This document shows, piece by piece, positions 1 through 64,000 of a DNA stretch of 64,000 nucleotides. Numbering within the stretch: position 1 is the stretch's first letter; each line of letters starts with the position of its first letter. The DNA comes from an uncultured archaeon (GTDB taxonomy: Archaea; Nanobdellota; Nanobdellia; Woesearchaeales; UBA583): NCBI GenBank assembly GCA_937138345.1, contig CAKZOW010000075.1, forward strand, positions 616 to 64,615, in the 5' to 3' direction. A program made the position numbers and the translations under genes. Below the pieces are notes generated by a model. It saw nothing but the letters and a program-made list of their open reading frames with translations. It was not told the origin of the DNA and did no database searches.

Positions 1-75
1 AGCGTTTAGAGTATATAACGTGTTCTTCAAGGATTGAGGCAACTCAGCAATAGCTCAACGAGCTTGCCGTGGCCT

Positions 76-897
76 TTAAGAAGTACAAATATAAACAGGG
101 TTAAAAAAACAATTGTTTAATTTTGGAGTGCAAACTATGAAAACTCTTGGAAAAGCTATTGCTGCAGCTTCACTGGCTGCTATTAGTCTCAATCTTTCCC
201 TGTGCAAATTAGCATCATGTTTATCAGCTAATATTGGGCTTTTTCTTCTTTGTCTTGAACTCAATTGAGCATCAAGTAAGCTTTTATTTCCTTCTTCAAA
301 AATTGCTTTTAAGTTTAAACCAACTTCCATCGGTTCAATACCTAGACGAGTTAAAACACCAGCAAGATCTGCTGAAATTTCATCTCCTTCTTTAGCAACT
401 AATGAATCTTCCTTAATTTCTACCTTACCAGCATTAATACCAGCTTTAATTTTTAAAGCCCCTAATTCTCCAATAATTGGACCTGGTGCGAAAGAAGTAG
501 GACCTGCAGGAACTACAATATCATTTGGTGCAACTTGACCTGACTTAGCAGGTGCAGATGATTTATTTTTCTTAATAAATTTGTATAATGAGAAAGGATT
601 ATCATTTGTAAATACAAGACCTACAACTCCTGAACATTTACTAGCAAGTTCAGAAATTCCTTTGTGAGTTTCTTCTAATTCTCCTAATACTAATTCAATT
701 AAGTTTTTCTTTACAATAAGAACTTCAGCAGTTTTCTTTAGAGATGCTCTAATTCTTTGAAACTGAGGTGCAGGTAATCCAGTAACATCTACAACTCCCA
801 CAATGTTGTATTGTTTAGCATATGCTCTAATTTTATCAGCAAATACTTTGTTTCTAGGACTAACTTTTGCACTATAACTTGATACATCAACTACCAT
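76..897 (-). CDS. rplP0: 50S ribosomal protein P0 (uL10), archaeal type
   Basis: Track ORF is 76..936. I start at the internal ATG at 897 (MVVDVSS...), just downstream of the L1 stop at 899-901. Archaeal P0 core present (PAGPTSFAPGPIIGELGALKIKAGINAGKVEI). The C-terminus lacks the usual acidic stalk tail. Confidence 0.85.
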   Translation of the reverse strand: MVVDVSSYSAKVSPRNKVFADKIRAYAKQYNIVGVVDVTGLPAPQFQRIRASLKKTAEVLIVKKNLIELVLGELEETHKGISELASKCSGVVGLVFTNDNPFSLYKFIKKNKSSAPAKSGQVAPNDIVVPAGPTSFAPGPIIGELGALKIKAGINAGKVEIKEDSLVAKEGDEISADLAGVLTRLGIEPMEVGLNLKAIFEEGNKSLLDAQLSSRQRRKSPILADKHDANLHRERLRLIAASEAAAIAFPRVFIVCTPKLNNCFFNPVYICTS

Positions 898-898
898 T

Positions 899-1549
899 TT
901 ATAATACCACCACCTTACCCATAGTAAGTTTAACACCGATGTTCTTTACATTGTGTTCATGATTTGGAAGAGCATGAATCAATGCTTCTTGAACTGCAAT
1001 AATATTTTTTGCAATTGTTTCATCACTTTCTTTTTCAGAACCAATTGATGCTTGAATAACTAAGTTTTTCTTAGTTGTAATATGTGCAGTTTTTTGTAAT
1101 TTATCATATAATGGTTGCAGAGGTGTTTTTGAAGCAATAACCATACCTAATTTAGGTGAAGGCATTTTGTTCATAGGACCTAAGTAACGACCAAGAATCT
1201 GAGCAAATAAAGGCATGTGATTTGCTTGAACAACAAATTTATCATATTCGTGAGTTAGTTTTCTAATCTCAGTCATATTACCTTTAAGAGCAGTTAACTC
1301 GTCATTATATAATACTTTATCAAAAACTTCATCAGCACCCTCAACTCCGTGATCAACAATAACACAGATTTTGAGTTTTTTTGGTTTGATTTGAGAAGAA
1401 AGTGTTACACCAAGATCTACTTTATGATCTGGTCTTTTCAAATCCATTTGTTGTAGATTGAAAACTAGATCAAAAGTTTGTGTGAAATTTCTTGGTTTAG
1501 AAAGCTCTCTTGCTTCCTTAATTTTTTCAGTAACTTCTTTGATATTCAT
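899..1549 (-). CDS. rpl1: 50S ribosomal protein uL1
   Basis: 216 aa with full-length uL1-like sequence (MNIKEVTEKIKEARELSKPRNFTQTFDL...). GGAGGAG Shine-Dalgarno upstream. Tightly coupled to P0 downstream. Confidence 0.9.
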   Translation of the reverse strand: MNIKEVTEKIKEARELSKPRNFTQTFDLVFNLQQMDLKRPDHKVDLGVTLSSQIKPKKLKICVIVDHGVEGADEVFDKVLYNDELTALKGNMTEIRKLTHEYDKFVVQANHMPLFAQILGRYLGPMNKMPSPKLGMVIASKTPLQPLYDKLQKTAHITTKKNLVIQASIGSEKESDETIAKNIIAVQEALIHALPNHEHNVKNIGVKLTMGKVVVL

Positions 1550-1729
1550 TATATATCTCCTCCTATAAGCGCTATTTTTACATAATGTAAAAATCCCTGA
1601 GACCAGAAAAGACTGGAGACAAGGTCCCTAACTTATAGTCAAATAGAGTGGGATAGAAAAAATTAACACTAAATTCTTTATAAAACTTAGTGAAAGTGAC
1701 AGATAAACATAAGATAAAAAGCACCTAAA

Positions 1730-2662
1730 TTATGAAATTCCTAAAGACCTTGAATCCTGATCAAAACGAATAACTCCATCTTCTTTAATTGAATATATAT
1801 AAGAAAAAGAACCCGATGTTTTTGTATTTGTAATGGAGTCTAAATCATAATCTAGAGATGATACATCACATACCAACACTAACGAATCTAAACTTGAACT
1901 CAGAAGTGTCTCTTGAGCTTCAACATATTCTGAATCAATTACATAAAAATTCCTACAACTAAGTCTTTGACTCCCAAATTGAATTGAAATATCTTCTATT
2001 TGAACTACCGTCTCATCTAATAAACTTGAAGAATCTTCAATAGTGTAGAGAATTTGAAATATTGAATCATCATTTGTAGGTAAAATCTCTATTTTTCTCA
2101 TCTTCACTGGTGCTGCCTGAGATGGCCTATCAGTTTTAATAATATAATTTTCTAAATCTAATTCAACATTATTATCAAAAGTAGTTTCATAATCATAAAC
2201 TACCTTAAGCGTATAGATGAAATCTTCATTAGTATAATCTCTGTAGTACTCTTCACGAACATCAAGCACTCCTGAAAACGAAATTCTCTCGCCAGAGGGT
2301 GGAATTTGAACAGTATTCCCTCTTGAAAATAATTTCTCATAAAATGAAGTTAAAGAATCTTCTGTGAAAATGCTTTGCCCATCCAATCTCTCTTCTGTTG
2401 TAAAAATAACATTTTCTCGTAAAAGTTCAACTGGTTTATCTCCTGTATTTCTCATCTCAAAAGTATATCTTAATTTTGGAAGTAAAGTGTCATCAATATC
2501 AAGAGAAATCTCTAAACCATTCCCTGTTGTAGGTGTATCAATAGATCCTTGTTTTCCTTGTGATCCAAAAGTAAACCAACCTGAGAGCGAATTTGAAGAA
2601 TCAGTAGAACATCCAGAAATAAATACTACTAACAACAATATAGAAAATAACTTGTAATTCAT
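1730..2662 (-). CDS. secreted putative lipoprotein, function unknown
   Basis: Track ORF is 1730..2716. I start at the ATG at 2662 (MNYKLFSILLLVVFISGC|STDSS). Signal peptide ends in a lipobox-like ISGC. Confidence 0.6.
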   Translation of the reverse strand: MNYKLFSILLLVVFISGCSTDSSNSLSGWFTFGSQGKQGSIDTPTTGNGLEISLDIDDTLLPKLRYTFEMRNTGDKPVELLRENVIFTTEERLDGQSIFTEDSLTSFYEKLFSRGNTVQIPPSGERISFSGVLDVREEYYRDYTNEDFIYTLKVVYDYETTFDNNVELDLENYIIKTDRPSQAAPVKMRKIEILPTNDDSIFQILYTIEDSSSLLDETVVQIEDISIQFGSQRLSCRNFYVIDSEYVEAQETLLSSSLDSLVLVCDVSSLDYDLDSITNTKTSGSFSYIYSIKEDGVIRFDQDSRSLGIS

Positions 2663-2797
2663 AACATATAAGAAAAAAATGCATTTAAATAATTTCTCAA
2701 TAACTCCTAGAGACAACTCAAAAAATAATCTCTAAGCTAAATGACTCTATTAAGAGTTGTGACTAAGGTTTATAAAATAAAAATACTCAAAAAAAAT

Positions 2798-3391
2798 ATG
2801 TTTACAATAGAACTCCTAACACTTCTCAAATCCATAAAACAAAGCGACAATCCTACTTCTTACTATCCATCACTATATAAACTCATCTCAGAGAATGAAG
2901 ACAAATATCTAGCATTTAAACAAACTCCTGAATATACTCAAGAAATTGAAACCATCATTACTACAGCTATTGAAACTACAAAACAAAAAGAAGAAGAAGC
3001 AAAACTTGACATAATCGACGATGATTTCTCAAAAATAAAACAAGTATATCTCCTATGGCAACAAGAATACAACAAAACACAATCAATTTCACCCAAAAAC
3101 TCTGAACTCGTAGAAAGTATCATTAATTTCTATGCAGAAAACAGATTTGATGTTTTAGAGAAAATTCTAGAAATAGAAACAGATAGAGATTATGAATTAT
3201 TTAAAAATCATCTAAGAAATAAACTCAGAACATATTTTAGCAATAAAATGCTAGAGTACTCAAAGTCTCAACAATACAATAAGCTCAATTTCATTAATAA
3301 ATTTAAGAAAAAAAAAGAAGTAGTAGATCTACTCAATGAAATAAATGCTTACACATTTAATGTTAAAAAAATAAAAGAGGTGTTACAATGA
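2798..3391 (+). CDS. hypothetical protein (charged, coiled-coil-like)
   Basis: Track ORF is 2741..3391. The ATG at 2798 (MFTIELL) lies about 25 nt after an AT-rich TATA-like box. A 4-bp ATGA overlap joins it to the next ORF. Confidence 0.5.
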   Translation: MFTIELLTLLKSIKQSDNPTSYYPSLYKLISENEDKYLAFKQTPEYTQEIETIITTAIETTKQKEEEAKLDIIDDDFSKIKQVYLLWQQEYNKTQSISPKNSELVESIINFYAENRFDVLEKILEIETDRDYELFKNHLRNKLRTYFSNKMLEYSKSQQYNKLNFINKFKKKKEVVDLLNEINAYTFNVKKIKEVLQ

Positions 3392-4815
3392 GCCTAGAAG
3401 ATGCAATTAGAGAAAATACTCTAAGTAATGAGAGAATGCAAGATAGTATTGAAAGACAAGAGCATGAGAAAATTAAAAATCCTTATGAAATACTTTTTAG
3501 ACTAACTCAAATTTTTACAATAGTATTTGTATCATCTCTTCTTTGGAGATATGATTTTTTTTCATATTTTCCTGTATTACAAGAAACTTTATTTACTATA
3601 ATGCTAAGTATGAATCCTGCATTTGTATTTGTATATTCAACTTACGCAATACTACTAACATTTTTAATTTACTTTGACATCATTTGGTACCTTTTTATCA
3701 AAACATTTTTCTTTGGATTTGAAAAATCAATGAAATCATTTTCAAAATCATTTCAAACATACCAAGTACCCCTACTAATAATACTAGTATTTATTTTTGC
3801 AGTTGATATGTCGTTTTTTGATGGAGAAGAATACCTCTCTGCAGGAGAAGTAGAATTTAGAGCATCATGGGATGAAGAAGAAGGAGAAACTAAATCAAAA
3901 TTTGAGAGATGGATAGAACAAACATCATGTCAATTTTCACCTGCTTGTCTTCTTGAACAAAAAAATGTCAATGATGTTGAAGTAGTCGATAGTACTTCAT
4001 ATAGATTCAATTTAGATAAAGAAAAAATACTCAATAATTATAAAGAACAATACCTAAATAAAATTCCTATCCCTTACAGTGTTGAGGCTAAAGGAAATGA
4101 GATAATTCTCAACAAATTAGAATGCTACATCGACGGTGTAGATGAGAACAATTTAATAAATACTACAAATCTTAATGAAAGAATCATAAAGCACAATAAT
4201 GAAAGAATCATAGATGGCCTTTACTGCGATCTCTCATCACTTGCCACCGAACAATACTATGATAAAGAAGTAAAAATATATCCTGTACTCTATTATACAA
4301 TAATTACTGATTTTGCTCAAGAAATACCTTTTGTCGATTATAATGAATATAAACTAAAACATCCAGGAAAAGAAGAATTTGAAATTGAATCTCTCATCCA
4401 AGAAGAATATTCAATTCCAAAAGGAGTAAAAACAACAGACATCATAGAAATTGAACCAATACTCTCACCCGAACCACCTGTTATTTTACAAAATCCAAAT
4501 GAATTTGCAAGTAATGAACTTTTACTTCAAATTAAATTTAGATCATATACTACATCACTTGGAAGTATTGAGAAAACAACAATTTTGAATATGACATATC
4601 CAAACACATATCTAAATTTAATCGATGATATACAATATCCTAAAACAATTAGTTCAAGAAATGGAGAGAGTTCTGATTTTATTGAATTTGGAATCAATAG
4701 TGGGTCAACACTACAAGGATCAGAAATTGTTAGAGAAGATATTAAATTTTCAATTGAGACACAAATGAAACTAAGTAAAAATTATATTGAATTTGTAATA
4801 AATAAAAATTCCTAA
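3388..4815 (+). CDS. hypothetical membrane protein with large extracytoplasmic domain
   Basis: 475-aa ORF with N-terminal hydrophobic helices. Translationally coupled to the upstream ORF. No recognisable motifs. Confidence 0.5.
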   Translation: MSLEDAIRENTLSNERMQDSIERQEHEKIKNPYEILFRLTQIFTIVFVSSLLWRYDFFSYFPVLQETLFTIMLSMNPAFVFVYSTYAILLTFLIYFDIIWYLFIKTFFFGFEKSMKSFSKSFQTYQVPLLIILVFIFAVDMSFFDGEEYLSAGEVEFRASWDEEEGETKSKFERWIEQTSCQFSPACLLEQKNVNDVEVVDSTSYRFNLDKEKILNNYKEQYLNKIPIPYSVEAKGNEIILNKLECYIDGVDENNLINTTNLNERIIKHNNERIIDGLYCDLSSLATEQYYDKEVKIYPVLYYTIITDFAQEIPFVDYNEYKLKHPGKEEFEIESLIQEEYSIPKGVKTTDIIEIEPILSPEPPVILQNPNEFASNELLLQIKFRSYTTSLGSIEKTTILNMTYPNTYLNLIDDIQYPKTISSRNGESSDFIEFGINSGSTLQGSEIVREDIKFSIETQMKLSKNYIEFVINKNS

Positions 4816-5996
4816 TGTTGTAATTGAGATTCAATAGTTTGAATAAATCTTTTTTTAAATTCATCAAAATCTTGCTTATTAACAGAACAACCACCTGCTT
4901 GATCATGACCTCCACCTTGACCATTAAGTCCAATTAGTGAATCAGAAATTGGTTTATTTACAATATAAGGATATCTTGATCTAAATGAGCAAGAATACCA
5001 CTCTGAATCCATTTTTGTAAAAATAAGCCACAATACTTTTGCTTCAGGTATCCTGTAGAGTAACTCTTCTGAGAGTTGCCTATTATAAGATGTTTTTCCT
5101 TTATGTTCAAATACTACAAATTCACGGCCCTTATTTTTGTCAACTGCTTTTTTCATAAGTTCCTTATGTTTCTTCATAAAAGCTGCATAATCTTCAAACA
5201 AAAAACCTTGACCTGCATCAATTGATATAATTAAATCATTAAAATCAATTTTTCTAATAATATCAACAGCTCTAGGAATATTCTCTGATTCAAGCTTATA
5301 GATAAAATCAACTAAACCTCTAATTTTCCCTAAATTTGTCTCATACCAAATCATCTGGATAAGTTGAGTTCTCTTCTCTTGAACAGAGATGTCATTAAAT
5401 TCATATGTTTTAATAAAATCAACTAATTCTGTTTTTCTTTTATCATCAATATTAATTAAAAAATCAAACAAACCTCTCTTTAAAGTATATAAATCCAATA
5501 GACAATCGAGTAAAAAGAAATCTGAAACCGACCCAATACAAACTAAAGGTAAGTTTTTTTTACTATTTTGAGAAATTAGATATGCCCAATAACATGAAGG
5601 CCTAGAATCTTTTGAATCAATATGAAGAAGCGGATTGAAATAGGTAATAGAATACTTCTCAACTAAAGGCAACATTGCATTAGTATGATGATCAACATAA
5701 TACATTTTTCTCAGTGGATTTTGTCCTAGTAAATGCTCTAAAAGTTCTTCCTCAATATGAGGCGTATCAAAAAAAAAAATTACATCGTGGTCTGAGCTAA
5801 CACATTCCTCAAAAGCTTTTAATTGAACGTCTTTAGTTTTAGAAATTGAAGTGGCCTGGAGTTTTGAATTTAAGTTTTTTAATTGAAAATATGAAAAAGT
5901 ACCATCCGCATCAGAATCATGAAATAAAAAAGGTTTTTTTGCATCTTTGAGTGCTGAAGAAAAATCAGCTAAGCGTTCTTGATAAGAAATATCCAT
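4812..5996 (-). CDS. DHH/DHHA1 family phosphoesterase (RecJ-like)
   Basis: DHH motifs present: HDSDADG, FFFDTPH, YYVDHHTN, plus the DHHA1 motif GGGHDQAGG. Confidence 0.7.
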   Translation of the reverse strand: MDISYQERLADFSSALKDAKKPFLFHDSDADGTFSYFQLKNLNSKLQATSISKTKDVQLKAFEECVSSDHDVIFFFDTPHIEEELLEHLLGQNPLRKMYYVDHHTNAMLPLVEKYSITYFNPLLHIDSKDSRPSCYWAYLISQNSKKNLPLVCIGSVSDFFLLDCLLDLYTLKRGLFDFLINIDDKRKTELVDFIKTYEFNDISVQEKRTQLIQMIWYETNLGKIRGLVDFIYKLESENIPRAVDIIRKIDFNDLIISIDAGQGFLFEDYAAFMKKHKELMKKAVDKNKGREFVVFEHKGKTSYNRQLSEELLYRIPEAKVLWLIFTKMDSEWYSCSFRSRYPYIVNKPISDSLIGLNGQGGGHDQAGGCSVNKQDFDEFKKRFIQTIESQLQH

Positions 5997-6035
5997 AACA
6001 AAATAAATATTCTTTAATTTAAAAACATCTCCTAA

Positions 6036-6950
6036 TTATAAAAACAAAATTGTTACAATATAGAAGAAAAAAAGAGCTAAATCTGCACCAAAATGAAGCA
6101 GAACTGGATAAAAAAAATTCCCCTCATACTTCTTAGATTTAAAAGTATAAAAATACTGTGCCATAACCATGAAAATGAAAAGAAGAACATAATAGCTTGT
6201 AATAAAAAACAAATAAGAAGTTGCAAAATTTTCAAAATAATGTTTAACTAGTACTTCAAATCTTAAAAGGTGAAAACAAACAAAAAGAATTGATACTTGA
6301 AACATTGCATCCCATCTCGTTGTAATTGTTCTATAAGAATTATGTAAAAAGCCAGAAAAAATCATCTGCTCAGAGAGACCAATAATTAAAGAAGAAAAAA
6401 CAATAAATTTCATAAAATCAAAAAATGAACCTGAGGCCGCAATATCAATAAATAGTTGAGGTACTGGTTCATGAATTAAATAAAATAAAAAACCAAGTGA
6501 AAACCCAATTAAAAAAACTCCTCCTGCAATTTTATATGAAAATTTTTTTAAATTTCCCAAAAATGTTTGATGCTGTCCTGAAAAAACTAAAAAAATATAA
6601 GAAATCAAAACTGAATAAAACAAAATATAAATATAACTCTGAGATCCCAACAAATCTGTTAAAAATTGAGCAACATAAGGATAAAGAAAATAAAAAAAAA
6701 TAAACATATTTGTCAAAATCAATGTTTTAGAGAGTTTTCTTGAACGTTTAAAATAGAAATAGCCCAAAATTATTGTCAAAATAATAGTAAAATAAAAAAA
6801 ATAAGATAATTTAAAATCAAAGAGAAATGTAATAATTACTAGAAGAACTAAACCAAAATTAATAAGAAACACTAATTTCTTTTCTAACTCAAAAATTGAT
6901 TTTAAATCCATAGTATCTAAGAGTTGAGAGTTAAGAAAATTTATAAACAT
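6036..6950 (-). CDS. CPBP family intramembrane metalloprotease (CAAX/Abi-like)
   Basis: Polytopic membrane protein with CPBP-like motifs SEQMIFSGFL, FVCFHLL and LLHFGADL. The start may be the internal Met at 6911. Confidence 0.55.
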   Translation of the reverse strand: MFINFLNSQLLDTMDLKSIFELEKKLVFLINFGLVLLVIITFLFDFKLSYFFYFTIILTIILGYFYFKRSRKLSKTLILTNMFIFFYFLYPYVAQFLTDLLGSQSYIYILFYSVLISYIFLVFSGQHQTFLGNLKKFSYKIAGGVFLIGFSLGFLFYLIHEPVPQLFIDIAASGSFFDFMKFIVFSSLIIGLSEQMIFSGFLHNSYRTITTRWDAMFQVSILFVCFHLLRFEVLVKHYFENFATSYLFFITSYYVLLFIFMVMAQYFYTFKSKKYEGNFFYPVLLHFGADLALFFFYIVTILFL

Positions 6951-6968
6951 TTTTCACTCAAAAAATGT

Positions 6969-8882
6969 ATGATACTTAAAGAATTTAAGGATAAATACCT
7001 TACAAAAAATGTAATGGTCTCAATTTATTTTGTATTCTTCATTGCACTAAATATCTTCGATTTCTTAGGACTTTTAAGTCAAGATTTAGATTTTTTCAAA
7101 AAAATACTTTCATGGGCATTAATTTGTATATTGTTTTACCAAATCAGTTTAACAAAAATTTTCATAGGTGAAAAAATAAAAAAATATGATTTCTTTTATA
7201 TCTTAGGTTTTCTTATCCTAATTATCCCAAAAACACTCAAGCACTATTTCAATACTGTTTTTTTAGACCAGTTCGTTATTTTCTCAACCATAATTAGTTA
7301 CATTGAACTACTCCTTGATTCATATTTGAACTTTGTACCTTCATTTTTTTTAGGAATTATGATATTGCTGCTAACTAATTTCACTCTTTTAAGTAATCAC
7401 AGAGTAAAAGAACAAAGTTTTGTTGGAAGCCTACATCTTCAATCCACATTTGGACATAGAATCACAACACACATCACACTAACATTACTAGTGTTTTTCT
7501 TTGCTTTTGTAATTGCACCATTTTTCCTAGAGTGGTTTGCCCTAAGTGTTGATGCACTCATACTAATTATTGGACTTATGTATTATCTAAGTATATTTAT
7601 CCATAAATTTAGAGAAGGAGGTAAAGTTTCTAATTTCTTAAGTTTAGTTTCAAATACCGGATCGCAGTTTTTCAAAGATTTAATTCAAACATTTTCACAT
7701 AAAAAAACATTTTTCATCGGAGTTAGTTTTCTTTTAGCCCTACACCTTCTTGTAGATATTGGAATTTACATGATCCCATATTTACTTGGAACATCATCAC
7801 CTCTATACTTTGATTCTTTAGATGTTGGAGATGATAAAACACATATCCCTATTTTCAATATATTTAATTTTGAGAATTCTAGAATTTTCGCAGAAGTATC
7901 TGCAATAACTTCCCCTGAAAACAATTCTCCAGCACTCATTAAAATTATTCAATTTATATTTATCATCTGCCTTTATTTAAGCTCATATATTTTCATAATG
8001 CTCCTATTATTATTTCCATTTTATTATGTCTATAAAAGAATAAATAATGAACTAGTACATATACCAAACAAGATGATCATCTTTATTATTTCAATGACTC
8101 TTTTTGTAATCCTCTCGCAAGATATAATCATGAGTACAATATCCATGCCTATTTTAATTGGACCTACTCAAGTAGATAGTGTCGTAGGGGTAGATATATA
8201 CACTTCATCGATTTTTAAAGAAGGGCAAAGTTTAAGCTCAGTTGATTTTTCTGAGACAATTTCACTACTCATTTTTTTTATTTTACTCTTTGTATTATTT
8301 GTTGTAATCAAATTTCAAAAATACAAAAAAATATTCTCAACGATAACTTATTGTATTTTTCTTCTCTTTTTCATTGCATATACACTCACATTTTATTATG
8401 CATCAAATAATCAAGTAATGGGTAATCTTTTTAGTGAAAAAACAAGTTCTTATGAAAGATTTATAGAACTCGAAAAAGAAATTACTCCAGAGCTAGGGTA
8501 TCAAAAAATTAAAACTATTACCTTTGAGGATAACACTAAAATTGAAGGTTTTGCATATAATTTAGGAGAAAAAACTCTATTTTATGGAACTTATACCACA
8601 GACGAAGATACTGAAAAAAAACTAAGAAAAAACGATAATATAGCAATCTCAACAATTGATAAAAAAATAATAATCTCACTTGAAACAATCAAATATAACA
8701 ATGAAAACATAGAAGAAGCCATTCAGGAAAAACTCATAACAAATAACAATACTGTTCAAGAGACATTTATTCAATTCATCCTCTATATTGCATTTTTCTT
8801 CTCAACAATATTTTATGTTGTAGGAATAAGCATATTCTCATACCACTACATCAAAACACTTCTAAGACGAGAATTGAATTAA
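6969..8882 (+). CDS. large polytopic membrane protein, function unknown
   Basis: Track ORF is 6924..8882. The ATG at 6969 avoids overlap with the divergent gene. More than 12 hydrophobic segments. No recognisable motifs. Confidence 0.5.
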   Translation: MILKEFKDKYLTKNVMVSIYFVFFIALNIFDFLGLLSQDLDFFKKILSWALICILFYQISLTKIFIGEKIKKYDFFYILGFLILIIPKTLKHYFNTVFLDQFVIFSTIISYIELLLDSYLNFVPSFFLGIMILLLTNFTLLSNHRVKEQSFVGSLHLQSTFGHRITTHITLTLLVFFFAFVIAPFFLEWFALSVDALILIIGLMYYLSIFIHKFREGGKVSNFLSLVSNTGSQFFKDLIQTFSHKKTFFIGVSFLLALHLLVDIGIYMIPYLLGTSSPLYFDSLDVGDDKTHIPIFNIFNFENSRIFAEVSAITSPENNSPALIKIIQFIFIICLYLSSYIFIMLLLLFPFYYVYKRINNELVHIPNKMIIFIISMTLFVILSQDIIMSTISMPILIGPTQVDSVVGVDIYTSSIFKEGQSLSSVDFSETISLLIFFILLFVLFVVIKFQKYKKIFSTITYCIFLLFFIAYTLTFYYASNNQVMGNLFSEKTSSYERFIELEKEITPELGYQKIKTITFEDNTKIEGFAYNLGEKTLFYGTYTTDEDTEKKLRKNDNIAISTIDKKIIISLETIKYNNENIEEAIQEKLITNNNTVQETFIQFILYIAFFFSTIFYVVGISIFSYHYIKTLLRRELN

Positions 8883-8887
8883 TTAAA

Positions 8888-9634
8888 TTAATTCTTTTTT
8901 GAATGTAATTGCCACAAAAAAATTAAACCTACAACCATAAAAAGTAGTGAAAGTAGTTGTCCCATACCAATTGGCCCCACCCAAACTTCTGGTTCTCTAG
9001 TAAAATTAACTAAAAATCTCAAACCATTATAGAGAATTAAAAACCATGCTGTAAGAACTCCAGGTTTAAGTGATTTAAATACATATAAAAAAAGTAATAC
9101 TTGAAAAATAAAAAAGTTTTTTGCACTCTCATATAGTTGAGATGGATGTCTTAGTTGATCATCAACTAATGGGAAAGTTACTCCAAAAGACGATGATGTA
9201 ACCTTCCCAACTAATTCTTGATTAATATAATTAGTAATTCTTCCAAAAGCCATCACCAAAGTTAGAGGAATTACTAAAACATCTAATAATTTTAAAACAG
9301 GTACTCTATAATGCCTACATGCGTAAATAATTGCTACTGCACCACCAAAAATTCCTCCATGAATAGACATACCACCTTGATCCACACGAATAATTGCTAG
9401 AGGATTTGCTAAGAAATAATCTAAATTATAAAATAAAATATGACCTAATCTTCCACCAAGAAGTCCAAATAACATCCCATAAAACAAAATATTTTCCAGT
9501 GTCTCTTTTTTTGCTCCAATAAAATTACTCTGAGTTCTAACAAACCAATAAGTAAATAAAAAACCAAGAGCATAGACTAGACCATACCAGTAAATATCAA
9601 TTGGTCCAACACTAAGAGCAATAGGAGAAATCAT
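8888..9634 (-). CDS. lgt: prolipoprotein diacylglyceryl transferase (bacterial-type Lgt)
   Basis: Lgt signatures present: IYWYGLVYALGF, GGRLGH, SIHGGIFGG, FGRITNYINQELVG, RHPSQLYES. Confidence 0.85.
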   Translation of the reverse strand: MISPIALSVGPIDIYWYGLVYALGFLFTYWFVRTQSNFIGAKKETLENILFYGMLFGLLGGRLGHILFYNLDYFLANPLAIIRVDQGGMSIHGGIFGGAVAIIYACRHYRVPVLKLLDVLVIPLTLVMAFGRITNYINQELVGKVTSSSFGVTFPLVDDQLRHPSQLYESAKNFFIFQVLLFLYVFKSLKPGVLTAWFLILYNGLRFLVNFTREPEVWVGPIGMGQLLSLLFMVVGLIFLWQLHSKKN

Positions 9635-9636
9635 AG

Positions 9637-10188
9637 TTAATTATATTGAATTGGATTCTCATCATAATACTTTTCAAGTTGCTCTTTTAAAGTATTATCT
9701 TTTGAAAAAGTCATTTCTCTAAACTCATAAGAAGGATAATTTTTTTGAGATTCTTCATGAAGTGATTTTGTTTGTTTAACTAAATCAAGAGAAAATGGAT
9801 TTTCTACTACAAAAAAATCAATATATGCATTAATGAATTCCTCCCTTACTTTTTCATCTGGAAACCTTGTAGTAATTGTGATTTTTAAAAGCTCTTTTAA
9901 TGTGTATAAAATCATCTCTTCAGGTAAAATAGAATACTCAACAGTAATTGGTTCTGAAAATGATTTAAATTGTTCAGCCCTTACAATAAAAATATCTAAA
10001 GTCTCAGGTAAAACATAACCTAAAGTTTCTTCTAAGAATGTTTTATGTGTTTCTAATTCTGGTAATAATGGTAAGAATCTATCTTTATCTGAGAGTAAAG
10101 ATGCAAAATTTTTAATTTGCTCCATTTCATTAAATGTAGGATTTAAAATTTGGTTATATTCATAAGAATATTTTGGATTAAGTTTCAT
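9637..10188 (-). CDS. hypothetical protein
   Basis: 183-aa ORF directly downstream of lgt. No recognisable motifs. Confidence 0.45.
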   Translation of the reverse strand: MKLNPKYSYEYNQILNPTFNEMEQIKNFASLLSDKDRFLPLLPELETHKTFLEETLGYVLPETLDIFIVRAEQFKSFSEPITVEYSILPEEMILYTLKELLKITITTRFPDEKVREEFINAYIDFFVVENPFSLDLVKQTKSLHEESQKNYPSYEFREMTFSKDNTLKEQLEKYYDENPIQYN

Positions 10189-10206
10189 AAAAAATAGTAG
10201 ACTTAC

Positions 10207-10773
10207 TCATTTATAAGATTTGAGTTTAATTTGAAGAGGTTTTTGAAACACTTCAACATTAGAATAATAAGCATAAACATTTTGAAGAGTTGATTGAAAA
10301 GACCACCCACAAACTTTTTCTTTTGGTAGCGAAATTAAATCTTCTGGAAATGTTTTAGTATCAAAAATAACTGAGTCTAAAACAATATTATTTTTTTTAA
10401 CTTTTTCAACAATAGTAACACCATCATCTAAAATATATAAAGTGTCATGTAAAAATTCTAAAATAATACCATCATAAATACCTAAGAGTTTTAATGAAAA
10501 ATGAATTTTAATCTCATCATTTTCCTTAATAAATAACGTAATAATTTCTGAAGATAGAGATCTTTTTGTTAACTCTTCTTGTAAAATATAAGTAAAATAA
10601 ATACATGGTGCCAAAAAAGGAATCTTTTTACTCTTAGAAAGATTTTCTAAAAAAGTATGGGAATAAGACGCCATAACTTCTTCTTTAGAATGGAGTGAAT
10701 AAAAAACATACTCGTTATTTAATTTAGAAATAAAATCTAAAAGAATTCTTTTTAACACATCTAAATGTTCCAT
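10207..10773 (-). CDS. hypothetical protein
   Basis: 188-aa ORF. No recognisable motifs. Confidence 0.45.
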   Translation of the reverse strand: MEHLDVLKRILLDFISKLNNEYVFYSLHSKEEVMASYSHTFLENLSKSKKIPFLAPCIYFTYILQEELTKRSLSSEIITLFIKENDEIKIHFSLKLLGIYDGIILEFLHDTLYILDDGVTIVEKVKKNNIVLDSVIFDTKTFPEDLISLPKEKVCGWSFQSTLQNVYAYYSNVEVFQKPLQIKLKSYK

Positions 10774-10819
10774 AACATAATTTCATACTATGAGTTTAAA
10801 TATATTTGTTACAATAAAC

Positions 10820-10842
10820 AAACGTCAAGACTGGGATTTGAA
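10820..10842 (-). repeat. displaced duplicate of the tRNA-Ser 3' end (T-loop position 54 to discriminator, plus 3 nt)
   Basis: 23-bp exact copy (aaacgtcaagactgggatttgaa) of 10965-10987. Identity breaks exactly at the T-stem/T-loop boundary. Confidence 0.9.
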
Positions 10843-10964
10843 ACTTTTTGAGCAAAGCTCACAAAGTGCAAGAACAAATCTTGGATTTGTGTTTAGCATC
10901 AGAATGTAATTCTGGATAGAGAAAATTCTAGTCTTAGGTTTTATTGAAGCGGAGCTGAAAATAA
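10843..10964 (-). repeat. 122-bp insert X-A between tRNA-Ser and its displaced 3' fragment (candidate miniature insertion element)
   Basis: Alignable over its length with 62796-62898. A perfect 15-mer acaaagtgcaagaac lies at 10861-10875 and 62814-62828. Confidence 0.6.
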
Positions 10965-10967
10965 AAA

Positions 10968-11050
10968 CGTCAAGACTGGGATTTGAACCCAGAATTCCAT
11001 AAGGAACAAGATTTCCAGTCTTGCGCAATACCGGATTATGCGATCTTGAC
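10968..11050 (-). tRNA. tRNA-Ser (anticodon GGA)
   Basis: Cloverleaf read by hand. Acceptor GTCAAGA/TCTTGAC, anticodon arm CAAGA-CTGGAAA-TCTTG, long variable arm TTCCTTATGGAATT, T arm CTGGG-TTCAAAT-CCCAG. No encoded CCA. T-run follows. Confidence 0.9.
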
Positions 11051-11054
11051 GTAA

Positions 11055-11104
11055 TGCAATGAAGTCAATATAGCGACCAAGAATTTGAGTATCAAATTGT
11101 TGAG
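11055..11104 (+). repeat. 50-bp insert Y-T between the tRNA-Ser 5' end and its displaced 5' fragment
   Basis: gcgaccaagaatttgagtatcaaattgttgagtatg matches the dphB spacer at 12510-12545 (28/36 ungapped), and the second spacer less closely. Confidence 0.6.
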
Positions 11105-11122
11105 TATGCGATCTTGACGTAA
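11105..11122 (-). repeat. displaced duplicate of the tRNA-Ser 5' end (4 nt upstream plus tRNA positions 1-14)
   Basis: 18-bp exact copy (tatgcgatcttgacgtaa) of 11037-11054. Confidence 0.9.
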
Positions 11123-11247
11123 GTGTAATTTGTAGTAATTATCTTACTATAATAATAAAACTTAATTCACCTTTAAAAATATTGTGTATGATGAAATGTT
11201 ATCACTTGATAAGAAAAATATTTAAACAAAATATTTTTTATCTAACT

Positions 11248-11610
11248 ATGGAACCACAAATGGATTATAAAATACCTCTAAGAATTATTGAAACTAAAGA
11301 ATATCTCGACGATAAACTAGAAGTTGGAAATATTACCGATGATGAAAAAGTAATGATGGAAAGAATGGTAGCATTTTACAAATTATTACCTGAAGGAGCA
11401 GAAGATTTTGGAGAAATACCTTTCTATCCTCTAGAAGTAGATAGGGAAATGATAAGCAAGTTAAACACAAGAACAGTATATATGAAAAAAAGATGTAATG
11501 AATTTTGGTGTGAAAAAAAGAAAATAGAAGATGGAGATAGATTAACTACAAGAGTTTATTCTCATTTCAAAAGTGGTCTCGAAATCCTAGATTCAATGAT
11601 AAGATATTAA
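11248..11610 (+). CDS. hypothetical protein
   Basis: Track ORF is 11182..11610. I prefer the ATG at 11248 (MEPQMDYK). No recognisable motifs. Confidence 0.45.
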   Translation: MEPQMDYKIPLRIIETKEYLDDKLEVGNITDDEKVMMERMVAFYKLLPEGAEDFGEIPFYPLEVDREMISKLNTRTVYMKKRCNEFWCEKKKIEDGDRLTTRVYSHFKSGLEILDSMIRY

Positions 11611-11661
11611 TGAAGTAATCTTATAAATAAAGAAGCAGTTAATTAATTATATAAAATAAAA

Positions 11662-12501
11662 ATGTTACACGTAATGGGAATTGGTTATAAAAAAGAACAT
11701 CTAAGTCTAGAAATGATAAATGTTCTAAAAGAAGCAGACGAAGTATTCTTAGAGTACTATACCTCATTTTATGGTTCATCATTTGAAGAACTAGAAGAAT
11801 TAGTTGGTAAAAAAATTACTATTTGTGATAGAGAGATCATTGAAAGTAAAGTTGAAGAAGTAATTTTAAAACCAGCAAAAGAAAAATCAATTGTGTTAAT
11901 GGTAATTGGTGATCCTCTTGTAGCAACAACTCACACAGATTTATTACTTAGAGCAGAAGATTTAGAAGTAGAAGCACAAGTATACCACAATGTATCAATT
12001 GCAAATTTCATTGCAAGAACAGGACTTCAATTCTACAAATTTGGAAAAATTACTTCTATTCCATTCTTCTCAGAAAAATTCATGCCAAGAACACCTTATA
12101 TGGTATACCTAGATAATCACAAAATGGGAGCTCATTCTCTATTTTTACTTGATTTAAACCCATCAAATGACATTGCAAACAAAGGTCACGATAAATATTT
12201 ATCTGCAGGAAAATCTTTACAATTCTTACTTGATGTTCCAAAATTAATGCTAGAAAATGAAGAAATCGAAGAAAAAGACACTCTTGCATTAGATGAAGAA
12301 GATAGAGCGATAATTTGTTCAAGACTAGGACACAAAGATGAAAAAATTGTCTATGGATCGATGAAAGATTTAATTGCATTTGATTCAGAACACATGCTAA
12401 AAGAACCACTTTGCCTAATCATCCCTGGAGACCTCCACGAAATGGAGGAGAACTACTTAAGTCAATTTCAAATTTCTAAGTTTAAATCATATCAAGAGTA
12501 G
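11662..12501 (+). CDS. dphB: diphthine synthase
   Basis: MLHVMGIGY..., VFLEYYTS, IGDPLVATTHTDLLLRA, VYHNVSI. Typical archaeal Dph5/DphB methyltransferase. Confidence 0.9.
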   Translation: MLHVMGIGYKKEHLSLEMINVLKEADEVFLEYYTSFYGSSFEELEELVGKKITICDREIIESKVEEVILKPAKEKSIVLMVIGDPLVATTHTDLLLRAEDLEVEAQVYHNVSIANFIARTGLQFYKFGKITSIPFFSEKFMPRTPYMVYLDNHKMGAHSLFLLDLNPSNDIANKGHDKYLSAGKSLQFLLDVPKLMLENEEIEEKDTLALDEEDRAIICSRLGHKDEKIVYGSMKDLIAFDSEHMLKEPLCLIIPGDLHEMEENYLSQFQISKFKSYQE

Positions 12502-12699
12502 TTCTCAACCGACCAATAATTTGTATAGAAAATTATTGAGTATGGAAGAAAATTATTTATCACAGTTTCAAATCAGTAAATTCAAAAGTTACCAAGAATA
12601 AATAATTTTTTGCCGATCAAGAATCTCTGATTGTTGAATATGGAGGAGAACTACTTAAGTCAATTCCAGATTTCAAAATTTAAGTCTTACGAAGAATAG
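12502..12699 (+). repeat. two extra tandem copies of the dphB 3'-terminal 60 bp (12542-12601, 12640-12699) with 40- and 38-bp spacers
   Basis: Each copy starts with ATG and ends with a stop. They encode MEENYLSQFQISKFKSYQE and ...SYEE. They differ from the genic copy almost only at synonymous positions. Confidence 0.95.
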
Positions 12700-12703
12700 A
12701 TAA

Positions 12704-12880
12704 TTATTTTTTTATTAATTTAACAATAAAATAAACAAGTGCAGTAAAAAATCCTAAAAATACTGCAAAAATAGACCAAATAAGTTTCTTAATAATATTT
12801 TTTTCCCTAATCCATACATCTGCGATAACCCAAAGTCCCGAAATAACCCACAAAATCCAAAGTATAATGAAATAGTTCAT
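12704..12880 (-). CDS. small membrane protein (PLDc_N-like, two TM helices)
   Basis: 58-aa ORF not in the track (MNYFIILWILWVISGLWVIADVWIREKNIIKKLIWSIFAVFLGFFTALVYFIVKLIKK). Its ATG overlaps the TGA of the upstream ORF (ATGA). Confidence 0.5.
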   Translation of the reverse strand: MNYFIILWILWVISGLWVIADVWIREKNIIKKLIWSIFAVFLGFFTALVYFIVKLIKK

Positions 12881-13242
12881 TTTCTAAATAAAGAAAGAAT
12901 CTCAATTATTTGAGAAACTTTTGCACGGCCTCTTCTTACATTAAAGTTAAGTTTCCTAAGTAAATGTTTGTGTTCTAATTCTTTATCTTTTACTAGATTA
13001 TAAATAGCAACTATCCTCTCAGAGATTTTTTGACATTCTTCATGTGAAGGATATATTTCTTTAAAGATAAATCCTTTTTTTAGAGTTTTATCTGGTTTTT
13101 TTAATAAAATTTTTAGATAAGCAACTAAATCAGAAGCTAGTCTTTGGTAAGGTATAGAACTTACTGATTTATTTTGAGAACTATTAGTTAAATCATTTCT
13201 CCACTCTCTCTCTCCTGCCTCAGCCATTGCTCTTGATACCAT
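12877..13242 (-). CDS. hypothetical protein
   Basis: 121-aa ORF, 1 nt downstream of the PIN gene. No recognisable motifs. Confidence 0.45.
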   Translation of the reverse strand: MVSRAMAEAGEREWRNDLTNSSQNKSVSSIPYQRLASDLVAYLKILLKKPDKTLKKGFIFKEIYPSHEECQKISERIVAIYNLVKDKELEHKHLLRKLNFNVRRGRAKVSQIIEILSLFRK

Positions 13243-13243
13243 A

Positions 13244-13720
13244 TTATTTAATCTCCAGATATGATTTTTGCCTCATATACAAAACCCTACAAGGAACTTT
13301 CCATAATAGTTGTCTAAGTTCTTTATCATTTGTGGCAACTAAAATACCTTTACTAGAATTTTCTAAAATTTGATCATCTATATAGTTTTGTTCTGACTCA
13401 ATAATTTTAAAATTATATCTTCTAAACATTGTAGTAATTAAAGGTAAGAATTTTTTATTCTTATCTCCTTTTCTCTCAATATTTTCAAGTTCACTTAATG
13501 TACCCGCATAAATATAAAATTGAGTTTTAGTACCTACTAATCTCTCAATTTGTGCTATTAAATCAATATTAAATTCAAATGTTACAAAAAGAAAATTCGT
13601 ATCAAAGATAATTGGAACTATCTCTGTTGTTTTTTGTTCTTCTAAACTATTAAATTGTACTCTTTCTAACTCCACAGTTGCCTTATTAAAAGAATACTTT
13701 TCAAACTTATTTGATTTCAT
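13244..13720 (-). CDS. PIN-domain nuclease, Fcf1/Utp24-like
   Basis: PIIFDTNFL acidic motif and the ILVATNDKELRQ motif typical of archaeal Fcf1-type PIN proteins. Confidence 0.65.
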   Translation of the reverse strand: MKSNKFEKYSFNKATVELERVQFNSLEEQKTTEIVPIIFDTNFLFVTFEFNIDLIAQIERLVGTKTQFYIYAGTLSELENIERKGDKNKKFLPLITTMFRRYNFKIIESEQNYIDDQILENSSKGILVATNDKELRQLLWKVPCRVLYMRQKSYLEIK

Positions 13721-13848
13721 AATAAAAATAGGTATTCTCTATTTAAAAGCTTAGTCAAAAAGAAAATAATAAAGTAAATTCAGGGGGGCATGAGAGACAA
13801 GAAATTTTAGGGATAAGTGACTAGAGTTCCATAGGAAATTTATGGTCT

Positions 13849-15396
13849 TTATGCTGCTTTGTCTTCAAGAGATGTTTGATCATCATTAGCAGCTTCAACT
13901 TGATTTGAAATAAGTTCATATCTTTGCTGAACCATTTCCCAATTCCCAAAAAGCATTTTCTGGAATTTTTCCAAGTCTACAGTAAGGTTTTCTACAGGAG
14001 TATCATACTCTTGATATGAATCTTTTCCAATTTTTGCCATAAATGCTCTTGATTTTTTTTGTTTAAATTCTTTATCAACAACAATTCCTCCTGTTCCTTT
14101 ATGCCAATGACCCGAATGTGCAGTAATATCTCCTTCTTCATCTTTTTCAACATTAGTTTCAATATATGCTTCTAAACCTAAATGGATAACTCTATTATCA
14201 TTATTTATATTATATCCAACTACATCTCCTCTTTCATCATGAAGAAAAATCTTATCTACTCTTTGTTCTCCAATCTCATACCCCAACATAAGTCCTGCCA
14301 TTCTCTGAGCATCAATAGATTGACTAAAAATATCACTTAAATCAACTTTCCCTTCTAATTCTTTAAATTGATCTCTTGTTACATAAGTATTATCAAAGCA
14401 TTGTTGAAACATTAATTGTTGTTCTATTGGATTGTAAATCATCCCCACAAGTCCTGGAAAGTTACCTGGACAATGATTTGCTATTTGAAATGAAAATTTA
14501 TCCTCTCCTGAACCTAAATCAATTGATCCATGAATTTCCATTGCATTGTAAATTACTTCATCTGCTTTTTGTAAATTTGAACCCTCAACTAATTTATTGT
14601 ATTCTTGTCTAAATAGGTGTGTATCTGATAGAGAACCATGATTTCCACCTTCTTCAATTACCATTGTTGCTCCCCAACCATTTTCATGTGCCCTAATATT
14701 AGCATCATAGAGTACTTTTGCTTTTTCTTGAGCAATGTATTGGGCATTAGTAAAATCCATAGTAACTCCTAACCTTTTAACTTCACTTTCTGCTTTCTTA
14801 ATTTCATCTTGTTCTGATTCTAAAAGGTCTTCTACTCTTTGTCTAACATTATTTTGTTCAACATAATCTAATGCAGTAGAATATTGTTTTCTAAGATCAT
14901 CTGCTTGAATAGTATTACCCATTGCTTTTTGCATATATATTAATTCTTCCAAATCTCCACCATACTTTTTCTCAATTTGATGAACAAATGCATAATTTTG
15001 AACATCCTCAAGATCCATTTTTTGAGCCAAATAATTTAATTCAACTTGATCTGGCGTAGGTAGTTGAAATGTTTGATAAAGTCCACCTAAATGCTCTCTC
15101 CTATCGTTCGTATCTCCTAAAACTACTACATTTGTTTTTCCATTTGCTTCTTGTTGAAATTGATCTATTGCATTCTCTAAAGAAATCGTAGCAGTGTGAA
15201 TATCTGGTGCATAAAGGACTTGATTATATGCATTATCAATTTTAAATTCTTTTGGAGTGTATTCATATCCTGAATAGAATAAACTTTGCGTTAATTCAAC
15301 ATCTTTTCTCATCTGAATAACATCAGCTGTAGAAAAAACATCATCATTAGCAGCAATATCATAATTATTACCTGAGTCTTCTTGAGGTAAAGCCAT
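13849..15396 (-). CDS. metallophosphoesterase-domain protein (large, divergent)
   Basis: Calcineurin-like motif series: APDIH, VVVLGDTNDRRE, EEGGNHGS, AHSGHWHKG. Confidence 0.55.
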   Translation of the reverse strand: MALPQEDSGNNYDIAANDDVFSTADVIQMRKDVELTQSLFYSGYEYTPKEFKIDNAYNQVLYAPDIHTATISLENAIDQFQQEANGKTNVVVLGDTNDRREHLGGLYQTFQLPTPDQVELNYLAQKMDLEDVQNYAFVHQIEKKYGGDLEELIYMQKAMGNTIQADDLRKQYSTALDYVEQNNVRQRVEDLLESEQDEIKKAESEVKRLGVTMDFTNAQYIAQEKAKVLYDANIRAHENGWGATMVIEEGGNHGSLSDTHLFRQEYNKLVEGSNLQKADEVIYNAMEIHGSIDLGSGEDKFSFQIANHCPGNFPGLVGMIYNPIEQQLMFQQCFDNTYVTRDQFKELEGKVDLSDIFSQSIDAQRMAGLMLGYEIGEQRVDKIFLHDERGDVVGYNINNDNRVIHLGLEAYIETNVEKDEEGDITAHSGHWHKGTGGIVVDKEFKQKKSRAFMAKIGKDSYQEYDTPVENLTVDLEKFQKMLFGNWEMVQQRYELISNQVEAANDDQTSLEDKAA

Positions 15397-15567
15397 AATA
15401 TATACATATCTTCCAGATTTATAAACCTAACTATATTGTTACTACTCTATGTCAAACATAACACATAATCATAGTTTTTAAAGAGAAAATAGTTAAAGTT
15501 TCAAGTGGAGAAAGGACGTTTTAAGTGAGAATTACGAGATTTTATTAATAAAAAGAAATAATTGAAA

Positions 15568-16137
15568 TTATTTCTCAGATTTTTCTTCATCTAAAGAATC
15601 TTCAAGAGATTTTTCTTCAGGTGCTAAGTTTTCTTCACCTTCATGATGATGGTGGTGTCCATCAGGTCCGTGAACATGGCCATGATCTAATTCTTCTGGA
15701 GTTGCATCTCTTACTTCTAAGATTTCAACTTCAAAATTTAAAGTTTTACCAGCTAAAGGATGGTTAAAATCCATAACTACAGTTTCTTCTTTAACATCAG
15801 CAACTGTAACTGGAATCATACCTTGAGGTCCTTGTGCAGCTAGTTGCATACCTACTTGTAATTGACCTCTTACTTCTTCAGGTAATTGTTCTTTTGGCAT
15901 TTCTTGCATAGCTTCATCCATTCTAGGACCATAAGCTTTCTCAGCTGCAATGTTTTCTACTTTTTTCTTAGCTCCAACATCTAAACCTTCAATTCCTTCT
16001 TCTAAACCAGGAATAATCATACCTACTCCATAAATAAATTCTAATGGTTCTTTTCCTTCTGAGGAATCGAATTTTGTACCGTCTTCTAATGTTCCTGTGT
16101 AGTGCATTTTCACTACGCTATTTGCTTTAATTGCCAT
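15568..16137 (-). CDS. slyD: FKBP-type peptidyl-prolyl isomerase, SlyD-like with His-rich tail
   Basis: MHYTGTLEDGTKFDSS FKBP core, an insert-in-flap region, and the C-terminal tail HGHVHGPDGHHHHHEGE. Confidence 0.85.
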   Translation of the reverse strand: MAIKANSVVKMHYTGTLEDGTKFDSSEGKEPLEFIYGVGMIIPGLEEGIEGLDVGAKKKVENIAAEKAYGPRMDEAMQEMPKEQLPEEVRGQLQVGMQLAAQGPQGMIPVTVADVKEETVVMDFNHPLAGKTLNFEVEILEVRDATPEELDHGHVHGPDGHHHHHEGEENLAPEEKSLEDSLDEEKSEK

Positions 16138-16320
16138 TTTTTATTTTTACTTTGTATAACTAAAAAATGCAACAAAAAAACTAAGTTTTTTTGATCTCCA
16201 TTTTTAAAATAAAATAGAGTGCTATTTTTAATTAAAAAATTAATCGAATTAAGATCAATTATAGTAAAAACAAGGATAAGCTATTTTATAAGTTTAAGGT
16301 TTGAGAAATAATTTACAAAA

Positions 16321-16467
16321 GGCTAGCTACCCCAGAAGCATCGTCCACCCCGCGATTCCCAAGCACTTTTTAACAAGCTTAGTGCTGCTGAGTTCCCCCC
16401 CTGACACGATTCACTTGAAAAAAAGCCATGGAAGACAGAGCTTCTACCTTATCTTCTAGGACTAACC
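16321..16467 (-). ncRNA. signal recognition particle RNA, short form (S-domain only)
   Basis: Minus strand reads GUG-UCAGGGG-GGAA-CUCAGCAG-CAC, the helix-8 symmetric-loop/GNRA motif of SRP RNA. The 5' GGUUAGU pairs with the 3' GCUAGCC. A TATA-like TTTATAAATA lies about 22 nt upstream and UUUU follows. GC-rich island in AT-rich DNA. Confidence 0.6.
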
Positions 16468-16504
16468 AAAAATAAATAAAAAGTTGTGTATTTATAAAAG
16501 TTAT

Positions 16505-17689
16505 TTATTCTTTGTCTAAATAAGATACACCAATTGGTGCAACAATACCTATTAAAATCAAAACATAAAAAAAAATACTCCCAAAACCTACAAACAAATA
16601 AAGCAGATAAAGTAAAAAACACAAGATAATTTTAGCAGAATGTAAAAAAAATTCTCTAAATAAAATATAATCCATATAGTTCCAAGATTTTGCATTATTA
16701 TAAAATAAAGAAACAAAAGACAATGAAAAAATTGAATAAATTAACTTAAATATTCCTTCTACAACTAACAAAAAACTTGAAGATAAAGCTAACATGATAT
16801 ATCTCAAAAACCAGTTAAAACTAATATATTTAGAAGTCTTTTTCAAAAATATATGTTTATCCTTTAAATCTAACTTCGATTTAAAATATACGATACAAAT
16901 AACTGAAAAAATAGAGATTATTGTTATAAGAGAACCTAAAGCAAAAAAATTATTTTGTAAAAAAACAAATAAAACAATAGGCCACAATGAATGAATTAAA
17001 ATTGATTCAACCCCTTCAAAAAAAAAGGCTTTTTTTGATTTTTTTTTTGATGACATTTTAAGAAAATCAATATATCGTAAATAAGAAAAAGATAATTGTT
17101 TTGATTGAATATCTGGTGTGAAAAAAAAGGGTAATAAGCCAATTAGAATTAAAAAAATAGAAAATACTAATAAAGAATAATAGTTAACATATTCTAAAAA
17201 TACACCCCCAATAAATGGAGCTGATGCTGCAACAAGAGTAGTTAATAATTGAAGAGTTCCAATTTGTGAAGATCTATGTTTTGATGAACCATTGACTGCA
17301 ATTTCTGAATGGAATGCTGGCCAAAAAAAAGCCATATGTAAACCATAGGAAAACCATATTATATGAAAAAATACAATACTCTCTAAAACAAATTGCAAAG
17401 AAATTAACTGCAACATATACAAAGGTATAGAAAATAAAATAACATACTTAAAACCAATTTTTGAAATAAGCTTAACACTAAGCGGAGCAAATAATAAATA
17501 TGTTAATGAAGTTCCTGCTAAAAATAATAAAATCAAAGAAAAATCTACTCCAAGAGAATAAAGATATACTGGAATAAAAATTCCAATTAATGATTTAACA
17601 AATGTAAATAATGATTGGAAAAAATAAATCTTATTCATCTTTGAATGTAGAATTTTATGTAGGTCAAAATGATGATGGTCTGAGTGCAT
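16505..17689 (-). CDS. MFS-type transporter
   Basis: 394 aa with about 12 hydrophobic helices and a central charged loop (SSKKKSKK). Family assigned by topology only. Confidence 0.5.
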   Translation of the reverse strand: MHSDHHHFDLHKILHSKMNKIYFFQSLFTFVKSLIGIFIPVYLYSLGVDFSLILLFLAGTSLTYLLFAPLSVKLISKIGFKYVILFSIPLYMLQLISLQFVLESIVFFHIIWFSYGLHMAFFWPAFHSEIAVNGSSKHRSSQIGTLQLLTTLVAASAPFIGGVFLEYVNYYSLLVFSIFLILIGLLPFFFTPDIQSKQLSFSYLRYIDFLKMSSKKKSKKAFFFEGVESILIHSLWPIVLFVFLQNNFFALGSLITIISIFSVICIVYFKSKLDLKDKHIFLKKTSKYISFNWFLRYIMLALSSSFLLVVEGIFKLIYSIFSLSFVSLFYNNAKSWNYMDYILFREFFLHSAKIILCFLLYLLYLFVGFGSIFFYVLILIGIVAPIGVSYLDKE

Positions 17690-17747
17690 AATAAAAACAT
17701 AAAAAAAGTATTTTTAAATAAAAGCCAACATGACACAGTAGAGTATA

Positions 17748-18071
17748 TTATTTCTGTTCTTCATCTAATTTTTTTTGAGAAAATAATGCCGATTCAAGCA
17801 GAGCTTCTCGAATACCTGATGTTTTTTTAAGCTGTTCAACATAAGCTGATGCTTCTATTAATTCATCATAAAATACAAAAATGTCCTCTTCAGAGATTTC
17901 TCCTTCCCTAGGTTTCATTGATATAGAAAAATAGCCATCCTCCTTATCAATAAAGAAATAAAATTCATCCAAAAGAACATAACTTGCTTGAAATAAAATA
18001 TCTTTTGTATATAACTCTGAGTTAATTTTAATATACGCACAATTTTCTTTTATCTCAAAACTTGAATTCAT
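17748..18071 (-). CDS. HxsD-like small protein (radical SAM partner)
   Basis: 107 aa. The pattern ...YTKDILFQASYVLLDEFYFFIDKEDGYF... resembles the HxsD family as I recall it. Divergent from a SPASM maturase gene. Confidence 0.35.
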   Translation of the reverse strand: MNSSFEIKENCAYIKINSELYTKDILFQASYVLLDEFYFFIDKEDGYFSISMKPREGEISEEDIFVFYDELIEASAYVEQLKKTSGIREALLESALFSQKKLDEEQK

Positions 18072-18121
18072 ACTTTACTCTATTAACAAATCTTTATAAA
18101 TTTTCTTCATTAATATATACT

Positions 18122-19543
18122 ATGTTCAAACAAGTTGAAAATAATGATTATATTTCTAATTTTTATCGATATAAACTCTTTAATAAAAAAACAAAAACAT
18201 ATCTTCTCACCTCTGATTCTGGAGCATTTTGTTTTCTTAATTCTCAAGAATTTAGACAGCTCAAAAGAGGGACAATAACTTCTCAAAAAACATACCAACT
18301 CTTAGAAGAAAAAGGAATTATTATCTCAAAAAACAATATAAAAAAAACTCAAATTCAAATGGGGACCCGTTATTCGTTTCTACAAAATGGATGTTCACTC
18401 CATATTGTAATTCCAACTGCACGTTGCAATCTTGGCTGTGATTATTGTTTTGCAGATCCAAGTGAAATACATGCACCTAAAGGTGAAAATGACATGGATG
18501 AAGCAACTGCAAAAAAAACAGTAGAATTTATTTTAAACTCTCCCTCTAGTGCAATAACAATAGAATTTACAGGAGGGGAGCCACTTGCTAGATTTGATTT
18601 AGTAAAAATAATGGTAGAGCATGCTCAAAAACTAAATAAAAAATTAAAAAAAGATCTAAGATTCTCAATTGTCACAAATCTCTCATTGATGAACACATCA
18701 ATCATGGAATTTTTCATAGAACACAACATAAATATATGTACATCTCTTGACGGACCAAAACAACTCCACAATAAACATAGAATAATTCATGCAAAACAAG
18801 GAAAAGAAATTGGTACTTTTGATACAGTTATTCATTGGATGAAAACAATAAATAAAGAATACAAAAAAAGAAATATCAACAATAAAGTATATGCACTTAT
18901 GACAATTACAAAAGATTCCTTAAACTATTCAAAAGAGATAATAGATACATACCTAGAATTAGAAATAGAGATGGTAGATATCAGAGCAATGATGTATGTT
19001 GGAAGAATTACTGAAGAAAATAATAAACAATACCTCTACGAGTATAAAGATTTTATCACATTTTATCAAAAATGTTTAGATTATATTAAAGAACTACAAA
19101 AAAAAGGAATTGAAATAGAAGATAGAATGACTCATTTATATAAAAAAAAAATACTCACTGGAAAACCACAATACCACACCGATTATGAATCTCCTTGGGG
19201 TGCAGGTATTTCTGCATTAACATATCACTCAAATGGACACATTTACTGTTGTCATGAAGCCTTAGGTAACGATGACTTTTTACTAGGGAACGTACATCAA
19301 CAATGGTTAGAATTATTTCAAACAAAAGAAATGGCTTTTACAATTATGAGCTCAATGCTTGAGAGAAATCCCCAATGTGATCGTTGCGTATACAAACCTT
19401 ATTGTTCAACATCACCTATTGAAAATATATCTTCTCAAAAAGATATTAACTTTAGACCATCTAAGACAATAAGGCACCACGAAACACTCTTTCATTGTGA
19501 AAGGGAATTTAATAAAATATTAGAAAATGAAACTAGAGAATAA
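18122..19543 (+). CDS. radical SAM/SPASM-domain maturase (anSME / HxsB-C-like)
   Basis: CNLGCDYCF radical SAM cluster motif, GGEPL, and a C-terminal SPASM Cys pattern (IYCCHEALGNDDFLLGNV ... CDRCVYKPYCSTSP). Start moved to the ATG at 18122. Confidence 0.8.
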   Translation: MFKQVENNDYISNFYRYKLFNKKTKTYLLTSDSGAFCFLNSQEFRQLKRGTITSQKTYQLLEEKGIIISKNNIKKTQIQMGTRYSFLQNGCSLHIVIPTARCNLGCDYCFADPSEIHAPKGENDMDEATAKKTVEFILNSPSSAITIEFTGGEPLARFDLVKIMVEHAQKLNKKLKKDLRFSIVTNLSLMNTSIMEFFIEHNINICTSLDGPKQLHNKHRIIHAKQGKEIGTFDTVIHWMKTINKEYKKRNINNKVYALMTITKDSLNYSKEIIDTYLELEIEMVDIRAMMYVGRITEENNKQYLYEYKDFITFYQKCLDYIKELQKKGIEIEDRMTHLYKKKILTGKPQYHTDYESPWGAGISALTYHSNGHIYCCHEALGNDDFLLGNVHQQWLELFQTKEMAFTIMSSMLERNPQCDRCVYKPYCSTSPIENISSQKDINFRPSKTIRHHETLFHCEREFNKILENETRE

Positions 19544-19742
19544 GATAGATAAACCTTTTTCATATCTTGGGAATATACAAGAAATAAGTTTGCAATATTT
19601 AGAAAAACTTCCTTTTGAAAAAGCATTGGAATTTAGAAATGAAATGCTCAATCAATTTCCAAATTCTAGGAAGTATATCTCAGAAAAAGCATACGAAATA
19701 ATTTTACTGCAATACAATCCAAATAAAAAAACATTTCATTAA
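19527..19742 (+). CDS. hypothetical small protein
   Basis: 71-aa ORF overlapping the rSAM 3' end by 17 nt. No recognisable motifs. Confidence 0.35.
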   Translation: MKLENKIDKPFSYLGNIQEISLQYLEKLPFEKALEFRNEMLNQFPNSRKYISEKAYEIILLQYNPNKKTFH

Positions 19743-19794
19743 AAAAATCAAAGTAAAAAATAATATAATTGTATTTTTTGAAGAAAAAATAATT

Positions 19795-19921
19795 AAAAAT
19801 TAGCAAAGCTAATTTTTGTAGCTTTTTTGACAAAGTCAAGGATGTTCAAAAACTAACATAGTTAGTTTTTGTAGCTTTATTTCTAAGAAATAAAGTTCAA
19901 AAATTAGCAAAGCTAATTTTT
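19795..19921. terminator. array of five A5-stem-loop-T5 hairpins between convergent genes (likely bidirectional terminators)
   Basis: AAAAATTAGC-AAA-GCTAATTTTT occurs at 19795 and 19899. AAAAACTAAC-ATA-GTTAGTTTTT at 19848 has compensatory changes. These are interleaved with TTGAC-AAA-GTCAA and TTTATTTCT/AGAAATAAA. The last hairpin contains the ppa stop codon. Confidence 0.6.
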
Positions 19922-20440
19922 GTATTCTTTATCATAGAGCTCAAATGACTTTTGAATACTCTCAATTGCTGTTGCTCTATCTTCCCAAGCCCCAACTTCA
20001 ACTTCTTTTTTCTGTAAATTCTTATAAACTTTGAAAAACTCTTGCATCTCCGCTAAAAGGTGAGGTGCAACATCAGTAATTTCTTTCATATGAGCAAATC
20101 TTGGATCTTTTACAGGAACTGCTAAAACTTTGGCATCTCCTTCACCACCATCAATCATATCTAAAACACCAAGTGCTCTACATTTTACAATACAACCAGG
20201 AACTAATGGTTCTTCAGATAGTACTAATACATCAAGAGGATCACCATCTTCCCAAAGTGTTTGTGGAACAAATCCATAATTTGCAGAGTAATGCATAGGA
20301 GAGTATAATACTCTATCAAACATAATTAAACCTGTATCTTTATCTACTTCATACTTTACTCTAGATCCTTTAGAGATTTCAATTACAGCTGTAAATTCTT
20401 CTGAAGATTTTCTATCAACATCGTGCCATAAATTAACCAT
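19913..20440 (-). CDS. ppa: inorganic pyrophosphatase (family I)
   Basis: EDGDPLDVLVL and DGGEGDAKVLAVP motifs over a 175-aa length. Confidence 0.9.
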   Translation of the reverse strand: MVNLWHDVDRKSSEEFTAVIEISKGSRVKYEVDKDTGLIMFDRVLYSPMHYSANYGFVPQTLWEDGDPLDVLVLSEEPLVPGCIVKCRALGVLDMIDGGEGDAKVLAVPVKDPRFAHMKEITDVAPHLLAEMQEFFKVYKNLQKKEVEVGAWEDRATAIESIQKSFELYDKEYKN

Positions 20441-20492
20441 TTTCTGTAGTATTAAGATAAAGGCCCATGTTTATATACTTTGTTGTTACATA

Positions 20493-21302
20493 CTAATTTG
20501 ATTTACTAAAGCTTAAATTAAGAAATGCACTTCCCTCATCTTCTCCATAATAGAGAAAAAATGTTTCATTTCCATAGAGAGTGTAATTCTCAATAACATA
20601 ACTCTGTTTACTATCAAAAGTCTGTAAAACCAATATATCATCTATATAAAAATCTGCATAATCATCTGCCTTTAAACTAATAGTATAATTCCCAACTAAA
20701 TCATTTTTTTTAGAAAAATCCAAATATACAAAATCTTCTCCATAAGTAAACAAAGAATCATTACCCCAAGAAAAATCTAAACTTGAATTTAATGATTTAT
20801 TTATCCACAAAGAATCCTCTTCTGTTGATACAACTTCTAAAATCCAAGGAGTTGATGAAGGTTTAGTTTCTGATGAAGTAAAATAAAAAACATTATTTTC
20901 AAAATACATCTCTTCCCCAATTGTATTAGGAATTAATGAAATTGCAACTAAATCTGAAATATTCTCTACGAGAAAACTCTTGTTTAAACTACTTCCGACT
21001 TCTAAATAAGGTATTTCAAATATAGTTGAATAATTACTATAGTACAATTTTAAAATAGGAAAATAAGATACTTTATCTCCTTTATTTCCTAATTGAAATG
21101 TCAAATCAAAGCTTGAAGTATCATAAGTAACTTCATCAATAAAAAGATCTACATAAGAAAGAACTTCTTTCTTGTATTCAATAGAATTTGAATTTCCTTG
21201 CTCAAAGGCAAAGCCAATATTTTCTTCATAACTATCTCTATCAAAAGCAGATACTGTAAAAAAAGAGATAGTAAAAACTATAACAATAACAAATAATTTC
21301 AT
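20493..21302 (-). CDS. secreted protein with C-terminal PA14-like domain
   Basis: Signal peptide MKLFVIVIVFTISFFTVSA. C-terminus LDFSWGNDSL...GNYTISLKADDYADFYIDDILVL...YGEDEGSAFLNLSF matches the PA14 pattern. Confidence 0.55.
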   Translation of the reverse strand: MKLFVIVIVFTISFFTVSAFDRDSYEENIGFAFEQGNSNSIEYKKEVLSYVDLFIDEVTYDTSSFDLTFQLGNKGDKVSYFPILKLYYSNYSTIFEIPYLEVGSSLNKSFLVENISDLVAISLIPNTIGEEMYFENNVFYFTSSETKPSSTPWILEVVSTEEDSLWINKSLNSSLDFSWGNDSLFTYGEDFVYLDFSKKNDLVGNYTISLKADDYADFYIDDILVLQTFDSKQSYVIENYTLYGNETFFLYYGEDEGSAFLNLSFSKSN

Positions 21303-21306
21303 TTTT

Positions 21307-21609
21307 CTATAAAACCATAACTATTAAATAAGCTCCAAAAAGAGCTACTGCAAATAAAATTGCCATAAACGAACCTAGTAAAACTAATATTTTTATTAAA
21401 AGTGGATAAGAAGAAATATTCTTATAAAAATACATCAAAGCCAGATACATGAAAAAATAGACTACTGATATAAACAAGGATAATAAAAATCCTTCAAAAA
21501 AAGAATTCATATGTCTTCCTGGAAAATGTATCACAAAGTTTATTAAATTTAGTAATAATAACGAAATAAAAAAAATTAAAATTGAAATTTTCTTATTATT
21601 TAGTTTCAT
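21307..21609 (-). CDS. small membrane protein
   Basis: Track ORF is 21307..21654. The Met at 21609 (MKLNNKKISILIFF) gives three hydrophobic helices. Confidence 0.4.
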   Translation of the reverse strand: MKLNNKKISILIFFISLLLLNLINFVIHFPGRHMNSFFEGFLLSLFISVVYFFMYLALMYFYKNISSYPLLIKILVLLGSFMAILFAVALFGAYLIVMVL

Positions 21610-24277
21610 TTTTTCCCTCCAAGTAGTTTTTAATAATGAAAAATAGATTCTCATTATCTGTCATTTGAAAGTGTAGTTCATCCACTTCTTTATATATTTT
21701 ATTCACTGATTTAATGTTCTCAAAAATACTCTCCATATCCTTAGTTGAAACAATTACATCATTATCTGATAAGTATGGAGGGTTTCCCGCAATAAGTAAA
21801 ATATCATCTACTACAATACTTCCTGGTTGTTCATCTGAATCACTTTGAATCCAAGTAATATATTGTTCAAAGAGATTCAAAGAAATTTTAGTAGTATCCC
21901 CAAAATTCATATAAAAACCAGCCAAGTCTAATAATAGATCAAAGTTATTAACTAGACTATATTTACTTAGTGAATGTGCAACATCTCCTTGTGAAACATG
22001 AGTTAAATTCTTCAAATACAAATCTGATAAAGATGAATTTCCTCTATCATTGAGAATACCTCCAAAAAAAGATAAATCCTCAAAAGCTCCTGGGGCTCCA
22101 AGCAGTACTGTTTTTTCCAAAATTGAAGAATCGAAAAATCCTTGTGAAAGTGAGTCTAAAAACACCCTAGCTCCGTTACTATGACCAATATAAGAAATTG
22201 ACTGTGAAGAATCAATTTCTAATACATAAGAGAGCAACTCTGGAAAAATAATTGAAATTAAATCTTCATAATAATAATTATAGCAGCTATTACATTCTAA
22301 ATGATCTCCCCCATTCATTTCAATTAAATATACTGTATATCCTTCTTGAGCAAATTTTTTTCCCATAGAATAAAATGAATCTATTGAACTCCACAGACCA
22401 CCACTCATAACAATTGGAATTTGTTTAGCAGAGTCAAAAGATACAATGCTCGTAGGAGATATTTTCTTTATACTATAATTATAATATTCATTATTCAAAA
22501 AAATAGACTTAGCATAATCTTCTTCTACAATTGGAGAAAGTATACTCTTATTGAGCAAAGAAAAAAATTTCAAATAAGCATTAATATTTTCTGATCTTGA
22601 TTCTACAAATAGAGAATCTTGTTTAAAGGTATCTTCATATCTAATAAAATAATCTAAAGCAACTAATAAACCTTCAATTGTTGGGGACTTAATGTTAATT
22701 TGATTCAGCGAAGAATTAATATCAAAAGAATATGGTACCAAACTTCCAATATCTCCCAATGATAATACTAGAGATGTTGAAAATTGAGAATTTTCTGATA
22801 AGACAATCTCTTTTTTAATATACTCTTTTATAGTAAGGCTCTGCTCTTCTGAAATGTTTTTTAGTTGGAGATTATATCCTTCTAAATCGAAATTTTTTCT
22901 ATATACTTCTAAATGATTTTTTTTAATAAATATTGAAATAGAATCTACATTGTTTTTCCTAAGAATTGGAACTAATAAATTTTTTTGATAAAAAAAATTC
23001 AAAGTAATTTCATCTTCAAAAATAATTTTTCCCTCTTTTTCAAAAAAAATAATAATATCTTCATTTAAAAAACTCCTATCACTCAAATAAAAATCAAAAA
23101 CAAAGTGGGAACTATTCATTGATACTAAATTAGCAAAAATTTCTTGATCACTATGTTCTAGAGTATAAAAACCATCGATATTTACTCTAGAACTATCATA
23201 AATTCTTGATTCTATAAATTCCCTTGAATCTAATCCAAAATTATTATTTGTTGCATGAAGAAACGTAGTTCCATAATTATTGAAAATAGTATCTTTAGCA
23301 TAAATTGTAGAGTTCTCGATTCTCTCTGCTCTTGAAGTTCCCATAGTAGTATAATAATCAAATTCAACCCCAACATCAACATCAAAAATACTAACATTAT
23401 TAATTGTATTTCTATTTGAAATTTGATTATAATAACCATAATATTTTTTTGCTCTAGATTCATATGTGAAAAAAAATCCCTTAGTATAATTTGAAATTGT
23501 ACAACCATTAAATGTTGTAATCTCAGCACCCTTACCTATTACTCCAACTCCTTTTCCATCACCATATATATGAGTGCCAAGACATCTAGTATCTGATCTA
23601 GATCTGATTTCAATTCCACTTGGTAAATAATAACTTCCTGAACATAGTGTCTCATCTGAGTTAAATTTCATACCATCTAAAGGTATAAAACAACTACATG
23701 AAGAAGCTTTATCTCCTAAAAATATATTCTCATCACCATCATCACATAACTGTAACGAAGATGAATACGTGTAATTGAAAGTAGAATCATAAAAAGTATT
23801 ATTTACCACTAATGTTCTTGGAGAATTCGGCGCATAAATTGAAATAGTGTTTCCAATAAAAAAAGAACTAATGATATCTGTATCTACATGATATTTACCT
23901 AAATAAAAACCTACTTCATTATTTCTATAAGTATTATTGTAAAAATTATTATAAAAAGCTCTATCTCCTGAAGCATATGTAGAGAACAGTACTCCTTGTG
24001 AAAAATTATCAACAACACAACCATGCACATTTTTTTTATCAACAAAATCAAATTTGAGCCCAAAGCCATTTTTCTCACCACCTATTGTGAAACCATTACA
24101 ATTAAGATGGTTTTTAACAATAAGCCCATTGCCACTACAATGTAAATTTTCTTGCATAACATAAGATGAAGTAACTGTATCTCCACAAGAACATTGTACG
24201 CTCCCTCCGCAGTTTTTAGCATAAATTCCACTAGAAAAAAATGCTATTATGAAAACCAAACATATTATTCGTTTCAT
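21596..24277 (-). CDS. secreted fusion protein: right-handed beta-helix (NosD/CASH-like) N-domain plus alpha/beta-hydrolase (lipase/esterase) C-domain
   Basis: Start moved to the ATG at 24277 (MKRIICLVFIIAFFSSGIYA). Cys-rich beta-helix cap (CGGSVQCSCGDTV...NCNGFTIGG) with repeated N-rich turns. C-terminal GxSxG nucleophile elbow YIGHSNGA. Confidence 0.55.
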   Translation of the reverse strand: MKRIICLVFIIAFFSSGIYAKNCGGSVQCSCGDTVTSSYVMQENLHCSGNGLIVKNHLNCNGFTIGGEKNGFGLKFDFVDKKNVHGCVVDNFSQGVLFSTYASGDRAFYNNFYNNTYRNNEVGFYLGKYHVDTDIISSFFIGNTISIYAPNSPRTLVVNNTFYDSTFNYTYSSSLQLCDDGDENIFLGDKASSCSCFIPLDGMKFNSDETLCSGSYYLPSGIEIRSRSDTRCLGTHIYGDGKGVGVIGKGAEITTFNGCTISNYTKGFFFTYESRAKKYYGYYNQISNRNTINNVSIFDVDVGVEFDYYTTMGTSRAERIENSTIYAKDTIFNNYGTTFLHATNNNFGLDSREFIESRIYDSSRVNIDGFYTLEHSDQEIFANLVSMNSSHFVFDFYLSDRSFLNEDIIIFFEKEGKIIFEDEITLNFFYQKNLLVPILRKNNVDSISIFIKKNHLEVYRKNFDLEGYNLQLKNISEEQSLTIKEYIKKEIVLSENSQFSTSLVLSLGDIGSLVPYSFDINSSLNQINIKSPTIEGLLVALDYFIRYEDTFKQDSLFVESRSENINAYLKFFSLLNKSILSPIVEEDYAKSIFLNNEYYNYSIKKISPTSIVSFDSAKQIPIVMSGGLWSSIDSFYSMGKKFAQEGYTVYLIEMNGGDHLECNSCYNYYYEDLISIIFPELLSYVLEIDSSQSISYIGHSNGARVFLDSLSQGFFDSSILEKTVLLGAPGAFEDLSFFGGILNDRGNSSLSDLYLKNLTHVSQGDVAHSLSKYSLVNNFDLLLDLAGFYMNFGDTTKISLNLFEQYITWIQSDSDEQPGSIVVDDILLIAGNPPYLSDNDVIVSTKDMESIFENIKSVNKIYKEVDELHFQMTDNENLFFIIKNYLEGKNETK

Positions 24278-24697
24278 AACAATGCCTATAAAAATAATTA
24301 TAAAATAATTTTGAGATAAAAATTCATCAAAATAAAAAAATAGGATAACAAATTGTAATATGGAAACCCTAAAGTGTATATTTGTTGAGTAAAAAAATAA
24401 CTTAAAAATCATAAGAAAAAAACAAGATTCATTAACTTTTATTCTGTCATTAAACGTAAAAACACTATCTTATATAAGAAATAAATTGTAATAAACTATA
24501 AGTCAAACCAATAAGAACTTATTCTAAAATTCAAACGAAAAATGATCTTACCAAAAACTGAAGCAAAAACAAAAAAGAATCCTGAGCTAACAAAAGCAGA
24601 AAATGCCTTTATTGAAAATATGTTAAAAGGAACATATACAAAATAAATATTTTTAACTAAATCTTAATTTTTCTCCCCGCTTGTCTCTTGACTAATG

Positions 24698-25276
24698 TCA
24701 CTTGACTCGCATGTATTTGTGGCATCCTTGAAAATGATCATTAACAATTCCCACTGCTTGTAAATAGGCATAGATAATTGTTGATCCTACAAAATTCATA
24801 CCTCTTTTCTTTAAATCTTTTGAGATGGTATCAGACAAAGAAGTTGTTGCAGGAATATCACTTACTTCGCTCCAATTTCCTTTAATAGGTGTATTATCTA
24901 CAAAGGACCAAAGATACTTAGAAAAAGATCCAAATTCGTGTTTGATTTCAATAAACACTTTAGCATTTCTAGTAGCAGATCTCACCTTTAATTTATTTCT
25001 CACAATCCCTGGATTTTGCAATAATTCTTCAAATTTGTCCTCGTCGTATTGAGCTACTTTTTCTACATCAAATTGATCGAATGCTGTTCTATAATTTTCT
25101 CGTTTATTAAGAATTGTCTCCCATGAAAGCCCTGCATGTGCTCCTTCTAAAATAAGCATTTCAAAAAGGGTTCTATCATCATTAACAGGAACTCCCCATT
25201 CTTCATCATGATACTTTGCATATACTTCTGAATGTGATCCAAAACACCTTGTTTTACTGTCTATTGTTTGTTTCAT
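24698..25276 (-). CDS. tag: DNA-3-methyladenine glycosylase I
   Basis: YHDEEWGVPVNDDRTLFEMLILEGAHAGLSWETILNKRENYR, a typical Tag sequence. Confidence 0.9.
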   Translation of the reverse strand: MKQTIDSKTRCFGSHSEVYAKYHDEEWGVPVNDDRTLFEMLILEGAHAGLSWETILNKRENYRTAFDQFDVEKVAQYDEDKFEELLQNPGIVRNKLKVRSATRNAKVFIEIKHEFGSFSKYLWSFVDNTPIKGNWSEVSDIPATTSLSDTISKDLKKRGMNFVGSTIIYAYLQAVGIVNDHFQGCHKYMRVK

Positions 25277-25643
25277 GTTATTTTAATTATTCAAGATACA
25301 AGAACAAATTTTTCATAATATGTATGAGCAATATAAATTTATAAATATATGTTGGAAGAAAATAAAAGGAAAACCAAAATTTACCTTAAGAGAACAATAT
25401 ATGAATATTTCTGGAACATAACTATTTAATACTTATTAAGTATTTTATCTAGGTAAATAAAAAGTCATCAGTATCTACAAAGTAATTTGAATATGGCCTC
25501 TCTAAATCAATTGCTTTATCTACTTTCAAATATATAAACATAAACATTTTGCACTAAAAAAAATTAAAATTAAAATTAAATTAAAAGTTGACGAAAATTC
25601 TTCTAAATATAATTATTAATTATAATATTTAATTGAATAAACA

Positions 25644-26603
25644 TTATTTTTTATTCCTTCTATTATATTCTATTATATCAAATTGCATTTCATAGGGAAC
25701 TGCAGACAATCCATTATTCTTCATAGTTTTTAAAACTGAACTAGAAAACTTAACCCTTGAAGGTCCACTAAGTAAATTTACTTTCAAAGAATTTGGTGAA
25801 TGTTCAACTTCATTTACTACTGTATCTATTGCATCCCCCATAGAAGATGCCAATACGTTCATAATTCTATAATTTTCTGATGGCAGTTGTTTATGGTAAT
25901 TAATTATAGAATAAAAATTTACATCATCATATAAATCTGGAATATGATATGCAGAATCTGGAATAGTTGTAGAATCCCCACATAATAAAAGAGGGCATAT
26001 TTCTTCATTCCCATATAAATACAAATTTTGAGTTGAATTTAACTTTCCTAGAGATAAAGAGAAATAGCTATTTTGAGGAATATCGTTATAATCCACACCA
26101 TTAAGTCTTTCTAAAACTTTCTCTGAGACAATAAATAGCTCACTTAACAATTTTGGTTTTGGAAGCGGTTTAAAAGCAAAAGGGTTTTCTAAGTGTTCTA
26201 AATAATGCTTAGAAAATTTAGAAATATTCTTTAATGTGATTTGTTCAAGAAGATCGCTAGCAACATGCTCTGATTGAAATTCCTTAAAAAAATCTTCTAA
26301 AGAAGTTTTTCTTAAAGGATGGAAATATGCTAATAATTCTCTTGTATCCTCAATATCAAGATTTCTTTGTGGAAATAGTTTTTTTAAAAAAGAAATATAT
26401 GATTCAGTGTTATATTTTTCTTCATCTGAGAAATTTCCTAAAAAAGCCAATGTGTTTTTTACTGAATACTTCATCTCTGCTAAAATTAGACTAGTATTAC
26501 TTTGAATCCGCATATTTTTCATGTTTTCATACTTTGCTTCAATTTCATCTTCATTACATATAATAACATTATCACCTATACCATAAGCATTTATTCCTTG
26601 CAT
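25644..26603 (-). CDS. hypothetical protein
   Basis: 319-aa ORF. No recognisable motifs. Confidence 0.45.
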   Translation of the reverse strand: MQGINAYGIGDNVIICNEDEIEAKYENMKNMRIQSNTSLILAEMKYSVKNTLAFLGNFSDEEKYNTESYISFLKKLFPQRNLDIEDTRELLAYFHPLRKTSLEDFFKEFQSEHVASDLLEQITLKNISKFSKHYLEHLENPFAFKPLPKPKLLSELFIVSEKVLERLNGVDYNDIPQNSYFSLSLGKLNSTQNLYLYGNEEICPLLLCGDSTTIPDSAYHIPDLYDDVNFYSIINYHKQLPSENYRIMNVLASSMGDAIDTVVNEVEHSPNSLKVNLLSGPSRVKFSSSVLKTMKNNGLSAVPYEMQFDIIEYNRRNKK

Positions 26604-26694
26604 AGAAAAAAGATTTTAGTTAAATAGATAAATGTTACTATTAAAAAATAATAAAATATCATTGTTTTTAAGAGACTACAACATAACTAAATTT

Positions 26695-28137
26695 TTATTT
26701 TTGAGAACCTAAGTCTTTAGGAGGACTATAGATATGAATAGCTTTGCCTTCAACAACTTCTGCTGCTTCAGATAAACCTTCTGAAATAGTTGGATGTGGA
26801 TGAATGGTCAGAGTTAAATCCTTAACTGTAGCTCCCATCTCAATAGCAAGAGTTGCCTCAGCAATAATCTCAGATACATGAGGTCCCGCTGCATGAACCC
26901 CTAAAACTAAATCTGATCCTTCTTCTGCAACTACTTTAATAAAACCATCTGCTCTATCGAACATATGTGCACGAGCTAAAGCAGCATAAGGGAACTTCTT
27001 CTCAATTACTTTAATTCCTCTCTGCTCAGCTTCTACTTTTCTCATACCAACAGAAACTAATTCTGGATCATTAAATACCACTGCCGGAATTACTTGGTTA
27101 TCAAAGTAAGTTTTTTTACCAGCTACTACTTCTCCTGCAACTTTTGCCTCAGCTGATGCTTTATGTGCAAGCATTGGATTACCAACTACATCTCCAATTG
27201 CTAAAATTGAGTCAATATTTGTTTTTTGTTGTTTATCAACTTCAATAAAACCTCTCTCATTTACAGTAACTCCTGCTGCTTCTAAATTCAATCCTGAAGA
27301 GTTTGGTTTTCTACCAACAACTACCATTACTTTATCTGCTTCAATTGATTCTTGTTTACCTTCACTCTCAAAATGAACAATAACTCCAGAATCTGTTTTA
27401 TCACACCCTGTTGCCTTTGAATTATAATGAATAGTTACTCCAAATTCTGGCAATCTTTTTGCAACAACATCAACAATATCTTTATCCATAACTCCAATTA
27501 ATTGGTTTGTCCCTTCTAAGATATGGACTTCAGATCCCAATTTACCATACACAGTACCAAGTTCTGTTCCAATATAACCACCACCTATGATAACTACTTT
27601 TTTAGGTACTTCTTGCAAATTAATTCCTTCATTTGAAGATATTACTTTATCACCATCAAACTCAAACCCAGGAATTTGAATAGGGCTTGAACCTGTAGCT
27701 ACAATTGCATGTTTAAAAGAAATTGTCTCAACATCACTTTGTCCAGAAATTGCCAGAGTATTTTTATCTTTAAATGACGCTACTCCTTCAATAACTTCAA
27801 TTCCATATTTATCAAAAAGACCTTTAATACCTCTCTCCATTTTAGAAATAATACCTTCTTTCCATTCATTCATTTTAGAGAGATCAATATTAATATCTTT
27901 TGCTGAAATACCCATGTTTTCTAAGTCTTTTAAAACATTAAAATAATCTGAGGAAGTAATCAAGGCCTTAGTTGGGATACAACCTACATTAAGACACACA
28001 CCTCCTAACTTTTTTTCTTTTTCAATAACCATAACATCGAGTCCCTGTTGTGCTGCTCTAATTGCTGCAACATATCCTCCAGGCCCTGATCCAATTACTA
28101 CTACATCTGTTTCTACTGTTAAACTTCCAACTACCAT
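26695..28137 (-). CDS. lpdA: dihydrolipoyl dehydrogenase (E3)
   Basis: GSGPGGYVAAIRAAQ FAD motif, redox disulfide GGVCLNVGCIPTK, C-terminal HPHPTISE. Confidence 0.95.
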   Translation of the reverse strand: MVVGSLTVETDVVVIGSGPGGYVAAIRAAQQGLDVMVIEKEKKLGGVCLNVGCIPTKALITSSDYFNVLKDLENMGISAKDINIDLSKMNEWKEGIISKMERGIKGLFDKYGIEVIEGVASFKDKNTLAISGQSDVETISFKHAIVATGSSPIQIPGFEFDGDKVISSNEGINLQEVPKKVVIIGGGYIGTELGTVYGKLGSEVHILEGTNQLIGVMDKDIVDVVAKRLPEFGVTIHYNSKATGCDKTDSGVIVHFESEGKQESIEADKVMVVVGRKPNSSGLNLEAAGVTVNERGFIEVDKQQKTNIDSILAIGDVVGNPMLAHKASAEAKVAGEVVAGKKTYFDNQVIPAVVFNDPELVSVGMRKVEAEQRGIKVIEKKFPYAALARAHMFDRADGFIKVVAEEGSDLVLGVHAAGPHVSEIIAEATLAIEMGATVKDLTLTIHPHPTISEGLSEAAEVVEGKAIHIYSPPKDLGSQK

Positions 28138-28242
28138 TTAGCACATCACCTCAAAAAATGCAACGCATTTTTTATCTTGTCTTCCTAGACTCCTAGCTTT
28201 CCCGGCTCCAGACTTCATATTATTTGCAATTATTTTTGTCAT
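28138..28242 (-). CDS. possible 34-aa basic micro-ORF between E2 and E3
   Basis: MTKIIANNMKSGAGKARSLGRQDKKCVAFFEVMC. Its TAA abuts the E3 ATG. It sits in a locally GC-rich patch that also contains the hairpin AAAAAATGC-AAC-GCATTTTTT. It could be RNA structure instead. Confidence 0.2.
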   Translation of the reverse strand: MTKIIANNMKSGAGKARSLGRQDKKCVAFFEVMC

Positions 28243-28255
28243 TTTCTTATTCTAT

Positions 28256-30079
28256 TTATAGCCCCATAAATAATCTTAGCGGATCCTCTAAAACTTCTTT
28301 TAAATCTTTGAGAAATTTAGCCGCCTCTGCTCCATCTATTACCCTGTGATCAAAAGTCAATGAGAAAGTAACCATATCTGCAACATCAATATGATCTAAT
28401 CCCTTAACTACTGGTTTTTTAACAATTCTTCCAATACCTAAAATTGCTGCTTGTGGGTAATTTAAAATTGGAGTAAAAAATTGTCCTGCCATAGATCCAA
28501 CAGAAGTAATTGTGATAGTTCCTCCCGATTGTGAGATTGGTTTTCCTGCTCTTGCATCTCCTGCAACTAAGATAACCTCTTTAGCTAAATCCATTATTGA
28601 TTTTTTATCAATGTCTCTAATAACTGGAACCATTAAACCTTTTTCAGTATCAACTGCTACACCCATATGAAAATCTTCTCTAAGATGAAGTTCTTCTTGT
28701 TCATCATCTAAAAGAGCATTAAATTTAGGATATTTTCTTGCAACTTCTACAAAAGCCTTCATAAAAAAAGGCAAATATGTTAATTTAACTCCTTCTTGTG
28801 CCATTGCCTCTTTTTCTTTTGCTCTGAGTTCAACCAATTCAGTAACATCAAATTCTTCACACATTGTAACTTGAGCTGTTTTCTCTAAAGATTTCATCAT
28901 ATTTTTAGCAATAGCTGATCTAATTCCTGTCTTATATGAAATAATCCCTGAAGCTTGGTTTCTATCAACAACTTGCGCGCTAGTCTTAGATTCCATAGGT
29001 GCACTTGTCTCTATTTTTTGAGGTTCACTTGAGCTCACAGTCTGAGCAACTTCGTTACTAACTTGTGTTTTTTGAACCATTGGTGCTGCTTTGTTTTTAT
29101 CTTTACTCTCTTTTGCTCTTCTAACATCTTCCTCAGTTACTCTAGAATTCTCCCCAGTTCCTAAAACAAATTCAATATCAACATCTAACTCTCTTGCAAG
29201 TGCTCTTACACTTGGTGTTGCAATCACTCTTGTATTTTGACTCTCGGTTTCATGAACAAGCGATTCACTGGCCTCTTGACCCACATTCTCGCTTGTCTCA
29301 TTTACGCTTGTCTGTTGACTCGGAACTTGTGACACATTCTCTCTCATCTCTTGACTCTTAGTCATATTTTCTCCTACTTTGCCTGTTTCTCTAAGGTCTG
29401 ACATTAAAATTTGTCCATGATTCCCAGATCCTTTAATTGTAGATAAATCAATTCCTCTCTCTTTTGCAGCATGTTTAACATTAGGCATCGCAAGAATTTC
29501 TGAAGATTGTTCTTGTGGGTGAGCTAAAGGTGTTTCTTGAGATTGTTCTACAACTTCCTCAGAAGTCTCTTTTTTTGTCTCCTGACTTACAACATCACTT
29601 GTCTCCGAGCTAACTTCTACAGTTGTCTGTTTTTCTGTCTCTTTATTTATCCATTTCTTCTGAACTGCATCATAAAACGTAGAATCCTTTTTACTCTCAT
29701 CTTTTGGAGGAATAGAACTTACATCATCAACTTCCTCAATAGAAAAATTAGTCTCTCCTGCATTAGTACTTTCTTCAACACTTGTCTCTTGACTCTGAGT
29801 CTCTTTTGACTCTTGATTCACAGGCTCACTAGTCTCATTATTGTTTTCATCAATTTTCATGAAAAGGTCTCCTACATCAATCATGTCTCCCTCATTACCT
29901 ACTAACTCAACAACTTTTCCTGAAACTGGTGCTGGAATACCTACTGTTGCCTTATCTGTTTCAACATCAGCTACAGATTCGTCAACTTTAATAGTATCTC
30001 CTACCTTTACTTTCCATGTAACTAATCTTCCTTCTGCAATTCCTTCTCCCACATCAGGAAATTTAAATTCGTATGACAT
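28256..30079 (-). CDS. dihydrolipoamide acyltransferase (E2) with one lipoyl domain and two subunit-binding domains
   Basis: Lipoyl-Lys motif VETDKATV. Two PSBD-like segments (AMPNVKHAAKERGIDLSTIKGSG..., ATPSVRALARELDVDIEFVLGTG...). Catalytic DHRVIDGAEAAKFL. Long S/E/T/Q-rich linkers. Confidence 0.9.
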   Translation of the reverse strand: MSYEFKFPDVGEGIAEGRLVTWKVKVGDTIKVDESVADVETDKATVGIPAPVSGKVVELVGNEGDMIDVGDLFMKIDENNNETSEPVNQESKETQSQETSVEESTNAGETNFSIEEVDDVSSIPPKDESKKDSTFYDAVQKKWINKETEKQTTVEVSSETSDVVSQETKKETSEEVVEQSQETPLAHPQEQSSEILAMPNVKHAAKERGIDLSTIKGSGNHGQILMSDLRETGKVGENMTKSQEMRENVSQVPSQQTSVNETSENVGQEASESLVHETESQNTRVIATPSVRALARELDVDIEFVLGTGENSRVTEEDVRRAKESKDKNKAAPMVQKTQVSNEVAQTVSSSEPQKIETSAPMESKTSAQVVDRNQASGIISYKTGIRSAIAKNMMKSLEKTAQVTMCEEFDVTELVELRAKEKEAMAQEGVKLTYLPFFMKAFVEVARKYPKFNALLDDEQEELHLREDFHMGVAVDTEKGLMVPVIRDIDKKSIMDLAKEVILVAGDARAGKPISQSGGTITITSVGSMAGQFFTPILNYPQAAILGIGRIVKKPVVKGLDHIDVADMVTFSLTFDHRVIDGAEAAKFLKDLKEVLEDPLRLFMGL

Positions 30080-30182
30080 TTTAATCTAGTAAAATATCAA
30101 AATCAACACTTATAGAGTTTCTTCATCGTTATTTAGTAGAGAAAAAGCAAATTATTAAAAAACAAAAAACAGACAAAAAAAT

Positions 30183-31013
30183 ATGAGCAAAAAACTACAA
30201 TATATTTCTCTAGGTAACAATGTTTCTCTAGAATCAATACTTGAACTTCAAAGAAAAATATGTAGTTTTTATAGGCAATATCCTGGAGTTAACTGTATGT
30301 ATTCTTTCTCACCAAAACCAACAATTACTCTTGGAAGTTACCACAGGGACAACAAATTACATCCGAGTTTAAATTCTCCAGTAATGAAACAAGAAGCAGG
30401 TGAACAAAGAACTCAAGAGATTGCTACTTATTTAAGAGATAAGTTAGATAATGAAATTTCAGTGTTAAATAATTCTAATCAAAGGCCCGGTGGAAGTACA
30501 TATAATGGGCCTGGACAATTAAGCTTCTTTTTTAATCTTGACCTAACACAAGAAAGTATTCATTTTGATGAACTCAAAAAAGTACTTGATGAATCTATGA
30601 TTGAAACTCTAAAATCATATAGAAATGATCTAAATTTTAACTATAAAAAACAAATTGATATCTTTACTACAATCGAGGGAACTGATTATAAAATTGCATC
30701 TCAAGGATTCAAAGTTTCAACTAATGAGTCTAAAGTTGAACATACAAGATACGGAGTCACATTTCATCTTTCTCAGGATTCCATTAAACCCTTTGATTCT
30801 TGGATTTTACCTTGTGGAGTTGAACCACATGAAGGAAAAGCAATAGCTCTTGAACAACTTATTGAAGAACCTGTAAATCAAGAACTCTTTGAAAATAAAT
30901 TTCTAGAAATATTTTCATCAAAACTAGGCTTTGAAGTTGATTCAACAAATATCATTGGAGATGTTATAAAAAAAGAGTTTGAAGAGATAGAGAGAAAATT
31001 AAAACTTAAATAG
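30183..31013 (+). CDS. lipB: octanoyl/lipoyl transferase LipB-like
   Basis: RPGGSTYNGPGQL (compare RGGxxTYHGPGQ), DYKIASQGFKV (catalytic Lys region), ILPCGV (catalytic Cys region). Confidence 0.6.
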   Translation: MSKKLQYISLGNNVSLESILELQRKICSFYRQYPGVNCMYSFSPKPTITLGSYHRDNKLHPSLNSPVMKQEAGEQRTQEIATYLRDKLDNEISVLNNSNQRPGGSTYNGPGQLSFFFNLDLTQESIHFDELKKVLDESMIETLKSYRNDLNFNYKKQIDIFTTIEGTDYKIASQGFKVSTNESKVEHTRYGVTFHLSQDSIKPFDSWILPCGVEPHEGKAIALEQLIEEPVNQELFENKFLEIFSSKLGFEVDSTNIIGDVIKKEFEEIERKLKLK

Positions 31014-31739
31014 CCAATCATCAGATTGTAAAAAATCTTTTTTTTCTTGTGCCATAAAAATTTCTTCTTTTGTAAAAGGTTGTTCAAGATAATCTAGACC
31101 TTTTAAAAAAGATTTTTCTAAATGTTTTTTTAATTCATCAAAAGAAACTGAAGAGAGATCAGAAATAGAAGTTACTTGCTTATCCTTTTCTAGAATTTTT
31201 TCTTGTTTTTGGTGATCATTTTCAGGTTTTAATAAATCATTTAAAATAGTTTTATCAACATCAAATAAAAGTGTTCCATGTAATTGAATTGCTCCATTAT
31301 CTTTTCTTATAGCAGAACCAGAAATTTTTCCCTTCTCTGTCATAATATCATTAATTGGTTTATGCCATGCTTTAATTCCTATTTGTTTTAAAGCATCAAT
31401 TATCTTTGAAGTACCATATTGATAGATTTCCTGTAAATTTTTACCTTCAAAGTAATCCTCTGGTACTGTGATTCCCCAACTTAAATCATGACGAGACAGA
31501 AAAGTAACACCTCCTGAAGATTTTCTTCTAAGAATCGCAATATTATTTTTTTGACATTTATCAACATCTAAAACATCTCTAATTTTTTGCGAGTAACCTA
31601 CATTGGCACAATCTCGATCCCATCCCGTAAAAGAGATAACTCCATTTCCAGTTTCTTTTACATAATCTAAAACAACATCATTTAATGCAATTCTCTCATA
31701 TATATCATAATACTTAAAGGGAAAATATCTCCATTTCAT
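30999..31739 (-). CDS. lplA: lipoate-protein ligase A (catalytic domain)
   Basis: RRKSSGGVTFLSRHDLSWG and GKISGSAIRKDNGAIQLHGTLLFDVD motifs. Its 3' end overlaps lipB by 15 bp (convergent). Confidence 0.8.
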   Translation of the reverse strand: MKWRYFPFKYYDIYERIALNDVVLDYVKETGNGVISFTGWDRDCANVGYSQKIRDVLDVDKCQKNNIAILRRKSSGGVTFLSRHDLSWGITVPEDYFEGKNLQEIYQYGTSKIIDALKQIGIKAWHKPINDIMTEKGKISGSAIRKDNGAIQLHGTLLFDVDKTILNDLLKPENDHQKQEKILEKDKQVTSISDLSSVSFDELKKHLEKSFLKGLDYLEQPFTKEEIFMAQEKKDFLQSDDWLFKF

Positions 31740-31788
31740 AATTAAAAATAGAAAAAAGAATAATATAAAACTTTGTAACTAAAAAATA

Positions 31789-32760
31789 TTAGAAATCAAC
31801 TACTTCCTTAATTTTAGTTTTAATTCTCGTTGTATTTGGTAAAAAGTATTTCTCTAGTGCAAACTGTGGAAAAGGCAGATCAAATGCAGTAACTCTTTTA
31901 ACAGGAGCCTCTAATTTTAACACACATCTCTCTTGAATTTGAGCTACAATCTCTGATGATAATGAACAAGCTCTTGTTGCTTCTTGAACAACAACTGCTC
32001 TTTTAGTTTTCTCAACTGATTTAACAATTGTATCAATATCAAATGGCCACAGAGTTCTAAGATCTATAATCTCACAACTCACATCTCCTAATTCTTCAAC
32101 TGCTTTTTTAGTTGCTCTAGTCATTGCACCCCAAGTAACAATAGTTACATCGCTTCCTTCTTGAACAACATTTGCCTTACCTAATTCTATTTCATAGGCC
32201 TCTTCAGGAACTTCTTCTTTAAATGATCTATAAATTGATTTTGGTTCTAAAAATACTACAGGATTATTATCTTTAATTGCTGCAATAAGTAAACCTTTAG
32301 CATCTTTTGGACCAGATGGCATAACTACTTTAATTCCTTGAGCATGGATATAATATGACTCAGGTGATTCCGAGTGATGTTCTAATGCTCTAATTCCACC
32401 CGCACATGGTGCTCTTAAAACCATTGGAAGAGATGCTGTTGAATTAGATCTTTGTCTAAATCTAGACATATGCTGGATTACATGATGCAAAGCTTGATAA
32501 GAAAATCCTGAGAATTGCATCTCACACACAGGCCTCATTCCATTAATTGCAAGTCCAATTGATGAACCAACAATTCCTGCTTCTGCAAGTGGTGTATCTA
32601 CAACTCTCTCTTTTCCAAATTCTTCTTGGAGTCCTTCAGTTACTCTAAAAACTCCTCCATCAACACCAACATCCTCTCCTAAGATGACAACCTTGTCATC
32701 TTGAGACATTGTGTGACGAAGAGCAGAATTAAGTGCTGCGACCATATGCATCTTAACCAT
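31789..32760 (-). CDS. 2-oxoacid dehydrogenase E1 component, beta subunit
   Basis: Start moved to the ATG at 32760 (MVKMHMVAALNSAL...), preceded by GGAGGAGG and 1 nt after the E1-alpha stop. VVILGEDVGVDGGVFRVT. Confidence 0.9.
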   Translation of the reverse strand: MVKMHMVAALNSALRHTMSQDDKVVILGEDVGVDGGVFRVTEGLQEEFGKERVVDTPLAEAGIVGSSIGLAINGMRPVCEMQFSGFSYQALHHVIQHMSRFRQRSNSTASLPMVLRAPCAGGIRALEHHSESPESYYIHAQGIKVVMPSGPKDAKGLLIAAIKDNNPVVFLEPKSIYRSFKEEVPEEAYEIELGKANVVQEGSDVTIVTWGAMTRATKKAVEELGDVSCEIIDLRTLWPFDIDTIVKSVEKTKRAVVVQEATRACSLSSEIVAQIQERCVLKLEAPVKRVTAFDLPFPQFALEKYFLPNTTRIKTKIKEVVDF

Positions 32761-32761
32761 T

Positions 32762-33880
32762 TTACTTATTACCTCCTCCTGTCGCCTGACTCCTTTGCTC
32801 AATCTCTTGGAGTTCTGCTTCAAGTTCTGCTTGTTGTTCTTTTAACATCCAAGGCATCTCTCCTTCAAATACATCTTCAAACATTTGTTTATATGTTGGT
32901 GCCTCAACACTTAGTCCACCTTCAACTGCTTCCTCAACTTCTTTTGCAACAGTCTCCTCAACCCAAGTTTTATAATCTTCAGACCAAGTACCAATTGCTT
33001 TAAAATAATTTTGAAGTCTCTCAATTGGATCTTTTTTAGCCCACTGAGCTTTTAATTCATCTGATCTATATTTAGAAGAATCATCTGAAGTTGTATGATC
33101 CCCCATTCTAAATGTTTCAGCTTCAATAAGAGTCGGACCTTGTCCTTCTCTTGCCCTAGTCAAAGCCTCGCTTGTCGCCTTGTATACTGCTAACACATCA
33201 TTCCCATCAACTTTAATTGCATTCATATCATAAGCAAAAGCTTTTTGTGCTACAGTTTCTGAATTCATCTCACCAGATGTTGGAGTTGAAATTGCCCAAC
33301 CATTATTTTGACAAAAAAATACTACTGGTAATTGAAACTGTGCTGCAAAATTAAGTGCTTCATGAAAATCTCCCTCAGATGTTGCACCATCTCCAAAATA
33401 CACAATTGAAGCTGACTTTTCTTTTTTTAATTTAGATGCCCAAGCAATACCTGTTGCATGTAAACACTGAGATGCAATTGGAATTGCAGTTGGCAGTGCA
33501 TGTGCTTTTGTCATATCAGCATAAGCCCTAGTATCTCCATTCCATGATTGAACTAATTTTTTTCTATCAGCACCTCTTGCAATAAAAACACCCATTTCCC
33601 TAAAAGAAGGGATAATCCAATCTTCTTCTTTAAGTGCCATCCCTGATCCTATCTGACTAGCCTCTTGTCCTTTCGCCTGTGCATAAGTCCCAATCTTACC
33701 TGTTCTTTGTAAATTGAAAAGTTTTTCATCCATAGTTCTAAGTAAAACCATTAAATGATACATCTCTTTTACTTTATCCTCATTTAACTCTTTAGGATAT
33801 AAATCATGATCTACTTGACCATCTTGAGTTAAAACTTGCATATACTCTAATGAACAAGTTTTGATTTCTTTTCTCACCAT
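32762..33880 (-). CDS. 2-oxoacid dehydrogenase E1 component, alpha subunit (TPP-dependent)
   Basis: TPP-binding motif YFGDGATSEGDFHEALNFAAQFQLPVVFFCQNNGWAIS. Confidence 0.9.
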   Translation of the reverse strand: MVRKEIKTCSLEYMQVLTQDGQVDHDLYPKELNEDKVKEMYHLMVLLRTMDEKLFNLQRTGKIGTYAQAKGQEASQIGSGMALKEEDWIIPSFREMGVFIARGADRKKLVQSWNGDTRAYADMTKAHALPTAIPIASQCLHATGIAWASKLKKEKSASIVYFGDGATSEGDFHEALNFAAQFQLPVVFFCQNNGWAISTPTSGEMNSETVAQKAFAYDMNAIKVDGNDVLAVYKATSEALTRAREGQGPTLIEAETFRMGDHTTSDDSSKYRSDELKAQWAKKDPIERLQNYFKAIGTWSEDYKTWVEETVAKEVEEAVEGGLSVEAPTYKQMFEDVFEGEMPWMLKEQQAELEAELQEIEQRSQATGGGNK

Positions 33881-33949
33881 TCTAATAAATCTTAATACTT
33901 TAAACTTATAAGAAATTAGTGCTATTTTAAAGTGGAGAATTAATAAAAA

Positions 33950-34312
33950 CTATCTACCAAAAAGTCTTCTCCAAAAACTTTTAGGGCCAGTTGGATTAGA
34001 TTGTGATTTTTTAGGTTCTAAAGAAAAGGTATTTGAAAATTCTTGGCCTTCTCCTGCATCAAAATATAATGTTTTTCCCTTTGTTAATTCAAACTCTTCT
34101 CGTGTAGCTTGCCCAATAGTTACTCCAAATGAAATCCCTGAATTAACATAATCTACTTTTTGATGATTAGCTTCAATTTGACCAAAAGTATAGATTTTTC
34201 CATTGAGCTCAATGGTATTTCCTACTCTTAATTCTCCTTCAACAACTTTTCCTGTTAAAACAACTCCTACTCCTCTAATGAAATATACTTCATTTACTTT
34301 TATTGATGCCAT
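33950..34312 (-). CDS. stand-alone EF-Tu domain-2-like beta-barrel protein
   Basis: Start at the ATG at 34312 (MASIKVNEVYFIRGVGVVLTGKVVEGELRVGNTIEL). Resembles the translation-GTPase domain II fold motif. Confidence 0.45.
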   Translation of the reverse strand: MASIKVNEVYFIRGVGVVLTGKVVEGELRVGNTIELNGKIYTFGQIEANHQKVDYVNSGISFGVTIGQATREEFELTKGKTLYFDAGEGQEFSNTFSLEPKKSQSNPTGPKSFWRRLFGR

Positions 34313-34313
34313 A

Positions 34314-35054
34314 TTACTTTCTCTTTTTTTTTGGTTTATCACCATTGAGTCTTCTAAGCTGTTTTTTCACTTCAAATCCTAAAATAACAAGTAAAATAAC
34401 ATTTACTAGTGCCCAGAAAATAAGTGAACCTGCAAAACTTCCAATTTTTAGAGGAATAAATGAATATTCAAAAGTAAGTAGATTTGGTGAATTTTGCTCT
34501 AAAGAAAAAGCAGCACTATTTCCTTCAATTGTAGTATTATTATTTTCGTAACTCAAATACGTAAAAGATTTACCTTCTGGAATTTCAATCAAAACCTCAC
34601 CATTTAAAATTGGAACTCTTGTATCTTCTTTAAGTGGAATTTCAACTCGTTTAAAAAAAATACCTGATGATTCATATTCTAAGATATATGTCAGAGTAAT
34701 ATCATATTCAAAACCTGGTAAAATTGGTTGAAAAATATCTAAAACAATTGAAGTATAATCATTTGTTTTAACAACCCTAGATCGAATATCATCATTATAT
34801 CTATTTTTTGCAGAATACTCAACAATATTGAGTGGGTTTTGAGAATCTGCATTAAAAATTTTAAATTCTACTTGACCTGGAATAATTCCTGAATCATGGA
34901 CATTTCTAATTGAAATATGTTTTTCAATTTGAATAGTGTTATCATCTAAAATTGTTACGATAGAATCATATTTTGTAAATTGTTCAACATCATAAGAAAA
35001 AGCCGAAGATAGTGAAGCTATTACAAGTAAAAATACTAATAATCGTTTAATCAT
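34314..35054 (-). CDS. secreted, C-terminally membrane-anchored protein, function unknown
   Basis: Start at the ATG at 35054 (MIKRLLVFLLVIASLSSAFS). C-terminal TM helix plus a basic tail (KKQLRRLNGDKPKKKRK). Immediately downstream of the giant gene. Confidence 0.5.
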   Translation of the reverse strand: MIKRLLVFLLVIASLSSAFSYDVEQFTKYDSIVTILDDNTIQIEKHISIRNVHDSGIIPGQVEFKIFNADSQNPLNIVEYSAKNRYNDDIRSRVVKTNDYTSIVLDIFQPILPGFEYDITLTYILEYESSGIFFKRVEIPLKEDTRVPILNGEVLIEIPEGKSFTYLSYENNNTTIEGNSAAFSLEQNSPNLLTFEYSFIPLKIGSFAGSLIFWALVNVILLVILGFEVKKQLRRLNGDKPKKKRK

Positions 35055-35110
35055 AATAAATTTTAGTAAATATAATTTAAATACTTTTGCGATAATTGTA
35101 AATAACAACA

Positions 35111-38100
35111 TCATTCTAATCCTACTAACACCTCTTTAAAGAATTCTCTTCTTGTTTGAGATGAAATATTTACTCTTAGTTCCCAAGAATTATCTAACGT
35201 TCGACTACCAGTATATGCACTAAATACTCCTTGATTTAGCATCAAAGAATAGAGCTCAAATTCATACAATGTTCCATTAGTTGAATATACATCAATTAGG
35301 TTTTCATTTTCTTGGAAAACGCTATATCTAAGTGAGCTTCCAACATCAAAACTACTTACAGAAACATAGTCTGGAACATAAAGATGCAATGTAATATTCT
35401 TATCAAGAGTAGTTTGATCAGATAATAAATTATTTACTCTAAAAATTGTATCATATACTCCTTCACCTAATTGAGTAGATTCTATTTCTAAAGATAAATT
35501 TGTATCAAAATTAATTTCATCAATTATCTCAACTGTTGTTAGTTGAGTTTGATCACCATTACTTAATTCTCCAAAAATATCATATGATGTATTAATATCA
35601 CCTGATGCATTAAGAAGATAACCAAGAACGATACTCTCACCAAATACTAAATTCAAATTCACTGGGTTTGGACCTTCAATGAACAACGGCAATTCTGCAC
35701 TCGTATTTGAAATTAATGAATATCTCCTCTCTTCAGATGAAAAAGAATAACTAGGATCTGATCCAAAATATTCTCTAATAAAAATATCATCTGTTAAATA
35801 CTCATTTCCACCATGAATTGTAAATCTACTAAATGATGAAAATGTATTATCATTTCCAGTCATAAAATTTAATTGAGTATAACTAGAATCAAAAATTTCA
35901 AATTCTATATCTTGGTTGAAATAAGAAAATCTTTGTGTATACCACGCATTCTGAGATGTTGCAAAATTAGTTCCTGTTGCAACAGTTGATGCTACGTCCC
36001 CTGTTCTCTCTTCAATTTGAAATTGTGTACTTGCCCCAAAATTATTCAGATAAGGACCATACCCATTCCCAGAATTGTCACTTAGTGCATACCGATTAGC
36101 ACCTCCACCATTAGTATTAATTCTATTTGTTTTCAGATACATTTCATAATTTACAAAGTTAAATCCTACATCTACAAATCCTCCATTAGGATCATCATTT
36201 GTATCTTTAAGCAAGGCTCTATTCCCACTAGTCTCTGTAGCTAATCGCACTACTCCCGAATCCAAGTCACTCCACCCAACTGGGAGACTTCCGTCTAATT
36301 GACTGACAAAATTTTCAAAGTCCTCAAAATACAAAAACGTCTCAGCACCGTCACTTCTACTGATAGCCTCATCATTACCATAATAAAATTCAAAATTATA
36401 TTGTTGAGAAACTACTAAAGGAATATGTGATTCAATAAAAATTCTAGCTACTTGAGATCCGAAATCACAGTAATCAACATAATAATCAAGTTCTAATCCT
36501 GATGATGAAAATAAAAAATCATTACATTGGTTATTCCAATTAAAATTAGACCCAACATTTGAATTATTTAACTCAAGTAGATATACAAAATTCTCAGTTG
36601 TTGTGGCAGGTGCTGTAAAGGAGATATTTTGCCTATATGCATAACTCCTATTAAACCAAGGTTTATCTAAATCATCAAAATATAAACTTGAAGTAATATT
36701 TGAGCAACCTAAAACATCTTGACAAGATACATTTACGCTAACTAAAAGAGTCGTATTTTGAATAACTTGAGTAGTAGATAATGGTAGAGGATTTACTAAA
36801 TCAATATCTAATGATTTAACTACAATTGAACATTGAAGTGTAAGAGTATCTGTAGTTGAAGTATCATCTGAACTAACTTCAAAAACTGCACTAACAGTAC
36901 CCACATTAGAATCTAAGCATGAAAAGAATACTTCCGAGCTTTGATTTTCTACAAGAGAAGATCCTTGAGTAAAACTTGTTGAAAAAGAAGAACAATTTCC
37001 TGAAATACAAGTAATAAAAATATTTGAATTTGCATATCTTGAAAATAAATTTGTAGAGTTGATTTCATTACCTTCACTTTGAAAAACTTCATCAAAAGTA
37101 ATTAATGAATCCTCAAAAGTTAACTGGTTTTCTCCTAAAATTCTCAATTCAAGTCTTTGAGTATCTACTAAATTACCTAACTCCCCAAACATAACATGTC
37201 TACTATCAACAGGACCTGTTGCATTAAGAAGATATGTTACAAGAGATGATGTTCCTGAACTTACATTGATGAACTGAGGATTACTATCTAAGTAAAAAGG
37301 AGTTGAGCCAAGAATTGGAGAAACTAATTCTTTAGAACCAATAGTCATCAAACCTTCTTCTAAAGTAAACCATGCAACATCTTCATTTGCGTGAGTATCA
37401 CAATCACCAGCACCATCTTGCTCACAATACCTCACCTCAGCACTAGTGCCGGACACGAGTCTAGCGCTTGGGTATTGAGGGTCCTGTGCTCCATTATCTG
37501 AGTTTTGATACACAGCAATAACTGGATCTACAAATGTCTCAGAAAAACTAACAGGAGTCCATTCAGAATTTCCAATACTCTCTTCTCCATTTGAAAACCT
37601 AGAAAAATCTGCATTTGAAAAATCAATTGCAACATATCCATAAGTCTCACTAAAAGTACCCGAACACGTATCGCCAGTCCCCGCATGATCACATGCAATA
37701 AGTGTAGCACCACTTGTTGTAATTGTTCCATCAACCCAACCACTAGGTGCAATCTGACCTGTTGCACTGGAATAGTCTTGAGCTTGTGCAAATACACTCG
37801 GAACATTAGAAAATGTTTTTGAAAAACTAAATGCGGTATCTGATCCATCAGTTGGAACATTAGAGAGAGTTCCAACATCAATCCAACTCAATCCTGAAAT
37901 AACATCAGAATCAAAAACCATGTAATGAACTTCTTCTTGTTCAACAACTGATGAACAAGTACTAGCACCAGCATCTTCACAAAGTGCAATAGTAAATCCC
38001 GTAGTATCTAGTGAAGTGATAACTGGAATTAAAGCATTATTGTCTGAATCTGTATCACTTACAGGAGTTGCAATTACAACAGGATTTGATGAATATTCTC

Positions 38101-41100
38101 TCTCAAAAGTAATTCTCTGTGATTCAAAATTCTCTAAAGTTACACTACCCGTCTCACCAATAGATTGCAAATCATAATACAAACTAACATTAACATCTAT
38201 ACAATCAACTACATCTGCACAAGTAACATTTAATGTAATTGGGAAGGTAGTATTTTGTTCAACATCAAAAAGAACATCTGGATCTGGATTTTGCATAGTA
38301 ACATAAAGTGGTAGCTCAGTTGCTTCACAATCTAAAGCAATAGTATCTCCACTTGAATCCTGATTAGAAAATACTTGAAATACAGCGCTAAAGTTTCCTG
38401 CAACAGATGCTGAACAGATAAATTCAATTTCTGAAGTGTTTAAAGAGTCAATAGTAGAACCTTGAGCAAACGGAGTTGAAAATAAAGAACAATCTCCACT
38501 CAAACAACTAACCTGAACATTAGTATGATCTACTACACTTGCATCAAGTTGAGTAGATAAACTAACAGGATTATAATTTACAACAACCCCATTAAAATTT
38601 AAAGTATCATCTACAAAAGAAATTCTTGGCCTATCAACAATACTAACATTTACTAAATTTGAAATAACTTCTGGAAGAGATGACTTTGTTCTAACTTCTA
38701 ATTCATGGAATGAACCCAAAGGACCTGTACTATTAACTTGAAAAGAAACTACACAAGAACCATCAATTGGCACTAAACAAGAATCAGTAGTAGAACCCAG
38801 GATTCTAAATGGAGATAACGAACTATTTGTAACTTGGATGCTATTTGCATACAAACTAACATCCACATCCCCACAAGAGCCATTACATGATAAATTTACA
38901 TCAAGGTTAAAACTTTGATTTTGAAGAACTTCAGTATTTGAAATTGGAGAAATAATTGTAGCATTTAATGAACTCTCACGAATAATAACACTCACATTAT
39001 TTGAAATTGGACCATAATTTGTTAAGCCAAATAATGTAAACAATGAATTCTCTGGAGCATTTGATGAAAGACTAAATGTTCTTGACTCTGAACTCCCCGC
39101 AGATACACTAAATGCTTGAGGATTCTGAGCAGTCCATAATGGATAAGTATTATTTATAGTAGAGATACTATCTTGACTTGAACTCATAGTTTGAATTAAA
39201 CCTTCCTCTAAAGCAAACCAAGCAACATCTTCATTTGCGTGAGTATCACAATCACCAGCTCCATCTTGTTCACAATACCTCACCTCTGCACTAGTGCCGG
39301 ACACGAGTCTAGCGCTTGGGTATTGTGGATCTTGACCCCCATTATCTGAGTTTTGATACACAGCAATAACAGGATCTACAAATGTCTCAGAAAAACTAAC
39401 TGGAGTCCATTCAGAATTTCCAATACTCTCCTCTCCATTTGAAAACTTAGAAAAATCTGCATTTGTAAAATCAATTGCAACATATCCATAAGTCTCACTA
39501 AAAGTCCCAGAACACGTATCGCCAGTCCCCGCATGATCACATGCAATAAGTGTAGCACCACTTGTTGTAATTGTTCCATCAACCCAACCACTAGGTGCAA
39601 TCTGACCTGTTGCACTGGAATAGTCTTGAGCTTGTGCAAATACACTCGGAACATTAGAAAATGTTTTTGAAAAACTAAATGCGGTATCTGATCCATCAGT
39701 TGGAACATTAGAGAGAGTTCCAACATCAATCCAACTCAATCCTGAAATAACATCAGAATCAAAAACCATGTAATGAACTTCTTCTTGTTCAACAACTGAT
39801 GAACAAGTACTAGCACCAGCATCCTCACATAATGAAAATTCAACATGTGTTGTATTAAGGTTATGAATAACTGGAATTAAAGCATTATTGTCGGAATCTG
39901 TATCACTTGCAGGAGTTGCAATTACAACAGGTGTTGAATTATATGTTTTCATAAATTCAATCAATACCCTTTGATTATTCTGAGTTGTAAATGAACCTGT
40001 CTCACCAATTGATTCTACTCCATCATAAATCAAATCTATAGTAACACCTGAACAATCAAGTGCACCTACACAACTAACATTAAATACAACATCAAGTCCT
40101 TCATTTAAATAAAAATCACTTGGATTAGCAATAGGAGATACAACATCAATAGTAATTGTTGAAGGTGGAGAAATTACAAAAGTATCTTCTAAATTAATTG
40201 TTGGTAATGTAGCATGAGAACAACTCACATTATAAAAAAAACTTCCTGCACTTGGAAAAGTTGAATAAAAATCATATTGCCCAATTGATGTATTATAGTT
40301 CATTGGAGAAAAAGAGCCATAACTTCCATTTGTATTAAATTGAATTTGACAATTTGCATCATCAACTTGTGATGTATTAACAAAACTATAATTTGCAAAA
40401 AAACCAATCTCAGTATTTATACCAACTGGAAAAAAATCACTATAATCATAAATTGATAAGGAACTATTTTCTACAACAGTATAATTTGAAAAATGAGGTA
40501 CACCTACTTCTAAAATTCCTCCAGAATAAGTTAAAATACTACATTGAGTACAAATACTATTTCCGTTAACCAATACAATCGGTTCAACTTCATCGATATT
40601 GTAAAATCTCAAAATAGCAGACACATTGTAGTTGGTAAGAACCTGAGAATCTAAGCTCATAAATGAATCAGAAATTGTAACATAAGTATCTAGATCTGCA
40701 TTGTCTGCATCAATACATTGTGTAAATTCAATACTCCCAAAAGAAGTATTTTCAAGAATTAAGTTACAAACATTTGAGATATTTGACACTAATGATAAAT
40801 CTGTTGTAGTACCATCAAAAGTTTCATAAGAAACATTCAATGGACTAATTAAAGTAATCTGTCTTGATAGTAATTCTACCTGAGATGAAGTTCTATCTTC
40901 TGCTCTTAGCGTAAAATTATAATTCCCAGGAGTTATTGAAATAGTTGTGGTGACATCGCTACAATCTGAACATAAAGAAACAAATGAACCACCATTTAAT
41001 GAATATGAGAAATCAGAACTTTTCGTTGCAAAAGCATCAACTAAAATTGAATTTCCAATAGATGTCAAATTCTCAAGCGGAGATATTAATGATACAACAT

Positions 41101-44100
41101 AAGGAATTACTACAGGTTCTAATACTTCAAAACTAACATCATCATTATCATAATACTGGCCCACATTTGCACAAAAATCATTTTCTCCATCCCAATCAAC
41201 AATACATCTTACATAATGAGTACCTGTTACATCATCCACAGTAAATGTTTGAGAAACAGAGTTAGGGTTTCCATCTACAGCATTACCACTGAAGAGCTGA
41301 GTCCAGTCTGTTGAATTGTAGTAATACATATATATCTCAGTTCCAGCGTCATAAGGATCATAAAAACAAGTAGCTTCAACACTAGTTCCCCAAAACATAG
41401 TTGACATATTAATTTCTACCTCTTGTACATTTTCATCACCAGCATTACCCAAACTACTTGAGCACGAATCAAAGGTATTATCTCCCTCGCTTGTTGCAGG
41501 CCACAAAGAACAATCAAAGCCAAAAGTATCACTACATGTCCTACCAGAAGTATTTATAAGAGTTAATGGATCTACATAAAAAACACTGAAATTTATTGTT
41601 TCATTGATAATTTCTGAAGTTAAAATGTCCTGAGCAAATAGTGTTAATGAATAATTACCATTTCTAAATACTTCATCAATTAGGAATGTATCACAAGATG
41701 AACATATCTCAACGCCTGGTCCACCATTAATTGAATAAGAAATATCTGCATTTTTTGAAGTAAGTCCTGAAATACTAATAACTGGATTAGTATATTCTAT
41801 ATTCAAAGGAGAAAGAAGAGATAATGTAAATGGGATTTCAACTAATTCTAAAACCTCAATACTTGCATCATCATTATCATAATAAGAACCACCATCTCCG
41901 CATTGATCATTCTCACCATCCCAGTCAACAATACACCTGTAATAATGAGTACCAACAACTGAGTCAACCTGATGAACAACACTCACATTATGAACATTAG
42001 CATCTGGAGCATTACCACTGTAGAGCTGAGTCCAATCTGTTGTGTTATAATAATAGATATACTCCTCAGTTCCTGCACCATAAGGATCAAATTGACATGT
42101 TACCTCAACACTATCTCCACCATACACTAATGTTGAATTAATAAAAACCTCGTCAACATGCTCGTCTCCAGCACCTCCTATCGCGCTTGGGCATGAGTCA
42201 AAGGTATTATCCCCCTCACTTGTTGCAGGCCACAAAGAACAATCAAAGCCAAAAGTATCACTACAAGTTCTCTGTGTACTATCAGCTGGAGGATTAATTA
42301 TATCACTAGTTACACTAAATGATTCTATCCATATATTTTCTTCCAATGTACTATCTGCTACTGCTCTAACTTCAATATCATAAGAACCAATAGTCAAAAA
42401 TATTATTTCATCAAAACTAATACAATTAGAACAAATTTCAATAAAAGAACCGCCATTAATTGAATAAGAAATAGTAGAGCTAACATCTGTAGTTCCAGCT
42501 ACAGTGATCAATGGTGATGAATATGCTAAGTTTTGAGGTGAAGTGATATTTAAAAACGGATTTAGTACTTCAAAACTAACATCATCATTATCATAATATT
42601 GTCCTGTCTCAGCACAAAAATCATTCTCACCATCCCAATCAATAATACATCTTACGTAATGAGTACCTGAAACTAAAGAAACGGGAATTGTCGCACTCAC
42701 TTGATGAACATTACCATCAGGAGCATTCCCAGCATATAATTGAATCCAATCTGTTGTATTGTAGTAATAAATATACTCTTCAGTTCCTGCACTATATGGA
42801 TCAAACGTACAAGTAGCTTCAACAGATTCTCCAAAATAAACCAAGGAAGAATTTACAATAACACTATCAACATGCTCATCATTAGCACCCCCAGTACTTG
42901 AAGGACATGAGTCAAAAGTATTATCTCCTTCGCTTGTTGCAGGCCAATCTGAGCAATCAAAGCCAAAAGTATCGGTACATGATCTCTGAGTTCCCTGTAC
43001 TAGTGGATCAATTGCAAAAAGCCATGATCTATTTTCAAGAAAGTAATCCTGTGTTCCATAAGAAATTTGAGCTCTTCCTAATTCATATAAATATGGAGTT
43101 AGCAGAGGAGTTTGAGAATAATAAAAGAAATTTTCATGTGTAGAAATATTATCCCAAATAAGATATTTTCTTGATTTATCTTCTGATTGTTCTACCCTAT
43201 CTGCATTAGTATCTGTAATCTCAAATGTTGAAGGAATACTTTCCCTTAATTCAGTTATTTGGTTTAACTCATAATTGGTTAAAGTAAATTCATTTCTAAA
43301 AGGCCCTAAAAAAGGATCAATTGTCGCTGGCACATTTCTTATAATATCAAAAGGAATAGTATCAACAACATTCACATAACTTTTTCTATTTAATTCATAA
43401 TCTCCTACCTGTGTCGTAACATCAATGAGATATTTTCCAGTCTCAGTTACATTATAATATGCAAAATATACACCATTTTTTTTACTCTCAACAATTCCTC
43501 TATCTTGTGTTGTTATTTGTATGAAATCCCCTCCTGGAGTTTCTAACTGAAGTGATATATTTGAAGAAGAAACTAAATAACCATTAGGATCTAAAACTAC
43601 AATTACAAATTTTACAATAGATTGTACTTCATAAAGAGGCTTTTGAGTATTAATTGAAACCAACCCATATGCAAAAAATTCATCATCTCCCATTATCGTT
43701 TCTTTCTTATAAATACCTGGAGTTAAATTTTGTAAACTTGAATTTACAAAAACCTCCTTAGTATTTAAGTTAATATAAGTATTTTCTTGAGATTGATTTT
43801 CTAAATCTTGAGATTCTAAAGAAGGTAGAAAAACTTTTTCCTGAGATCTAGCATTTGTCTCCTCGTCTAAAAATATTACTGTTGAATTCTCCAAAAGAAT
43901 AATCTCTTCATCTTTTTCAATAAGAACTTTTTCTTCAGTACCATCTAAATTAATTTTTGTAATTTCTCTTTGAGTATCAATACTCTGTTCTCTAAAAGAA
44001 GAATTAAATAAAGAAGTAGTATTTACACTTCTTGGTTTTTTAATTGGTTTCTCAACTTCCTCTTTTTTCTCAATAATACTCTCAAGTTCAGAATCATCTT

Positions 44101-44806
44101 GCTCGATAGAACCTGTATTTTCTCCCTCATCATCAAAATATCCTAATTCGAAACTATAAAGGCTCTCACCAAAATCACTATAAACATTAACCTGATATTC
44201 TCCTAAAATTAATGGCTGAGATACATTAAAAGAAAAACTACATTGATATATACAGTTGAGTGAAAATGATGTTTTTTGATCTGGAACAGATTTTGGAAAA
44301 ATATCAAAAAAAAATTCTCCTTCTTGAGTTGAAGTAAGAAATCCATTGACTTTAGTTGTAATAGAATCCCTAGTTACTTCTACCCTTTTTGGAAGGGACA
44401 CACTATAAATTTCATTTTTTATCTCCTCTAAAACAAAAGAACTTCTTTGTGTAAATTTATTTCTCTCATATCTTGTAGAAACAATAATTTCATGAACTCC
44501 AAATGTGGTTCTTCCAATTCTTAATTTTTCAAAACAACTATAACCTGAACAAGAAAATTTTCTTGATGAAATTACAATATTTTCAGAGTTAATAATTTCT
44601 ACATCAAATGTAATCTCAGTATCAATTTCTTTACTAATTCCTAAATCTAAAAAGTAACTTGAATCTTCAAAAACTACTTCAACATTAGATATTGAAAATA
44701 AACCATCAGATACTCGCTGCGTTGCTGAAAACAATGAAAATAGTAATAGTAATACAACAAATATACTAATACCTATTCTCTTTGAAATCTTCATAGAAGA
44801 TTTCAA
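35111..44806 (-). CDS. giant secreted surface protein (3231 aa) with multiple repeat classes and a DUF2341 + LamG-like region
   Basis: Uninterrupted 9.7-kb ORF with an N-terminal signal peptide. Contains three Cys-rich ~240-aa units, two ~275-aa near-identical units and recurring ~45-aa Ig/CARDB-like modules. The segment KPWFNRSYAYRQNISF...FYYGNDEA (about 36330-36670) fits DUF2341 and is followed by a ConA/LamG-like segment. Confidence 0.85.
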   Translation of the reverse strand: MKSSMKISKRIGISIFVVLLLLFSLFSATQRVSDGLFSISNVEVVFEDSSYFLDLGISKEIDTEITFDVEIINSENIVISSRKFSCSGYSCFEKLRIGRTTFGVHEIIVSTRYERNKFTQRSSFVLEEIKNEIYSVSLPKRVEVTRDSITTKVNGFLTSTQEGEFFFDIFPKSVPDQKTSFSLNCIYQCSFSFNVSQPLILGEYQVNVYSDFGESLYSFELGYFDDEGENTGSIEQDDSELESIIEKKEEVEKPIKKPRSVNTTSLFNSSFREQSIDTQREITKINLDGTEEKVLIEKDEEIILLENSTVIFLDEETNARSQEKVFLPSLESQDLENQSQENTYINLNTKEVFVNSSLQNLTPGIYKKETIMGDDEFFAYGLVSINTQKPLYEVQSIVKFVIVVLDPNGYLVSSSNISLQLETPGGDFIQITTQDRGIVESKKNGVYFAYYNVTETGKYLIDVTTQVGDYELNRKSYVNVVDTIPFDIIRNVPATIDPFLGPFRNEFTLTNYELNQITELRESIPSTFEITDTNADRVEQSEDKSRKYLIWDNISTHENFFYYSQTPLLTPYLYELGRAQISYGTQDYFLENRSWLFAIDPLVQGTQRSCTDTFGFDCSDWPATSEGDNTFDSCPSSTGGANDEHVDSVIVNSSLVYFGESVEATCTFDPYSAGTEEYIYYYNTTDWIQLYAGNAPDGNVHQVSATIPVSLVSGTHYVRCIIDWDGENDFCAETGQYYDNDDVSFEVLNPFLNITSPQNLAYSSPLITVAGTTDVSSTISYSINGGSFIEICSNCISFDEIIFLTIGSYDIEVRAVADSTLEENIWIESFSVTSDIINPPADSTQRTCSDTFGFDCSLWPATSEGDNTFDSCPSAIGGAGDEHVDEVFINSTLVYGGDSVEVTCQFDPYGAGTEEYIYYYNTTDWTQLYSGNAPDANVHNVSVVHQVDSVVGTHYYRCIVDWDGENDQCGDGGSYYDNDDASIEVLELVEIPFTLSLLSPLNIEYTNPVISISGLTSKNADISYSINGGPGVEICSSCDTFLIDEVFRNGNYSLTLFAQDILTSEIINETINFSVFYVDPLTLINTSGRTCSDTFGFDCSLWPATSEGDNTFDSCSSSLGNAGDENVQEVEINMSTMFWGTSVEATCFYDPYDAGTEIYMYYYNSTDWTQLFSGNAVDGNPNSVSQTFTVDDVTGTHYVRCIVDWDGENDFCANVGQYYDNDDVSFEVLEPVVIPYVVSLISPLENLTSIGNSILVDAFATKSSDFSYSLNGGSFVSLCSDCSDVTTTISITPGNYNFTLRAEDRTSSQVELLSRQITLISPLNVSYETFDGTTTDLSLVSNISNVCNLILENTSFGSIEFTQCIDADNADLDTYVTISDSFMSLDSQVLTNYNVSAILRFYNIDEVEPIVLVNGNSICTQCSILTYSGGILEVGVPHFSNYTVVENSSLSIYDYSDFFPVGINTEIGFFANYSFVNTSQVDDANCQIQFNTNGSYGSFSPMNYNTSIGQYDFYSTFPSAGSFFYNVSCSHATLPTINLEDTFVISPPSTITIDVVSPIANPSDFYLNEGLDVVFNVSCVGALDCSGVTIDLIYDGVESIGETGSFTTQNNQRVLIEFMKTYNSTPVVIATPASDTDSDNNALIPVIHNLNTTHVEFSLCEDAGASTCSSVVEQEEVHYMVFDSDVISGLSWIDVGTLSNVPTDGSDTAFSFSKTFSNVPSVFAQAQDYSSATGQIAPSGWVDGTITTSGATLIACDHAGTGDTCSGTFSETYGYVAIDFTNADFSKFSNGEESIGNSEWTPVSFSETFVDPVIAVYQNSDNGGQDPQYPSARLVSGTSAEVRYCEQDGAGDCDTHANEDVAWFALEEGLIQTMSSSQDSISTINNTYPLWTAQNPQAFSVSAGSSESRTFSLSSNAPENSLFTLFGLTNYGPISNNVSVIIRESSLNATIISPISNTEVLQNQSFNLDVNLSCNGSCGDVDVSLYANSIQVTNSSLSPFRILGSTTDSCLVPIDGSCVVSFQVNSTGPLGSFHELEVRTKSSLPEVISNLVNVSIVDRPRISFVDDTLNFNGVVVNYNPVSLSTQLDASVVDHTNVQVSCLSGDCSLFSTPFAQGSTIDSLNTSEIEFICSASVAGNFSAVFQVFSNQDSSGDTIALDCEATELPLYVTMQNPDPDVLFDVEQNTTFPITLNVTCADVVDCIDVNVSLYYDLQSIGETGSVTLENFESQRITFEREYSSNPVVIATPVSDTDSDNNALIPVITSLDTTGFTIALCEDAGASTCSSVVEQEEVHYMVFDSDVISGLSWIDVGTLSNVPTDGSDTAFSFSKTFSNVPSVFAQAQDYSSATGQIAPSGWVDGTITTSGATLIACDHAGTGDTCSGTFSETYGYVAIDFSNADFSRFSNGEESIGNSEWTPVSFSETFVDPVIAVYQNSDNGAQDPQYPSARLVSGTSAEVRYCEQDGAGDCDTHANEDVAWFTLEEGLMTIGSKELVSPILGSTPFYLDSNPQFINVSSGTSSLVTYLLNATGPVDSRHVMFGELGNLVDTQRLELRILGENQLTFEDSLITFDEVFQSEGNEINSTNLFSRYANSNIFITCISGNCSSFSTSFTQGSSLVENQSSEVFFSCLDSNVGTVSAVFEVSSDDTSTTDTLTLQCSIVVKSLDIDLVNPLPLSTTQVIQNTTLLVSVNVSCQDVLGCSNITSSLYFDDLDKPWFNRSYAYRQNISFTAPATTTENFVYLLELNNSNVGSNFNWNNQCNDFLFSSSGLELDYYVDYCDFGSQVARIFIESHIPLVVSQQYNFEFYYGNDEAISRSDGAETFLYFEDFENFVSQLDGSLPVGWSDLDSGVVRLATETSGNRALLKDTNDDPNGGFVDVGFNFVNYEMYLKTNRINTNGGGANRYALSDNSGNGYGPYLNNFGASTQFQIEERTGDVASTVATGTNFATSQNAWYTQRFSYFNQDIEFEIFDSSYTQLNFMTGNDNTFSSFSRFTIHGGNEYLTDDIFIREYFGSDPSYSFSSEERRYSLISNTSAELPLFIEGPNPVNLNLVFGESIVLGYLLNASGDINTSYDIFGELSNGDQTQLTTVEIIDEINFDTNLSLEIESTQLGEGVYDTIFRVNNLLSDQTTLDKNITLHLYVPDYVSVSSFDVGSSLRYSVFQENENLIDVYSTNGTLYEFELYSLMLNQGVFSAYTGSRTLDNSWELRVNISSQTRREFFKEVLVGLE
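37345..38170 (-). repeat. intragenic repeat copy R2 (~825 bp)
   Basis: Matches 39193-40018 at a fixed 1848-bp offset. 37663-37975 is identical to 39511-39823 (313 bp). Confidence 0.9.
39193..40018 (-). repeat. intragenic repeat copy R1 (~825 bp)
   Basis: See R2. The protein segments SIGETGS...VAWF(A/T)LEEGL are nearly identical. Confidence 0.9.
40850..42995 (-). repeat. three tandem ~720-bp units encoding a Cys-rich module plus an Ig-like domain
   Basis: Units start near 42995, 42277 and 41548. Conserved block C(T/S)DTFGFDCSxWPATSEGDNTFDSC ... GTHYVRCI(I/V)DWDGENDFC ... YYDNDDVSFEVL. Confidence 0.85.
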
Positions 44807-44916
44807 GATAATACTACTTTTAAAGTTACGTTGTCTAAAAAAAGAAAAACCAAAATAATAGAAAAAATAACCTTGTAGATTAGTTAAAAAAGAAAAAGAA
44901 AAGTAATGTTAAAACA

Positions 44917-46734
44917 TTACATAAATAATACTAAAGCACCAATTACTAGAGCTAAAACTCCCAAGATATATTCTACTTTTGCTGATGCAAAGGAATAAGC
45001 CCCTTCAACAACAACTGCTTGAGTTCCTCCTACTTGATCAACAGCAAGAGGGTCGACTCCCGTTAGGAATAAATCGTCAAAATTAAACTCACCTGAACCT
45101 GAAACATTATATGTCAGTGTCCAAGTATTATTTACATTTGAAGCACCTCCGTATAAATCAAGTGATGAATTTGAAGGATTACCCGCAGCAATTAAACCAT
45201 ATTGAAACATTGTACCATTGTAAATTGTATCATTTAATGTCTCATTTGCAGCATTTGTAGTATACCATGGTGAATTTGAAAATACAAATGGTGAAGTTAA
45301 AGTGAAAGTATTAGGAATAAAGTTGTAAACAACTACTGCTTGATCTGCAGGCGTTGGTGATGAACCTAAATTAGTAACTGTAATTAAAACATTAAAGTTA
45401 TCATCACTGAGTCTAGTAATATTTCTAGAAATTTCTAACCAATAACCTGTTGCTAAATAAAGCTCTTTAATGTATACAACATCTTGTCCATAGGAAACTG
45501 ATCTATTTTGAATTTGAAGACCATCATCAATAACTAAAGCATCAAAATCCATCCAAACAATAGGTGATGAACTAAATGTATAATTAAAATACCACTCTGA
45601 ACCTGAGTTATTCCAAGGCACAGTTGATGAGTTTAGTAATACATTAGGAAAGTAATCATTAGTTAGAGTTGTTCCTGAAATTGTATCATTATCAATAATT
45701 GAAGGGTTTGTAAAACCTGTTCCTGTTCCATCTCTTACCGATACCCATAATGAAACTTGAGTTAAATTAACATCAATGTCTGTAGGGTTTGAAACTTCTG
45801 AAGTAATTTGCCATGTTGCATTATCTCCAGTTAAGGTATTGTTTAAGAATTTCTCAAATTCTAAATCTAAGTCAACTAAAGCTTCAGTTGAAACTAAACC
45901 AATTCTTGAGAAAGTTCCATTGTACTGATAAGTCATAGTAGTATTTACAATATCATATGTTCCTGCAGTATTTACTCCTGGAGGTGTAATCGTATCATAG
46001 GAAATATCAGTTGTAGTTGCTGCATTTAAACAACCACCTGCTAATGCTGACCAAGTAATAGACCTATTATCTCCTGAAACTACTGCATTACCTGAGTCAG
46101 ATCCTGCAACTGATGAATCATCAAATGTCACGTTTTCAAGAGTTCCTGAATTATTAATTGATAAAGCATTATGAACTAATGAAATATTATAAACACAATT
46201 ATTTGGATATGCTGTAGCATTCATAACATTTTGAACAGTATCAGTAATTGTAATTGGTTGACCTGCAAATACTCTAGAATCTGAATATGATGCTGTTAAA
46301 TTCAAAGCAGGTGCAATTAATGAAGTATTTACATCATAAGTAAATTCAACAAAATTACCAGCACCAATATCTGGAATAAATAATAACATATAATCTGATG
46401 CTGTATTAAATTCTGAAACAAAACCAGAACCAGAACTATTAACAACATTTGAAATTGTACTAATTCCTGAAATATTAATTAAAACATCCTGTGCAGCTTG
46501 AGTTGCATGAATATTTGAAATATTAATACTTCCTGATGCACTGTAATTAGACTGGTTTTCACCCGCATCAGCATATAATCCAGAAGTTGAACCAAGAGGG
46601 TCATATCTAACATTCTCGGCAATAGTTTCTGAAAAATCAATATTTAGAATTGGTGATGCTGAAGATGCAGCAGACAATCCTACTAATAACACAAAAAGAA
46701 TTTGCATTAACCTTAACTGAAAACTTGTATTCAT
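44917..46734 (-). CDS. secreted N-x-S/T-rich surface protein with C-terminal TM anchor (S-layer-like candidate)
   Basis: Signal peptide MQILFVLLVGLSAASSASP, dozens of N-x-S/T sequons, and a C-terminal helix YILGVLALVIGALVLFM. Confidence 0.5.
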   Translation of the reverse strand: MNTSFQLRLMQILFVLLVGLSAASSASPILNIDFSETIAENVRYDPLGSTSGLYADAGENQSNYSASGSINISNIHATQAAQDVLINISGISTISNVVNSSGSGFVSEFNTASDYMLLFIPDIGAGNFVEFTYDVNTSLIAPALNLTASYSDSRVFAGQPITITDTVQNVMNATAYPNNCVYNISLVHNALSINNSGTLENVTFDDSSVAGSDSGNAVVSGDNRSITWSALAGGCLNAATTTDISYDTITPPGVNTAGTYDIVNTTMTYQYNGTFSRIGLVSTEALVDLDLEFEKFLNNTLTGDNATWQITSEVSNPTDIDVNLTQVSLWVSVRDGTGTGFTNPSIIDNDTISGTTLTNDYFPNVLLNSSTVPWNNSGSEWYFNYTFSSSPIVWMDFDALVIDDGLQIQNRSVSYGQDVVYIKELYLATGYWLEISRNITRLSDDNFNVLITVTNLGSSPTPADQAVVVYNFIPNTFTLTSPFVFSNSPWYTTNAANETLNDTIYNGTMFQYGLIAAGNPSNSSLDLYGGASNVNNTWTLTYNVSGSGEFNFDDLFLTGVDPLAVDQVGGTQAVVVEGAYSFASAKVEYILGVLALVIGALVLFM

Positions 46735-46798
46735 ATATTCAAAACTAAAAATAACGATTTTTATATAATATTAACAACTCATAAGTAGTAGGTATGAA

Positions 46799-47569
46799 TC
46801 ATAATCTCTCATAAGCAGGTTTTTTCTCAAATTCATCTGGGTTTGAAACTGAATTTTTTCTTATTTCTTTTAATTTCTCTTTTGTATCCAAAGGTAATTT
46901 CTCAGTTGCAGCTCCAAAAGCATCTGCAGAAATATCTTTAATATAAATTTCTAAGAAGTCTAGTGTCTCTTCGGGATATAAGGTATAAAGTTCTTTTAAT
47001 GTCCATCCAAGTCCTTTTTGAACATAATAATCTTTTTCTGATAGAAGCATTTTAACCTTTTGAATAACTAATTCAAATTGTAAAATATTTTTTCTCTGAG
47101 AAGCATAATAGAGAAGAGAAGTAAGTGAGAGTCTTTTTTGCCAGGAATTCCCATTAATTGTAAATTCTCCTAAAAAATGAAGAAAAGATTTTTTATAATC
47201 AACTAACTTAGCATAAATTTTTGAGAGCAAATCACTATGCACCCAGTGTTCAATATCATAAGACAATTTTACAACATCTTCTTTTCTAGAAAATAGAAAA
47301 TCAACTTCAATAAGATCTAACTGCATTAATACATAAGTGAGCACTTCAAATATATCCGAAGTATGAAAACAATAGGTAAAAATCTCAAATTGATCTTCAA
47401 CTGAGAGTAAATATATTTCTTCAATTTTCAGTTTTCTTAAATGTGTATGAGAAATTCCCAAATATTGTAATTCCAAATCTCTAAAATCCTTAGTAATAGT
47501 AACATTTTTTCTTGGCAGTTTTCCTATTTCAAGTTCTATAATTCTTCTGTATTTTTCTAAATCAATCAT
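46799..47569 (-). CDS. DNA alkylation repair protein (AlkD-like HEAT repeats)
   Basis: SWQKRLSLTSLLYYA and YYVQKGLGWTLKELY motifs typical of the family. Confidence 0.6.
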   Translation of the reverse strand: MIDLEKYRRIIELEIGKLPRKNVTITKDFRDLELQYLGISHTHLRKLKIEEIYLLSVEDQFEIFTYCFHTSDIFEVLTYVLMQLDLIEVDFLFSRKEDVVKLSYDIEHWVHSDLLSKIYAKLVDYKKSFLHFLGEFTINGNSWQKRLSLTSLLYYASQRKNILQFELVIQKVKMLLSEKDYYVQKGLGWTLKELYTLYPEETLDFLEIYIKDISADAFGAATEKLPLDTKEKLKEIRKNSVSNPDEFEKKPAYERL

Positions 47570-47997
47570 TTCTCAAGTTTTGATATTCTTCTTTTATGTC
47601 TCTCTAATTGTGAAAATTCTGTTAATAAAAAAGCTTTGATAATTTGAGGATATAAATCATGATTAAATTCCCTTGCTCTAAGACATAATATATTTGCATC
47701 ATTATCATATCTTGCCATCATTGCTGAGTATTCATCAAAACATTGAGCTGCCCTAATACCTCTCACTTTATTTGCAGCAATTGCCATTCCAGTTCCAGAA
47801 CCACAGATTAAAATTCCAAAAGAATGAGGAGTTGTTAAAACTTCTCTTGCAACAGCCCTAGCATACAGTGGATAATCAACAGGAGCATCATCAAAAGGAC
47901 CAAGGTCTTGATATACACACTCAAGTCCCTCCAGGACGCCAAGGATTTTTTGTCTCACGTCTACTCCAGTGTGGTCTGATGCAATAAAGATATTCAT
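47566..47997 (-). CDS. rpiB: ribose-5-phosphate isomerase B
   Basis: MNIFIASDHTG... and ILICGSGTGMAIAANKVRGIRAA. Confidence 0.9.
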   Translation of the reverse strand: MNIFIASDHTGVDVRQKILGVLEGLECVYQDLGPFDDAPVDYPLYARAVAREVLTTPHSFGILICGSGTGMAIAANKVRGIRAAQCFDEYSAMMARYDNDANILCLRAREFNHDLYPQIIKAFLLTEFSQLERHKRRISKLEK

Positions 47998-48104
47998 AAC
48001 AAAATAAAAAAGAAAATAGTATATATACTTTTAGTATTGTACTTTGGTGATGAGGGAGAGAAATATAATTATAATAAATAAATTAAAAAAATAACTAAAA
48101 TACT

Positions 48105-49058
48105 TTACTCAACAATTAAATTAATTGCTTGAGCAAATTCTCCTTTTTTCTTATTCTCTAAAATATAAGATTTAAGAGATTCTTTGAAGTAAGGATGCTT
48201 TCCTCTCTGAATTTTACCAATAACATAATAACCAATTGCCATTACATGAGCATTTGTAAAATTCTCTGGCAGAGGAACTCTAAACGTATTTTCTTCATAT
48301 ACATGAACTGGTAATTCTCCCTCTCCAAATGCTAAACAATATTGTGGTGCAATCACTGTTTTAGCATGCATTGAAGTCTCAAATGTGTGTGTTTGCCAAG
48401 GAACTAAAGTTCCAAAAAGTTCTTCAAATTTAACATCAAATAAATTTCCAACATAACCTGCAGTATTTGGAACAAGCAAATAATATCCAAAATGTTCCTG
48501 AATATTTTTTGGAATTATTGGGTCAACTTCTTGTAAAATAAAATCATATAACTCTTTTACATCCCGAACATTCATAGAAACACCACTAAACATCCAACCT
48601 AAATATGTTGAAGTATTATAGGTATAAGGTTCTCTGTTTTTTTTAGTTGTAATAGTTTTCTCTTGTCCCACAATCCCTTCCACTTGTGACTCATATGTGC
48701 ACGTAACAGCATACGTATCCAAACCTAATTCCTGAAATTGTTTCGCTAAAATTGGCGCATGTTTTCCTCCTGATGCACTAAATACAATTGCTCCATCACA
48801 TTGTTTAGCTAGAGATTCTACATCTTCCCTTAAAGTATTCTCATCTACGTATTGAGCCCTCTCACCAAAAAGCATTTTTGCTGTAGTGAGTGCATTAACA
48901 CTTGCACCAATGAGAGGTTTATCAAAATTTGGAAACTCAATTTCACTTAAACCATATCTCATAAATTTCTCCAAAGCACCAAGTAAAACAACATCTAAAT
49001 CCGGAATAGAGTTTTCATCAAAATGTTCCATGATTTCTAAATTTGAATACTGAGACAT
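48105..49058 (-). CDS. SIS-like sugar-phosphate isomerase candidate
   Basis: The VFSASGGKHAPILAKQFQELGLDTYAVTC segment resembles a SIS nucleotide/sugar-phosphate fold. Lies inside the pentose-phosphate gene cluster. Function is inferred only. Confidence 0.35.
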   Translation of the reverse strand: MSQYSNLEIMEHFDENSIPDLDVVLLGALEKFMRYGLSEIEFPNFDKPLIGASVNALTTAKMLFGERAQYVDENTLREDVESLAKQCDGAIVFSASGGKHAPILAKQFQELGLDTYAVTCTYESQVEGIVGQEKTITTKKNREPYTYNTSTYLGWMFSGVSMNVRDVKELYDFILQEVDPIIPKNIQEHFGYYLLVPNTAGYVGNLFDVKFEELFGTLVPWQTHTFETSMHAKTVIAPQYCLAFGEGELPVHVYEENTFRVPLPENFTNAHVMAIGYYVIGKIQRGKHPYFKESLKSYILENKKKGEFAQAINLIVE

Positions 49059-49742
49059 TTACTTTTTACCTCCTAAATCTTTTGTATAAGAATTCCAATC
49101 TGATTGGAATTTCTCAAGCCCCATATCTGTTAAAGGGTTATAATAAAGCTTGTCAAATACTGATTTTGGAATTGTTGCAATATCACAACCAAGTTGAGCG
49201 CATTCATGAACATGATGTGGAGACCTCACTGATGCTGCTAAAATTTTTGTCTCAAAACCATAATGATCATACATTTTTTTAATCTCTCGAATTAACTCGA
49301 CACCATCATAACCCTCATCATCAACTCTTCCTAAAAATGGAGATACACACCATGCTCCTGATTTTGCTGCAAGTAATGCCTGATTTGCTGAAAAGCATAA
49401 GGTAACATTACATCTTATCCCTTCTCGTGATAATAAAGTTACTGCTTCAAGTCCCACTTTTGTAAGTGGCACCTTAACTAAAATATGTTTTGAAATTTTA
49501 GCATAAGCCCTACCTTCTTTAATAATTGAATCAACGCTAGAAGTATCAATAACTTCTGCAGATAAAGTAAAATCTTTTGGAGAATATTCCTTTAAAATTG
49601 AGTGAATTTCTCTTAAAGTTTCAATAAAGTCACGACCTGTCTTTGCAATAAGTGATGGGTTTGTAGTAACTCCATCTAAAATTCTACTCTGAGCAACTGT
49701 TTGAATTTCTTCAACCATCCCAGTATCTAAATATAATTTCAT
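49059..49742 (-). CDS. tal: transaldolase / fructose-6-phosphate aldolase (short TalC/Fsa type)
   Basis: MKLYLDTG..., DGVTTNPSLI, ILVKVPLT (Schiff-base Lys), NVTLCFS, VSPFLGRVDD. Confidence 0.9.
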   Translation of the reverse strand: MKLYLDTGMVEEIQTVAQSRILDGVTTNPSLIAKTGRDFIETLREIHSILKEYSPKDFTLSAEVIDTSSVDSIIKEGRAYAKISKHILVKVPLTKVGLEAVTLLSREGIRCNVTLCFSANQALLAAKSGAWCVSPFLGRVDDEGYDGVELIREIKKMYDHYGFETKILAASVRSPHHVHECAQLGCDIATIPKSVFDKLYYNPLTDMGLEKFQSDWNSYTKDLGGKK

Positions 49743-49806
49743 ACAATAATTGAAATTTTCTCTTTAAAAATAATTTCTCTAACCTTTGTGGTGAAGATTA
49801 GTAGAT

Positions 49807-50448
49807 TTATTTTAAATTAGATAGTGAATCAAAGTTTTTTTTAGGACTCTGAGAACTTGAAATAAAAGAACCAACACTTAAAACATCAATTCCTGCATCA
49901 AGACTTAGTTTCCCAGTTTCTAAATTAATTCCACCATCAATTTGAATAAGAATATCTTCTTTTAAAACTCTAATTTGCCTTACTTTATCTAGTACATGTT
50001 CCATAAAACTTTGACCCTCAGCTCCGGGAATAACTGACATTAACATAATATGATTTACCTGACCAATAAAAGGAAGAGCATTCTCCACTTGTGTCTCTGG
50101 ATTTAAAACTAGAGCAACTTCAATTCCTTTTTTCTCAAAAGAGTTTTTAACTTCAATAAAATCACCTATTTCAAAGAAGATCTCTCTATGAATAAATACC
50201 TTAAAAACTCCTAATCTAATACAATCATCCAAATAATCCAAAGGTTTCTCAACCATTAAATGTACTTCCACATCATGGTCTAAAAAATCTGAATCAGTAG
50301 AATTTTTAAGATTAATAGTTTTTGTTTTGACAAAATGTCCATCACAAATATCTAGATGGATTACTTTAGAAAAGTTAAGCAACTCCAATTTTTTTTTATA
50401 TATATCAATTGATGTTGCAAAAATAGTAGGAGAAATAAGTTGTTTCAT
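49807..50448 (-). CDS. rpe: ribulose-phosphate 3-epimerase
   Basis: Start moved to the ATG at 50448 (MKQLISPTIFA). HLDICDGHFV, HLMV, MSVIPGAEGQ, IDGGIN. Confidence 0.85.
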   Translation of the reverse strand: MKQLISPTIFATSIDIYKKKLELLNFSKVIHLDICDGHFVKTKTINLKNSTDSDFLDHDVEVHLMVEKPLDYLDDCIRLGVFKVFIHREIFFEIGDFIEVKNSFEKKGIEVALVLNPETQVENALPFIGQVNHIMLMSVIPGAEGQSFMEHVLDKVRQIRVLKEDILIQIDGGINLETGKLSLDAGIDVLSVGSFISSSQSPKKNFDSLSNLK

Positions 50449-50486
50449 GATAAAAAGAAAAAAATAAATTATATAAAAAAATAGCA

Positions 50487-50963
50487 CTACTTCTTAGAAA
50501 ATTTTAACCTGCAAATTTGTAGATCACGAACTCCTACAATATTTGCGTAAATTAACATTAAAAAACCTAATACCTTAAGTTCAATTCCATAATAAGGCAA
50601 AAATGAAATAACTGCGCCCAAACCTAAATAACTCGCAACAGTAAGAGAACATGCTGCACAGCCACCTACTAAGACACCAAAAAATGTTCCGATAAAAGAA
50701 GTTGCTGATTGTTTTTTATCAAATGAAGAAAACTTAATATACTTGTAAATAAAAAAAGTGAAATATAGTGCAAAAAGTAAAGAAATCATAATTTGCAAAC
50801 TATAATTTACATAAAAATAACTTAAACCCATATTTCCTTTAATTAACGCATCATCTGTCAATATCTCAAATAAAAAATAAAGAGAAGAAAATAAAATAAT
50901 AAATAAAATAGTATATCTATAATTTGAAAATACTAACCTGAAATTTTCCAAATATTGTTTCAT
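50487..50963 (-). CDS. four-TM membrane protein with intramembrane CxxC (GGCAACS)
   Basis: 158 aa with four hydrophobic helices. The CAAC motif is in helix 3. A DsbA-like gene lies upstream on the same strand. Confidence 0.5.
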   Translation of the reverse strand: MKQYLENFRLVFSNYRYTILFIILFSSLYFLFEILTDDALIKGNMGLSYFYVNYSLQIMISLLFALYFTFFIYKYIKFSSFDKKQSATSFIGTFFGVLVGGCAACSLTVASYLGLGAVISFLPYYGIELKVLGFLMLIYANIVGVRDLQICRLKFSKK

Positions 50964-51103
50964 AAAGAAATCATAATAATTTTCTTATATAAACTATTTG
51001 TTTAATTGTGAAAAAAAAGAATAAGTTAAGAACATAAAATATAGATAAATTCTATATTATTTATTGAAACTCAACAACATTAATTAAAAATTAATGAACT
51101 AAA

Positions 51104-51946
51104 TTAGTTTGCTAATTCAGCTTCAATAACTTGTTCAAAAGCACTAAATGGTTGTGCTCCAACTAAAAGTTGCCCATTAATAATAAATGATGGTGTTCCT
51201 GAAACTCCAAAAGATTGTCCTTCTGAGAAATCAGCTTGAACTTGAGCTGCAACTTCTGGGTCTGCGTAACATGAATCATAAGCTTCTTCTGAAACTCCTG
51301 TCTCCATTGCCCAAACTTTTAAATTAGCAACACTTAGTGATTGTTGGTTTTCAAATACTGTATCGTGGAATACAAAGAATGCATCATTTCCTGCTTCTCT
51401 AAATACACATTTACCTGCAATTCCTGCTGGTTCTGCTAATTGGTGAAATGACAGAGGGAAGTCTTTGAATACAATTTTCACATCTCCTGATTCAACATAT
51501 GTCTCTTTTAATTGTTGATAAGCATCTGAGTAGAATCTAGCACAGAATGGACATTCAAAATCTGAATATTCAACAATTGTAACTGGTGCATCTGCTGAAC
51601 CTAATGTAGGTCTGTTTTCAATATCTGGCTCTCCTACTTGAGGAGCTGAAGGTGCTACTTCTTGTCCACCAGCACTTGGTGCAGCTGCAGAACCATCTCC
51701 GTATCCTGGAGCATTTGTAGCAAAGAAGTTATCTAATCTGTCGATTTTTTCTTCAGCTTCTGAGGAAATACCTGAATTTCCTCCTCCAATCATTGTTAAT
51801 GTAACAAGTAATTGAATCACTCCTAAAATCAGAATTACAACTAATAATAATGTAGTAGTACTTGATTCTGAAGACTCTGTTTTAACAGCTTTAGAAGGTG
51901 CTGTTGTTTTTGAAACAGTTGTTTTCTTTTTTGTAGATTCTTTCAT
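51104..51946 (-). CDS. membrane-anchored DsbA-family thiol:disulfide oxidoreductase
   Basis: N-terminal TM anchor, then a thioredoxin fold with active site EYSDFECPFCARFY, and GTPSFIING near the C-terminus. Confidence 0.8.
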   Translation of the reverse strand: MKESTKKKTTVSKTTAPSKAVKTESSESSTTTLLLVVILILGVIQLLVTLTMIGGGNSGISSEAEEKIDRLDNFFATNAPGYGDGSAAAPSAGGQEVAPSAPQVGEPDIENRPTLGSADAPVTIVEYSDFECPFCARFYSDAYQQLKETYVESGDVKIVFKDFPLSFHQLAEPAGIAGKCVFREAGNDAFFVFHDTVFENQQSLSVANLKVWAMETGVSEEAYDSCYADPEVAAQVQADFSEGQSFGVSGTPSFIINGQLLVGAQPFSAFEQVIEAELAN

Positions 51947-52168
51947 ACAGAGATATCCAAAAAATTTAAGATTTATAAATTATTGCTTAAACTAACAATA
52001 GTAAAATTTCATTTTATTAAATTTTGAGTAAAACCTTATTTTAAGCTTATAAATGTAAGCTTATATGAGCATAATGGAGGATAAATATGAACACTTTAAA
52101 GAGTTCCTAAAAATTCATCATTATCAATTAAAAATAGTATTTATAAAAAAAAGAATCCACGTTAACTT

Positions 52169-53431
52169 ATGACATCATATAAAAAAAATCCATATGTAAT
52201 ATGTAAATCTTGTCAAAATGAACTTGACAAAGTAAAAGAAAGAGAGAATATTGAAAATAATAATTTTAATTTATTATCTAATCCTAGAAGAGTATTCCAA
52301 TTTAATTATCCTGTAAAAATGGATGATGGAAGAATTGAAGTAATTAGTGGTTTTAGAGTTCAATTTAATGATGCACTAGGACCAACAAAAGGAGGAATTA
52401 GGTTTCATGAAACAGTTGACCTCTCAGAAGTTACTCAACTTGCATTTTTAATGTCTCTAAAAACATCACTTGTTAGATTGCCTTATGGTGGTGCAAAAGG
52501 AGGAGTTAGAATTAATCCTAAAGAATTATCTGAAGGAGAGCTTGAAAGAGTAACTCGAGGATATATGAGAGAACTTCATAAGTATATTGGAGTAGATGTC
52601 GATATACCAGCACCTGATGTAAATACAAATCCAAAAGTAATGGGGTGGATGCTAGATGAATATGAAAAGCTCGTTGGATTCAAAGCTCCAGGTATTGTAA
52701 CTGGTAAGCCTCTTAAACTTGGAGGATCAAAAGGAAGAGATGTTGCAACGAGTTTAGGTGCATTCTACATTATTGAAGAAAAATACAAAGATGTAAAAGA
52801 TAAATCAGAAATTAAAGTTGCAATTCAAGGGTTTGGAAATGCTGGATCTCATTTAGCAAAAGAACTCCAAGATTTAGGATTCACAATAGTTGCAATTTCT
52901 GACTCTTCATCTGGACTCTACAGTAGAGAAGGGCTTGAAGTAGACCATTTTATTGGGTATAAACAATCAAGAAAACATTTCTCTGATTATGAAGAAAAAA
53001 ATGGAATTAAAAAAATTACAAATAAAGAACTACTTGAACTTGAATGTGATATTTTAATTCCTGCAGCCCTTGGTGGAGAAATTACATCTGAAAATGCAAA
53101 TAACATTAAAGCTAAAACAATTGTAGAAGTTGCAAATGGTCCAATTACCGTAGAAGCAGATCAAACTCTAGAAGATAAAGGAATTGAAGTAATTCCAGAT
53201 ATTCTAGCAAATGCAGGTGGAGTAATTGTATCTTATTTTGAATGGGTTCAAAATAGACAATATCTCTATTGGAGTGAAGATGAAGTCAAAGTAGAATTAA
53301 AAGACTATATTTTAAAAGCTTACAAAAAAGTTAAATACCATGTTGAAGATACAAATACAACACTTAGATCTGCGAGTTATTCAATTGCAATTAATAGAAT
53401 ATTAGAAGCTGAAACACTCCGAGGGAATTAA
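52169..53431 (+). CDS. gdhA: glutamate dehydrogenase
   Basis: GPTKGGIRFH, YGGAKGG, and the Rossmann motif IQGFGNAGS. Confidence 0.95.
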   Translation: MTSYKKNPYVICKSCQNELDKVKERENIENNNFNLLSNPRRVFQFNYPVKMDDGRIEVISGFRVQFNDALGPTKGGIRFHETVDLSEVTQLAFLMSLKTSLVRLPYGGAKGGVRINPKELSEGELERVTRGYMRELHKYIGVDVDIPAPDVNTNPKVMGWMLDEYEKLVGFKAPGIVTGKPLKLGGSKGRDVATSLGAFYIIEEKYKDVKDKSEIKVAIQGFGNAGSHLAKELQDLGFTIVAISDSSSGLYSREGLEVDHFIGYKQSRKHFSDYEEKNGIKKITNKELLELECDILIPAALGGEITSENANNIKAKTIVEVANGPITVEADQTLEDKGIEVIPDILANAGGVIVSYFEWVQNRQYLYWSEDEVKVELKDYILKAYKKVKYHVEDTNTTLRSASYSIAINRILEAETLRGN

Positions 53432-53434
53432 TTT

Positions 53435-53884
53435 CTAATTTCCTTCTCTTAAATATTCACCAACATGAAACTCATTTACAAGTCTCAAATTTCCATTCTC
53501 ACTTATGCATTGAACATAACCTAGAATTTCTCCTTGATAATCTACCAAGTATCTTTTTCCTTCTTCCAGTTTTACCCCATAATCTAAATGAGCAGGCAAA
53601 TCTTTTCCATAAAGAAATTTTAAAGAAACATCCCTTGATTTTAAAAATAAAGATCTTGAGACTAATCCTTTTAATTCTAATAAAAAATATTTAGAAGGTA
53701 ACAATTTCTCTAATTGAATATATAATAATTGATTGTCACTTACCTTTTTTCCAGAAAAACCTTTTTCAACTAAAAAAATATGATTAAATTTAACAAAGAG
53801 TTTTTTATTCTCTAAAAACAAATTTACTTCTTCTTCATCAACAGTAAAAGAAGAAATAAAAGTTCTAATAGTATCTAAATTCAT
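53435..53884 (-). CDS. NIP7-like pre-rRNA processing protein (PUA domain, UPF0113)
   Basis: C-terminal KFLYGKDL..., ILGYV and HVGEYLRE parallel eukaryotic NIP7 (SFLYGNHV..., PLGFG..., DIGEYVRHE). Confidence 0.6.
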   Translation of the reverse strand: MNLDTIRTFISSFTVDEEEVNLFLENKKLFVKFNHIFLVEKGFSGKKVSDNQLLYIQLEKLLPSKYFLLELKGLVSRSLFLKSRDVSLKFLYGKDLPAHLDYGVKLEEGKRYLVDYQGEILGYVQCISENGNLRLVNEFHVGEYLREGN

Positions 53885-53922
53885 AGTAAAAAAAGTAATG
53901 ATATATTTATAAGAGTACGGGA

Positions 53923-54300
53923 TTACTCTTTTGGTAATTGATACCTTCCAGTCTCAGAATTATAATTAGATTGTGGGGGTGCTCGATTATCACTAAAAAC
54001 ACCATAAAGAATAGTAGCAGCCAATCCAACTCCAACTACTCCTGCAACAACCCCCAAACCAATTTTTTTTCCTGAAGAAGATCTATTCACAGTAAGTGGT
54101 CTATATCCTTCAAAACTGTCTTGATTATCTCTAATCAAACCTTTAACCGATAAAGCTTCATCTGAACACTTTACTTTTTCCCATTCACCTTTTAACTCTT
54201 TTGAGAGTTTTGAAGCATCATTAACTAATTCATCTAAAGATCTATTTGAACACCTTTTACTATTGTACAAAGGACCCCTAAAACCTTCCGTATTATTCAT
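53923..54300 (-). CDS. hypothetical tail-anchored membrane protein
   Basis: 125-aa ORF with a Gly/Val-rich TM helix near the C-terminus. Confidence 0.4.
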   Translation of the reverse strand: MNNTEGFRGPLYNSKRCSNRSLDELVNDASKLSKELKGEWEKVKCSDEALSVKGLIRDNQDSFEGYRPLTVNRSSSGKKIGLGVVAGVVGVGLAATILYGVFSDNRAPPQSNYNSETGRYQLPKE

Positions 54301-54469
54301 AAATAAAATAAGTCAGGATATATTTTTAAATGTTACTCTTAAGTAACAAAAATAAATCTCTTTGAAATGAAGCTCTCAGACACCTCAATTAATAAAAAGT
54401 GCTAAAAACAAAAATTCACTTAAAAAAGTAGTAACAAAACCATTAAACCCCCTAACTTAAAAAATTACT

Positions 54470-56905
54470 ATGGATAGAAATCTAAGAACTCAAGATATTT
54501 TCATTGAAGAAGAAATGAAAGATGCATATCTAAGATATGCAATGAGTGTAATTGTAGGAAGGGCACTTCCTGATGTAAGAGATGGACTAAAACCAGTTCA
54601 CAGAAGAATTGTATATGCAATGCACAAAGAAGGTCTTCACCCAAATAAAAAATATTCTAAATCAGCCGGAGTTGTTGGAGAAGTATTAAAAAAATATCAC
54701 CCTCACGGAGATTCATCTGTATATGATGCAATGGTTCGTATGGCTCAAGAGTGGAACATGAGATATCTTTTAGTAGATGGTCAAGGAAACTTTGGATCAA
54801 TTGATGGTGATAACGCAGCTGCATATAGATATACTGAAGCAAAGATGATGAAAATTACTCAAGAATTTCTTCAAGATATTGACAAAGAAACAGTACCTAT
54901 GCAAAAAAACTTCGACGAAACTGTAGAAGAACCAACAGTACTCCCGACAAAAATTCCAACATTAATGGCAAATGGATCTCAGGGTATTGCTGTAGGTATG
55001 GCTACAAATATTCCACCTCACAATATTACAGAGTTACTAAATGCAGCAATTGATGTAATTGATAATCCTGAACAAACAGTAGAAGAACTTGTAAGAAAAA
55101 ATATTATTAAAGGGCCTGATTTTCCAACAGGCGCTACAATCTTATCCAATAAAGGAATTCAAGACTTCTACTTAACTGGTGAAGGATCAATTACTATGAA
55201 GGCAATTTGTTCAACTGAAGATATTGGAAAAGGAAAATCTGCAGTAATCGTAGAAGCCCTACCATACCAAGTAAACAAGTTAACACTTATTAACAACATG
55301 GTTGCCTTAGCAAAAGAAGGTAAAATAAAAGACATTACAGATATTCGTGATGAATCAAATAAAAAAGGAATTAGAATTGTTATTGAAATTAAAAAAGATG
55401 TTGATCCAAACATTGTACTCAATCAACTCTACAAATTTACAGCACTCAAAGGAAATTTCTCAGCTAAAATGCTAGCAATTGTAAATGGTGTTCCAACAAT
55501 TTTAAACCTACTGGAATATATGCACAACTTCATTGCATTTAGAAAAGATGTAGTAATTAAAAGGACAACATACGATTTAAGAAAAGCAGAAGAAAGACTC
55601 CATCTATTAGAAGGTCTCAAAATTGCACTCGATAATATTGATGATGTAATTGCTCTTATTAAAGGATCAAAATCAGGTTCTGAAGCAAAAGAAGGACTAA
55701 TGAATAAATATTCATTCTCAGAACTCCAAGCTCAAGCAATTTTAGATATGAGGTTACAAAAATTAACTGGACTTGAAATGGAGAAAATCAAAGAAGAATA
55801 TGATGAAATTCTAAAAGCAATTACAAGACTTAAATTTATTTTAGATAACGACTCCGAACAATATAAAATTATTAAAGATGAATGTCTAGAAATAAAAGAA
55901 AAATTTGGTGATGAGAGAAAAACAACATTAATATCAGATGATTCAAATATCTCTGTTGAAGATTTAATTCAAGATGAAGATTTAGTAATTATGATTACAC
56001 AAAATGACTATATTAAAAAAGTACCTCTTGAATCATACAAATCCCAAAAAAGAGGTGGTAAAGGAATCAACGCACACATCAAAGATGAAGATATTGTTAA
56101 AAATCTCTTTGTTGCAAATTCCAAAGACTCATTACTTATCTTCACAAATGATGGAAATATTAACTGGATGAAAGCATATGAAGTACCTGCAGTAACTGGA
56201 CAATCTAAAGGAAGACCTATTGTAAATTATATTGATCTTAAAGGAAAGAAAATCACCAATGTAATTAATGTTTCAAATTTAAATGAAGGATACCTAGTGT
56301 TCCTAACTAAAAAAGGAATTATTAAAAAAACAGATATGTCAAACTTTGCAAAACCAAGATCTGGTGGTATCAAGGCCATTAATTTAGATGAAGGAGATAC
56401 TGTACTTAGTGTGTTATATACAAAAACAGCAACAGAAGATATTATTATTGAATCAAATGTTGGATATTCAATTAGATTTAAACAAGATGACCTCTCAGTA
56501 CTTGGAAGAACTGCAAGAGGAGTTAAGTCTATGAATCTCAAAGATGGTGAAGAAGTAGTAGGAATTGAACTAGCTAGACCTGGAAAAACAATGCTTACAA
56601 TCTCAGAAGCTGGATTTGGAAAAAGAACACTACTCTCAGAATATCCTACAATTAAAAGAGGAGGAAGAGGAGTAATTGATATCAAAACTGACGCCAGAAA
56701 TGGTAAAGTTGTAACTATGAAAGCAGTAGGGGAAGAAGACGAAGTCCTCATTATGACATCACAAGGTAAAATCATCAGAACACCAGTAAGTGATGTAAGA
56801 ATTATTGGAAGAAACACAAAAGGGGTTAAAATCGTAAACTTAGCTGATGGGGACCATGTTGAGAGAATCGAGAGAATCGCAACAGATCATGAAGTAGAGG
56901 AATAA
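54470..56905 (+). CDS. gyrA: DNA gyrase subunit A
   Basis: YAMSVIVGRALPDVRDGLKPVHRR, HPHGDSSVYDAMVRMAQ, AAAYRYTEAKM (active-site Tyr), and C-terminal beta-pinwheel repeats. Confidence 0.95.
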   Translation: MDRNLRTQDIFIEEEMKDAYLRYAMSVIVGRALPDVRDGLKPVHRRIVYAMHKEGLHPNKKYSKSAGVVGEVLKKYHPHGDSSVYDAMVRMAQEWNMRYLLVDGQGNFGSIDGDNAAAYRYTEAKMMKITQEFLQDIDKETVPMQKNFDETVEEPTVLPTKIPTLMANGSQGIAVGMATNIPPHNITELLNAAIDVIDNPEQTVEELVRKNIIKGPDFPTGATILSNKGIQDFYLTGEGSITMKAICSTEDIGKGKSAVIVEALPYQVNKLTLINNMVALAKEGKIKDITDIRDESNKKGIRIVIEIKKDVDPNIVLNQLYKFTALKGNFSAKMLAIVNGVPTILNLLEYMHNFIAFRKDVVIKRTTYDLRKAEERLHLLEGLKIALDNIDDVIALIKGSKSGSEAKEGLMNKYSFSELQAQAILDMRLQKLTGLEMEKIKEEYDEILKAITRLKFILDNDSEQYKIIKDECLEIKEKFGDERKTTLISDDSNISVEDLIQDEDLVIMITQNDYIKKVPLESYKSQKRGGKGINAHIKDEDIVKNLFVANSKDSLLIFTNDGNINWMKAYEVPAVTGQSKGRPIVNYIDLKGKKITNVINVSNLNEGYLVFLTKKGIIKKTDMSNFAKPRSGGIKAINLDEGDTVLSVLYTKTATEDIIIESNVGYSIRFKQDDLSVLGRTARGVKSMNLKDGEEVVGIELARPGKTMLTISEAGFGKRTLLSEYPTIKRGGRGVIDIKTDARNGKVVTMKAVGEEDEVLIMTSQGKIIRTPVSDVRIIGRNTKGVKIVNLADGDHVERIERIATDHEVEE

Positions 56906-56983
56906 TCAACCTTGTTACTAATCTTTGATTATTTTACAAAGTAGAAGAGTAATTTACTCCTTTTTTCTTATTTATATTTAAAA

Positions 56984-57487
56984 TTAACAATATTTTTCAA
57001 AATATGTTTTTCTTGTAATAACAAATAAATTTTCCTTTAAATCCAGATAAAACATTTTTTTCTTAAAACCTAGATTCAGAAATAAAGGAATATGAGCAGT
57101 TACTTTTTTGTCAATATAGAGATTTAACTGATTAAAAGAACAATCAACAAAAAGATACCTCATAAAAAGTAAAGTTGCTTTTTTTGAAATCCCTTTTGAG
57201 AGAAATTCCCTAATAATAAAACAATTAATAGATGCATCTTTTTCTTCATCATCATAATTTTCTAAAGAAATCAAACCCGCACATTCTCCCTCATAAGATA
57301 TTGTTAAAAATAATTCTCCACTTGTTTGGAAATAAGGACCCATCCTAGCTTTGCTTTTTAAAAAAGAAATAATTTTGTGAAGGTCTCTATCTTTAAAATA
57401 TGTCTGCTTCAACTCTGATGCAATGGGTAAAATATCTTCTTGAGTTATTTGTCTTAAAATTAAATGATCATCTTTTAACTCAAACAT
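56984..57487 (-). CDS. GNAT family N-acetyltransferase (RimJ/RimL-like)
   Basis: 167 aa. Assigned from the overall GNAT-like pattern (LRQITQEDI..., GLISLENYD..., KGISKKATLLFMRYLF) without a search. Confidence 0.5.
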   Translation of the reverse strand: MFELKDDHLILRQITQEDILPIASELKQTYFKDRDLHKIISFLKSKARMGPYFQTSGELFLTISYEGECAGLISLENYDDEEKDASINCFIIREFLSKGISKKATLLFMRYLFVDCSFNQLNLYIDKKVTAHIPLFLNLGFKKKMFYLDLKENLFVITRKTYFEKYC

Positions 57488-57535
57488 AAATAAAGATGAT
57501 TTTTTTACTATATAAGTTTAATTGAATTTAGAATT

Positions 57536-58027
57536 TCAAAAAGAATTATCAAATAACTTCGATTCTATTTTTTTTAAATTATCTAAAAATTCTGTTGGAG
57601 AATGTACATGATTATATAATATTGAAGTATATCCATGAACACTAGAATCTGAAACTTTTGATTCTTCAAAATCAAAGGTATTATTTAAGTAGTGTGCAAA
57701 AGGACTTTGAGAAAAATTTTGAAAATTGGTATTTAATACTACTTTCATTCTTGCATCTGTTTCTTGAGGAAACACAGTAGTAACTAAAACTTCCTCTATT
57801 GGAAATATAATTCCGCCAATTGGACTTTCTTGAACGTATTGTCCATTAATTTTAGAAACCAGATCTGAATTTTCCCACCAGTTTGTTCTAATTGTATGAA
57901 TTCCACTTTGAACTTTATTTCCAAAAACTAAAGGGTTTAACCCTTCTCTTACAGCACATTGATTTAAGTAATTTAAGTTACCTTGAGAAAATCCTTCTGC
58001 TCTTGTAGGAAATTTATCATTAATCAT
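57536..58027 (-). CDS. hypothetical protein
   Basis: 163-aa ORF. No recognisable motifs. Confidence 0.4.
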   Translation of the reverse strand: MINDKFPTRAEGFSQGNLNYLNQCAVREGLNPLVFGNKVQSGIHTIRTNWWENSDLVSKINGQYVQESPIGGIIFPIEEVLVTTVFPQETDARMKVVLNTNFQNFSQSPFAHYLNNTFDFEESKVSDSSVHGYTSILYNHVHSPTEFLDNLKKIESKLFDNSF

Positions 58028-58146
58028 ATGAAAAGAGAGTTCTTTCTATTTATAAAAATATCTTAAAAGTACTTCTCCCAAGTAACAAAAAGTTTAGTTC
58101 TAAATTCAAACCTTACCTTTATATATCTAGAAATACTATAATTTGT

Positions 58147-58758
58147 ATGGCAACATTCAAAGTTGAATTACCAAATTTACCTTACGAACATAATGCACTT
58201 GAACCAGTTATTTCAAGTGAAACACTTCAAGTACACCATGGAAAACACCATCAAACATATGTTGATAAATTCAATGCTGCATTAGAAGCAGAAGGTATTG
58301 AAACAGAAGATGTCCTTAACTTATTTGAAATCGTATCTAAATTATCTCCGGCAATTAGAAACCACGGTGGAGGATACTGGAATCATAAATTCTACTGGGA
58401 ATCACTAAGATCTCCAAATGAAGATAATAAACCAACAGGAAAAATTGCAGAATTAATCAACGAGTCCTTTGGATCATACGAAAATTTCGTAGAGAAATTT
58501 TCAGCCTCTGGTGCAGCCCTTTTTGGCTCCGGATGGACGTGGTTAGGACAAAAAGAAGATGGTTCTCTAATTATCCACAATACTCCAAACCAAGACAATA
58601 CATACATGGACATTGTAGAAGAAAAATACAACCCATTACTCACAATGGATGTTTGGGAACATGCATACTATATTGATTACCAAAACAAAAGACCAGTACA
58701 TATCCAAGAATTTTTCAAAATAATCAACTGGGATAAAGTTAATGATAGATTAAACTGA
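58147..58758 (+). CDS. sodA: Fe/Mn superoxide dismutase
   Basis: LPYEHNALEP, HHGKHHQTYV, DVWEHAYYIDYQN. Confidence 0.95.
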   Translation: MATFKVELPNLPYEHNALEPVISSETLQVHHGKHHQTYVDKFNAALEAEGIETEDVLNLFEIVSKLSPAIRNHGGGYWNHKFYWESLRSPNEDNKPTGKIAELINESFGSYENFVEKFSASGAALFGSGWTWLGQKEDGSLIIHNTPNQDNTYMDIVEEKYNPLLTMDVWEHAYYIDYQNKRPVHIQEFFKIINWDKVNDRLN

Positions 58759-58872
58759 GATACTCTGTTTCTCTTTTAAAATTTTTAATTTTTGTAAAGA
58801 CTTAGTTAAGTCTTGAAAAATAAATTCTATTTTTTCACACATTTTTATAAATAAAAACAAATTATTTTTACT

Positions 58873-59061
58873 ATGGCAAAAAAATTAACAAAAAATATGT
58901 CCGATAAAAAAATTTCAGGAGTATGTTCTGGAATTGCAAAGTACTTTAATGTAGATGCTACATTAGTAAGAATTGTTACAATTCTTGTAATTATCTTCAC
59001 AGCAGTAGTTCCAGGTCTTATTGCATACGCATTAGCTGCTTGGATTATGCCTGAAAAATAA
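58873..59061 (+). CDS. PspC-domain membrane protein
   Basis: [25 protein letters not shown] followed by one TM helix. Confidence 0.75.
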
Positions 59062-59122
59062 ATTTTTTCAGAGAAAGGAGAATTACATCTCCCTCAAATT
59101 TCTTTAATTCTAATAATAAACA

Positions 59123-59484
59123 TTATCTATCTCTATTAGTATAAAAATCTCTAAATTGAGGATTTGTGATAAATAAATAATCCAAAAGCTGTGTTGACAA
59201 TTCTGGATCAACTTCATCTAAAATAAAAGATAATCTCTTATATGTCTCCTCCTTATTATATGGCAATAAAAGAAAAGGTTTCTGATTTCTCATATGCGAT
59301 ATATACCTAGTAAGTAACCCATTACCTAGCCCGTTCTAGCAGAAACTCTTGAAACAATTGGAATTAATGAATTTGTATCTTTTAAATATTGGTTGAAAGT
59401 TAAAGAAAAATGTTCTAAAGCAAGTTGCTTTTTATAAAAACTATCTAAAGAAGTATCCTCAATAATCCTATCATCTAAAGTCAT
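59123..59484 (-). pseudogene. possible disrupted gene: two short ORFs (52 aa at 59326-59484, 56 aa at 59123-59293) in different frames
   Basis: The first ORF starts at a TAATG overlap with the upstream yhbY-like gene and ends at TAG 59326-59328. A second ORF follows 32 nt later in another frame. Neither is in the track. Confidence 0.25.
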
Positions 59485-59732
59485 TATTCTTTATACAATG
59501 TAAAAGTATATCCTCTTGTTTCAACTAATGTTGCTCCTAGTTCTTTAGCAACTTCTTGTGCATAATACTTCAGAGCATCTTTATCTTCCGCCAAAGAACA
59601 TTTAATTTTAGTTAATGAATGAGCTTGTAGGTTTTTGTTAATTGAGTCTAAAAACGTATCTGTAATTCCATTTTTTCCTAAGTTAAACTCTGCTTTTAAA
59701 TCTGCAGCAGCTTTTTTTAATTCTTTATCCAT
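59484..59732 (-). CDS. CRM/YhbY-like RNA-binding protein
   Basis: Start moved to the ATG at 59732 (MDKELKKAAADLKAEFNLGKNGITDTFLDSINKNLQAHSLTKIK). GKxGxT...LxKxK pattern of the YhbY fold. Confidence 0.65.
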   Translation of the reverse strand: MDKELKKAAADLKAEFNLGKNGITDTFLDSINKNLQAHSLTKIKCSLAEDKDALKYYAQEVAKELGATLVETRGYTFTLYKE

Positions 59733-59766
59733 AAAAAAGAAAAGAAAGAGGAATTTATAAATAATA

Positions 59767-60840
59767 TTATTGAGAAATCCTAAAATAATCATCCCTGAAT
59801 TCTCGAGCAATCTCAACAGAATCAATTACTACCATAAATTCATCATTGTAGTTAACTCCAGAACTTGAAGGATTCATAGAACCAGTTACTACATATCTTG
59901 AATCTACAATAAAATATTTATTATGCATTGTCTTTGGATTTGAATCTCTTGTTAAATTAAAAATATCATCTAACTCTTCTGCCCTTGAACCCTTAGATTT
60001 GTACATCCTATTTTCAATTACACCCTGAACTTCAACTCCTAATGAATTTTTTTCTATCAGCAAATCTTCAATTGAATCCAAAGTTAAAACAAAATTTGCA
60101 AATAAAATCTCAGATTCTGCCTTTTGTAAAACATCTAAAATCTCTTGTTCACATAAATCTTGGGGACAAAAAAACACATCAAATGTCTCATTACCATCTA
60201 AAATTCCTTTTATTGATCTTTTTTGAACTTTATTGTAACCAAAATTTCCAGAAATCAATTGGTCAAATTCTTTTTGAAACTCTTGAGATAATTCTCGAGA
60301 TTCCAGCAACAAAAGATTATTATCATTATAATAGAGTCCATTTTCCGTAGGATTTGCTGAAGAGAGTAATAACTCAGTATCATCAACAATACAAAATTTA
60401 TGATGCATATAATTATTATATCTTGTCCCTCTATCTTTATCTGAAAATACTTCAATTCCTGCTGCTTCTAAATCAATAATGCTTTGTTCCTCTAAATATC
60501 TATCATCAATAACTAAAGATAAACTAACGCCACTAGAATATTTTTCAATAAGTAAATCAGAAATATTCTCATTATCTAACTCATAAAGAGCACAAGTAAT
60601 ACTTGATTGAGCTCCTTCCAAAAAATCTAGGAAAACAAGGTCACAAGACTCATTTGGACAAAAATAAGTGTCTTTAAAATCACCATCAATTCTAGATAAC
60701 GAAGAAATAGCAATAGGTTTTGATTGCTCTTCTTCAATAAGCTCCAAAACTTCAGCACCTATCTCTAAAGTAGTCTCTACATCATTCATATCACATGAAG
60801 CAAAAAAAAACATCAAAACTATCAAAAAATATACTTTCAT
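59767..60840 (-). CDS. secreted phospholipase D-family protein with two HKD motifs (putative lipoprotein)
   Basis: Start moved to the ATG at 60840 (MKVYFLIVLMFFFASC|D). HKD motifs HHKFCIVDDTELLLSSANPTENG and MHNKYFIVDSRYVVTGSMNPSSSG. Confidence 0.75.
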   Translation of the reverse strand: MKVYFLIVLMFFFASCDMNDVETTLEIGAEVLELIEEEQSKPIAISSLSRIDGDFKDTYFCPNESCDLVFLDFLEGAQSSITCALYELDNENISDLLIEKYSSGVSLSLVIDDRYLEEQSIIDLEAAGIEVFSDKDRGTRYNNYMHHKFCIVDDTELLLSSANPTENGLYYNDNNLLLLESRELSQEFQKEFDQLISGNFGYNKVQKRSIKGILDGNETFDVFFCPQDLCEQEILDVLQKAESEILFANFVLTLDSIEDLLIEKNSLGVEVQGVIENRMYKSKGSRAEELDDIFNLTRDSNPKTMHNKYFIVDSRYVVTGSMNPSSSGVNYNDEFMVVIDSVEIAREFRDDYFRISQ

Positions 60841-60956
60841 AAAAAATAAAAGGGAACAAACAATATAAATGATTCTTATTACATGGGATAACAACAAGAA
60901 AAAAATTGAAAAATAATGAGCAATAATCTATAAAATTAAAAAACTATAAAAAAATA

Positions 60957-61304
60957 ATGTTAGCATCAAAAAAAATAAAATATTATCTTCTCACAACTCT
61001 GATTCTATTCCTATCTTGTATAATACTCGAAGAAAAAATGGACATCAAAAAAAGTCCAATAGAAAACATTTCTCTAAAAAGTATCAATAAAGTAATGTTG
61101 CTTGAAGGAACTCTTGTAAAACAAAGAATACACAATAATCATTCATTTATGACATTTAAAGAAAACAACTCCTACATAGACATAGTTATGTTTTCATTAA
61201 ATACAACATTAAAGAAAGGAGAATATAAAATAATTGGTAAAATAATACCTTATCAAAATAAGGCGCAACTTTTAGCATATGAGATTAAACTTCTACATCA
61301 ATAG
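60957..61304 (+). CDS. membrane-anchored small protein, OB-fold-like
   Basis: N-terminal TM helix, then MLLEGTLVKQRIHNNHSFMTFKENNSYIDIVMF...GEYKIIGKIIPYQNKAQLLAYEI, reminiscent of tRNA_anti-type OB folds. Confidence 0.35.
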   Translation: MLASKKIKYYLLTTLILFLSCIILEEKMDIKKSPIENISLKSINKVMLLEGTLVKQRIHNNHSFMTFKENNSYIDIVMFSLNTTLKKGEYKIIGKIIPYQNKAQLLAYEIKLLHQ

Positions 61305-62019
61305 TTTGTTCTTTGCTCTCCCCATCAATTTCTGTAATTCTAATAATACTTCCTTTTCTAATTGCTAACTTTCTAGCTTCTTCAAAATTTTTACTATCTT
61401 TTGGAAGTTCAATGTCATCAATATTAATATGGTGAGAAATCTTAATTTCCTTTGTTTTTAATGGACAATCAAATGCAAATTCCCCCATAATTTTTTCTGC
61501 AAAATCTTTTGGGAATTTAGCTTTAACAAAATCAGGTCCAAACTCCTTATTTGGTTTTGGAAATGAAGATTTAGTTACAAATGTCAAATCATCTTCTTTT
61601 ACGGTTAATAAAAGGTGATAAGAACCAAAAGTATTTACAAACTCTTTAAATGGAACTTCATTATCTAAAACATACTTAAAAATACCTCTTGATTTTGTAA
61701 CTTTTGAATATTTAATTCCTAAATCTTCTAATTCTCTACCCAAATCAGAATTCCAAACAAGAGAACCTTTAACATGAACTTGTCTATTTCCAATAACTTG
61801 AGTAGCAAGCATTAATAATTCATCAACAAAGTGAAATGACGCTGAAACTTTAACTCCTGAAGACATTGCTTTAATATTAACAAGAGGTCCAACAAAAGAT
61901 CCTTTAGAATATCTCACAAATTTATTATGAGCATGTTCTGTAATATTACCTTCAAATATATCTTTGATGTAGTGCATAGTGAATTTGAGTCTAAAATCTT
62001 TATATATCTTTGTTTTCAA
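61285..62019 (-). CDS. hypothetical protein
   Basis: 244-aa ORF (possible start at the Met at 61977). No recognisable motifs. Confidence 0.45.
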   Translation of the reverse strand: MKTKIYKDFRLKFTMHYIKDIFEGNITEHAHNKFVRYSKGSFVGPLVNIKAMSSGVKVSASFHFVDELLMLATQVIGNRQVHVKGSLVWNSDLGRELEDLGIKYSKVTKSRGIFKYVLDNEVPFKEFVNTFGSYHLLLTVKEDDLTFVTKSSFPKPNKEFGPDFVKAKFPKDFAEKIMGEFAFDCPLKTKEIKISHHINIDDIELPKDSKNFEEARKLAIRKGSIIRITEIDGESKEQTIDVEV

Positions 62020-62245
62020 AAGAAGGAGAAAATGAAAATGAAAATAGGATTATATTGTTACTCTTTTAAAGTAATAAAAATAATAATCTTTATAAAAAAG
62101 AAACTATTAACTCTACTATGGTAGAATCAGAATTACTTGCATTACTAGCAATTTTCCTCTCTGGATTTTTCTTAGGAATTAAAATAAATACTAAACTCTC
62201 AGCCCTAAGAAAATATGAATTATAAAAATAAATAAAATTCAATAA

Positions 62246-62608
62246 TTAATTTAAAGAATTTTTCCAAGTATTTAAACTTGATTTCAAATTATCAAAATAA
62301 TTTTCAACATTTCTCTCAATATCTGAGACAATTTCGTTTTTATTTTTTGAAAAGTATACAAACATAAATCCTCTATCTAAGTTCATTTGTCTTTTCATTA
62401 AAAGATCTCTTTTAAGTAACTTAGTTAAAATTTTTTGAACAGTAGTTCTATCTTTATCTACTTTTTCTACTAACTCTTTCACACTAAGTCCTCTTTGAGA
62501 TTCCATCAATTGTGAAAAAATATCATACTCAGAATCATTTAAATTATAATTACATTGAACTAAATCTCTTAGCTCAACTTTTTTACAGGTAAAATCTATT
62601 TTCCTCAT
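62246..62608 (-). CDS. winged-helix transcriptional regulator (TrmB/MarR-like)
   Basis: LSVKELVEKVDKDRTTVQKILTKLLKRDLLMKRQ helix-turn-helix plus wing. Confidence 0.55.
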   Translation of the reverse strand: MRKIDFTCKKVELRDLVQCNYNLNDSEYDIFSQLMESQRGLSVKELVEKVDKDRTTVQKILTKLLKRDLLMKRQMNLDRGFMFVYFSKNKNEIVSDIERNVENYFDNLKSSLNTWKNSLN

Positions 62609-62775
62609 AGTGAATATTAATGCACATCTCTTTAAAAAGATTTCTTAAACTCCAAAATAGCAACACTAGAAGCTTTATAAACACTTTATAAAGGAATAGA
62701 AAATAGTCAAATTTCACTAAAATTTTGATAAACAAAATACTTGAAAATAGAAAAACTCTAAAATAATGTAATAAG

Positions 62776-62795
62776 CCCTCCGACCGGGATTTGAA
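62776..62795 (-). repeat. displaced duplicate of the tRNA-Glu 3' end (T-loop position 54 to discriminator)
   Basis: 20-bp exact copy (ccctccgaccgggatttgaa) of 62899-62918. Identity breaks at the same T-loop position as at tRNA-Ser. Confidence 0.9.
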
Positions 62796-62898
62796 ACTTT
62801 GAGAGTGAAACGAACAAAGTGCAAGAACGAGCTTGGCGAGTGTCTGGCATAATGTTGAAAATTACACATAGAAAAATATCGTTGCTAAGCTATAAATA
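62796..62898 (-). repeat. 103-bp insert X-B between tRNA-Glu and its displaced 3' fragment (homologue of X-A)
   Basis: Begins actttgagag... (X-A begins actttttgag...). Shares acaaagtgcaagaac, gtgt.t.gcat..aatgt and atagaRaaaat blocks with 10843-10964. Confidence 0.6.
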
Positions 62899-62973
62899 CC
62901 CTCCGACCGGGATTTGAACCCGGGTCACAGCCGTGAGAGGGCTGCATGATTGGCCGGACTACACTATCGGAGG
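62899..62973 (-). tRNA. tRNA-Glu (anticodon CUC)
   Basis: CCTCCGA-TA-GTGTAGTCCGGCCAATCAT-G-CAGCC-CTCTCAC-GGCTG-TGAC-CCGGG-TTCAAAT-CCCGG-TCGGAGG-G. The D-arm is typical of archaeal tRNA-Glu. First pair reads C1-G72. TATA-like TTTTATTATAG upstream. No encoded CCA. Confidence 0.85.
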
Positions 62974-63170
62974 TAGAAAAAATCTGCCGGCTATAATAAA
63001 ACAAACAAAAATCTCTTTTTAAATGTTTTCTAGTTATCTCACTTCTAAAACATAACTCAAATAGAGCATAAAAGAAAAAAAGCCAAAAATTGACAATAAT
63101 AATTTTTACCATGCCACACCTCACCTAGGTTTATAAACTTAGAAAACCATAAGTATAACGGTGATAACCA

Positions 63171-64000
63171 ATGCTCACAAATCATTATTCAATAGAGGAA
63201 GATACAAGTGTGGCAGCATTCCTAAAAGGGATGAATGAAAAAAAAAACATACATTATATTATTTTAGATACAAACCCGAAATCTGTAATTGATGTGAGAA
63301 CATTTTCTCTCAAAATCCATAACAGAGACGAAAAATTAAAAAACTTAAAAAAAAATCTTGCATGGTGCGAGTCAACAAATGATAAAGAAATTGTAGATTT
63401 TTTAATAAATACTGGTGACTATGTAGTTGAACATCAAAATGGATATTTTGACTTTTTAGATGGACTCAAGTTCATCAAAAATAGCAACTCTGCATTACTT
63501 AAAAGCTCAATGAAACAAATTGCCCCAAAGGAAATTTATGCTCTTAACCAAGATGATTCAATAGCTTCTGCAAAAGCATTATTTTCACAGAAAAAAGTAA
63601 ATATCTTACCAGTAATTAAGAATTTAGAATTAATTGGAGAGGTCAGAACAAATGACTTATTGGCCTCAGATTTATTTGAAAAAAGCGATAATAAGGATTT
63701 TTATAATGAAAACCATGAAAACTCTGTATTTTCACTAAGCATCGAAAATATCTACAATCCAAAACCACTAACTATTGGAAAAGAAGACACAATAGAAAAA
63801 GCAATTGAAATTATGCTTGAGAAAAAGTTGCCTTCTTTAATAGTAACTAGTGACGAGAATCAACTTTACTCAATTATCTCATTTAAAGACATATTCAAAC
63901 TCTACAAAAAAGAACATAAAGAACAAGAATATGAAATAAACTTTGTAGGTGAAGATATTCTCTATGAAGATGAACTCTCAATGGTAAGAGGATTTGCACT
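63171..64000 (+). CDS. CBS-domain protein (partial, runs off the window)
   Basis: Open frame from the ATG at 63171 to the window edge. CBS-pair-like segments (...ALNQDDSIASAKALFSQKKVNILPVIKNLELIGEV..., ...TIGKEDTIEKAIEIMLEKKLPSLIVTSDENQLYSIISFKDI...). Confidence 0.55.
   Translation, partial: MLTNHYSIEEDTSVAAFLKGMNEKKNIHYIILDTNPKSVIDVRTFSLKIHNRDEKLKNLKKNLAWCESTNDKEIVDFLINTGDYVVEHQNGYFDFLDGLKFIKNSNSALLKSSMKQIAPKEIYALNQDDSIASAKALFSQKKVNILPVIKNLELIGEVRTNDLLASDLFEKSDNKDFYNENHENSVFSLSIENIYNPKPLTIGKEDTIEKAIEIMLEKKLPSLIVTSDENQLYSIISFKDIFKLYKKEHKEQEYEINFVGEDILYEDELSMVRGFA

Follow-up and report, generated by a model that had tools for sequence, protein, structure and literature searches.

CIMEs are cis-mobilizable, integrase-less elements of the ICESt1 family that carry attL and attR sites derived from the 3′ end of their target gene and accrete in tandem in bacteria (PMC5704250). 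In tycheposon islands, successive integrations push older elements outward, with only partial tRNA copies between them (10.1101/2020.12.28.424599). Here, we describe a structure with flanks of the CIME type. In a 64,000-nt stretch of DNA, the whole of which we call the window, the 3′ ends of a tRNA-Glu and a tRNA-Ser gene are each repeated exactly, over 20 and 23 nt, respectively, on the far side of a short insert that holds no recombinase gene.

[quoted passage not shown] The window has a G+C content of ~29%, and its genes include diphthine synthase, Spt4/Rpb7-type neighbors, and a TrmB-like regulator. Homologs of the TrmB-like regulator are annotated in Nanoarchaeota and Woesearchaeota MAGs. 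Because of these homologs, together with the gene content of the window, the host is a marine Nanoarchaeota/Woesearchaeota-like DPANN archaeon.

Duplicated gene ends and their inserts

The tRNA-Glu(CUC) gene is intact and lies on the minus strand at 62899..62973 (ARAGORN; Rfam RF00005, 55.5 bits, full-length over model positions 1-71). Its last 20 nt (62899-62918, minus strand) form the proximal, attL-like copy of an exact repeat. Beyond it lies a 103-nt non-coding insert, the first of what we call type A (Glu103; 62796..62898, minus strand), and then the distal, attR-like copy, which exactly reproduces tRNA positions 54-73 (62776..62795, minus strand) and is followed by CTTATTACATT. The repeated 20-mer, TTCAAATCCCGGTCGGAGGG, comprises the T-loop, the 3′ strands of the T-stem and the acceptor stem, and the discriminator. 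Exact matches to it number two in the window, whereas chance predicts 0.00 even when three mismatches are tolerated. Read along the minus strand, the end of tRNA-Glu runs ...CCCGGG-TTCAAAT-CCCGG-TCGGAGG-G, followed by 103 nt and then by TTCAAATCCCGGTCGGAGGG again. ARAGORN, Rfam, and a repeat search here agree with a sequence-only reading of the same DNA, which had placed the tRNA, the insert, and the exact copy of positions 54-73 at these coordinates.

A second arrangement of this kind lies at tRNA-Ser(GGA), which is also intact (10968..11050, minus strand; ARAGORN and Rfam). Its proximal repeat copy occupies 10965-10987, and its insert, likewise of type A and homologous to Glu103, is 122 nt long (insA; 10843..10964, minus strand). 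The distal copy (10820..10842, minus strand) is a 23-mer, tRNA positions 54-73 plus TTT, that matches the proximal one. At both loci, identity begins at T54, with GGG-TTCAAAT in the gene and AGT-TTCAAAT in the copy. The base before the repeat is therefore G53 in the gene and T in the copy, and CAAA(AA)GT precedes the copy in each case. That the identity breaks at the same nucleotide in both tRNAs had already been remarked upon in the sequence-only reading.

Glu103 begins with TATTTATAGC (also given as TATTTATAG) at its tRNA-proximal end and finishes with CTCAAAGT at its distal end. The tRNA-proximal start of insA is TTTTTATTTTCAGC, and both inserts end in a conserved CTCAAA(AA)GT. They share the perfect 15-mer reported earlier, GTTCTTGCACTTTGT, which is exact at 62814..62828 in Glu103 (minus strand) and at 10861-10875 in insA. 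Alone, the 15-mer is weak evidence of kinship: 5 of 100 shuffles gave at least two matches at two or fewer mismatches. Rather than scoring no better than shuffled controls, the two inserts reach a global alignment score of 49, compared with 9.7 ± 4.0 (maximum, 27; z = 9.9) for shuffles and 11.0 ± 4.8 (maximum, 33; z = 7.8) for 3000 genomic control windows of equal length. Judged by these alignments, the kinship of the Glu and Ser inserts is real. The similarity is uneven, with left halves that are ~55-60% identical, a well-conserved right-hand block, and ~20 nt at the tRNA-proximal end of insA without a counterpart in Glu103. The inserts are thus related, as had been claimed, but do not match along their whole length.

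Glu103 folds no better than its shuffles (z = +0.45), insA folds better than its own (z = −3.3), and hairpins are not conserved between the two. A weak hairpin, ACTTTG..CAAAGT, adjoins the distal repeat in Glu103 (62796..62820, minus strand); its counterpart in insA is a 10/11-bp stem. The 15-mer, which recurs in both right-hand modules of a 161-nt allele described below, is a candidate protein-binding site.

The ~90 kb of genome inspected (the window plus its flanks) hold tRNA-Ser, tRNA-Glu, tRNA-Ala, and a doubtful “SeC” call. Arrays occur at the Ser and Glu genes; the tRNA-Ala gene and the “SeC” call show no such repeats, and no type A copy lies at a third tRNA within this scope. The 161-nt allele of contig L006 is a third member of the family. 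In a scan for further copies, a step foreseen in the sequence-only reading, an nhmmer profile of the three type A inserts detected none beyond those known in the window and the loci fetched by then.

Other gene ends in the window are duplicated as well. At the 5′ end of tRNA-Ser, a repeat search finds two copies of TTACGTCAAGATCGCATA (11037-11054 and 11105-11122, minus strand), between which lies a 50-nt insert with a hairpin (ins5; 11055..11104, minus strand). On the plus strand, the final 60 nt of the gene for diphthine synthase are present three times (12442-12501, 12542-12601, and 12640-12699; whole array, 12442..12699). These copies are separated by hairpin spacers of 40 and 38 nt, which are related to ins5 and to ins2, an insert of the tRNA-Ser array considered below. 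The copies are 68-85% identical and encode the same 19 residues except for one Q-to-E change, the differences being almost all synonymous. This near-synonymous divergence implies that each copy evolved within a working gene somewhere. As far as sequence can tell, the copies fit cores imported by integrating DNA, not duplications derived from the target.

A palindromic module, CAAsAAT...ATTsTTG(AG), directly adjoins the next repeat copy in ins2, in ins5 (where it is reversed), and in both diphthine synthase spacers. The similarity of the module gives z = 6.1 and 9.6, its motif is counted 5 times against 1.3 expected, and the hairpins were confirmed. Hairpins adjoin the distal core in several inserts, that of Glu103 being the weak one noted above. 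Tandem hairpins are also seen at 19776-19939 of the window. Across loci, the repeats measure 18, 19, 20, 23, 44, and 60 nt.

Variation among related strains

Contigs related to the tRNA-Glu locus were retrieved through the exact protein of the neighboring TrmB-like gene, yielding ten marine-metagenome contigs and one NCBI MAG. In five of the contigs (L002, L003, L005, L007, and L008), Glu103 is missing and a single core runs straight into CTTATTACATT. The distal flank of the filled site is thus the sequence that directly follows tRNA-Glu in the empty-site alleles, and the empty-site strains carry an identical tRNA-Glu. Three contigs (L001, L009, and L010) have a 103-nt insert identical to that of the window, making four filled sequences with the window counted. 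Filled and empty sites differ by exactly the insert and one repeat, that is, 123 bp. Such a precise empty site in relatives, equal to one repeat copy, is expected of an att-flanked element.

L006 (GCA_041253975.1) carries a 161-nt insert between the same two cores. Its right-hand module is tandemly duplicated, an internal duplication of ~58 nt. The aligned part of this insert is only 87% identical to Glu103, whereas the flanks are 98.7% identical; to judge from this disparity, the insert either evolves ~10 times faster than its flanks or has been replaced.

Flank identity to the window is 99.9% in the window group, 98.7% in L006, and 96-97% in two empty outgroup clades. Because the filled alleles form one clade and both outgroup clades are empty, the filled state is derived and monophyletic. 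At tRNA-Glu alone, a single old insertion and loss between the repeats explain the polymorphism equally well. In a 95%-identical lineage reached through homologs of the TrmB-like gene (L023-L026), the core is single and type A sequence is absent. More distant relatives have no tRNA-Glu beside the TrmB-like gene, and synteny is not conserved.

The tRNA-Ser site, for which contigs were found through the neighboring 188-aa open reading frame (ORF) and ribosomal protein L1, holds a variable array. The window, L011, and L015 share the order tRNA-insA-core-flank. L013 and L014 have tRNA-insA-core-ins2-core-flank, where ins2 is 94 nt long. In L057, an unrelated 93-nt insert (insC) stands in place of insA, giving tRNA-insC-core-ins2-core-flank. 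The same contig has a single-nucleotide polymorphism (SNP) in its third and last core and lacks the duplication at the tRNA-Ser 5′ end, a 68-bp unit that is therefore polymorphic too. In L032, an integrase gene is followed by 21 nt, a partial tRNA-Ser that begins in the anticodon stem and extends to the 3′ end, and then ins2-core-insA-core-flank. Hence, ins2 is distal to insA in L013 and L014 and proximal to it in L032, an array shuffling that is observed directly. Because simple deletion cannot give both orders, either reinsertion or recombination between the cores of different arrays is indicated.

The homology of L058 to the window stops right after TTCAAATC. A 396-aa ORF is found there in place of the 188-aa ORF, of which only the last ~25 nt are left. 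This breakpoint is consistent with a crossover at the T-loop.

The 93-nt insC shows no detectable type A kinship, its best z being 2.4 in the same orientation and 2.8 against the reverse complement of insA; the 94-nt ins2 likewise has no detectable similarity to the type A family. Because these unrelated inserts occupy the same sites, the common factor is a site-specific recombination process and not one element family. Insert sizes are narrow (93, 94, 103, and 122 nt, with 38-50 nt for the hairpin type), and no intermediate-sized remnants were seen. Cassettes, as we call an insert with one repeat copy, are gained, lost, replaced, and reordered between strains. The presence/absence polymorphism, the 161-nt family member, and the changing order at tRNA-Ser all speak for the suggestion of the sequence-only reading that these inserts belong to a small mobile or recombination-generated element family.

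Integrases and the origin of the cassettes

No integrase was found in the window, either among 21 of the 22 mid-window ORFs of at least 130 aa compared with Pfam or among the precomputed Pfam matches at both ends. Because the window encodes no integrase, the cassettes are non-autonomous. The integrase that the sequence-only reading had suggested looking for is thus absent from the window, but an integrase-bearing element does occupy tRNA-Ser in L032. Its archaeal tyrosine integrase (278 aa; Pfam PF16795 “Archaeal phage integrase,” E = 2.7e-30) lies 21 nt from the partial tRNA-Ser copy that heads the array. The core of this element measures 46 nt and starts in the anticodon stem; the cassette cores (19-23 nt) start in the T-loop at T54. 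Iteron-like repeats lie upstream of the integrase gene, as does a GC-rich segment enclosed by a 24-nt inverted repeat.

Homologs of the L032 integrase number 41, with 33-48% identity among 20 aligned and 35-48% by BLAST across the list, and several are annotated from Nanoarchaeota or Woesearchaeota MAGs. Relatives were found at only six JGI loci and at none in IMG/VR. In L040, an integrase gene is divergent from a partial tRNA (anticodon region to 3′ end) at the host-element border. In L035, the integrase gene is just downstream of tRNA-Ser(GCT), and a 44-nt, 91%-identical copy of the 5′ half of that tRNA lies 25 nt upstream of the integrase gene.

We propose, with a probability of roughly 55%, that Glu103 and one 20-nt copy of the tRNA end constitute an integrase-less mini-cassette, made and probably moved by integrase-type site-specific recombination. 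What argues for this type of recombination is the combination of tRNA-specific repeats, a clean empty site, an intact proximal tRNA, arrays of cores, cores that are not identical, and an integrase element in the same tRNA. Incoming DNA would carry its own copy of tRNA positions 54-73 as an att core. A crossover in or beside the T-loop (TTCAAAT) would leave the tRNA intact at the proximal junction, and the same crossover would push the original tRNA 3′ end to the distal junction. For the Glu cassette, the predicted attP or circle junction is CTCAAAGT-TTCAAATCCCGGTCGGAGGG-TATTTATAG (CTCAAAGT + TTCAAATCCCGGTCGGAGGG + TATTTATAGC). The sites used would be the 3′ ends of tRNA-Glu and tRNA-Ser, the 5′ end of tRNA-Ser, and probably the 3′ end of the diphthine synthase gene, and such sites would accumulate arrays of repeat, small insert, and repeat. 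The cassettes would most likely be carried, in cis or in trans, by integrase-bearing elements, for example, the PF16795 element in tRNA-Ser. We infer the enzyme, the crossover point, and the present-day movement of the cassettes from these arrangements.

The repeat copies are not always identical, as seen in the SNP of L057, the 91% identity in L035, and the 68-85% identity at diphthine synthase. Non-identical cores are expected of att cores brought by elements and not of a target-generated duplication. Against the mini-cassette, the sole integrase-bearing element found has a 46-nt core and no link to the cassettes. A free circle of 123 bp would also be very small, and mobilization in cis by a larger element is presumed.

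The main rival explanation is that the insert is a trapped relic, the last remnant of a larger virus or plasmid whose interior was deleted and whose arms fused, and which is now immobile. We regard this as possible, although unlikely. The polymorphism is then read as an old insertion, followed by loss between the repeats and by allele exchange between strains, in keeping with the monophyly of the filled tRNA-Glu alleles. In this population, tRNA-Ser does receive integrase-bearing elements, and the unrelated insC and ins2 use the same site. Furthermore, decay to att-flanked remnants is the accepted route to CIMEs (PMC5704250) and also gives the partial-tRNA remnants of tycheposon islands (10.1101/2020.12.28.424599).

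A relic would also accord with the outcome of our searches, as the collections searched yielded neither a parent element nor an attP junction nor a matching integrase. The family pattern GTTCTTGCACTTTGTN{8,24}AAGTTTC had no matches in IMG/VR, GTDB genomes, or JGI metagenomes, and the collection-wide DNA searches of these three missed the host lineage entirely. Patterns joining an insert end to the Glu or Ser core, which omit the left arm and are not attP-specific, had no matches in IMG/VR. Blastn searches with repeat, insert, and repeat found nothing in phage and plasmid collections. Among all these pattern and blastn results, there was neither a complete parent element bearing these arms nor a junction of the excised or attP kind. 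The Glu core had seven single matches in GTDB genomes, one of which is a different Nanoarchaeota tRNA-Glu(UUC) without the duplication.

A relic is harder to reconcile with the Glu and Ser inserts being collinear over both halves, with no differing deletion junctions. Because of this collinearity, the mini size would predate the split onto two tRNAs. The narrow range of insert sizes, without intermediates, also counts against decay. A relic of the sole integrase element seen would show a 46-nt repeat, not one that starts at the T-loop, and the swapped order of ins2 and insA is one that simple deletion cannot produce.

A bolder reading, which we consider doubtful, is that the cassettes are active and natively tiny (~60-145 bp including the core). 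An archaeal tyrosine recombinase would integrate and release them and change their order within integron-like arrays whose cores are of the T-loop type (TTCAAAT); for this, it would recognize a hairpin or the conserved GTTCTTGCAC-type arm beside the core. Other targets of this system would be tRNA 5′ ends and the 3′ end of a protein gene.

It is improbable that the repeats are target-site duplications left by a transposon-like insertion, in which a casposase or other staggered-cut enzyme targets the T-arm and gap repair duplicates positions 54-73. Such an insertion would account for the same coordinates in two tRNAs with homologous inserts, and the element need not carry any tRNA sequence. Casposons, too, insert at tRNA 3′ ends, stand in tandem arrays with a single shared duplication, and are polymorphic among strains (PMC4779613). 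Terminal inverted repeats, however, are absent from all five inserts compared (z = −1.3 to 1.1 for the first 25 nt against the reverse-complemented last 25 nt), and the repeat lengths are not fixed but range from 18 to 60 nt. Repeat copies differ by a SNP or by many synonymous changes, as those of a fresh duplication would not. In addition, neither the window nor the related loci hold a Cas1 or transposase gene.

A repair or replication artefact, that is, template switching or slippage at strongly transcribed, structured gene ends that leaves filler DNA without any recombinase, is very improbable. Short duplications with hairpin filler are indeed seen at gene ends of the window, namely the 5′ end of tRNA-Ser, the 3′ end of diphthine synthase, and 19776-19939. 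However, the two fillers that lie 52 kb apart share homology and have no other homolog in the window, and cassette order differs between strains. The near-synonymous differences at diphthine synthase also point away from an artefact, to sources under selection in another genome.

A functional RNA, or a terminator or promoter module, selected at tRNA trailers and including the copied tRNA end is scarcely plausible: T-runs at the insert starts (TATTTAT; TTTTTATTTTC) could terminate tRNA transcription and the Ser insert folds well, but the Glu insert does not, no hairpin is kept between the two, Rfam gives no match for the insert, five related strains dispense with it, and Glu103 has one open frame on its reverse strand, with no protein-level conservation in its Ser counterpart.

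Several other candidates were rejected. A coding remnant of an integrase gene is contradicted by the lack of protein-level conservation between the Glu and Ser inserts, and a decayed tandem tRNA copy by the last 53 nt of the insert, which are unlike tRNA positions 1-53. The proximal copy already completes a full-length tRNA, so a BHB intron or split tRNA would have nothing to splice. The copy lacks CCA and has the same sense as the tRNA, which argues against a tRNA-primed retroelement. Finally, these are not integron cassette arrays, as the integrase family is PF16795 and not IntI, and the repeats are gene-derived cores.

Significance and comparison with described elements

These findings indicate that, in a marine population of Nanoarchaeota-like archaea, tRNA genes serve as active hot spots of recombination and generate strain microdiversity in units as small as ~70-150 bp. 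If still mobile, the cassettes set a lower size limit for integrase-driven elements and offer a tractable system in which a candidate integrase family comes with a short core, a hairpin, and a conserved 15-mer. If the reading as active, natively tiny cassettes is true, few known site-specific mobile units would be as small, and nothing of this kind would have been described before in the DPANN mobilome. If they are scars, they mark past integrations and could help in finding the viruses and plasmids of uncultured DPANN hosts. For annotation, partial tRNA copies of this kind are att remnants and not tRNA genes.

Like CIMEs, the cassettes have att-type flanks from a gene 3′ end, carry no integrase of their own, and stand in tandem with other elements at the same site. 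CIMEs are carried along when an integrase-bearing element integrates alongside, and the cassettes may be mobilized likewise. Described CIMEs, however, are decayed ICEs or IMEs of kilobase scale in Firmicutes, whereas the units here are 40-160 bp, non-coding, and archaeal. Another difference is that two of the units here, at two different tRNAs, belong to one sequence family.

The setting resembles that of Prochlorococcus tycheposon islands: a streamlined marine microbe with tRNA-seeded variable islands, degenerate remnants, and heterogeneity between strains (10.1101/2020.12.28.424599). Tycheposons carry integrases and cargo, whereas the units here are empty and ~100 bp long, the host is a DPANN archaeon, and the integrase family is PF16795 (archaeal, SSV-like).

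In archaeal tyrosine-integrase elements of the SSV and pNOB8 types, as here, a tRNA is the attachment site and a partial tRNA marks the distal border (PMC7253208, PMC3293823). The PF16795 integrase adjoins a partial tRNA in L032 and L040, just as in those elements. They measure kilobases, however, whereas Glu103 measures 103 nt and its core begins at the T-loop.

Casposons and solo terminal inverted repeats at Methanosarcina tRNA-Leu share with these cassettes the use of tRNA 3′ ends, the tandem arrays, and the gain and loss among strains (PMC4779613). Unlike the cassettes, casposons have terminal inverted repeats and Cas1, and their target-site duplication has a constant length, which is 14 nt in M. 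mazei (PMC4779613); all of these are absent here. Att-flanked, integrase-less elements in tRNA arrays are already known; the unusually small archaeal form is new.

Duplicated gene ends and their hairpins

Two copies of the tRNA-Ser 5' end, TTACGTCAAGATCGCATA, flank a 50-nt insert that carries a hairpin (window 11037-11122, minus strand). This 68-bp 5'-end unit is missing in a related strain (L057), and is thus polymorphic as well.

A protein-coding gene also has a repeated end. The final 60 nt of diphthine synthase are found in three copies with a spacing of ~100 bp (12442-12699, plus strand). Despite a nucleotide identity of only 68-85% to one another, all three code for MEENYLSQFQISKFKSY(Q/E)E and then a stop. 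The spacers between them contain a hairpin related both to the 50-nt insert at the tRNA-Ser 5' end and to the 94-nt insert in the tRNA-Ser arrays of other strains. These are either att-type copies of the 3' end left by successive integrations, or else tandem small ORFs.

Integrase elements, and an ORF replacement beside tRNA-Ser

Beside the tRNA-Ser array, comparison of a related-strain contig (L058 1-1363) with window 10188-10842 revealed an unrelated 396-aa ORF in place of the adjoining 188-aa ORF. The left breakpoint in L058 directly follows the TTCAAATC within the distal core (the copy of tRNA positions 54-73 farther from the intact gene), and the right one is close to a TTCAAAT within the 3'-terminal part of the 188-aa ORF.

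The integrase-bearing element within tRNA-Ser of another strain (L032 1-1704) contains iteron-like repeats, with ACTATGTACTT repeated and AAAAGTACATCGTT present twice, as well as a GC-rich segment of ~170 nt that has TTTGGGCGGTTAATCCGTTCGACA as a perfect 24-nt inverted repeat at its two ends. Rfam gave no match anywhere in this element. Two elements bearing integrases of the same family carry bAvd/23S_rRNA_IVP-type genes (L039 3730-4080; L040 10537-10893), which are a marker of diversity-generating retroelements. On a JGI Nanoarchaeota-like contig (L035 9723-10792), the intact tRNA-Ser(GCT) gene is preceded, at a distance of 25 nt, by a 44-nt copy of its own 5' half (91% identity), and a PF16795 (archaeal phage integrase) gene is located just downstream of this tRNA.

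RNA calls, a giant ORF, and tandem hairpins

ARAGORN called a 95-nt tRNA-SeC(TCA) at 30805-30899 (minus strand), a site within a plus-strand ORF having a lipoate ligase-like domain and with no Rfam match at gathering score. This is probably a false call. [quoted passage not shown] A giant ORF of 3231 aa (35111-44806, minus strand), with DUF2341, H-type lectin, and filamin matches, all weak, probably encodes a surface protein.

Just beyond the end of a minus-strand gene, the hairpin AAAAATTAGCAAAGCTAATTTTTG occurs in three tandem copies (19776-19939), each preceded by a short repeated lead-in. In its layout, this array is similar to the hairpin-bearing spacers of the other gene-end duplications.
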